This document shows, piece after piece, positions 1-24,000 of a stretch of 24,000 nt of DNA. A model generated the notes under the pieces. That model was given only the letters and a program-made list of their open reading frames with translations, did not search any database and was not told where the DNA came from. Positions within the stretch are counted from its first letter, which is position 1. The number at the start of each line of letters is the position of its first letter. Source of the stretch: Geobacter sp. (GTDB lineage: Bacteria; Desulfobacterota; Desulfuromonadia; Geobacterales; Geobacteraceae); assembly GCA_027356255.1 (NCBI GenBank), contig DAIEGL010000177.1:17405-41404 (forward strand), in the 5' to 3' direction. The translations under genes were made by a program, and so were the position numbers.

Positions 1-863
1 GCCACGGTCGCCACCACCACCTGCAGTTCGTCCCGCTGGAAGGCCTCCTGTACCCGCGAGCGCTCCCCATCGGGGAGCCCGGCGTGGTAGGGTGCGGCCG
101 CGATCCCCGCCTCCTTCAGGCGTTCCGCGATACCCTCCACCCGCTTGCGGGAAAGGGCATACACAATCCCCGCTTCATCCCCACCGCGGCCGGCCAGAAA
201 CGTTGTCAACTGGGCGAAGGGCTTCTGCTTTGCCGTCACCGTATAGCGGATGTTGGGGCGGTCGAAGCCGGCCACATGGCAGGCGGCCCCCTGCAGGCCG
301 AGGCGATCGATGATGTCCCCCCGGGTCTGGGGGTCGGCGGTGGCGGTGAGGGCGATCATAGGCACCCCCGGGAAAAGCCGGCGCAGGCGCCCGAGCTGCA
401 CGTATTCCGGGCGGAAATCATGCCCCCATTGGGAGACGCAGTGGGCCTCATCGATGGCGAAAAGGGCGATCTCCAGCTCCTTGAGCCGCTCCAGGAACAG
501 CTCCGACATCAAACGCTCCGGCGCCACGTAGATGAGGTCCAGCTCCCGGTTGTGCAGCTCCGCCAGCACCCGCCGCGCCTCCGTCTCAGCCAGGGACGAA
601 TTGTAAAAGGCCGCTTTCACGCCGTTGGCGCGGAGGGCGTCCACCTGGTCCTTCATCAGGGAGATGAGCGGCGAGACCACGATCCCCACCCCCGGACGGT
701 GGAGCGCCGGGACCTGGAAACAAAGCGACTTTCCCCCGCCGGTGGGCATGATGACGAATGCGTCCTCCCCCCTGATCACCCCTTCGACGATCTCCTTTTG
801 GGGATGGCGGAACGATTTGAAGCCAAAGACCTTGAGCAGGGTCTCCTCGGGTTTTTCATGCAT
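1..863 (-). CDS. recQ: ATP-dependent DNA helicase RecQ, N-terminal part (3' end beyond window edge)
   Basis: Absent from the ORF track because it is open at the window edge. My minus-strand translation from ATG 863 reads MHEKPEETLLKVFGFKSFRHPQKEIVEGVIRGEDAFVIMPTGGGKSLCFQVPAL...FAIDEAHCVSQWGHDFRPEY...ALTATAD. It shows Walker A, a DEAH box and the RecQ-type SQWGHDFRP motif, and stays open to position 1. Confidence 0.85.
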   Translation of the reverse strand, partial: MHEKPEETLLKVFGFKSFRHPQKEIVEGVIRGEDAFVIMPTGGGKSLCFQVPALHRPGVGIVVSPLISLMKDQVDALRANGVKAAFYNSSLAETEARRVLAELHNRELDLIYVAPERLMSELFLERLKELEIALFAIDEAHCVSQWGHDFRPEYVQLGRLRRLFPGVPMIALTATADPQTRGDIIDRLGLQGAACHVAGFDRPNIRYTVTAKQKPFAQLTTFLAGRGGDEAGIVYALSRKRVEGIAERLKEAGIAAAPYHAGLPDGERSRVQEAFQRDELQVVVATV

Positions 864-877
864 GCCGCACACTCCGT

Positions 878-1207
878 TCATTCATTCTTGAGCTGGTTCT
901 TGATGGTCGAAATCAGGAGCGACACCACCACGAGAAAGATCATGTCCTCGACGCAGTTCCAGTACATGCGGGGGGTGCTGGTGAAGCTCGTGTAATCGGA
1001 AACGATCCGCGCCCCCCCTGATGCCACGGCCATTGAAACCCCCGCGAACCTCCCCGCGTACCAGGCCGCCAGGGAAATGGGAACCAGGTAAAAGATAAGC
1101 ATCGAATAATCGCCGGTCACGTAATCCACGTAGCCGACCAGGGCGACCAGCAGGAAGCCCGCCACTACCACCAGCCATTTGGGCATTTTGCCGATGAATT
1201 TCCGCAT
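878..1207 (-). CDS. small integral membrane protein (about 3 TM segments), function unknown
   Basis: 109-aa ORF with hydrophobic segments WLVVVAGFLLVALVGYV, LIFYLVPISLAAW and IFLVVVSLLI. Its stop lies 15 nt upstream of the recQ start on the same strand. It loosely resembles membrane sensor modules of kinases, but no family was assigned. Confidence 0.5.
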   Translation of the reverse strand: MRKFIGKMPKWLVVVAGFLLVALVGYVDYVTGDYSMLIFYLVPISLAAWYAGRFAGVSMAVASGGARIVSDYTSFTSTPRMYWNCVEDMIFLVVVSLLISTIKNQLKNE

Positions 1208-1237
1208 GCTCTTCCCCCCTTTACCGCCTGCGGCAGG

Positions 1238-1870
1238 CTATCGCCTCTCCCTTCTCTTCCGCGCATGGGCCGCGAGCCTCCTGGAGATCCGTCCCATGAC
1301 ATGATCGGTCACCCCGCGCAGGTACGCCTTGTCCTTCCGCCGCGCCCGGTCCGTTCCGACCGGGGGATGGACCTCCACCAGGATGGTCCCGGCGCCCGGC
1401 CTCTTCCTCCCCTTCGGATAGACCGCGAAAGCGCCCGATATGGTGACCGGGACCACGACCGCCCCGCCAGCCGCAGCCAGCAGGGCAGCACCCGGCTTAC
1501 CCTCGTTCGGCTGCCCGGTCCGGGTGAGCCTTCCTTCCGGGAAGATGCCGAGCACCCCACCCTCCTTGAGGATGGCGAGCGCCCTGCTCATGGCCTCCTT
1601 GTCGCTGCCGTGCTGGGTAACGGGAATTGCGCCGCATTTCCTGACGAACCACCCGAGCAGGGGGTGATGGTAGAAGCTTTGGTGGATGAGGAAATGGACC
1701 CGGCGCCTGGTGCAGAGCGCCAGCAGCATGGAGTCGAAATAGCTGGAATGGTTTGCGCAGAGAATCACCGGACCGGTGGCGGGAATGCGTTTCGTTCCCT
1801 TTATCCTGAGCAGATGAAACATCCGCAGATAAACTCCAAAGAAAAAGCGGAGGAGTCGATAAACCGGCAT
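1238..1870 (-). CDS. lysophospholipid (1-acyl-sn-glycerol-3-phosphate) acyltransferase family protein
   Basis: 210-aa ORF with the PlsC-family motifs NHSSYFD (HX4D block) and IFPEGRLTRTG (FPEGTR block). Its start codon directly abuts the stop of the upstream MFS gene. Confidence 0.8.
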   Translation of the reverse strand: MPVYRLLRFFFGVYLRMFHLLRIKGTKRIPATGPVILCANHSSYFDSMLLALCTRRRVHFLIHQSFYHHPLLGWFVRKCGAIPVTQHGSDKEAMSRALAILKEGGVLGIFPEGRLTRTGQPNEGKPGAALLAAAGGAVVVPVTISGAFAVYPKGRKRPGAGTILVEVHPPVGTDRARRKDKAYLRGVTDHVMGRISRRLAAHARKRRERR

Positions 1871-3112
1871 CTATTCCACCACCCTCCCCATGTCAGCCTC
1901 GATATACCTGGTACAGAGGAAGCAGAAGAACGCGGCCATTGCCACGGCAAGCGGTGCGATCAAAAGCGCCGTTCTTATCCCCCACAGATCGGAACAGAAA
2001 CCGAGGATGGTCGGGGAAACCGCGTCCCCCAAGGCATGAATGAAAAAGATGTTGACGGCAAAGGCGGTGGCCCGCAGGGAAGGGTTGGTGACGTTGACGA
2101 TCACCGTATTGAGCGGACCGGTGTTGAAAAAGAGGAAAAACTCCGCGAGGAAGATGGCCGCGAGCGAGGCGGCAAGGGAGGGGGCGATGATGGCGAGGGC
2201 GACAACGGGCGCACCGACGACAAATCCCCACCCGGACACCAGCAGGTGCCCCCTGGGGCTTTTCTGCTGCCACCTGTCTCCGAGCCAGCCGCCCGCCAGC
2301 GTACCGCCGATTCCCGCCACCACCGTGACGGCGCCGAACAGGGTATTGCCCCGCGCCACATCCAGACCATGCACCCGGTTCAGAAACGAGGGGACCCACT
2401 GGGCGAGCCCCCCCAGGGCAAAGGTCATGGCTGCCATGGCAAGCGTATTGACGACGAACGAGCGGTTGGCGAGGAGGAGGACGAAGGCGTTTTTCCCCGT
2501 TTCGCTGCCGTTTGCCGCCGGATTTCCCCCCCCGGGGCGGCGCGGCTCGCGGAGGCGGCGGACAGGCAAGGCCAGGAGGAGCCCCGGCGCACCGACGATG
2601 AGAAAGGCGGCATGCCAGCCAAGCCCCTGGCCGATTATCCCCCCCAGGAGATAGCCGAGGGCGCTTCCTACCGGTATCGCCAGGTAGAAGAAGGAGAGGA
2701 CCCGTCCGCGCCGTTCCTTGGAGAAATAGTCGGCAATGAGTCCCGGCGAGACCGTACCGAAGCTCGCCTCGCCGACCCCGATCACGGTGCGGGCCGCCAG
2801 AAGGGAACGGTAGCCGGGGGCGAAACCGGCGAGGGAGGTGGCCAGGCTCCAGGTAACCAGGCCGAAGGAGGCGAGGCCGGTCCTGCTGCCGCGGTCTCCC
2901 AGCCGGCCGAAAAACGGCGCGGATACCATATAGCAGAGCATGAAGGCGCTCCCCAGGAAACCGAGGGCCGTGTCGGAGAGGCGCAGGTCCGCCTTTATCA
3001 GAGGAAACACGGCGTAAAGCACCTGCCGGTCGATGTAGTTGAGGAGGTTGACCGCAAGGAGGAGGGCCAGGGCGTAACGGGAGTAGCGGCGGTTTTCGGA
3101 AACATCGTTCAT
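1871..3112 (-). CDS. MFS transporter (Spinster/LplT-like appearance)
   Basis: The track ORF is 1871..3310. I place the start at the internal Met (MNDVSENRRYSRYALALLLAVNLLNYIDRQVL...). About 12 hydrophobic segments are present, with the MFS loop motif GRLGDRGSR. The 66 codons upstream look non-coding. Confidence 0.8.
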   Translation of the reverse strand: MNDVSENRRYSRYALALLLAVNLLNYIDRQVLYAVFPLIKADLRLSDTALGFLGSAFMLCYMVSAPFFGRLGDRGSRTGLASFGLVTWSLATSLAGFAPGYRSLLAARTVIGVGEASFGTVSPGLIADYFSKERRGRVLSFFYLAIPVGSALGYLLGGIIGQGLGWHAAFLIVGAPGLLLALPVRRLREPRRPGGGNPAANGSETGKNAFVLLLANRSFVVNTLAMAAMTFALGGLAQWVPSFLNRVHGLDVARGNTLFGAVTVVAGIGGTLAGGWLGDRWQQKSPRGHLLVSGWGFVVGAPVVALAIIAPSLAASLAAIFLAEFFLFFNTGPLNTVIVNVTNPSLRATAFAVNIFFIHALGDAVSPTILGFCSDLWGIRTALLIAPLAVAMAAFFCFLCTRYIEADMGRVVE

Positions 3113-3313
3113 CTGCGCTTGGCCTCGGCATGGAATGGCTAAAGAATTTTCTACCAGAAAACCGGGATGTTTGCCATGAAAAACTCGGGAGCCATTCGCA
3201 GTCCGGTCTGCTGTACCCGGCTGAAGATCAGCATTAATCAGCCTGTTTTTAATGGGAAAGCATACGTGATCCTGATAAGTACATGGTAAGCCAAATCTGC
3301 TCCAATACATCAG

Positions 3314-3487
3314 CTATTGGTCGATCCCGGACTTTTTTTTAAGCCAGTCCGACTCCATCTTCAACCGCCCGATCTCAGAATAAAGCCGCTCCGGGCTGGC
3401 TGACGGATCTTCGGGTTTCGGACCGCGCTTAGTCTCGAAAATGCTGGGCGCTTGAGAGAGGAGTTCTCGCTTCCATTCGCCCAGTCC
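3314..3487 (-). pseudogene. relic of an IS3-family transposase OrfA (C-terminal about 57 codons only)
   Basis: Minus-strand translation gives GLGEWKRELLSQAPSIFETKRGPKPEDPSASPERLYSEIGRLKMESDWLKKKSGIDQ*. This is the typical OrfA leucine-zipper tail (..LY..IG.L..E.DWLKKK). An in-frame TAA lies immediately upstream. An A8G run at the usual -1 frameshift position is retained, but no OrfB follows. Confidence 0.6.
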
Positions 3488-3663
3488 TTAATATCAATCA
3501 GTAGCATCTCGTACGATCAAGCAATAATTCAGCAGGATCGATCTACCGATCATTGCCCATTCCGGAGTAAGGTAAGACCATAACAAGTCCCGCTGCAGGG
3601 CGCGCGCCTGCCTGACAGCTAACTGGCAATGACCGGGCTCTAAACGTTTAAAAGGAGAACATC

Positions 3664-4284
3664 ATGAAAGCGATAGCCATAAACGGAAGCCCCAGGCCGG
3701 GCGGCAATACGGAGATCATGCTCAAGAAGGTGCTCGAACCTCTGGCAGCCGCCGGCTGGAGCACGGAGTATCTGCGGATCGGCGGAAAACGTGTGTGGGG
3801 TTGCCATGCCTGTATGATGTGCGTTGAAAGGCGGAATGGACGGTGCGTCATCGAGGAGGATGTTGTTAATGACTACCTGGAACGGATGTATGCGGCAGAT
3901 GCAATCATTCTCGGCTCCCCAACCTATTTCGCCGATGTGACCTCCGAGCTGAAGGCTCTGATCGATCGAGCCGGCTTTGTTGCTCTGGCCAACGGCGGGG
4001 CATTCAGCGGCAAGATCGGCGCAGCCGTCGTGGCCGTCCGGCGCGGTGGTGCGACACATGTTTTCAACACCATAAACAACATGTTCCTCATATCCTCCAT
4101 GATCGTCCCCGGCTCCCTCTACTGGAACCTGGGCGTGGGGACCGATAAAGGGGATGTCATTGGCGACGATGAGGCCATGCGGAATATGAACCATCTCGGG
4201 CAAACAATTGCCTGGCTTGGAGCGGCCATGGCCGCTGTACCTGACACCTCCCCCTTCCCCAAGCTTGCCGTGGAGTTGCATTAA
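3664..4284 (+). CDS. flavodoxin-fold NAD(P)H-dependent FMN reductase / iron-sulfur flavoprotein-like protein
   Basis: 206-aa ORF. SD AAGGAG lies upstream of the ATG. The N-terminus MKAIAINGSPRPGGNTEIM is typical of this family, together with a CxxCxxC-like Cys cluster (WGCHACMMCVERRNGRC) and ILGSPTYF. Confidence 0.75.
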   Translation: MKAIAINGSPRPGGNTEIMLKKVLEPLAAAGWSTEYLRIGGKRVWGCHACMMCVERRNGRCVIEEDVVNDYLERMYAADAIILGSPTYFADVTSELKALIDRAGFVALANGGAFSGKIGAAVVAVRRGGATHVFNTINNMFLISSMIVPGSLYWNLGVGTDKGDVIGDDEAMRNMNHLGQTIAWLGAAMAAVPDTSPFPKLAVELH

Positions 4285-4525
4285 TTGGTGAGAGCCAGGG
4301 GGACGCTGCTTGTTATTTTTCTATTGCCATAGAAAACTGGAGACATCCCACAATTTCTGATTCCATGCCCCGTTCGCTACTCCTCCTCCCTCCGCGGCCC
4401 CAGCGGAATAACCTTCGCCGGCCTAGTCCGCACAGATATCGGCGAGCATGAGATCGGAGACCTCCCCTATCCAGGGCTGGTACACTACTTCCCCTTTTCG
4501 TCCCAGGGCGGAGAGGCTATCCCGG

Positions 4526-5320
4526 TCAAGAGCCCATCGCTCCGATAAAATCAGCTATGAGGCGGACCTGTTCATCAAGCATGTGGCGTCCGTAATGAAT
4601 GGTGCACCCCCTTGCCTTCGCTGCGGCCAGAAGGGGGGTGGTTTCTGGCTTCATAATGATTTCGGCAACGGTCATGGCGGGTGTCAACCTTGTGGTATCA
4701 AACGGCAGCGGATCATCTGCTTTCAGACCGAGCGAGGTGGCGTTTATCACCAGATCGTGACCGGTCGGATCAGCATTTCCCACCATGATCGGCCGATCTG
4801 GAAAGAATTTGGCTACCCGCACCGCAATCTCTTCAGCCTTCGAACGGGTGCGGTTGGCAACCGTCAGGGATGCTACGCCAGCCTCTGCCAGAGCAAAAGC
4901 GATGGCTGCGGCTGCACCGCCCGCACCTATCAGAAGTGCCCGGCGACCAGCCGGATCGTACCCCTGGGAGCGCAACCCGGCTACAAAACCGGCACCGTCA
5001 AACATGTTACCGATCAGCCTGCCGTCCGCTTCCCGCCGCACCGCATTAACCGCACCGATTGCACGCCCGGCATTGCCAAGTTCATCACAGAGGGCGGCGA
5101 CCGCAGTCTTGTGCGGGACCGTCGTGACAAAACCGCCTAGATTCTTCATGGTACGAAAAGCGGTCAGGACGGCCTCAAGCCCCTCTGGATCAACCTGTAT
5201 TGGGACAAGAACCGCATCACAGCAGTTCAGTGAGAAAAGCTCGTTGAACACCTCTGGGGTGCGGACGTGGGAAATGGGGTCGGCGACGATGGCATAAAGC
5301 CTGGTCTTTCCGGTAATCAT
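4526..5320 (-). CDS. shikimate dehydrogenase family protein (AroE paralogue-like)
   Basis: 264-aa ORF with SHVRTPEVFN, VTTVPHK, the Rossmann motif LLIGAGGAAAAIAFAL, and NRT/INATSLG blocks characteristic of the AroE/YdiB family. It is the last gene of the tetR-OYE operon. Confidence 0.75.
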   Translation of the reverse strand: MITGKTRLYAIVADPISHVRTPEVFNELFSLNCCDAVLVPIQVDPEGLEAVLTAFRTMKNLGGFVTTVPHKTAVAALCDELGNAGRAIGAVNAVRREADGRLIGNMFDGAGFVAGLRSQGYDPAGRRALLIGAGGAAAAIAFALAEAGVASLTVANRTRSKAEEIAVRVAKFFPDRPIMVGNADPTGHDLVINATSLGLKADDPLPFDTTRLTPAMTVAEIIMKPETTPLLAAAKARGCTIHYGRHMLDEQVRLIADFIGAMGS

Positions 5321-5359
5321 GTTTAGACGTCGTCCTTTCTGGCTACTGGATTGAGATCT

Positions 5360-6469
5360 TTATTTACTTTTCAAAGCCTCTTCGACAACGCATCTGATGC
5401 CCTTCCCCTCAAGCGCTGGTTTGTAGCATAGATTGCACGATATGCAGGTTGCTTTTCGTTTATCACCAGATCTCCAACGCTGGACAAGATCAGGTTCGCG
5501 GACGAGAGGGCGAGACAAGGATACGTAATCGGTCAGCCTCTCTGTCACCAACATTTCAGCAACCGAGTAGGAGCGAATCCCGCCAACCAGTATCAGTGGC
5601 ACATTGATTTTATCCTTATAGTGCCTTGCAGCTTCGCGATAATAGACTTCATCCGCTTCATTATCCAAACGGCCTGGTCGGAAGGGGACAAATCGGCCAG
5701 AGTCTCTGTTTCCTCCACTTAATTCTATGGCATCGACTCCTGCTTTTTCGAGTGAGATCGCCACCTGAATCATCTCTTCCTTCGTGAAACCACCTTCCTG
5801 AAAATCTTCCGAATTGATCTTGATTAAGATCGGATACTCAGGGCCAACAGCCTGTCGAACGCTCTTCACCACTTCAAGCAGGATACGCGCACGATTTTCG
5901 AGTTCACCTCCATAGTCATCTTTTCTCCTGTTATGCGTAGGTGAGAGAAATTGACTGAGTAGATACCCGTGAGCTGCGTGGATTTGTATTGCATCGAAGC
6001 CCGCCTTTTGGGCTCTTGCTGCGCTCTCGGAAAAATCGGCTACTACCTTACGTATCTGCTCATGTGTCATTTCTCTGATGATCTGACCGGTCTCATTCTC
6101 ACCTGATGATGGGGCATAAACATCAAGTCCGGTAATTTCGGAGGCCGCATAGCAACCTGCATGGGATAGCTGCAGGGCGATCTTGCCGCAGTTGTCATGA
6201 ACACTTTTGACCATTTTTTCTAGTCCCGGGAGCAGGCTGTCGTTATCAGCTCCCAATTGCCGAAGCCTTGCCTGTCCTGCCTTGTTTACATAGGCATGGC
6301 CAGTAATAATCAATCCGACTTCTCCTTGAGCAAGCTTGCAAAAAAAGTCTGCCAGTTCTGGAGTGCAGGCTCCGCAATCATCAGCCATGCCTTCCCAGGT
6401 TGCAGATCTGATAAAGCGGTTTCCGAGGTTCAGACTTTTTATGTTGGTAGATTCAAACAGCTTAGCCAT
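5360..6469 (-). CDS. NADH:flavin oxidoreductase, Old Yellow Enzyme family
   Basis: The track ORF is 5360..6535. I start at MAKLFESTNIKSLNLGNRFIRSATWEGM, which has SD CAGGAG upstream. OYE hallmarks are present: HGYLLSQFLSPTHNRRKDDYGG, and a C-terminal Cys cluster CISCNLC. Confidence 0.8.
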   Translation of the reverse strand: MAKLFESTNIKSLNLGNRFIRSATWEGMADDCGACTPELADFFCKLAQGEVGLIITGHAYVNKAGQARLRQLGADNDSLLPGLEKMVKSVHDNCGKIALQLSHAGCYAASEITGLDVYAPSSGENETGQIIREMTHEQIRKVVADFSESAARAQKAGFDAIQIHAAHGYLLSQFLSPTHNRRKDDYGGELENRARILLEVVKSVRQAVGPEYPILIKINSEDFQEGGFTKEEMIQVAISLEKAGVDAIELSGGNRDSGRFVPFRPGRLDNEADEVYYREAARHYKDKINVPLILVGGIRSYSVAEMLVTERLTDYVSLSRPLVREPDLVQRWRSGDKRKATCISCNLCYKPALEGKGIRCVVEEALKSK

Positions 6470-6503
6470 AAGTTTCTCCTGTACGCCATTGCCGACTAGT
6501 AAT

Positions 6504-7097
6504 TTATTTGCGTTGGTTTCGCAGCACTGTAGCAAAGAGGGTATCGATGAAGTCTCGCAGCGGTTGGGTTGACTTCATCACCTTGGCCCGGAGGATAGCC
6601 CCTTCCCAACCCGAGAGAATGAACCCTGCAATAACAGCGGAATCAACATCCGGAGCCAGTTCCCCTACCCGCTGCGCTTCCCGCAAGCAGGCGGCGAAGC
6701 GCTCCTTCCACACAAGGAAGATCTCGTCGAGTCGGGCGCGAAAGCGCTCGTTCTGGTCGGCCAACTCCTGGCCTAGGTTGCCGATGAGGCATCCTTTGGT
6801 GCACTGGTTCTGGGTGAGGCTCGCCAGTCCGTTCTCCAGGTAGTTGTGGATGCGATTCAAGGGGGACAGATCCGCGTCGTTAAGGAAGGAGTCGATCTTC
6901 TGGGCGTATTGGTCGACAAATTGGTCGATCACCGTCATACCGAAATCTTCCTTGCTGCCGAAGTAGTGATAGAACGATCCCTTCGGGACACCGGCCTGCT
7001 TCAGCACCGTATCGATGCCGGTGGCGTTGTAACCGTGAAGTGAGATCAATTCCGTGCCGATGGATACAATCTCAGCTTTTGAGTCTTTCTTTTCCAT
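6504..7097 (-). CDS. TetR/AcrR family transcriptional regulator
   Basis: 197-aa ORF with an N-terminal HTH (GYNATGIDTVLKQAGVPKGSFYHYFGSKEDF). It is the first gene of a co-directional tetR-OYE-SDH set. Confidence 0.85.
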   Translation of the reverse strand: MEKKDSKAEIVSIGTELISLHGYNATGIDTVLKQAGVPKGSFYHYFGSKEDFGMTVIDQFVDQYAQKIDSFLNDADLSPLNRIHNYLENGLASLTQNQCTKGCLIGNLGQELADQNERFRARLDEIFLVWKERFAACLREAQRVGELAPDVDSAVIAGFILSGWEGAILRAKVMKSTQPLRDFIDTLFATVLRNQRK

Positions 7098-7104
7098 GAT
7101 TGGA

Positions 7105-7134
7105 ATATTAGACCGGTCGTCTAGTTATTGTCAA
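7105..7134 (-). promoter_or_regulatory. putative sigma70 promoter of tetR with an embedded palindromic operator; possibly a leaderless mRNA
   Basis: Minus strand reads TTGACA-18 nt-TAATAT. The -10 ends 7 nt before the tetR ATG and there is no SD. The spacer contains the dyad TAGAC-n5-GTCTA (7109-7123), which includes the perfect palindrome GACCGGTC. Confidence 0.4.
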
Positions 7135-7547
7135 TCGTTTTTGTTATATATTCCCGTGAACTACAAGGGCAAAGAAGGCCATACAAATTCTCGGTTCATA
7201 CGTGGAGCTAATCGGCTCAGTCGGCTCGTCCCGCCGAAGAAGTAACAAATCCGGGGCTGCTGTTGTGTGCTGCTCGCTTTTTTTGTCCCATCGGGCAAAT
7301 ACTCTTTCCTAAAATTTAATGTGCAACTTCCATGCTGCTATTCCTGGATTTTCCTCATAACTGCCTCTTTCCCCGTTAATATATCTACTAATATCCTGCC
7401 CAATCCCACTGCGCGCTATAAATCTATTATCCAAAGCATCATACTATCAGGCAATAATCAAACAGGATTGGTCTATCTGCCTTTGCTCATTCTGGGGTAC
7501 GGTGTAATCATCAACAGGATAGTCCGTAACAGTTGAAAGGAGCTGAT

Positions 7548-7649
7548 GTGCAAGCTGTAGCTATAAACGGAAGCCCCAGGCCGGGCGGCAATACAATTGC
7601 GCTCAATCCCTCAGGAGGGGTGTTACATGGCAAACAACATTTCACGTAG
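7548..7649 (+). pseudogene. 5' fragment of a flavodoxin-like gene (paralogue of 3664..4284), now a 33-codon upstream ORF overlapping the DUF362 start
   Basis: SD AAAGGAG, then GTG. The product VQAVAINGSPRPGGNT matches MKAIAINGSPRPGGNT. Positions 7558-7594 equal 3674-3710 in 36 of 37 nt. Similarity ends abruptly after codon 16. Confidence 0.6.
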
Positions 7650-8616
7650 AAAATTCCTGCAGACAGGTGCTCTTGCTTTTGGAACCGTTACCGTAAGCAG
7701 ATTTAGCGGCTTAAGCAACGCTTTTGCTGCTCAGCAGGAAAAATCACAGGTCTTTTTCACTAATGACATCAGTGCCGCCGGACTAGTGAAAATCTATTCC
7801 AGAATCAATCAGGGTATAACCGGCAAGGTCGGGATAAAACTACACACCGGTGAGCCGCACGGCCCCAACATACTGCCGCATGACATGGTGAAGGCCCTGC
7901 AACAGCAGATTCCCAACAGCAACCTGGTGGAGACCAACACCCTGTACAAGGGCAAGAGATTTACTACGGCAGACCATCGCGAGACCATCAGGATCAATGG
8001 CTGGGATTTCTGCCCGGTGGACATCATGGACGAGGACGGGGCGGTGATGATCCCCGTTAAGGGGGGGAAGCGTTTCAAGGAAATGTCGGTAGGCAAACAC
8101 ATGCTTACGTACGACTCGATGGTAGTGCTGACCCATTTCAAAGGGCACGCCATGGGCGGCTTCGGCGGTTCAATGAAGAATATCGCCATAGGCTGCGCGG
8201 ACGGGCCCATTGGCAAGAAAATGGTCCACGCCGCCCCGGATAATGAGCATTACGAGAGCTGGCTTAAAGGCGAACCTTTCCAGGAAAACATGGTGGAGTC
8301 GGCAAAGGCCACGATAGATCACTTCGGCAAGCGGATCGTCTATATAAATGTGCTGCGCAATATGTCAGTAGACTGCGACTGCGCCGGTATCAGTGCAGCT
8401 CCGGTCAAGGCGCGCGATCTGGGCATCCTGGCTTCTACAGATATCCTGGCCGTAGACAAGGCCTCCATTGACATGGTGTATAAGCTGCCAGACGCGGAAC
8501 TTCACGACCTTAAAGAACGCATTGAATCCCGGAAGGGGCTGCGCCAGCTGTCGTACATGAAAGAGATGAAAATGGGCAATGACCGGTATGAGTTGATCAC
8601 GCTCGGGTCCGTATGA
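7627..8616 (+). CDS. DUF362 domain protein with a twin-arginine (Tat) signal peptide
   Basis: The track ORF begins at TTG 7597. ATG 7627 follows SD GGAGGGG. The N-terminus MANNISRRKFLQTGALAFG...AFAAQ is a Tat leader. The DUF362-like core includes VLTHFKGHAMGGFGGSMKNIAIGC. Confidence 0.7.
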   Translation: MANNISRRKFLQTGALAFGTVTVSRFSGLSNAFAAQQEKSQVFFTNDISAAGLVKIYSRINQGITGKVGIKLHTGEPHGPNILPHDMVKALQQQIPNSNLVETNTLYKGKRFTTADHRETIRINGWDFCPVDIMDEDGAVMIPVKGGKRFKEMSVGKHMLTYDSMVVLTHFKGHAMGGFGGSMKNIAIGCADGPIGKKMVHAAPDNEHYESWLKGEPFQENMVESAKATIDHFGKRIVYINVLRNMSVDCDCAGISAAPVKARDLGILASTDILAVDKASIDMVYKLPDAELHDLKERIESRKGLRQLSYMKEMKMGNDRYELITLGSV

Positions 8617-8644
8617 TGAATTGAGACTGCTTCGACGAGAAACC

Positions 8645-9424
8645 ATGAAACTCACAGCATTACTAATATCGCTATCTCTTCTCGTTTCAGCGGTTGCTTC
8701 TGCCAATCAGGCGCTTGCCATTGGAGAAAACAAATCATCTCAGACCATTGCAGCTATTTCGGAGGCGCAAACCATGGACAAAAATCAGGCACTGAGTGTC
8801 AAGCAACAAGGGATTATTCCCATTGCCGCGTTTACCGCCAAGGGCGATCCGGAAAAACTGAAAGTCGCCCTGAATGAAGGTCTGGATGCCGGCCTGACCG
8901 TGAACGGAATCAAGGAAATACTGGTGCAACTGTACGCGTACACCGGCTTTCCGCGCAGCCTGAACGGTCTCAATACCTTCATGGGTGTTATGGAAGAGCG
9001 GCAGAAGAAGGGGATCAAGGACGAGGCAGGCAGGGGGGCAAGCCCCTTGCCTGCCAATAAAAGCAGTGTCGAGCTTGGAACGGACATTCAGACGCGGCTG
9101 GTAGGAAAGCCGGTCACCGGGGCGATATATACCTTCGCTCCCGCCATCGATCAGTTTTTGAAAGGCCACCTGTTCGGGGATATCTTCGGGCGAGACAATC
9201 TGGATTTCCAGAGCCGTGAGATTGCTACCATTTCCGCTCTGGCCAGCATGGATGGCGTCAATCCCCAACTGCAGGCCCATTTCAACGTCGGGCTTAATAC
9301 CGGCCTGACTGAGGCGCAGCTAAAGAGCCTGATTTCTGTTCTCAGTGCCAAGGTTGGTAAGGATGAAGCCTGTAACGCTCGTGAAATATTAGGTAAGGTT
9401 TTGAGCGGCAGAAAGTCCTTGTGA
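8645..9424 (+). CDS. carboxymuconolactone decarboxylase (AhpD-like) family protein with a Sec signal peptide
   Basis: MKLTALLISLSLLVSAVASANQALA is a signal peptide. Two CMD-type repeats are present (IKEILVQLYAYTGFPRSLN; SREIATISALASMDGVNPQLQAHFNVGLNTGLT). Confidence 0.7.
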   Translation: MKLTALLISLSLLVSAVASANQALAIGENKSSQTIAAISEAQTMDKNQALSVKQQGIIPIAAFTAKGDPEKLKVALNEGLDAGLTVNGIKEILVQLYAYTGFPRSLNGLNTFMGVMEERQKKGIKDEAGRGASPLPANKSSVELGTDIQTRLVGKPVTGAIYTFAPAIDQFLKGHLFGDIFGRDNLDFQSREIATISALASMDGVNPQLQAHFNVGLNTGLTEAQLKSLISVLSAKVGKDEACNAREILGKVLSGRKSL

Positions 9425-10554
9425 TGAAACGAATTCTTTTCTACGTCGTAATTTTTGGAGTCTTTATTGTTATGGCATCTTCGCTCATCAATAACAGCAA
9501 CACTGCCCTGGCACGGTCACCCCTATCCCTCGAAAGCGACCTGAAAAATCCCGTCATGGTGACAAAGGGTGGGCCGCTTGAACAGGCTCGCATCATGTGG
9601 GATTTCTTTTTCAACAAACCTGCGGACACGCGTCCTTCTGGCAAAATCCCGGTACAGACATTGACCGGAGCGCAGTTGACGTCCGCCACGAACAATACGG
9701 TTTATCGACTGGGACACTCGACCGTCCTGATGAAGCTGCATGACGTCTTCTGGATAACCGATCCTATGTTCTCCGACCGGGCATCCCCGGTGCAGTTTGC
9801 CGGGCCGGAGCGGTTTCACGCGCCCCCCATCAGCATCGACGAGCTCCCGCCGATCAAGGGGGTCATCATCTCCCACGACCATTACGACCACCTGGACCAT
9901 GATTCCATCATGAAGCTGGCGGGGAAGGCGGAATATTTCCTGACGCCGCTCGGGGTGGGAGACATCCTTGTCGACTGGGGGGTGCCGGCAGCAAAGGTGC
10001 GGCAACTGGACTGGTGGGAGGGGATTGACATTGACGGCATCCGTTTTGTCGCCACGCCTGCGCAACACTTCTCCGGTCGCGGCCTTTTCGACAAGAATAA
10101 AACCCAGTGGGCTTCATGGGTCATCCTTGCCCCTGAGCAGCGCCTGTTCTTCAGTGGCGATTCCGGCTACTTCGACGGCTTCAGGCAGATCGGCGAGAAA
10201 TACGGCCCCTTCGACCTGACCCTGCTGGAAACGGGCGCCTACAACGCAAACTGGCCGAAAGTCCATATGCACCCGGAAGAGAGCATCCAGGCGCATCTCG
10301 ACCTGAAGGGCAAGCGCCTGCTACCGATCCACAACGGCACCTTTGATCTCTCCATGCACTCCTGGCGGGAACCGTTCGACAGAATAGCCGCCCTGGGTAA
10401 TGCTCGCGGCATTCCGGTCATTACCCCCCTGATGGGTGAACCGGTGAGCATGCACGGCATCACGAATGGTCGGCGCTGGTGGGAAGATCCGGACAGAGTC
10501 AAAGAAACAGAGCTGGTGCAGGTTAAGGGACAACCGGCAGCCGAGCAGCTTTGA
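9424..10554 (+). CDS. MBL-fold metallo-hydrolase (NAPE-PLD-like), N-terminal signal/anchor
   Basis: The ATG overlaps the stop of the upstream gene (TGATG). The N-terminus is hydrophobic (ILFYVVIFGVFIVMASS). The metal motif is ISHDHYDHLD. Confidence 0.8.
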   Translation: MKRILFYVVIFGVFIVMASSLINNSNTALARSPLSLESDLKNPVMVTKGGPLEQARIMWDFFFNKPADTRPSGKIPVQTLTGAQLTSATNNTVYRLGHSTVLMKLHDVFWITDPMFSDRASPVQFAGPERFHAPPISIDELPPIKGVIISHDHYDHLDHDSIMKLAGKAEYFLTPLGVGDILVDWGVPAAKVRQLDWWEGIDIDGIRFVATPAQHFSGRGLFDKNKTQWASWVILAPEQRLFFSGDSGYFDGFRQIGEKYGPFDLTLLETGAYNANWPKVHMHPEESIQAHLDLKGKRLLPIHNGTFDLSMHSWREPFDRIAALGNARGIPVITPLMGEPVSMHGITNGRRWWEDPDRVKETELVQVKGQPAAEQL

Positions 10555-10585
10555 AAGGCTTCTGCAGGTTCATCTGCGGGATCGA

Positions 10586-10619
10586 CAGCCCGCCCGGCAT
10601 GGGCGGGCTGTTTGTCTTT
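10586..10619 (+). terminator. Rho-independent terminator of the DUF362-CMD-MBL operon
   Basis: Perfect 10-bp stem CAGCCCGCCC / GGGCGGGCTG with loop GGCAT, followed by TTTGTCTTT, 32 nt after the MBL stop. Confidence 0.75.
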
Positions 10620-10692
10620 ACGAGCACTGAATCGCCCCCAAAAGTCCGGACACTCGCGCTTGAGATGCCCAACTCCCCAGCTCGCATACCAA

Positions 10693-11085
10693 TCAAATCA
10701 GCTCCTTGCTCCAGAATTGCATGGGGTGGTCCCGTTTGATGCCATCGGTCTCACGCCAGATGAAATGAGTGGTTACCCCGTGGAGTCGGACAAACTCGGT
10801 ACGGGCAAGGAATCTTGTGATGGGGATGTAGTCACGCGGGCGCAAGGGGTGATCGTCGGGCTGCTCAACCGTGGCGCAGGTGAGTCTGCGGTAGCGGCCG
10901 AGAGAACGGATGTTGCTTTCCAGTAGGGCAAGCAGCTTCCGGCCCAGTCCACAATTGCGGTAGGCCGGGCGAAAGAGCAGTTCCCCGACGTAATATGTCT
11001 CGTTGAGCGGAAATGTTGTCCCGGCAAAGGCGTCAAGCATCTGGGCGTCTTCATGGATAAGAGGCATGCCCGTACTCCCCGTCAA
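10693..11085 (-). pseudogene. GNAT family N-acetyltransferase, apparently 5'-damaged (frameshift and/or truncation at the island edge)
   Basis: The ORF carries the acetyl-CoA motif RNCGLGRKLL only about 45 residues from its start, so the N-terminal third of a GNAT fold is missing. Beta-strand-like sequence (TLVFIGSVAIGLTVYEMTEYVEVRHIDGEYG) continues upstream in another frame (track ORF 11051..11272). It then runs into the AT-rich island. Confidence 0.45.
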
Positions 11086-11249
11086 TATGTCGAACCTCCA
11101 CGTACTCGGTCATTTCGTAGACGGTGAGTCCTATGGCTACACTGCCGATGAACACCAAGGTAGGCCGTGACGGTGACCACAAGTAGGAATTGTGGTTGTC
11201 ACCCCTCGCTTTCTCTCGCTCATCAACCGTACGACGCCATAAGCACAGA

Positions 11250-11597
11250 ATGGAGCAGGACGAAATAAACAAAAAAATCTGTGCTCACCAGAGCGCCAAC
11301 CGAAATTATATTGATCAAGGTATCAGTGTACTAGAACTGGCGCAAAATGCTGCTGGACGGTATTCTATGGAAGAAGTGGCTAAAAAAAGAGAAATACTAA
11401 AATCAGTGCACTCGAACTCCACTTGGAAGGATGGGCAACTCGTGTCTGATTACAGGAAACCCTTTGACCAACTTGCACTTACGAGCCATGCCTATAGAAA
11501 GAAAAAGGTCGCTTTTCCTGAGAAAAGCGACCTTTGTACGTTTTGGCTCCCCAGCGCGGACGGTTCTGGGCACTGGGAAGAGCGCTTATCGCTGTAA
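11250..11597 (+). pseudogene. C-terminal fragment of a second (older) serine recombinase
   Basis: HQSANRNYIDQGISVLELAQNAAGRYSMEEVAKKREILKSVHSNSTWKDGQLVSDYRKPFDQLA resembles, from memory, the conserved C-terminal tail of one class of large serine recombinases. No catalytic or zinc-ribbon part is present. Like the intact recombinase, it reads W-L-P across TGGCTCCCC in the same frame. Confidence 0.45.
11544..11561 (-). repeat. degenerate copy of the tRNA-Asn 3' end (left island boundary repeat)
   Basis: TGGCTCCCCAGCGCGGAC versus TGGCTCCCCAACCCGGAC at 18453-18470: 16 of 18 nt match, in the same orientation. Confidence 0.6.
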
Positions 11598-11647
11598 CGG
11601 TTTGGCTTTGACCCGCCGGTTTTTGGGGCGGGTCGTAAGTGTTGGAA
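11592..11647 (-). repeat. attC-like folded recombination site C (56 bp)
   Basis: Minus strand: TTCCAAC-ACTTAC-GACCCGCC-CCAAAAACC-GGCGGGTC-AAAGCCAAACC-GTTACAG. It has an AAC-ending left box, a GTT-starting right box and a perfect 8-bp stem. It is alignable to sites A and B, with compensatory changes in the stem. Confidence 0.5.
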
Positions 11648-11728
11648 TTGACTTCTTTCCCAGTTTGATTACGGCTCGTAATTCTTTAATAGCAACATAG
11701 CGAGCAGCGTCCACCACCAGAGGACCCT

Positions 11729-12166
11729 TTATTCCAATCGGGTTACATTGATTGTACTACTGACTCCATCAACCTTGAGTTTGTAACTTCCGCCGGAAAT
11801 GTAGATTATTACTTTAGGTCGATAAGAATAATGGTAGGTGTATGCGTAAGACGACTGTTGCCAGATTTGGCCATTCACTAACCTGAAAATTGTTTCACCA
11901 CTCCAACCTTCAAATGAGCCGTCAATTTGGCTTTCAACTACCCCAGAGTTTACAGTGTTTGGTGCAGAATACGTTGATTGTGGTTCTGTATTTTCTTTCG
12001 TTCTACGCCGTAATTCGGGCTCTTTTTGTCTCACTTCGGTGGATGTTTCTCCAATGCATACAGCTTCTACGCTATCTCCATGGTCAATAATCTTACATTC
12101 TGAATAAGACAATTTTGTTGCCATAATTATTGGCATCGCTAGGCATACTGCTAATACAATTCTCAT
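11729..12166 (-). CDS. secreted hypothetical protein (signal peptide plus conserved-looking C-terminal beta domain)
   Basis: The track ORF is 11729..12310. I start at MRIVLAVCLAMPIIMATKL, a signal-like N-terminus. The C-terminus is IDGSFEGWSGETIFRLVNGQIWQQSSYAYTYHYSYRPKVIIYISGGSYKLKVDG. No family was assigned. Confidence 0.55.
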   Translation of the reverse strand: MRIVLAVCLAMPIIMATKLSYSECKIIDHGDSVEAVCIGETSTEVRQKEPELRRRTKENTEPQSTYSAPNTVNSGVVESQIDGSFEGWSGETIFRLVNGQIWQQSSYAYTYHYSYRPKVIIYISGGSYKLKVDGVSSTINVTRLE

Positions 12167-12246
12167 AATATTCCCCATTGAGTGATGAAGAGTAGTTCCG
12201 TCCCCCATATTTGAGCACTTCTTCAACCAATATCTGTTGCTTGACA

Positions 12247-12696
12247 CTATCCAGGAATAATTATGAAAGTGGCTGGATCTATGCCAAATGCCTGAAGCAT
12301 CCTTTGGCACCTGCGGTTTAGTTGTGCGGCATTTTCATTGGTGTCCACAATGATATCAGTTCCCTTTATTCTTTCGTATCTGTGTTTAAAATCAGAAACA
12401 GATTTAGAAAAGTACTTTTTTGTTCTCCCCTGAATCTGAAAAAGGTCATCCGCCTGACTGGGAAATTTTCTTATAATAAGATGCGTTAATTTTACAAATA
12501 CATCTTTATGTGATTCAGCTTCGTGCATCCTATTGTCAAAAATGAATCCAGACACACCTGTCCCAGTTAGTTCTCCTCTATTTTTACTGAGATCAATATT
12601 TATTTTAGATAGTAACGCCAGGGCTTTGGTCTGCTCCTCTGGTTCCATTTTTTGTAAGTTGATTCGTAGATCTTCAAATGTATTCTTGACGCTCAT
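12247..12696 (-). CDS. hypothetical protein (149 aa), first ORF of cassette C
   Basis: SD GGAGGG lies 4 nt before the ATG, and the start is 20 nt after the GTTGGAC box of site B. No recognisable motif. Confidence 0.6.
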   Translation of the reverse strand: MSVKNTFEDLRINLQKMEPEEQTKALALLSKINIDLSKNRGELTGTGVSGFIFDNRMHEAESHKDVFVKLTHLIIRKFPSQADDLFQIQGRTKKYFSKSVSDFKHRYERIKGTDIIVDTNENAAQLNRRCQRMLQAFGIDPATFIIIPG

Positions 12697-12716
12697 TTGT
12701 CCCTCCTGAAGTTATA

Positions 12717-12777
12717 GTCCAACGGGGCCGGCCTTCACCTGTCAGGTTTTAGGGCAGGTGAAAGGACGTGGTTATAC
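12717..12777 (-). repeat. attC-like folded recombination site B (61 bp)
   Basis: Minus strand: GTATAAC-CACGT-CCTTTCACCTG-CCCTAAAACCTGA-CAGGTGAAGG-CCGGCCCC-GTTGGAC. The stem is 10 bp with one extrahelical base. The right box fits GTTRRRY exactly. Confidence 0.6.
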
Positions 12778-12866
12778 CTCGCCGTTATTGCCGTTTGGTG
12801 TACTTCAATAGGTTGTCTATTTCTTTTACTATCAAGGAAGGGTTCGTATAAACGTCACCCTGACAA

Positions 12867-13154
12867 TCATTCGGCGGGTGAATGACCTATTTTTGTGAGC
12901 TTAATTTCTGGGGCAAACTCGTATCCAATTTCAGTATTGTCTGAAGCTAATTCAGCAATCCATCCATATTGTTTAAGCCAGTTCAAGAAGGCTTCCATGT
13001 TTAGTTTGTTGAGTCCAGACATTTTTTCATGTGGGCCGTTTGGAAAGGCATTAGATGCTTCGCTATAGTGGATCAAAAAAACAAACTTTTTCTCTTTGTC
13101 AGCTTCAACTAACGCTTTGCGGATAGCATCAATCCATTTTTGGCTGTCGGACAT
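12867..13154 (-). CDS. hypothetical protein (95 aa), second ORF of cassette B
   Basis: The track ORF extends to 13253, but the internal ATG 13154 has SD AAGGAG 7 nt upstream and avoids overlap with the previous ORF. Product: MSDSQKWIDAIRKALVEADKEKKFVFLIHYSE... No family was assigned. Confidence 0.5.
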   Translation of the reverse strand: MSDSQKWIDAIRKALVEADKEKKFVFLIHYSEASNAFPNGPHEKMSGLNKLNMEAFLNWLKQYGWIAELASDNTEIGYEFAPEIKLTKIGHSPAE

Positions 13155-13209
13155 TTTGTTTCTCCTTTTGGGTTTAATCCGGGCCTTAAACCCGAAAAGT
13201 TCTGTTAAT

Positions 13210-13401
13210 TTATTTTTTGTCCCGCAACTTTTCAGCGGCTTCGCGTTCTGCATCTTCTTCTGCTATCAGATCGTCAATCGTAGGAGGGTGTGATTTGTCC
13301 CATTCTTCGTTAAATTTAGCGTCTCTGTCATCTTCATTTCTTTTGTTTAAAAGATATGCGATGGCACATAAGGCAGCAAAAATTAACCATAATACGTTCA
13401 T
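13210..13401 (-). CDS. small membrane-anchored protein (63 aa) with an acidic tail, first ORF of cassette B
   Basis: SD AAGGAGG lies 7 nt before the ATG, and the start is 22 nt after the GTTATGC box of site A. It has an N-terminal TM segment (VLWLIFAALCAIAYLL) followed by a highly charged tail. Confidence 0.55.
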   Translation of the reverse strand: MNVLWLIFAALCAIAYLLNKRNEDDRDAKFNEEWDKSHPPTIDDLIAEEDAEREAAEKLRDKK

Positions 13402-13423
13402 ATCAAAACCTCCTTTATTGGGG

Positions 13424-13484
13424 GCATAACGTGGTGAGCCTTCACCTGCCGGTTTTCAGGGCAGGTGTAAGGCGTTGGTTATGT
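13424..13484 (-). repeat. attC-like folded recombination site A (61 bp)
   Basis: Minus strand: ACATAAC-CAACG-CCTTACACCTG-CCCTGAAAACCGG-CAGGTGAAGG-CTCACCAC-GTTATGC. CATAAC and GTTATG pair. The stem has one extrahelical base. The TAA stop of the 61-aa ORF lies inside the ACATAAC box. Confidence 0.6.
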
Positions 13485-13664
13485 ATTCGGTTTTTCTTTA
13501 CAAAATGCGCCAATAGTGAAAAGACCGAAAATAACCGCGCCAACAAGACTAAAAATTTTTCCTAAAGTGAGTTGAGAAAAAGGAACGCTGAAAATACCTT
13601 CTGGGTAGAGAAAATAAGCTATTGTTCCAAAAACAGCGGCAAAAACAATCCTAGCATATATCAT
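13479..13664 (-). CDS. small two-TM membrane protein (61 aa)
   Basis: SD GAGGG lies 5 nt before the ATG. There are two hydrophobic helices (IVFAAVFGTIAYFLY; IFSLVGAVIFGLFTIGAF). Confidence 0.5.
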   Translation of the reverse strand: MIYARIVFAAVFGTIAYFLYPEGIFSVPFSQLTLGKIFSLVGAVIFGLFTIGAFCKEKPNT

Positions 13665-13764
13665 GATTACCCTCGCTTATTAGACACTTGATATTTTGCT
13701 TATTTATCGTGAAGGAAAGTCATTTACTTTTAACGGAGGTTCGCTGGTTATGAATCGAGATAAT

Positions 13765-14109
13765 CTAATGCATTACTTTCTGGGGTGTTGGCTCGTTTTG
13801 GCGACTTTTATTATATGCGGGGTCGGCTACCACTTGATTCACGGCTGGATTAGAGAAATGGGATGGCTCCCTCTGAGTAAATTCTTTGTACGCAAGGTAA
13901 AGAGTCAAGATAAGGATGGCAGCGGTCATGGCTAACATCCAATTGTCAGACCTTCCCTTTCTTCTATGTAACTCAACTTCGGCTTCATGTCTTTCCAGGC
14001 CGTTATAATTACCACCGTCAGGAGGTATTCCGTCAATGATGCGAAGTAACTGCTTATCTTCCAGCTTTCTGAAGTGTTTTGTACTTTTGATAACCTCTTC
14101 ACGTTCCAC
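13765..14109 (-). CDS. hypothetical single-TM protein (114 aa, GTG start), first ORF of cassette A
   Basis: GAGG lies 5 nt upstream of the GTG, and the start is 21 nt after the GTTATGT box. It has a soluble N-terminus, a TM segment (WMLAMTAAILILTLYLAY), then a tail. Competing ORFs exist in other frames or on the other strand (13932..14120 minus, 13696..13935 plus), so frame choice is uncertain. Confidence 0.35.
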   Translation of the reverse strand: MEREEVIKSTKHFRKLEDKQLLRIIDGIPPDGGNYNGLERHEAEVELHRRKGRSDNWMLAMTAAILILTLYLAYKEFTQREPSHFSNPAVNQVVADPAYNKSRQNEPTPQKVMH

Positions 14110-14130
14110 ATATGCCTCATTTCTTTAATT

Positions 14131-14137
14131 ACATAAC
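14131..14137 (-). other. array-proximal GTTATGT box (candidate attI-type crossover point)
   Basis: Minus-strand GTTATGT is the exact complement (7 of 7) of the ACATAAC left box of site A, which lies 647 bp downstream. No hairpin precedes it. Confidence 0.4.
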
Positions 14138-14263
14138 TCGTAATTGATCAGACCCGGCCATCATCCCACCAAATCTGATTCTTCTGCATTAGTACTAAAA
14201 CACAATTGACGTAACCATCTAAATTTATTATAAACACCATATCAATAAATATTCCAATTTGAG

Positions 14264-14285
14264 TGTTGGCCGTTACTGGCCAACA
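14264..14285. repeat. perfect 8-6-8 dyad TGTTGGCC-GTTACT-GGCCAACA (candidate tyrosine-recombinase core-type site)
   Basis: 8-bp perfect inverted arms around a 6-bp spacer, lying in non-coding DNA between the recombinase gene and the first cassette. The arms contain GTTGG/CCAAC, the same pentamer as the boxes of sites B and C. Confidence 0.35.
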
Positions 14286-14468
14286 TACCGGATGTTTTCA
14301 GTCCTGAACTTTTATCGACTAAATGGTTGTCTTCAAGTTCAATCTGTGTAGGCTAATATTCATTAGCCCGCAATATAATTCAGCGTAGAACAAATGTCAA
14401 AGGAGATAACATGCTTCTAATCCCAAATGCGGTGTTTATCCGGTATATTACGCATCTCAGTTCACGTA

Positions 14469-14502
14469 ATGTTGCTACAGACCGTTAATAGATGTTGCTA
14501 CA
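14469..14502. repeat. two direct copies of ATGTTGCTACA, 23 nt apart start to start
   Basis: Exact 11-mers at 14469-14479 and 14492-14502, immediately next to the recombinase terminator. They could be protein-binding (arm-type or DR-type) sites. Confidence 0.35.
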
Positions 14503-14503
14503 C

Positions 14504-14555
14504 AAAAAAAAGGGGCTTGTCCGTCGTTGCCAAAGGCAGCGGCGGACAAGCCCCT
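14504..14555 (-). terminator. Rho-independent terminator of the tyrosine recombinase gene
   Basis: Perfect 13-bp stem AGGGGCTTGTCCG / CGGACAAGCCCCT. On the minus strand it is followed by a T run of 7-8. It starts 12 nt after the stop codon. Confidence 0.8.
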
Positions 14556-14566
14556 CTTCACATTGT

Positions 14567-15376
14567 TTACTTGTAGTGCTGGGTTACGCTCTCCCGGCTA
14601 TGGCCGAGATACTCTGCGATTTCTTTATCAGGTTTACCTTCCCTGTCCCGCTGTTGAGCGGCTTCGTGCCTATACAAGTGGAGATTCGCCATATTCTCTT
14701 TAGTAGCTCCTGCGCGATTGAGCTCGTTTGAAAATTTTTTGAGACCCTGTTTAAGCGATAGGTTGGAAGGAATCAGCGATTTCTGTCCATTGTCCTTAAT
14801 ATATTGCAGGACTTTTTGCACTAAATCTTTTTGATCCTGTCTTTCAATGGGAACATCACGAGGCCGACCGCCCTTTGCTCCCGCAACGACTATCCGCTCT
14901 TGCCCGTCTTTAACTATGACTAGGTTTGAAAGAAGAGCTTCTTCTCTGCGTAGACCAAACCCTTTTGCCATGTCACATGCTAGCCCCAGCCATTCATCCT
15001 TTGCATAGAGCTTGTCTCGGGCGTCAGTCATTTTATCGAGGTCACCATGTTTTGGTTGGTACCTGTCTGACCGGTCAATCCCAAGGTCAATGTTATGACG
15101 TGGTACTATGTTGTCTTTGCCGATGGCGTGGGCAATTTCGCGCATTGCTGTCATGTAATTAGACCTTGTGCTCGCCGATAAATTATCATTTTCAAGTTTC
15201 TCAATAAATCGCTCCACATGCTTTGTTTTCATGTCGCGTATTGACTGCAGCCCCTGCGTTGACATGAAATCAGCAATACGTCCGATATTGCCAACCAGTT
15301 TCTGCGTAGTTCCTGAACCCTTGCCATAGTTTTTACCGACCAATCGCTTTGCCTCATTTCCCAGTTTACTGCTCAT
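14567..15376 (-). CDS. tyrosine recombinase/integrase (short, non-IntI type)
   Basis: I start at MSSKLGNEAK, with SD AAAGGAG upstream. Catalytic signature in order: GLRREEA (Arg), KGGRPRDVPI (Lys hairpin), HLYRHEAA (H-x-x-R), LGHSRESVTQHYK (His...Tyr). The protein ends one residue after the Tyr. Confidence 0.8.
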   Translation of the reverse strand: MSSKLGNEAKRLVGKNYGKGSGTTQKLVGNIGRIADFMSTQGLQSIRDMKTKHVERFIEKLENDNLSASTRSNYMTAMREIAHAIGKDNIVPRHNIDLGIDRSDRYQPKHGDLDKMTDARDKLYAKDEWLGLACDMAKGFGLRREEALLSNLVIVKDGQERIVVAGAKGGRPRDVPIERQDQKDLVQKVLQYIKDNGQKSLIPSNLSLKQGLKKFSNELNRAGATKENMANLHLYRHEAAQQRDREGKPDKEIAEYLGHSRESVTQHYK

Positions 15377-15429
15377 AGTTGTTCTCCTTTCCTGTTGTAG
15401 TGTGCCAAAAGGGTTGAGTGAATTTGCCA

Positions 15430-15446
15430 CACAGCTTATAGCTGTG
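15430..15446. promoter_or_regulatory. palindrome CACAGCT-TAT-AGCTGTG upstream of the tyrosine recombinase gene
   Basis: 7-bp perfect arms, 54-70 nt upstream of the ATG at 15376. Possibly an operator. Confidence 0.3.
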
Positions 15447-15631
15447 CCCTTAGGCGACTCTGATCCGTAAATCAGACGCCCTTCGGTTCCTCAATTTTTT
15501 TCCGAACCCGCAGGTTTGGTCCTTGGTCTCAACCAAGAAATCGAGGAGGCATACTGCCGTATCCTTAGTGGAAGACGGAGACGGCACATGACACAGGAGG
15601 GATGTAATGAGTGGTTTTGGGGAGAGGTGCG

Positions 15632-15768
15632 ACGCGATGAGAAAAATCCGTCTCCTCGACGGATATTTCTCATCGCGTGTGAACGCCCGCTGGGCGGGCG
15701 GCGGCCGGCCAGCCGTCTCTTTCTCATTGCTTCGCGTTTGAAAAAGAGACGGCTGGCGAAAGGCGTTC
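15632..15768. other. cluster of long, GC-rich hairpins (candidate structured RNA or DNA site), unassigned
   Basis: Stem 1: 15632-15652 pairs with 15658-15678, 21 bp with one mismatch, loop TCCTC. Stem 2: 15708-15722 pairs with 15743-15757, 15 bp perfect, 20-nt loop. Stem 2 is enclosed by GAACGCC (15681-15687) / GGCGTTC (15762-15768). The 7-mer GAGACGG/CCGTCTC occurs four times. Confidence 0.5.
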
Positions 15769-16371
15769 GAAGGAAATTGCTTTGTTGACCGAACGTGGAG
15801 GGATTTATGGTAATGGCTGCACCGTGATCTCGATGGATGTATAGATGACGAGATGAATTGGTGTGAGCTCTAATGTTGGTAGGAGATGTGTCTTACGACA
15901 CAGTTGAACCTTAAAGCGGGGATACTGATAGTTTTACTGACATGGCGGCAAAGGTTGTCTGGAATGCGTAGGCATGGTCAGAAGGTTAATTTGCTGGATC
16001 AGCATTCTGGATGTTTTTGAGTGTTGTTACTTAAGGAAACAAAGATTGATGAAGTGGGCTCTCGTGGTGGGTACTTGCTGATGTGGCGCAAGATCAAGGA
16101 CAAGAGTCACTACTGGAAAAAAAGTGAATACATCGTCCGATGCTATATGCAGGCGACTGGACGGGGTGTCGCTTGCAGCTTTGACCAACTATGGAGTTGG
16201 ACTGAAAATCCTTGGAGGAAATAATATGTGCTAAGTATCTACCAAAAATAAAATACTTTCAAGAGAAAAATAAGTAGAAGAGCTTTTGATACGTCCCATA
16301 AACAAATTATATATTGTTTTTATATTCGACAATAGAATTTATAAGTAACTATGATAGCACTAAAGTAATAT

Positions 16372-16407
16372 GATTCAAGAAATACCAAATTTGGTATTTC
16401 TTGAATC
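16372..16407. repeat. perfect 36-bp palindrome in a very AT-rich stretch
   Basis: GATTCAAGAAATACCAAA|TTTGGTATTTCTTGAATC, 18 + 18 nt with no mismatch. A second imperfect hairpin (AGGTTGTA-A7-TACAAACCT) follows. Confidence 0.9.
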
Positions 16408-16526
16408 TGTATAGGTTGTAAAAAAATACAAACCTTTAAAGAAATATACATTATCATTAAATAGTAAAGGTTGCCGGCCTGCACAAGAGTCATCGTTAGA
16501 TTTAATAACCTTGACTAGGTGTGCAA

Positions 16527-16817
16527 ATGAGTAATAAGATTTATAGCAATAGACACTATGATCTATGCCACAGTAGCTTCAGAAAATATGATAATTCGTG
16601 TGACAAGATATTCAGCAGACAGAACTCTTGTAAGGATTGCCAAGGCAAGTACAGGTTAATCACTTCCCGATTTGAGGGTTTGGACAATAATGTATTCGCG
16701 AAGGAGCTTGACTTAATTGAGGCTTTCTTGCCCGAATTACTCGATATTCTTTCAAAGACAACTGTTGACGTGGAAGCACCGGGAAATCAAAATCACCGAG
16801 ACCAGCGGGAAAAATGA
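16527..16817 (+). CDS. hypothetical Cys-rich small protein upstream of the serine recombinase
   Basis: 96 aa from the ATG. The N-terminal half has C-x11-C...C-x2-C spacing (possible zinc ribbon) and the C-terminal half is acidic and helical (ELDLIEAFLPELLDIL). The SD is weak. It is co-directional with the recombinase and 63 nt upstream of it. Any role, for example as a directionality factor, is speculation. Confidence 0.35.
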   Translation: MSNKIYSNRHYDLCHSSFRKYDNSCDKIFSRQNSCKDCQGKYRLITSRFEGLDNNVFAKELDLIEAFLPELLDILSKTTVDVEAPGNQNHRDQREK

Positions 16818-16880
16818 AGAGTATCACATGCTCTGATTGTAGGATTGATCCGCTAGTAAGAAGGGAACAGGAGTTAAAAC

Positions 16881-18494
16881 ATGGCAGTAGCGCTCTATGC
16901 ACGTGTTTCAACGGCGAAACAACATGAACGGGATCTGTCTATTCCTGATCAGATCAGGCAGATGCGCGATTGGTGCAAACAAAATGGTTATTTGATTGCA
17001 ACCGAATATGTTGAGCAAGGGCTTTCGGCCACTAATGATCGTCGGCCAGAGTTCCAGCAGATGATTGCAGAAGCTTGTACCAAGCCCTCCCCATTCGAGG
17101 CCATCGTAGTTCATAGTCTCTCACGGTTTTTTCGTGATCAATTAGAGCTGGGCCTGTATGAGAGACAATTGAAAAAGTACGGCGTAAAACTCATTTCTAT
17201 TACGCAGATAACTTCTGATGATGCTGCCGGTGAGATGATGCGGCAAATCCTAAGTATGTTTGACGGTTATCAAAGCAAGGAAAATGCGAAACATACTATG
17301 CGAGCCATGAAAGAAAATGCTCGCCAAGGCTTTTTTAACGGATCAAAACCTCCTTTCGGTTATAAGGTGGTTGAAGCTGATATGCCTGCGAGGAATGGAA
17401 ACAAGAAACGGCTCGAAATTGAGCCGACTGAAGCAGAAGTCGTAAAGAATATCTTTGCCCTGTATCTTGGTAAAGTAGGGAAAAGCTATGGAATCAAGGG
17501 AATCGCGTCTCATCTGAATTCGCTTGGGATGACCGCAAGGGGGAGACGCTGGGCTCGTGGTTACATTAACAAGATTCTTTCCAATACCGCCTATATCGGC
17601 GAATATTATTTTAATAAAACCAATGCAAAAAGCAGGAAAGGCAAGCCTGAGACGGAATGGGTTCTTGTTAAAGTTCCTGAAGTCATTGATAAAGAAACAT
17701 TCGAAAATGCTCGGGAACGAAGAGAGGAGCGGCAACCTTCAAAGAAAAATCCTGCACAGGAGTCATCACCGACTCTATTGACAGGTCTACTCAAGTGCGG
17801 GGAGTGTGGCGCAGGAATGACCCTCGCCACAGGCAAAAGCGGTCGCTACCGTTACTATAAATGTACGAACAGAATCAACAAGGGAAATGAACTCTGCAAA
17901 AGCAAAAATATACCAATGGATAAGCTTGATGAAATGATATTGAAGACAATTGGCGAGAAAATTTTTACCCCAGCTCGCGTACTTGCGATGATCAAAGAAT
18001 TGCAGAAACGGATGCAATTGTCTTTATCAAAAAATGACGATGCATTGAAAACTCTAAGGAAAGAGATGGAAGAGTTGAAGCTAAAGATGGATCGTCTATG
18101 TGAGGCACTTGAAAATGGCCTTTTACCCCAAGAGGTGATTCGTGACCGCTCGCAGAACCTTCAGGTAAGACGTCAGGCAATCCTTAAAGAAATGGCAGGA
18201 TTAAAGCGGCGGCAAGAATTGCCGTTCAAGGATTTGGGGCACCAAAAGGTTTACGATTTCTGTCAGGTGCTCAATGCAAAGCTTCATGACCCTGCATCTA
18301 ATTTTGGTAAAGAATACCTGAAAATGCTTGTGGAAGAAATTTGCGTTGAAGAGAAGGAGATTAAGCTGAAAGGGAAACTTACCGATATTGCAAGCGCTGT
18401 AAACAAAACGGCTCTGGGACTCACTATTGGAGTGCCCAGAGCCGGTAATGATTGGCTCCCCAACCCGGACTCGAACCAGGGACATGGTGGTTAA
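16881..18494 (+). CDS. large serine recombinase (resolvase catalytic domain, recombinase domain, zinc ribbon, coiled coil)
   Basis: SD AGGAG lies upstream. The N-terminus VALYARVSTAKQ carries the catalytic Ser. Other features: SLSRFFRD, GYQSKENAKHTMRAM, the zinc ribbon LKCGECGAGM...YYKC and a long coiled coil. The last 14 codons (18453-18494) are antisense to tRNA-Asn. Confidence 0.9.
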   Translation: MAVALYARVSTAKQHERDLSIPDQIRQMRDWCKQNGYLIATEYVEQGLSATNDRRPEFQQMIAEACTKPSPFEAIVVHSLSRFFRDQLELGLYERQLKKYGVKLISITQITSDDAAGEMMRQILSMFDGYQSKENAKHTMRAMKENARQGFFNGSKPPFGYKVVEADMPARNGNKKRLEIEPTEAEVVKNIFALYLGKVGKSYGIKGIASHLNSLGMTARGRRWARGYINKILSNTAYIGEYYFNKTNAKSRKGKPETEWVLVKVPEVIDKETFENARERREERQPSKKNPAQESSPTLLTGLLKCGECGAGMTLATGKSGRYRYYKCTNRINKGNELCKSKNIPMDKLDEMILKTIGEKIFTPARVLAMIKELQKRMQLSLSKNDDALKTLRKEMEELKLKMDRLCEALENGLLPQEVIRDRSQNLQVRRQAILKEMAGLKRRQELPFKDLGHQKVYDFCQVLNAKLHDPASNFGKEYLKMLVEEICVEEKEIKLKGKLTDIASAVNKTALGLTIGVPRAGNDWLPNPDSNQGHGG

Positions 18495-18528
18495 CAGCCA
18501 CCCGCTCTACCGACTGAGCTATTGGGGA
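18453..18528 (-). tRNA. tRNA-Asn (anticodon GTT), 76 nt with encoded CCA
   Basis: Hand-folded sequence: TCCCCAA-TA-GCTC-AGTCGGTA-GAGC-G-GGTGG-CTGTTAA-CCACC-ATGTC-CCTGG-TTCGAGT-CCGGG-TTGGGGA-G-CCA. All four stems pair, with one G-U in the T stem. Confidence 0.9.
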
Positions 18529-18596
18529 ATAAATTGTTGAAATCACCGGGTTTTTTCAGCTCTTTTGACATGCCGGATGAATTCAAAGAGGCTCAC

Positions 18597-18625
18597 TTTA
18601 TAGCATGTCCCATCCCACGCGTCAA
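18597..18625 (-). promoter_or_regulatory. putative sigma70 promoter of tRNA-Asn
   Basis: Minus strand reads TTGACG-17 nt-TATAAA. The -10 ends about 68 nt upstream of the mature tRNA 5' end. Confidence 0.5.
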
Positions 18626-18681
18626 TAAAATTCTTAACTTCTGTCAGTACCGGTATTTCGCTTGTATTATCCCGACTGGCA

Positions 18682-19848
18682 TTACTGGGGTGAAAGACGC
18701 CGGTGTGACGAGGAATCCATACCCATTCCTGCACCGAGAGCCGCATAGATGCGGGCAGCTGCCGTTATCTGGTCAAAGATGACCTGCTCGTCGGGTGTAT
18801 GGGCGGTTTCAAGGGAGCCGGGGCCGAGGATGAGCGGCTTAGAGCCTGCGGCAAAGAAGAGGTTGCCGTCCGAGTGGGAGCGGAAGGCATCCAGGCGAAG
18901 CTCAAGTCCCATCTCCGGGTAGATTTCCCGCAGGATCTGCGCAGGCCGGTTGCCGGTGCCGAGGTTGTAGCCAGAGGAGGCGAAATTGAAGGTTGTGTCC
19001 AGATTCAGGCCGGGGATGAAGTGTTCGGCCGTTGCGACCACCCTGCGGATCGCCTCCTGGATGGCGGCAGGGTCTTTGTCCGGCGGCAGATGCAGATCGA
19101 TCCAGGCCTCGCAGCGGTCAGGGACGACAAAACCTGCCCGCGCCGAACTCATCTCCCGGATCGAATAGATGATTTCAGATTTCTCCCGGTCGAAAAGCGG
19201 GTCTTTCCCCAGCTGCAACAGCACGCGCAGCATCGATTCTACGGCGTTGTGCCCCAGCTCGGGGAGGGAAGAGTGGCTTCTGCGGCCGCGGGTGACGAAA
19301 CCTGCCTCAAGGTAGCCGTAATGGGCGAAGCAGGCGGCCAGTTCGGTCGGTTCGCCGATGACGACCCACGGTGGGCGGCATGTGTCAAGGAAAGCTGCGC
19401 TCCCGTCGCCGTTTTCTTCCTCCCCGACCGCAAGGAGGAGACCCAGCGGCGGCCGCTCCGCCGATGGGAGGGCGGCGGCAATGGCCAGCCAGGCCTCGAC
19501 CATGGCAGCGCATCCCCCCTTCATGTCGGCGCACCCCAGACCGCGGATTATGCCGTCTTTCTCCTCTGCCCCAAATGCTTCCAGATCCCAGGCCGGAACG
19601 GTATCCACATGGCCTACCAGATAGAGCTGTGGCTCTTTCCCCCCCATGGTTACGCGCAGGTTGTATCGCTCGTCATCCACCTCCTGGCGTTCCACGTCGA
19701 AGCCGGCCCGGGTGAGGAGTTCTTCCAGATAGAGCTGGATGTCCTCTTCCTTGCCGGAAGGGGAATAGATGTCCAAGAGCTCCAGGAACGTTCTCCGCAG
19801 CCGTTCGGGACTGATCTCCCGCCAAATCCTTTTCAGCTGGCCGGTCAT
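18682..19848 (-). CDS. M20 family metallopeptidase (ArgE/DapE-like deacylase)
   Basis: The track ORF extends to 20178. I start at MTGQLKRIW, whose ATG overlaps the upstream GNAT stop (ATGA). Motifs: LVGHVDTVP, GLGCADMKGG, VGEEENGDGS. Confidence 0.75.
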   Translation of the reverse strand: MTGQLKRIWREISPERLRRTFLELLDIYSPSGKEEDIQLYLEELLTRAGFDVERQEVDDERYNLRVTMGGKEPQLYLVGHVDTVPAWDLEAFGAEEKDGIIRGLGCADMKGGCAAMVEAWLAIAAALPSAERPPLGLLLAVGEEENGDGSAAFLDTCRPPWVVIGEPTELAACFAHYGYLEAGFVTRGRRSHSSLPELGHNAVESMLRVLLQLGKDPLFDREKSEIIYSIREMSSARAGFVVPDRCEAWIDLHLPPDKDPAAIQEAIRRVVATAEHFIPGLNLDTTFNFASSGYNLGTGNRPAQILREIYPEMGLELRLDAFRSHSDGNLFFAAGSKPLILGPGSLETAHTPDEQVIFDQITAAARIYAALGAGMGMDSSSHRRLSPQ

Positions 19849-20357
19849 GGCTTCTTTCCGGGCTTGGATTTTGCCTTGCGGGTCAGGTTGAGTGACATGT
19901 ACACGTGTTCCTGGATATTGTTGAACCCCTGTTTCTGGAAGAAGCGGACGGCTGGCTGGTTGTCGGCGGAGGTGTCGATGAAGATCATCCGCACCCCCTG
20001 CTCCCTCATGCGACGCTTTATCTCCTTGAACAGCCCGCCCCCCACGCCGCTTTGCTGGGTGTTTCCACGGACTCCGAGCCAGACCAGATAGCCGTATTTC
20101 CAGGGGGAATTGTGCTTGTCCACCGTGGTTCCCAGGGCAAAACCGAGGATCTTGTCCCCGGCTTCCGCCACCAGGCACAGTTCGTTGTCGGAATTGAAAA
20201 GAGTGATGATTTCGTATTCGTCCCAGGTGCGGTAGAGGCTCTGGGAATACTCGGCGGTAAAGACCTCCTCGCCGATATGGAAGACCTCGGGAAAATCATC
20301 GATGGTCATCCCTCGGATTCGAAGCGTTTCTTCGCCGGCAGCTGGATTTTCTGACAT
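19845..20357 (-). CDS. GNAT family N-acetyltransferase
   Basis: 170-aa ORF with the acetyl-CoA motif VRGNTQQSGVGGGLF and a C-terminal FFQKQGF block. It is translationally coupled to the M20 gene. Confidence 0.8.
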   Translation of the reverse strand: MSENPAAGEETLRIRGMTIDDFPEVFHIGEEVFTAEYSQSLYRTWDEYEIITLFNSDNELCLVAEAGDKILGFALGTTVDKHNSPWKYGYLVWLGVRGNTQQSGVGGGLFKEIKRRMREQGVRMIFIDTSADNQPAVRFFQKQGFNNIQEHVYMSLNLTRKAKSKPGKKP

Positions 20358-20587
20358 GACGTGACCTCAATGATTGAAATGGCACCACCCTTATAACTAT
20401 AACAGATTTCGCCCTCCGCACATCGAATGTCCGCGCATCATGGCGAGATTCTGTAACCGTAAATAAATATTTGACATCGGTTGATTGTCAATTAAAGTTT
20501 TTTAAGACGACAAAGGATCGATGATGATCGATTCTGGGCCGGGGTGATGTTTCACCTCTGCAAACTTATCCACCAAGGAGGCGCTTC

Positions 20588-21964
20588 ATGAAAAAGATTT
20601 CCAGTTACCTCATGGTCCCACTGTTTCTCTTCGTCGTTGCCTCATCGGCCATGGCGGCCGGTATCCAGCCCGATTCCTTTACCCTTTCCGGTATTGTTGG
20701 CGGGTACAGCTTCGACGGTAAGCAGCACCTGGAAACGAGGCCAGTTGTCGGTATTCGTGGCGGCTACAATTTTACCAAATATGTCGGCGTGGAGGCTCTG
20801 TTTGATTATGTGCCGACGGAGGGGACCCGGACCAGTGACGACGCCAACGTGTACCGCTATGGCGGTGACGTCCTGCTCCACCTTTTGCCCGACAGCGACC
20901 TGGTTCCCTATCTGGCGGCCGGTTACAGCGGTATCTCCCTGGACCGGGAAAACCAGAAAACGAATAACCTGGGTGTCTTTGATTACGGGGTGGGGCTCAA
21001 GTACTTCGTGACCGACGAGCTGGCGCTGCGAGGCGATTTCAGGCATCTGGTCTTCAGGGATGGTGGCGAGACCCTCTACAATTACGAGTACACCGTGGGA
21101 GTGTCGTTCCAGTTCGGCGGGGAAAAGCCCGCCCCGCCTCCAGTACCTGCTCCGGTCGTGCAACCGGCTCCGGAACCACCGCTCGAGCCGGTTCCTGCGG
21201 CTGAACCCGCCCCTGGTCATTACAAATACTGCGTCACTCTCCACATGGAGTATGACATTTGCAGGGCGGACATTCGACCGGAATACCATGACGAGGTGGC
21301 TAAGATCGGCGACTTCATGAAAAAATATCCGACAACCACCGCCGTCATCGAGGGGCATACCGACAATGTCCCCGTCACCCCCCGTTGCGAGTATAAAGAC
21401 AATATGGCACTTTCCCAGGCCCGGGCCGAGAAGGTCGTAGACTACTTGGTGGAGAAGTTTGGTATCGACAGATCCCGCCTCTCTGCCAAAGGATATGGCT
21501 TCACCCGTCCCGTTGCCGACAACTCCACCAATGAGGGTAAGCAGAAGAACCGCCGCATCGAGGCCATCATCGACTGCGCCTTTGTCCCCCAGGAGATAAC
21601 GCCTCCCGAAAAGCTCTGCATGATGCTTCAGATGCAATTCGACACCGGAAAGGCGAACATCAAGCCCGAGTACCGGGATGAGATCGCCAAGGTCGCAGAT
21701 TATATGAAAAAATATCCGACGACCACCGCAGTCATCGAGGGGCACACCGACAACGTGGGTGGGTATGAGTACAACATGAAGCTTTCCCAGGCGCGGGCGG
21801 AAAACGTGGTGAACTATCTGGTGGATAACTTCGGCATCGAGCGCTCCCGCCTATCCGCCAAGGGATATGGCTACACCCGGAGCATCGCCTACAACAATAC
21901 CCCCGAGGGGAGACAGAAGAATCGGAGAATCAATGCGGTCATCGACTGCGTGGTCAAAAAGTAA
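20588..21964 (+). CDS. OmpA family outer-membrane protein: N-terminal beta-barrel, Pro-rich linker, two tandem OmpA-C domains
   Basis: SD GGAGG and a signal peptide (MKKISSYLMVPLFLFVVASSAMA). Beta-barrel-like alternating strands are followed by the linker PAPPPVPAPVVQPAPEPPLEPVPAAEPAP. Two copies of the ...KKYPTTTAVIEGHTDNV...LSQARAE...KGYG...NRRI... domain follow. Confidence 0.85.
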   Translation: MKKISSYLMVPLFLFVVASSAMAAGIQPDSFTLSGIVGGYSFDGKQHLETRPVVGIRGGYNFTKYVGVEALFDYVPTEGTRTSDDANVYRYGGDVLLHLLPDSDLVPYLAAGYSGISLDRENQKTNNLGVFDYGVGLKYFVTDELALRGDFRHLVFRDGGETLYNYEYTVGVSFQFGGEKPAPPPVPAPVVQPAPEPPLEPVPAAEPAPGHYKYCVTLHMEYDICRADIRPEYHDEVAKIGDFMKKYPTTTAVIEGHTDNVPVTPRCEYKDNMALSQARAEKVVDYLVEKFGIDRSRLSAKGYGFTRPVADNSTNEGKQKNRRIEAIIDCAFVPQEITPPEKLCMMLQMQFDTGKANIKPEYRDEIAKVADYMKKYPTTTAVIEGHTDNVGGYEYNMKLSQARAENVVNYLVDNFGIERSRLSAKGYGYTRSIAYNNTPEGRQKNRRINAVIDCVVKK

Positions 21965-21980
21965 GGGCAAAACGGCTGAT

Positions 21981-22019
21981 AAAAAAAGCCCATGGGAGTT
22001 TCTCCCATGGGCTTTTTTT
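21981..22019. terminator. bidirectional Rho-independent terminator between ompA-like and mglA
   Basis: 12-bp perfect stem AGCCCATGGGAG / CTCCCATGGGCT, flanked by an A7 run on one side and a T7 run on the other. Confidence 0.8.
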
Positions 22020-22061
22020 GTCGCTATGTGCGTCAACCAGTCGCTTCCGACCGGTAAACCC

Positions 22062-22649
22062 CTATTTTCCCTTCTTCAGGTCGATCAGTATCAGCTTGGC
22101 TACCGCCTTCAGCGTCTCAAACACACCCTCGCCGGTGGTTGCGCAGGCCTCGAAATCCGGGATGTTGGTGGGGTTCAGCTCCTTGCGCAACTCTTCAATG
22201 CTGACCACGTTGGGGAGGTCGCGCTTGTTGTACTGGATCACGTAGGGGATCTTGTCCAGATCGTACCCCTGCTCAGAAAGGTTTATGCGGAGGTTTTCTA
22301 TGGACTCGATGTTGGCATCCATCCGCTCTTCCTGCGAATCGGCGACGAAAACTACGCCGTCAACCCCCTTCAGGATCAGCTTTCGCGAGGCGTCGTAGAA
22401 TACCTGACCAGGCACGGTGTACAGGTGAAAGCGGGTCTTGAACCCCCTGATCTCGCCCAGGGCCAGCGGCAGAAAATCAAAAAAAAGCGTGCGTTCCGTT
22501 TCCGTGGCAAGGCTAATCATTTTGCCCTTTGCTTCGGGAGCGGTCTTCTGGTAGACAAACTGCAGATTGGTTGTTTTGCCGCAGAGGCCGGGACCGTAAT
22601 AAACGATTTTACAGTTTATCTCACGGGAGGCGTAGTTGATGAAGGACAT
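22062..22649 (-). CDS. mglA: Ras-like small GTPase MglA
   Basis: The 195-aa product [30 protein letters not shown]...TVPGQVFY...NKRD is close to the MglA sequence as I recall it, and it is followed upstream by its partner gene mglB. Confidence 0.9.
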
Positions 22650-22668
22650 CTGACTTTACCCCAATTGG

Positions 22669-23160
22669 TTAGCTGAACAGGTTATCGATATCATCGTCGG
22701 TGATTTCGGCAAAGGGGAAATCCGTGTCGCCGCTTTTTTCCTTTTCCTCCGCCTTCTGCATGAGTCTTGCGAAGATGGTGGTCAGTTCTTCCGAAGCCTT
22801 CTTTACACGGAGACGCACCAGACCGAGCGAGGAGCGGTTGTCGAACAGGACGACGAGGATCACCCTGCCGCCGACGATGGATATATGCAGATTGTCTTTC
22901 TCACCTTCATGGAAAAGGATGGAAAACTCCTTTTCGCCGATGAGCTTTGCCAGACCGCCCGTAGCAGCGATGTTGCCGGCGGTCAACGATGCCAACGAGG
23001 TGGTGTCGAAGCGCTCGGTCTCCCCCACGCCGGTGATCAGCTGGCCGTTCTTGTCCACCAGGAAAATCACCTTGCTGTTGGCTTCCCTTAAGAGCTTTTC
23101 AATAACAGCGTTTATCTGTTTGAATTCCTCATCGTACATAACCATCTGAGGATTCGACAT
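22669..23160 (-). CDS. mglB: Roadblock/LC7-domain GTPase-activating protein MglB
   Basis: 163 aa with a Roadblock-like core (VIFLVDKNGQLITGVGE...LASLTAGNIAATGGLA) and an acidic C-terminal tail. It lies immediately upstream of mglA in the same operon. Confidence 0.8.
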   Translation of the reverse strand: MSNPQMVMYDEEFKQINAVIEKLLREANSKVIFLVDKNGQLITGVGETERFDTTSLASLTAGNIAATGGLAKLIGEKEFSILFHEGEKDNLHISIVGGRVILVVLFDNRSSLGLVRLRVKKASEELTTIFARLMQKAEEKEKSGDTDFPFAEITDDDIDNLFS

Positions 23161-23262
23161 GTAACACCCCTTGTGCTGTACAAAAATTTTATTACAGCGG
23201 ATTTTATATAACAGAATTAAATGATACTTTCAAGGCTTTTAAAGGAAGGCGCATTCAGCCGT

Positions 23263-23297
23263 AAAAAAGCCCCGGCATGGCTGCCGGGGCTTTTTTT
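23263..23297. terminator. bidirectional Rho-independent terminator downstream of the PFOR gene
   Basis: 10-bp stem AGCCCCGGCA / TGCCGGGGCT with loop TGGC, flanked by an A run and a T7 run. Confidence 0.75.
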
Positions 23298-23319
23298 ACG
23301 GTTTCGACGGAGCGGCTAC

Positions 23320-24000
23320 TTATTTCTCCGAGTTTTCGTAGGACATGGCGGCCATCTTCTCGTAGAGTTCAAAACGGCGGGTGGTCCAGCTTGTCGCCTG
23401 CTTCATCAGGGCGGCTGCGGCATCCGGGTTGTTCTTCTTCAGAACACGGTAACGGTTTTCACCATAGGCGTATTCCTCGAAAGACATGGTCGGCGCTTTG
23501 CTGTCGAGCTGGAGCGGGTTTTTCCCTTGGGCTGCCAGTTCGGGATTGTAACGGATGAGTGGCCAGTGACCGGAGGCGACCGCGTTTTTCTGCTCGTCGA
23601 CGGCTGTGGTCATGTTGATGCCGTGGGCGATGCAGTGGGCATAGGCGATGATGAGCGACGGTCCGTTATACGCTTCTGCTTCGATGAACGCCTTTACCGC
23701 CTGGGCAGGGTTGCTCAGCGAAACCTTTGCCACATAGACATTACCGTAAGCCATGGCGATCATTCCCAGGTCCTTCTTCGGCATTCCCTTGCCGCCTGCG
23801 GCGAACTGGGCAACGGCGCCGAGCGGGGTGGATTTGGATGCCTGGCCGCCGGTGTTGGAATAAACTTCCGTATCGAGCACCAGCAGGTTGACGTTCTTGC
23901 CGGAGGCTATGACGTGGTCAAGACCGCCGTAGCCGATGTCATAGGCCCAGCCGTCGCCACCGACGATCCAGACCGATTTCTTGACCAGGTAGTCCGCCAG
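23320..24000 (-). CDS. nifJ: pyruvate:ferredoxin (flavodoxin) oxidoreductase, C-terminal TPP-binding part (5' end beyond window)
   Basis: The reading frame is open to the window edge. The product LADYLVKKSVWIVGGDGWAYDIGYGGLDHVIASGKNVNLLVLDTEVYSNTGGQASKSTP... shows the GDG-x-AYDIG TPP motif and the typical PFOR C-terminus. Confidence 0.85.
   Translation of the reverse strand: MADYLVKKSVWIVGGDGWAYDIGYGGLDHVIASGKNVNLLVLDTEVYSNTGGQASKSTPLGAVAQFAAGGKGMPKKDLGMIAMAYGNVYVAKVSLSNPAQAVKAFIEAEAYNGPSLIIAYAHCIAHGINMTTAVDEQKNAVASGHWPLIRYNPELAAQGKNPLQLDSKAPTMSFEEYAYGENRYRVLKKNNPDAAAALMKQATSWTTRRFELYEKMAAMSYENSEK

Follow-up and report, generated by a model that had tools for sequence, protein, structure and literature searches.

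Integron arrays with and without an integrase

Sedentary chromosomal integrons have species-specific, near-identical attC sites, the Vibrio cholerae repeats being an example, and the ORFs of chromosomal cassettes usually belong to no known family. Arrays of attC sites without an integrase are an already described class, the CALINs (Cury et al., 2016, PMC4889954), a label that calls for two or more attC sites, spaced by less than 4 kb, and for the absence of a neighbouring integron integrase. For small CALINs an origin has been proposed in which the integrase, IntI, inserts cassettes at genomic GWT sites, termed attG (Loot et al., bioRxiv 10.1101/2022.09.11.507474).

The array described here is a real example of this class: in a 24-kb stretch of DNA from a Geobacter-like bacterium (the window), three attC sites lie within 1.9–2.6 kb, no intI is present, and the adjacent intI of a complete integron, a tyrosine recombinase with an extra domain specific to IntI, is absent. 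The original prediction had been of an integron-type cassette array, at least CALIN-type and lacking IntI, and it is borne out by the co-oriented arrays, permuted end boxes and link to IntI found for the repeat family. We consider it very likely that the repeats are attC sites and that they form a three-cassette CALIN, the cargo of a small integrative island. As in CALINs and attC × attG insertions, the array is small, its three attC sites are co-oriented, there is no intI nearby, and its first junction is a bare GTT without an attC half and with a promoter upstream; by this comparison that junction may be attG or attI. Unlike those systems, the array lies within a 6.9-kb serine-recombinase island in a tRNA gene and immediately follows an unrelated tyrosine recombinase. 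The likeness to sedentary integrons lies in an attC core that is homogeneous across sites and related genomes, in outer 4-mers that are variable and permuted between neighbours, and in the ORFan and toxin-antitoxin cassettes of the attC family, whereas the window sites are much shorter (56–61 nt), there are three cassettes only, and the integrase is not adjacent.

Three attC sites and their cassettes

Three dyads of the same polarity had been predicted from the sequence, and a covariance model of the repeat family returned them at exactly the predicted coordinates, all on the minus strand. Site numbers follow the array from the promoter onwards, as read on the minus strand, so that attC1, attC2 and attC3 are sites A, B and C of the original prediction:

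13424-13484, minus strand: attC1, ACATAAC-CAACG-CCTT(A)CACCTGCC-loop-GGCAGGTGAAGG-CTCACCAC-GTTATGC; family model 82.8 bits, class 1 model 13.5 bits (E 0.22)
12717-12777, minus strand: attC2, GTATAAC-CACGT-CCTT(T)CACCTG..-loop-..CAGGTGAAGG-CCGGCCCC-GTTGGAC; family model 69.2 bits, class 1 model 19.9 bits (E 0.0036)
11592-11647, minus strand: attC3, TTCCAAC-A-CTT(AC)GACCCGCC-loop-GGCGGGTC(A)AAG-CCAAACC-GTTACAG; family model 52.9 bits, missed by the class 1 model

A repeat search placed all three sites in a single family, in which attC1 and attC2 agree at 78% of positions over 55 nt, and the family model found no further copies in the 24-kb window (next match 12 bits), including the 17 kb outside the island. 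The AAC and GTT of the terminal 7-mers are present in all three sites and invariant in 18 family members from other genomes. In DNA folds the stem is 12 bp with one bulge; in attC1 and attC2 one base bulges from the left arm, in agreement with the one extrahelical base predicted for them. For attC1, the R box and the bulged L box formed on both strands (z −4.7). In bottom-strand folds of the linear context, attC1 was the only site with paired R boxes; with circle-like reconstituted junctions, the R boxes were paired in attC1, attC2 and attC3. The stem of attC3 is retained through two compensating changes (GACCCGCC/GGCGGGTC vs CACCTGCC/GGCAGGTG), as had been anticipated for this site. Its left spacer is 1 nt, a departure from the plan of the other sites, and relative to its closest relative (L020:5420-5479) it lacks 3 nt between the left box and the stem and 1 nt on the right. 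Because these spacer bases are missing, attC3 would not be as good a site as attC1 or attC2; it is probably a decayed, poor site.

The class 1 model was built from nine class 1 attC sites from plasmids and run with filters off on both strands of the window. It is a weak model; it also recovers an attC outside its training set at 38.6 bits. Its top two matches in the window were attC2 and attC1, with exact coordinates and strand, and attC3 was not found; as a proxy for the attC-model search suggested originally, this leans in favour of the prediction. We count the modest scores and the missed attC3 against the integron reading. When class 1 attC sites were parsed, 9 of 10 fit in full a plan of 7 nt, 5–6 nt, 3 bp, a left-arm bulge and a stem; arr-3 fails the inner 5-bp stem test, and lnuF requires a 6-nt left spacer. 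The window sites share with the class 1 sites (aadA1, aadA2, cmlA1, estX, dfrA14 and others) a 7-nt R'' ending in AAC, a 5-nt spacer, a helix of 3–4 bp, one base bulged out of the left arm, then a stem and an R' starting with GTT, and the left-arm motif xxT-G-CACC of estX and cmlA1 is found again in the window family (CTTGCACC). The stem and bulge layouts agree except for the spacer before R', which is 8 nt in the window vs 5–6 nt in class 1 and which we also count against the integron reading; the terminal loop, unlike that of class 1 sites, is only 9 nt.

The end boxes carry the circular-permutation mark of integron cassettes. The left box of each site had been said to match the GTT box of the preceding junction at least as well as its own, and it does: attC1 is complementary at 7/7 positions to the upstream box (own box 6/7), attC2 at 6/7 (own 5/7) and attC3 at 6/7 (own 4/7). 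Combined, the three upstream values have P ~0.004 against a background of all-against-all comparisons within the family (mean 4.5/7). The same holds for the family arrays of other genomes, where complementarity between the left box and the preceding site's GTT box reaches 6–7/7 in 13 of 14 neighbouring pairs, with own-box values of 3–7/7; the adjacent-pair mean is 6.36/7 vs the 4.5/7 background (resampling P < 5e-6). Each unit, running from the TT of one GTT box to the G of the next, would then be a circularisable cassette cut at G|TT. The unit lengths agree with those predicted:

14131-14137, minus strand: junction 0, GTTATGT, the first cassette boundary (G|TT), 7/7 complementary to the attC1 left box
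13430-14136, minus strand: cassette 1, of 707 bp, with a 114-aa ORF (13765-14109) and a 61-aa ORF (13479-13664)
13728-13753, minus strand: possible collapsed attC relic, TCATAAC CAGCG..CTCC GTTAAAA, stemless, between the cassette 1 ORFs; family model 11.8 bits, E 0.36
12723-13429, minus strand: cassette 2, of 707 bp, with a 63-aa ORF (13210-13401), a 95-aa ORF (12867-13154) and an internal hairpin (13166-13197)
11598-12722, minus strand: cassette 3, of 1125 bp, with a 149-aa ORF (12247-12696) and a 145-aa ORF whose N-terminus is hydrophobic (11729-12166)

The score of the possible relic is at noise level, and it is notable for its place and strand only. Details of translation signals also match what was predicted: start codons lie 21, 22 and 20 nt past the GTT box in cassettes 1, 2 and 3, with GGAGG and AGGAGG before the ATG of cassettes 2 and 3 and GAGG only before the GTG of cassette 1, and one stop codon, the TAA of the 61-aa ORF, falls inside the left box ACATAAC. 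None of the six cassette ORFs matched a family above threshold in Pfam, NCBIfam or PADLOC; the 149-aa protein of cassette 3 has 120 representative relatives with a common C-terminal domain of ~100 aa. Two ORFs per cassette is unusual, and we count it against the integron reading.

The repeat family in other genomes

With one genome taken per species, a strict-pattern scan gave 33 loci, ~20 of them from Geobacter, Geobacteraceae or Desulfuromonadales, with a common core and variable 4-mers outside the AAC and GTT; we take the attC family as Geobacteraceae-specific. Each genome had one or two such loci, and within 8-kb loci the family model found co-oriented arrays spaced at 0.4–1.6 kb. Several arrays (L044, L027, L029 and others) include sites with unrelated stems. 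The family is tied to true IntI genes, unlike the PF12835 tyrosine recombinase that neighbours the array in the window: locus L050 has a frameshifted full-length intI beside a divergent array, with a model match after every array gene, and L043 has a C-terminal fragment of IntI (TIGR02249, E 2.7e-33) 140 bp from a family site. With a further frameshifted intI in L051, intI decay is common in this group.

Comparison of orthologous loci had been proposed as a check on the cassette boundaries. The contigs that share the island are near-identical (two at 100%, one at 99.95% with 6 mismatches) and their arrays are the same, so they are uninformative, which we count against our reading: they show no cassette gain or loss at this locus. 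Elsewhere in the family the boundary does fall at the GTT box, in that L025 and L042 have in common a 760-bp toxin-antitoxin cassette, with identity ending right after GTTATAC(C) and different cassettes following.

These observations bear on a simpler explanation, that the dyads are ordinary intergenic hairpins (REP-like elements, terminators or RNA-stability elements) whose AAC and GTT boxes are alike by descent from one repeat. The dyads are indeed GC-rich stem-loops 3′ of ORFs, and the identity of attC1 and attC2 would suit such descent. However, no T-run follows the dyads, and a REP or MITE family dispersed through the genome, which had been named as a possible refutation, is not what we see: there are three copies on one strand, all within the island and none elsewhere in the window, and the strict-pattern scan gave one or two loci in each of the other genomes, with co-oriented arrays in the 8-kb loci. 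Nor would ordinary hairpins obey the permuted-box rule across unrelated genomes, stand in arrays with unrelated-stem sites and adjoin intI, show cassette mosaicism at the GTT box, or (for attC2 and attC1) be matched by a model made from clinical attC sites. This explanation is already close to refuted, and we find it barely credible.

The island, its recombinases and the first junction

The array had been described as riding on a tRNA-integrating island, and this is the case: a 6.9-kb island of low GC, ~11554-18452, occupies the 3′ end of the tRNA-Asn gene of this Geobacter-like bacterium and has an 11-nt copy of the tRNA 3′ end at either border. Its features outside the cassettes are:

18453-18528, minus strand: tRNA-Asn (GTT) gene, the island's integration target (ARAGORN; Rfam tRNA 65.9 bits)
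18452-18462, no strand: island end, 11-nt direct repeat TTGGCTCCCCA, equal to the tRNA 3′ end
16881-18494, plus strand: large serine recombinase, 537 aa (Pfam Resolvase, Recombinase and Zn_ribbon_recom), its 3′ end overlapping the tRNA gene
15377-15760, minus strand: non-coding and hairpin-rich, just ahead of the tyrosine recombinase gene, conserved in alignment with relatives
14567-15376, minus strand: tyrosine recombinase, 269 aa (Pfam PF12835 Integrase_1 and PF12834), immediately upstream of the array and in its orientation
14508-14558, minus strand: terminator-like hairpin after the recombinase gene, an inverted repeat then a T-run
14372-14400, minus strand: sigma-70-like promoter, TTGACA-17-TATATT (11/12), pointing into the array; from a consensus scan only
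11543-11553, no strand: far end of the island, formed by a displaced TTGGCTCCCCA copy of the tRNA 3′ end and lying 38 nt past attC3
11504-11535, minus strand: terminator hairpin, a 14-bp perfect stem then a T-run, just past the island end

All the marks of a tRNA-integrating island are present: a recombinase beside the tRNA, a second copy of the tRNA 3′ end marking the distant border (TTGGCTCCCCA is the sole 11-mer of the tRNA region that recurs in the interval 10–16.9 kb) and a base composition unlike that of the surroundings (GC 0.40–0.41 in the cassettes, 0.44 in the remaining island and 0.56 in the flanks). The large serine recombinase, whose best NCBIfam match is CcrB-like and under the cut-off, is likely the island integrase. 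It would have inserted the island into the tRNA-Asn 3′ end, and we take the hairpin at 11504-11535 to be the terminator that first served the tRNA-Asn gene and was stranded there when the island inserted.

The 269-aa tyrosine recombinase was considered as an IntI and rejected, with 30.6 bits against a cut-off of 265 on the integron integrase model TIGR02249. Together with an empty tblastn search of the 24-kb window with IntI1, this upholds the statement that no IntI is present in it. The absence of IntI and the suggestive order of recombinase, terminator, promoter, junction and cassettes, all co-oriented, nevertheless raise the idea that the PF12835 recombinase itself recombines the attC sites, with the promoter and GTTATGT as its attachment site; because a hairpin-rich region is conserved upstream of its gene, it may recognise folded DNA. 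Against this, its relatives at 62–64% identity, on several contigs, occupy different islands, in which XRE, small ORFs, HNH and defence cargo come after them, and neither attC model found a match there or at its closest relative (L010, 71%), whose contig stops 278 bp past the gene. More distant relatives are on plasmids down to 4.4 kb that have only Rep and two small ORFs besides, and the attC family associates with true IntI genes. We hold this idea to be highly improbable; the PF12835 recombinase would instead be part of the island backbone, for maintenance or mobilisation, and outside the cassette system.

The cassettes were most likely delivered by IntI in trans at a GTT site downstream of the island promoter. 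IntI from a resident or donor integron would have inserted them into a plain GTT site, as in attC × attG recombination, ~235 bp downstream of the predicted strong promoter, either singly or as one three-cassette circle. The island promoter would now transcribe the cassettes, each first ORF having its own start 20–22 nt past the junction; re-excision or exchange would occur only with IntI supplied, and the spacer bases of attC3 would have been lost after insertion. A different history, which we regard as unlikely, is that of a remnant or transplanted integron platform, in which 14138-14507 is a leftover attI plus cassette promoter, junction 0 is the old attI, and intI was lost or replaced on joining the island. 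The strong promoter-like site upstream of junction 0 would fit this, as would the intI decay in the group and the alignment with related islands, in which homology stops at the 14508-14558 hairpin and leaves the following 370 bp unrelated to what lies downstream of the recombinase gene there. However, tblastn finds no intI trace in the window, none of the fetched integron loci shows any similarity, no inverted partner box is recognisable beside GTTATGT, and the gene on the promoter side, which is co-oriented and has a terminator of its own, encodes a complete and unrelated recombinase. Upstream of junction 0 there is neither an attC-like left half nor a family-model match. Because the empty-site form of the island (...CGAG|TTACAG..., with CGAGTTACAG uninterrupted) was not found among the fetched contigs and the 370 bp that separate the terminator from junction 0 matched none of the fetched sequences, attG insertion is not separable from import of an attI-plus-promoter fragment.

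The tyrosine recombinase also resembles MobK, MpsA and TcpM, tyrosine-recombinase-like relaxases with an upstream oriT (PMC8152469, PMC6414798), in that its relatives are on small plasmids and integrative islands and a hairpin-rich conserved region lies just upstream of its gene. By their descriptions, MobK and MpsA differ in lacking the N-terminal SAM-like domain that the window recombinase retains. This likeness is a lead for the adjacent recombinase only, not for the array. The conserved stretch at 15377-15760 had no match in Rfam; with compensatory changes at 35 of 89 predicted pairs, it is a candidate oriT or ncRNA, outside the cassette array.

Three attC sites and their cassette boundaries

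The three minus-strand dyads that the original prediction had described as attC-like are real, lie where it had placed them and are attC sites of an integron family, and the units that they end have cassette boundaries. A repeat search of the window groups them as one family, with 78% identity over 55 nt between attC1 and attC2. We number the sites in array order and call the units ending in them cassettes 1, 2 and 3; junction 0 is GTTATGT at 14131-14137.

13424-13484, minus strand: attC1, ACATAAC-CAACG-CCTT(A)CACCTGCC-CTGAAAACC-GGCAGGTGAAGG-CTCACCAC-GTTATGC
12717-12777, minus strand: attC2, GTATAAC-CACGT-CCTT(T)CACCTGCC..-..ACAGGTGAAGG-CCGGCCCC-GTTGGAC
11592-11647, minus strand: attC3, TTCCAAC-A-CTT(AC)GACCCGCC-CCAAAAACC-GGCGGGTC(A)AAG-CCAAACC-GTTACAG

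The stem of attC3 is preserved through two compensating changes, as had been claimed. When folded as single-stranded DNA, both strands of attC1 form a paired outer box plus the bulged inner stem (z about -4.7); in their linear context attC2 and attC3 form the inner stem alone. R1, our covariance model of the Geobacter-group attC family (trained on 18 family copies plus the three window sites), scored attC1, attC2 and attC3 at 82.8, 69.2 and 52.9 bits with filters off, and found no further match above 12 bits in the window and none outside the island that carries the array. The three sites had no match in Rfam, the sub-threshold psRNA14 and snoZ30a hits being noise, and the array DNA had none among E. 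coli genomes and plasmids in near or distant searches.

In units that are excised at G|TT and closed into circles, each left box should complement the GTT box that opens its own unit, which in the linear array is part of the preceding site. Measured from G|TT to G|TT, the units are 707, 707 and 1125 bp long, and their left boxes match the upstream GTT box at 7/7, 6/7 and 6/7 positions versus 6/7, 5/7 and 4/7 for the box of their own site; both lengths and counts agree with the original prediction. So do the start of the first ORF 20-22 nt past the GTT box in every unit and the TAA stop of the 61-aa ORF within ACATAAC. In arrays of other genomes, 13 of 14 adjacent pairs match at 6-7/7 (8 pairs at 7/7), versus a mean of 4.4/7 between left boxes and their own GTT box and an all-against-all background in the family of 4.5/7 (P = 0.18 for 6 or more, P = 0.037 for 7). 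Resampling gave P < 5e-6 for the adjacent-pair total and P = 0.004 for the window's 7+6+6. When the window junctions were rebuilt as circles, the minimum-energy fold of the bottom strand had paired outer boxes at each of the three sites, over 7, 5 and 6 bp.

Two loci fetched from other genomes, L025 and L042, show mosaicism: a Phd/RelE-like toxin-antitoxin unit of 760 bp (cassette at L025:2100-2846 and L042:932-1678) is 90% identical between them, and the common sequence begins just past a GTT box and ends directly after GTTATAC(C). The units downstream differ between the two loci, and both of their attC sites open with GTATAAC. The toxin-antitoxin cassette's own 3' recombination site is atypical, without an AAC box at the expected place.

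A Geobacter-group attC family and its integrases

A pattern scan with CCTTNCACCTGN{11,15}CAGGTGAAGG, taking one genome per species, found 33 loci, of which genome bins assigned to Geobacter, Geobacteraceae or Desulfuromonadales contributed about 20. These ~20 all read nnnnAAC-CAACG-CCTTGCACCTGCCCTAAAACCCGGCAGGTGAAGG-CTCACCCC-GTTnnnn, with a nearly invariant core and copy-to-copy variation in the four bases outside AAC and GTT. The window's two spacer variants recur together elsewhere, CAACG with CTCACC.C and CACGT with CCGGCCCC. R1 finds co-oriented arrays of 2-4 sites each in other genomes, spaced 0.4-1.6 kb apart, which also hold sites with stems of quite different sequence. The family is an attC type of Geobacteraceae and Desulfuromonadales that is short, at about 61 nt, and highly conserved, and it could serve for mining the cassette pools of these groups.

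The closest relative of attC3 is at L020:5420-5479, a comparison locus that reads GTCCAAC-AAGG-CTTACGACCTGCC...GGCAGGTCAAAG-CCATGCCC-GTT. Relative to it, attC3 is shorter by 3 nt between left box and stem and by 1 nt on the right side; complementarity of its left box to the preceding GTTGGAC is still 6/7. We infer from the sequence that attC3 was functional when its cassette formed and has decayed since, and expect it to recombine poorly or not at all.

Two loci tie the family to integron integrases (IntI). In L043, from Geobacter sp., a 98-aa ORF at 5121-5417 represents the C-terminus of an IntI; it adjoins dnaE, lies 140 bp away from a family site and matches the integron integrase family TIGR02249 at E 2.7e-33, better than any Xer model. 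L050 carries a full-length intI with frameshifts on the plus strand (4574-5514; tblastn with an IntI1 query 100% identical to plasmid copies). Its minus-strand array diverges from intI and contains small genes, including DUF4288, glyoxalase and DUF4279, every one of which is followed by a match to R1, to R2 (a model from class 1 integron attC sites) or to both. This is the standard integron layout, and the family is therefore an integron attC family. The intI gene is often broken in the Geobacter group, as in the L043 fragment and the frameshifted copies at L050:4574-5514 and L051:9489-10426. We dropped the idea of a recurrent programmed -1 frameshift, since a Leu codon of L051 has simply lost 1 nt and the indels of L050 differ; the latter are possibly assembly errors. 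More than 2000 database proteins match the L043 fragment at E <= 1e-20, and the best 120 (P0090-P0209) are all 74-170 aa long; many of these short relatives may be contig-end truncations. We also rejected as an integron integrase a 251-aa IntI-like protein at L039:4776-5531, whose TIGR02249 score of 208 bits falls short of the cut-off and comes from two separate stretches. Its gene lies directly upstream of a 373-aa ORF (3650-4771), which reading by eye suggests is an IS91-type transposase, and a family attC site is close by.

For an outside reference, class 1 integron attC sites were extracted from six plasmids. Nine of the 10 parsed sites fit the arrangement R''(7) - 5-6 nt - 3 bp - one left-arm bulge - stem ... 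stem - 3 bp - 5-6 nt - R'(7); arr-3 fails the inner 5-bp stem test, and lnuF requires a 6-nt left spacer. The window family follows the same plan, but its lower helix is 4 bp long and its spacer before R' 8 nt. Because MAFFT split the right arm of full-length sites, R2 was built from nine class 1 sites alone with centres trimmed and three spacers N-padded, and is a crude model. On both window strands with filters off, its top match was attC2 (19.9 bits, E 0.0036) and its second attC1 (13.5 bits, E 0.22), each at its exact coordinates on the minus strand; attC3 was not found. As a proxy for the covariance-model check proposed with the original prediction, this class 1-derived model ranked two of the three sites first, with modest scores. 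As a control, the aac(6')-IIc attC, on which R2 was not trained, scored 38.6 bits. R2 has low sensitivity: run with default filters, it misses the majority of Geobacter sites.

The array as cargo of a tRNA-Asn island

The features around the array are as follows.

18453-18528: tRNA-Asn gene
16881-18494: large serine recombinase, 537 aa, running into the tRNA gene
14567-15376: tyrosine recombinase, 269 aa (PF12835 + PF12834), upstream of and co-oriented with the array
14508-14558: the tyrosine recombinase's own terminator
14372-14400: strong promoter-like site, between that terminator and junction 0

The last 11 nt at the 3' end of the tRNA (TTGGCTCCCCA) are repeated at 11543-11553, which delimits an island of 6.9 kb, at about 11554-18452. 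We read a hairpin and T-run at 11504-11535 as the original tRNA terminator. The GC content of the island is 0.40-0.44, versus 0.56 in both flanks, and the array, which ends 38 nt short of the boundary, is cargo of this island. The window is on the 45.9-kb metagenome contig ERZ27236847 k141_1029005; the other island-bearing contigs are near-identical (two at 100%, one at 99.95% with 6 mismatches). An exact-sequence look-up of the serine and tyrosine recombinases returned these near-identical island copies only, which leaves no local variation to analyse.

No intI lies in the window, as had been stated, and the reading of the locus as an integron-type array lacking an integrase stands along with the observations behind it. 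The element is a CALIN, a described class of attC clusters without an integron integrase (PMC4889954); it uses a short, Geobacteraceae-specific attC family, and what is new is its context, a 6.9-kb serine-recombinase island.

In the mechanism that we propose, a GTT of the island would have received the cassettes through an IntI acting in trans, either stepwise at the promoter-proximal junction or as one three-cassette circle that recombined via attC3. The observed ends, island-G|TTATGT on the left and attC3-G|TTACAG-island on the right, are those expected from both routes. It has been demonstrated that IntI can direct insertion at genomic GWT (attG) sites, and such insertion was proposed as the source of small CALINs (bioRxiv 10.1101/2022.09.11.507474). 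A possible alternative is the import of a fragment consisting of attI plus promoter, which would make up the 370 bp upstream of junction 0; this stretch had no match among the fetched sequences. The junctions fit IntI-mediated insertion at a plain GTT site and so support the recently proposed attG route of cassette spread. The locus is a clean natural case, from an environmental anaerobe, of integron cassettes that reside outside an integron: a promoter precedes them, and their carrier is a tiny integrative island. It also shows a route for cassettes between genomes without an integron platform. The understanding of how integrons work is unchanged.

Some details of the surroundings are recorded here. 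The AT-rich, gene-free stretch 15800-16880 contains a palindrome at 16372-16407 with two perfect 17-nt arms and a 2-nt centre (ATTCAAGAAATACCAAA-TT-TGGTATTTCTTGAAT), at which two independent assemblies (L003, L065) break. About 460 bp outside the island, a 130-aa minus-strand ORF (10693-11085) matches GNAT acetyltransferase models only in the central part of the models. It could be a divergent gene or a truncated one; on the island's opposite side there is an intact 170-aa GNAT.

The neighbouring recombinase and the cassette genes

With 30.6 bits on TIGR02249, whose cut-off is 265, the 269-aa tyrosine recombinase is not an IntI. One could imagine that this recombinase, whose gene has a conserved hairpin-rich region upstream, recognises folded attC-type hairpins and loads cassettes at GTTATGT behind the island promoter, as an IntI-free platform; if true, a second, independent recombinase lineage would run an integron-like system. 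We consider this very improbable. Relatives with 62-64% identity occupy other islands, in the order Arm-type integrase, HTH_17, gene-free gap, recombinase, XRE, two small ORFs and HNH, and the idea that they too bear attC-like arrays was rejected: the Geobacter relatives are accompanied by XRE, HNH and defence cargo, with no R1 or R2 match. The closest relative (L010, 71%) shares the upstream part, and its contig stops 278 bp after the recombinase gene. A metagenome scan for further relatives gave only 4 short loci, and more distant relatives occur on plasmids down to 4.4 kb. Since the relatives' contexts are without attC matches, homology with their islands stops at the window's terminator and distant relatives reside on plasmids, we assign the recombinase to the island backbone. 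Tyrosine-recombinase-like relaxases with an upstream oriT (MobK, MpsA; PMC8152469) offer, by analogy, a lead to what its role might be.

About 380 nt of hairpin-rich non-coding sequence upstream of the recombinase gene (15377-15760, minus strand) is conserved among relatives, with counterparts at L010:2400-2789, L004:9610-10000 and L011:9610-10000 and in L060, L061 and L062. One 13-14 bp stem is invariant (CCGTCTCTTT...AAAGAGACGG) with a variable loop, 35 of 89 predicted pairs show compensatory changes, and no Rfam family matched. This may be an oriT-like region, a recombinase-binding region or a structured RNA.

Five of the relatives' islands (L004, L005, L006, L011, L012) share the gene order given above as a conserved backbone, with cargo that diverges ~0.5 kb past the HNH gene, including type I restriction-modification, BREX-like and metallophosphatase/HerA-like genes; they are a family of defence-carrying islands in Geobacter.

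The three cassettes share no sequence besides their attC sites, so that duplication was rejected as the origin of the equal 707-bp length of cassettes 1 and 2. Searches of Pfam, NCBIfam and PADLOC gave no above-threshold family for any of the six cassette ORFs. It is unusual for a cassette to hold two ORFs. Between the two of cassette 1, a 26-nt stemless R1 match (13728-13753, minus strand; TCATAAC-CAGCG-..-CTCC-GTTAAAA) resembles a family attC with its stem-loop deleted, and its left box complements junction 0 at 6/7; it hints at a fusion of former cassettes, but its score is at noise level (E 0.36). Between the ORFs of cassette 2, a 12-13 bp hairpin with one bulged C (13166-13197, CTTTT(C)GGGTTTAA...TTAAACCCAAAAG) follows AATTAAC. 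With no GTT box after it, this hairpin does not mark the edge of a cassette; it may be a former attC or an RNA element. We rejected the inter-ORF hairpins of cassettes 2 and 3 as hidden attC sites, since neither is followed by a GTT box and the cassette starts already have their partners in the outer boxes. The 149-aa ORF of cassette 3 (12247-12696) contains a ~100-aa domain, from residue ~40 to 148 and without a Pfam match, that is also present in 120 representative proteins. The domain is C-terminal in relatives of very different lengths, and one 1147-aa protein has up to 5 copies of it.

Follow-up and report, generated by a model that had tools for sequence, protein, structure and literature searches.

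A small tyrosine recombinase gene in a Geobacter sp. contig (DAIEGL010000177.1 of assembly GCA_027356255.1), found by analyzing a stretch of 24,000 nucleotides (the window), is a conserved accessory gene of a Geobacter-type integrative element family, and the sequence directly upstream of it is a previously undescribed structured RNA that is absent from Rfam. It is in this pairing of RNA and recombinase that the novelty and interest of the locus lie. The joint reading proposed here, with a probability of about 0.6, is that an island at a tRNA-Asn gene carries a large serine integrase and an accessory tyrosine recombinase with a gating leader, and that ordinary integron cassettes were inserted into it. 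The features on which this reading is built are listed in Table 1.

Table 1. Features of the recombinase locus and the surrounding island (positions within the window).
Feature	Position	Strand	Description
Island left end	11543–11574		17/19 copy of the tRNA-Asn 3' end (11543–11561), then terminal inverted repeat (11561–11574)
attC-like site C	11592–11650	minus	Final site of the array; island terminal inverted repeat 17 nt away
attC-like site B	12717–12777	minus	On the cassette strand
attC-like site A	13424–13484	minus	On the cassette strand; DNA fold z = -4.7
GTTATGT box	14131–14137	minus	Start of the first cassette; putative cassette-insertion junction at a non-attC site
Perfect 8-6-8 dyad	14264–14285		TGTTGGCC-GTTACT-GGCCAACA; unique; single-stranded DNA fold z = -3.3
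Best promoter-like site toward the cassettes	14372–14400	minus	TTGACA-17-TATATT; sigma-70-like, 11/12 matches; consensus match only
Direct repeat	14469–14502	plus	Two exact ATGTTGCTACA copies (14469–14479, 14492–14502); 23-nt register; seen at this locus only
Intrinsic terminator of the recombinase gene	14508–14558	minus	24-nt arms, 88% complementary, then T-run
Small tyrosine recombinase, 269 aa	14567–15376	minus	PF12834 + PF12835 + PF00589; catalytic R143, K168, H233, R236, H259, Y268
Structured leader, candidate new RNA motif	15377–15782	minus	About 380 nt, from hairpin P1 through the ribosome-binding site of the recombinase gene
CACUCAAC motif	15413–15420	minus	Nearly invariant; 40–70 nt before the start codon
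CCCUCC motif	15596–15601	minus	Predicted pairing with the ribosome-binding site AGGAG (15384–15388)
Hairpin P3	15632–15678	minus	Helix 3 of the leader structure
Hairpin P1	15708–15757	minus	Invariant stem CGUCUCUU/AAGAGACG, variable tip
Large serine recombinase, 537 aa	16881–18494	plus	Resolvase, Recombinase and Zn-ribbon, all three domains; 3' end overlaps the tRNA
Island right end	18431–18528	minus	Matching inverted repeat (18431–18444) and tRNA-Asn (18453–18528)

The recombinase, whose ATG start codon is preceded by AAGGAG, is a member of the tyrosine recombinase superfamily (PF00589, 39 bits in a Pfam search) and of the PF12834/PF12835 (Phage_int_SAM_2 / Integrase_1) group. The PF12835-type N-terminus raised in an earlier note on this DNA was borne out, as both PF12835 (38.6; cut-off 23) and PF12834 (34.0; cut-off 22) were passed. 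The full R..K..HxxR..H..Y signature described in that note is also present, and all catalytic residues in Table 1, including H233-x-x-R236, were invariant in an alignment of 19 homologues. The interval between K168 and H233 is 65 aa, so the earlier figure of about 50 aa has to be corrected, whereas the accompanying statement that there is no room for an IntI-type insertion stands; the spacing is Xer-like (from the catalytic Lys to HxxR, XerD has about 72 aa and IntI1 about 106 aa). With the integron-integrase profile TIGR02249, the protein scored 30.6 bits, far below the cut-off of 265, and residues 32–189 alone were aligned. An AlphaFold2 model (pLDDT 91) contained no extra IntI-type element, and its best Foldseek matches were XerA, XerH, lambda Int and Cre (probability 1.0 to Xer, Cre and lambda Int), with VchIntIA (2a3v) placed below XerA, XerH and lambda Int; the protein is thus a plain two-domain tyrosine recombinase without any additional domain. 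Given the low TIGR02249 score, the two Pfam domains above their cut-offs and the order of the structural matches, this enzyme is not an integron integrase, in agreement with the earlier note.

Approximately 20 distinct homologue loci (34–71% identity) were found in Geobacter and relatives, and the Geobacter-type subfamily comprises 57 clusters (E <= 1e-30). Each homologue locus with enough flanking sequence has its own integrase near the element end, either an arm-binding tyrosine integrase or, in locus L013, a large serine recombinase, and in clade 2 a Toprim-DUF3987 gene lies directly downstream of the recombinase gene. Relatives with 26–34% identity occur on 178 plasmid records, including many small plasmids on which the enzyme is the sole recombinase; on one 4.4-kb plasmid, the other annotated genes are only a replication gene and two small ORFs. 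The relatives on plasmids and islands are annotated as "phage integrase N-terminal domain-containing protein". Since PF12834/PF12835 relatives reside on small plasmids and primase-type genes are neighbours in related islands, the small recombinase probably acts on the element when it is excised, circular or replicating, in site-specific resolution or maintenance. No recognisable replication gene was found in the present island, which weakens the resolvase reading for this copy.

The only neighbour of the recombinase gene that is always conserved is the element of about 380 nt directly upstream on the gene strand, which at the DNA level is approximately 70% identical to the sequences preceding the homologues; leader and gene form the sole universally linked pair across 34–100% protein identity. 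An RNAalifold consensus of the leader contained 90 pairs, or 95 in all when 5 anti-SD pairs were added, arranged in 14 helices, with 91.2% of cells paired compared with 40–47% in offset controls. Forty pairs covaried, and none of 500 shuffles was as good. Among the leader pairs, 67 G-U were counted versus 23 A-C when read on the gene strand, which favours action of the leader on that strand. The GTCTCT..AGAGAC pattern of P1 was found once per homologue locus, 280–400 nt ahead of the start codon, and a model (R2) recovered P1 in loci left out of its building. In Rfam 15, the tRNA was the sole match at the gathering threshold and the leader had none; under a permissive threshold, nothing reached E <= 1 in 15377–15790, with one microRNA-model match over P3 at E = 2.6. 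A literature search on RNA-guided tyrosine recombinases, PF12835 and Geobacter RNA motifs near recombinases returned no earlier description of this leader. The leader had been overlooked in the earlier note, and the conserved partner of the gene sits upstream of it, not downstream.

With regard to function, pairing is predicted between the C-rich motif of the leader and the ribosome-binding site, so that translational gating of the recombinase is the most likely role of this RNA. In the clade 2 consensus structure, CUCC pairs with GGAG in 7/7 sequences, and in clade 1 78% of cells pair at helix 4 (CCCUCC/ribosome-binding site). Two other candidates in this region were rejected: TGGCAC/TGGCGC, close to the start codon, was dropped as a sigma-54 promoter because the -12 element is missing in clade 1, and an 8-nt match between the C-rich linker of the leader and the tRNA acceptor was not reproduced in L013 and was regarded as a composition effect.

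The upstream block might instead work as DNA, either as a resolution site with accessory arms or as folded single-strand origin or transfer-related hairpins, an explanation that is considered unlikely. Resolution sites usually adjoin the recombinase gene, as do Tn3 res, P1 loxP/cre and F rfsF/resD, the invariant sequence of the P1 stem resembles a protein-binding site, and folded single strands can serve tyrosine recombinases as substrates, as attC does for IntI and CTX for XerCD. However, the 14 covarying helices are unrelated in sequence, and double-stranded binding sites would not explain such covariation; the P1 arms are separated by 4–20 nt with pairing that continues into the spacing, G-U exceeds A-C 3 to 1 on the gene strand, and the structure stops at the ribosome-binding site. 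It was also considered, as a quite unlikely alternative, that the leader RNA is a scaffold or guide and an obligate partner of the protein, which would make this the first RNA-dependent tyrosine recombinase. The IS110 bridge RNA is encoded in the 5' end of its element, upstream of the ORF, and the IscB omega RNA likewise lies upstream, so the location of the leader is comparable; in addition, the universal pairing of RNA and gene would fit an obligate partner, and 14 helices together with invariant blocks (the P1 stem and CACUCAAC) exceed the needs of a simple leader. Against it, no recurring exact RNA-flank match of at least 12 nt above chance level was found in the 8–10 kb flanks of 20 loci, a length limit that split guides of 4–7 nt would escape, and the protein has the plain two-domain architecture. 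The leader structure reaches the ribosome-binding site at its 3' end, and the anti-SD pairing speaks for cis control. Moreover, no tyrosine recombinase guided by RNA is among the systems listed in a 2026 review of RNA-guided recombination.

The gene and its putatively gating leader lie within a low-GC island of 6.9 kb (about 11562–18452) integrated at the 3' end of tRNA-Asn, where GC content falls from 55–64% outside to approximately 40% inside. The island is bounded by a 17/19 direct repeat of the tRNA 3' end and by terminal inverted repeats of 14 nt each, and the C-terminal relic of a second large serine recombinase gene ends on the tRNA remnant. The features by which integrative islands of large serine recombinases are recognized, namely a three-domain protein at the edge, att-type repeats and a drop in GC, were all found, and the 537-aa large serine recombinase is probably the integrase of the island; the 269-aa tyrosine recombinase would therefore be an accessory recombinase. 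The fallback offered in the earlier note, that the tyrosine enzyme is simply the island's own integrase or resolvase, was closer to the evidence, except that the part of integrase appears to belong to the serine enzyme.

The three attC-like hairpins that had been noted at sites A–C are present, spaced by 707 and 1126 nt. They have R''(..AAC) and R'(GTT..) boxes and a 9-nt loop, and their imperfect stem contains one bulged base. The recombinase gene lies upstream of the first cassette in the same orientation, as had been described, with its own terminator and 430 bp lying between it and the array. All three sites are on one strand and less than 4 kb apart (a CALIN requires at least two), and no integron-integrase gene or pseudogene was found nearby. 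IntI was absent among the window ORFs (Pfam, all large ORFs), from a tblastn search with the IntI fragment of L027 (a Geobacterales genome discussed below), from about 10 kb past the left end of the window on a related contig, and from the approximately 35 kb visible around the island. The 70 nt upstream of the GTTATGT box do not fold (z = -0.27), hence this box has no attC partner, and the upstream sequence contains neither an inverted box partner nor attI-like boxes. Homologues of the 149-aa cassette protein (51–85% identity, including one in Citrifermentans bremense) had no attC-model match and no nearby IntI. Small ORFs and toxin-antitoxin genes are plentiful in the regions around these homologues.

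The three sites and their genes look like ordinary integron cassettes that arrived next to the recombinase by a one-off insertion. Experiments have shown that IntI catalyses insertion at GWT sites of genomes (bioRxiv 10.1101/2022.09.11.507474), and attC clusters without an integrase are common, 95% of them lacking an intI pseudogene nearby (PMC4889954). An island without the cassettes would be expected to read uninterrupted ...CGAG/TTACAGCG..., with ...CAATTACGAG/TTACAGCGATAAG... as the expected junction. A different origin, in which the array is the remnant of a complete integron at this place that lost intI, for example on arrival of the island, is very unlikely. Loss of the integrase can yield such clusters (PMC4889954), and decay of this kind was seen in the related genome L027, but the array here lies within the island, between the terminal repeats, no IntI remnant was found in the window, and the sequence upstream of the first box has no attI-like boxes or fold.

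Several motifs described earlier in the spacer between the gene and the first cassette are real, and the dyad and the direct repeat stand out statistically. A strong terminator follows the recombinase gene, the 8-6-8 dyad is perfect, its arms carry GTTGG/CCAAC like the cassette boxes, and the 11-nt direct repeat is exact; no third copy of ATGTTGCTACA was detected in the window even at one mismatch (0.2 expected), and at least two copies occurred in 1/100 shuffles. The TATAAT that had been proposed as a cassette promoter is present on the minus strand at 14227–14232, but it was not reported by a promoter scan, which scored a better site (Table 1) that may transcribe the cassettes. The reading of the dyad and repeats as binding sites of the recombinase was not upheld: homology to related loci ends at or just past the terminator, and the spacer of approximately 430 bp with these motifs is not conserved in any of about 20 homologue loci. 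A decayed gene was sought here as well, and a blastx comparison of the 430 bp with all ORFs of related loci gave no match.

These data also bear on the central proposal of the earlier note, in which the small recombinase itself recombines the attC-like hairpins, with the GTTATGT junction, the dyad or the repeats as an attI-like site, thereby constituting a non-IntI integron system. Its appeal lies in the co-directional gene 430 bp upstream of the first cassette, the GTTGG/CCAAC common to dyad arms and cassette boxes, the lack of any IntI seen in the window, and a related recombinase gene fragment 200 bp beyond the attC of L027. A covariance model built from the three attC-like sites, which could miss other attC families, gave only two weak matches in 324 kb of related loci, and by this model and a hairpin scan an attC array was present in none of about 19 full-length homologue loci. 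The expected co-occurrence with this repeat family was therefore not observed, the two isolated exceptions being a degenerate lone attC site 7.7 kb away and a gene fragment adjoining a decayed true integron. A generic AAC...GTT hairpin scan of all loci likewise gave scattered matches and no array, and the matches directly after recombinase genes were terminators. The decayed integron, in L027, has its own truncated IntI (TIGR02249, 140 bits over model positions 2–141, about half the model), which argues against a role of the small enzyme there, together with a TIR cassette and an attC (27 bits) that belongs to the family of sites A–C. This fragment-attC pair is a second co-occurrence and was counted against the best explanation. 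Besides the unconserved spacer and motifs, the GTT and AAC boxes of the dyad face outward (GTT...AAC), the reverse of attC and attI geometry, for which reason the dyad was rejected both as an attI-like and as an attC-like site. The junction is 330 nt away from the direct repeats, whose orientation is opposite to that of the attI1 repeats, and the protein has no IntI-specific feature. A new tyrosine-recombinase lineage servicing attC-like sites is thus highly improbable.

A second enzyme lineage for attC recombination would, if true, have changed the understanding of integrons, but the present data do not support this claim. What emerges is a recombinase subfamily found in several classes of integrative islands and inherited with a large, covariation-supported RNA that is absent from Rfam. 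At the least, the leader would represent a new class of cis-regulatory RNA by which mobile elements control a recombinase; in the strongest case, it would be an RNA cofactor for a class of recombinases so far thought to be protein-only. The presence of integron cassettes inside a tRNA-targeting island suggests that such an island could ferry cassettes between genomes, and fits the recently shown route of insertion at genomic GWT sites.

Compared with known systems, the locus resembles IntI/attI/attC integrons in that co-oriented promoterless cassettes with attC-type hairpins adjoin an RKHRHY tyrosine recombinase, whereas this enzyme reaches 30.6 of the 265 bits, has the Xer-like 65-aa K-to-H interval and lacks the extra IntI segment; its gene is co-directional instead of divergent, there is no attI-like simple site, and its homologues are unlinked to attC. 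CALIN and SALIN elements are attC clusters and single attC sites that have no integron integrase and arise through insertion by IntI at attG sites of the genome. The present array shares with them three same-strand attC-like sites 0.7–1.1 kb apart, no intI within the 24-kb window, and a first cassette that begins at a lone G/TT box without an upstream attC, but it is located inside a tRNA-targeting serine-recombinase island, 17 nt from the terminal repeat. As in IS110 bridge RNA and IscB omega RNA systems, a large conserved structured RNA is encoded directly 5' of the ORF, and the two are inherited together; unlike them, the protein is of the tyrosine class, guide-like complementarity of at least 12 nt was not detected, and the ribosome-binding site of the gene itself seems to be sequestered by the RNA. 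Both Pfam domains are common to the PF12834/PF12835 "Integrase_1" recombinases of plasmids and islands, while the structured leader belongs to the Geobacter-type subfamily (its motifs were not found in three plasmid homologues checked). Finally, tRNA islands of CcrB/XisF-like serine recombinases likewise have a Resolvase-Recombinase-Zn-ribbon protein (537 aa here) at the edge over the tRNA 3' end, terminal inverted repeats and the relic of an earlier copy, and the Geobacter island differs from them in carrying a second, tyrosine-type recombinase with an RNA leader.

The 269-aa tyrosine recombinase encoded upstream of the cassettes carries the full R..K..HxxR..H..Y signature ascribed to it by the earlier note, with Pfam scores above the cut-offs (PF00589, 39 bits; PF12835, 38.6; PF12834, 34.0) and with R143, K168, H233, R236, H259 and Y268 invariant in 19 homologues; the K-to-HxxR interval measures 65 aa instead of the reported ~50 aa. 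As had been proposed, the enzyme is not an integron integrase: TIGR02249, the integron-integrase profile, scores it at 30.6 bits where 265 is the cut-off, Xer profiles do at least as well, and archaeal XerA is the only sequence relative in PDB (E = 0.027). Its AlphaFold2 model (pLDDT 91) shows an ordinary tyrosine recombinase of two domains, for which Foldseek places XerA, XerH, lambda Int and Cre level with or above VchIntIA (rank 9). Among 1.84 billion representative proteins, 57 clusters (E <= 1e-30) make up the subfamily. In addition, relatives with 26-34% identity are carried by 178 plasmid records, and the other annotated genes of a 4.4-kb plasmid with such a relative are only a replication gene and two small ORFs.

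A protein search returned 43 homologues, and contig look-ups and collection scans led to about 20 distinct homologue loci (34-71% identity), those from named genomes belonging to Geobacter, Desulfuromonadales or Pseudodesulfovibrio. In an all-against-all ORF comparison of 27 loci (labelled L001 and so on) only the recombinase was common to all, and the only other feature recurring with it was the block directly 5' of its gene, DNA similarity to the window reaching about 375-400 nt upstream of the start codon. Recombinase and structured upstream element are strictly linked. The block is non-coding, because the length of any upstream in-frame extension differs between loci (0 to 135 aa) and several loci have none. 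It forms a leader of ~380 nt that has an invariant stem in P1 as well as the motifs CCCUCC and CACUCAAC. Across the family, each locus has a single P1 hairpin (GTCTCT..AGAGAC), 280-400 nt ahead of the start codon; CACTCAAC, 40-70 nt ahead of it, and CCCTCC are shared as well.

Covariation in the leader was examined in clade 1, the homologues closest to the window recombinase (alignment of nine sequences). RNAalifold predicted 90 pairs, 38 of them with compensatory changes; five anti-SD pairs were added to these, and the count was made on the resulting 95 pairs, distributed over 14 helices. Pairing was possible in 91.2% of cells, compared with 40-47% when partners were slid by 1-3 columns, and both sides had changed in 40 pairs; the slid controls had 9-14 such pairs and the shuffles 18 ± 2.5, and no shuffle (0/500) was as good as the real alignment. 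G-U cells outnumbered A-C cells (67 vs 23), and the gene strand is therefore favoured. A covariance model of the 5' domain (hairpins P1-P3), built from clade 1 sequences only, located the element where expected in distant loci outside the training set, with 32-33 bits (E about 1e-6) in L035, L036, L018 and L030 and 17-19 bits in L021, L023 and L024; sense exceeded antisense for most distant matches, including the four strongest, and three plasmid homologues and the control loci gave no match. It is unlikely that the block acts as DNA, considering that 14 helices covary, that G-U cells are in excess and that the P1 arms are spaced variably.

In the consensus structure of clade 2, a second and more distant homologue group, CUCC is paired with the ribosome-binding site (GGAG) and CCCCA with the region of the start codon. 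The leader probably gates translation of the recombinase by sequestering the ribosome-binding site. That its RNA is instead a working partner or guide of the recombinase appears rather improbable, a 12-mer complementarity test having been negative, although short split guides would escape such a test. In most clade 1 sequences a second GACCGTC, 4 nt downstream, offers the 3' strand of P1 (GACGGTC) an additional partner (window 15700-15762, minus strand), a pairing that is absent in L014 and imperfect in the window; a mutually exclusive, switch-like hairpin is possible. The leader had no match in Rfam 15, and no earlier description was found in the literature searched. The novel part is a large RNA leader, structured and in strict association with one recombinase subfamily.

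Coordinates of the recombinase, leader, island, spacer and integron features (window positions unless a locus is named)
Feature	Position	Strand	Remarks
Small tyrosine recombinase, 269 aa	14567-15376	-	ORF; ATG start after AAGGAG
Leader, window	15377-15782	-	
Leader copies	L001 9582-9999; L005 9592-9999; L012 2385-2787; L013 4103-4568; L014 9915-10273; L015 6932-7349; L017 7582-7999; L029 2662-3052		
Diverged leader versions	L018-L024, L030, L035, L036		
Terminator of small recombinase gene	14508-14558		inverted repeat
Direct repeat ATGTTGCTACA	14469 and 14492		two exact copies
Best promoter-like site toward cassettes	14400-14372		TTGACA-17-TATATT
Perfect 8-6-8 dyad	14264-14285		
TATAAT	14227-14232	-	
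GTTATGT box	14131-14137		
attC-like site A	13424-13484	-	hairpin; ssDNA fold z = -4.7
attC-like site B	12717-12777	-	hairpin; ssDNA fold z = -2.4
attC-like site C	11592-11650	-	hairpin; ssDNA fold z = -2.4
tRNA-Asn	18453-18528	-	
Copy of last 19 nt of tRNA-Asn	11543-11561		17/19 identical
14-nt inverted repeat	11561-11574 and 18431-18444		just inside both tRNA-end copies
Large serine recombinase, 537 aa	16881-18494		Resolvase + Recombinase + Zn-ribbon, CcrB/XisF-like; overlaps tRNA 3' end
Serine recombinase relic, C-terminal ~135 aa	11190 to about 11594-11597	+	just outside left repeat; ends on displaced tRNA-Asn 3' remnant
Decayed true integron, Geobacterales genome	L027 4288-7574		

The neighbourhoods of the homologues are those of mobile islands of several kinds. 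In the closest clade, a tRNA-side integrase (Arm-DNA-bind_2), a small Xis-like gene and a variable gap of 1-1.9 kb precede the recombinase, and a convergent HTH gene, small ORFs, an HNH gene and variable defence cargo lie beyond it; L013 has a large serine recombinase, as in the window. In clade 2, an Arm-DNA-bind_3 integrase was seen upstream (L021, L024), and a DUF5659 gene and a Toprim-DUF3987 primase-type gene downstream. Among L001-L006, loci with an identical recombinase (protein P0003, and likewise P0004) differ in their downstream cargo (type I restriction-modification, BREX, HerA-like and metallophosphatase genes) beyond about +3.1 kb, which suggests that these islands have a cargo or defence hotspot.

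A separate recombinase lineage servicing attC sites had been the headline of the earlier note. A covariance model built from the three attC sites of the window matched only twice in 324 kb of homologue loci: a degenerate lone site in L020, 7.7 kb from a distant homologue, and an attC of 27 bits in L027. A generic hairpin scan of the homologue loci found no attC arrays. The homologues are essentially not neighbours of attC-like repeats, and the small recombinase is not systematically linked to attC sites; given these comparative data, its acting on attC is most improbable. The L027 site lies in a decayed integron with a truncated IntI (TIGR02249, 140 bits over model positions 2-141 of 315), a TIR-domain cassette and an attC of the window's family; such sites belong to canonical IntI integrons in this bacterial group. 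Some 200 bp past that attC, beside an IS200-like gene, lies a fragment (35 aa, 86% identity) of a small recombinase related to that of the window. The same integron contains a repeated ~34-bp stretch with ACCATGGGGTCAGGCTTCCAAGTTGACAA. In the interval that separates the truncated intI from the first cassette (L027 5640-5720), the motif (G/C)ATCTAATA(T/A)T occurs four times; these copies may be attI-type integrase-binding repeats or iterons. The earlier note observed correctly, its headline being unsupported; the RNA-recombinase module merits experiment, and the attC idea is of low rank.

GC content falls from 55-64% in the flanks to ~40-45% between roughly 11.5 and 18.5 kb of the window. Because the tRNA-end repeat, the inverted repeats and the serine recombinase mark its ends, the present island spans about 11562-18452 (6.9 kb). 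On the minus strand from the tRNA-Asn end it holds the serine recombinase, a 1.1-kb gap, the leader and tyrosine recombinase, a 430-bp spacer and three cassettes, the last attC ending 17 nt from the terminal repeat. The relic outside the left repeat, 39-50% identical to ORFs in L035 and L014, indicates the remains of an earlier island and hence successive islands at this tRNA. The serine recombinase of L013 ends on the identical 19-mer. Integration and excision would be carried out by the large serine recombinase; the tyrosine recombinase would be accessory, its most plausible job being resolution or maintenance of the circular form, in view of its relatives on plasmids and of the replication-type genes near it in clade 2.

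Several other features were detected in the window. A 36-bp perfect palindrome, GATTCAAGAAATACCAAA|TTTGGTATTTCTTGAATC (16372-16407), lies in the gap between serine recombinase and leader, flanked by promoter-like sites at 16326-16355 (+) and 16378-16351 (-); it may be an operator or a bidirectional terminator, and Rfam gave only a weak sub-threshold psRNA14 match (31.8 bits vs 60). Beside the left end, a GNAT acetyltransferase gene (10693-11085, minus strand) looks truncated or split (called 130 + 57 aa), possibly through damage by earlier island insertions. An IS3-family OrfA remnant (...LYSEIGRLKMESDWLKKKSG..., 3310-3481), intergenic after an MFS transporter gene, is 92% identical to an IS copy in L032.

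The strong terminator, the exact 11-nt direct repeat and the perfect 8-6-8 dyad described earlier are all present in the spacer region. Two copies of ATGTTGCTACA compare with 0.2 expected in the window, at least two being reached in 1/100 shuffles. No homologue locus has an equivalent of the spacer and its dyad and repeats, similarity stopping directly after the terminator. The dyad and repeats are real and particular to this locus, a chance origin being somewhat unlikely; they could represent an operator, part of the island end or the small recombinase's own site. The TATAAT suggested to drive the cassettes does exist on their strand, but the best promoter-like site is TTGACA-17-TATATT, which may express them.

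The attC-like sites A-C lie downstream of the recombinase gene on the same strand, and the 70 nt upstream of the first GTTATGT box show no fold as single-stranded DNA (z = -0.27). Each cassette (11729-14109) seems to contain a pair of small ORFs instead of a single one (114 + 61, 63 + 95/128 and 149 + 172 aa), and none of the ORFs matched Pfam; the 149-aa protein has widespread homologues among Geobacter-type genomes, in toxin-antitoxin-rich regions. IntI was not found among the window ORFs, by tblastn with the L027 IntI fragment or in ~10 kb past the window's left end on a related contig. In situ decay of a full integron is a very improbable source of the array, which sits inside the island and has no intI remnant. 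More probably, an IntI working in trans inserted the cassettes at a G|TT site, for which the target is reconstructed as ...CGAG|TTACAGCG... Small attC clusters are common, with intI remnants rarely near (PMC4889954), and insertion at GWT genome sites, shown experimentally, has been proposed as their origin (10.1101/2022.09.11.507474).
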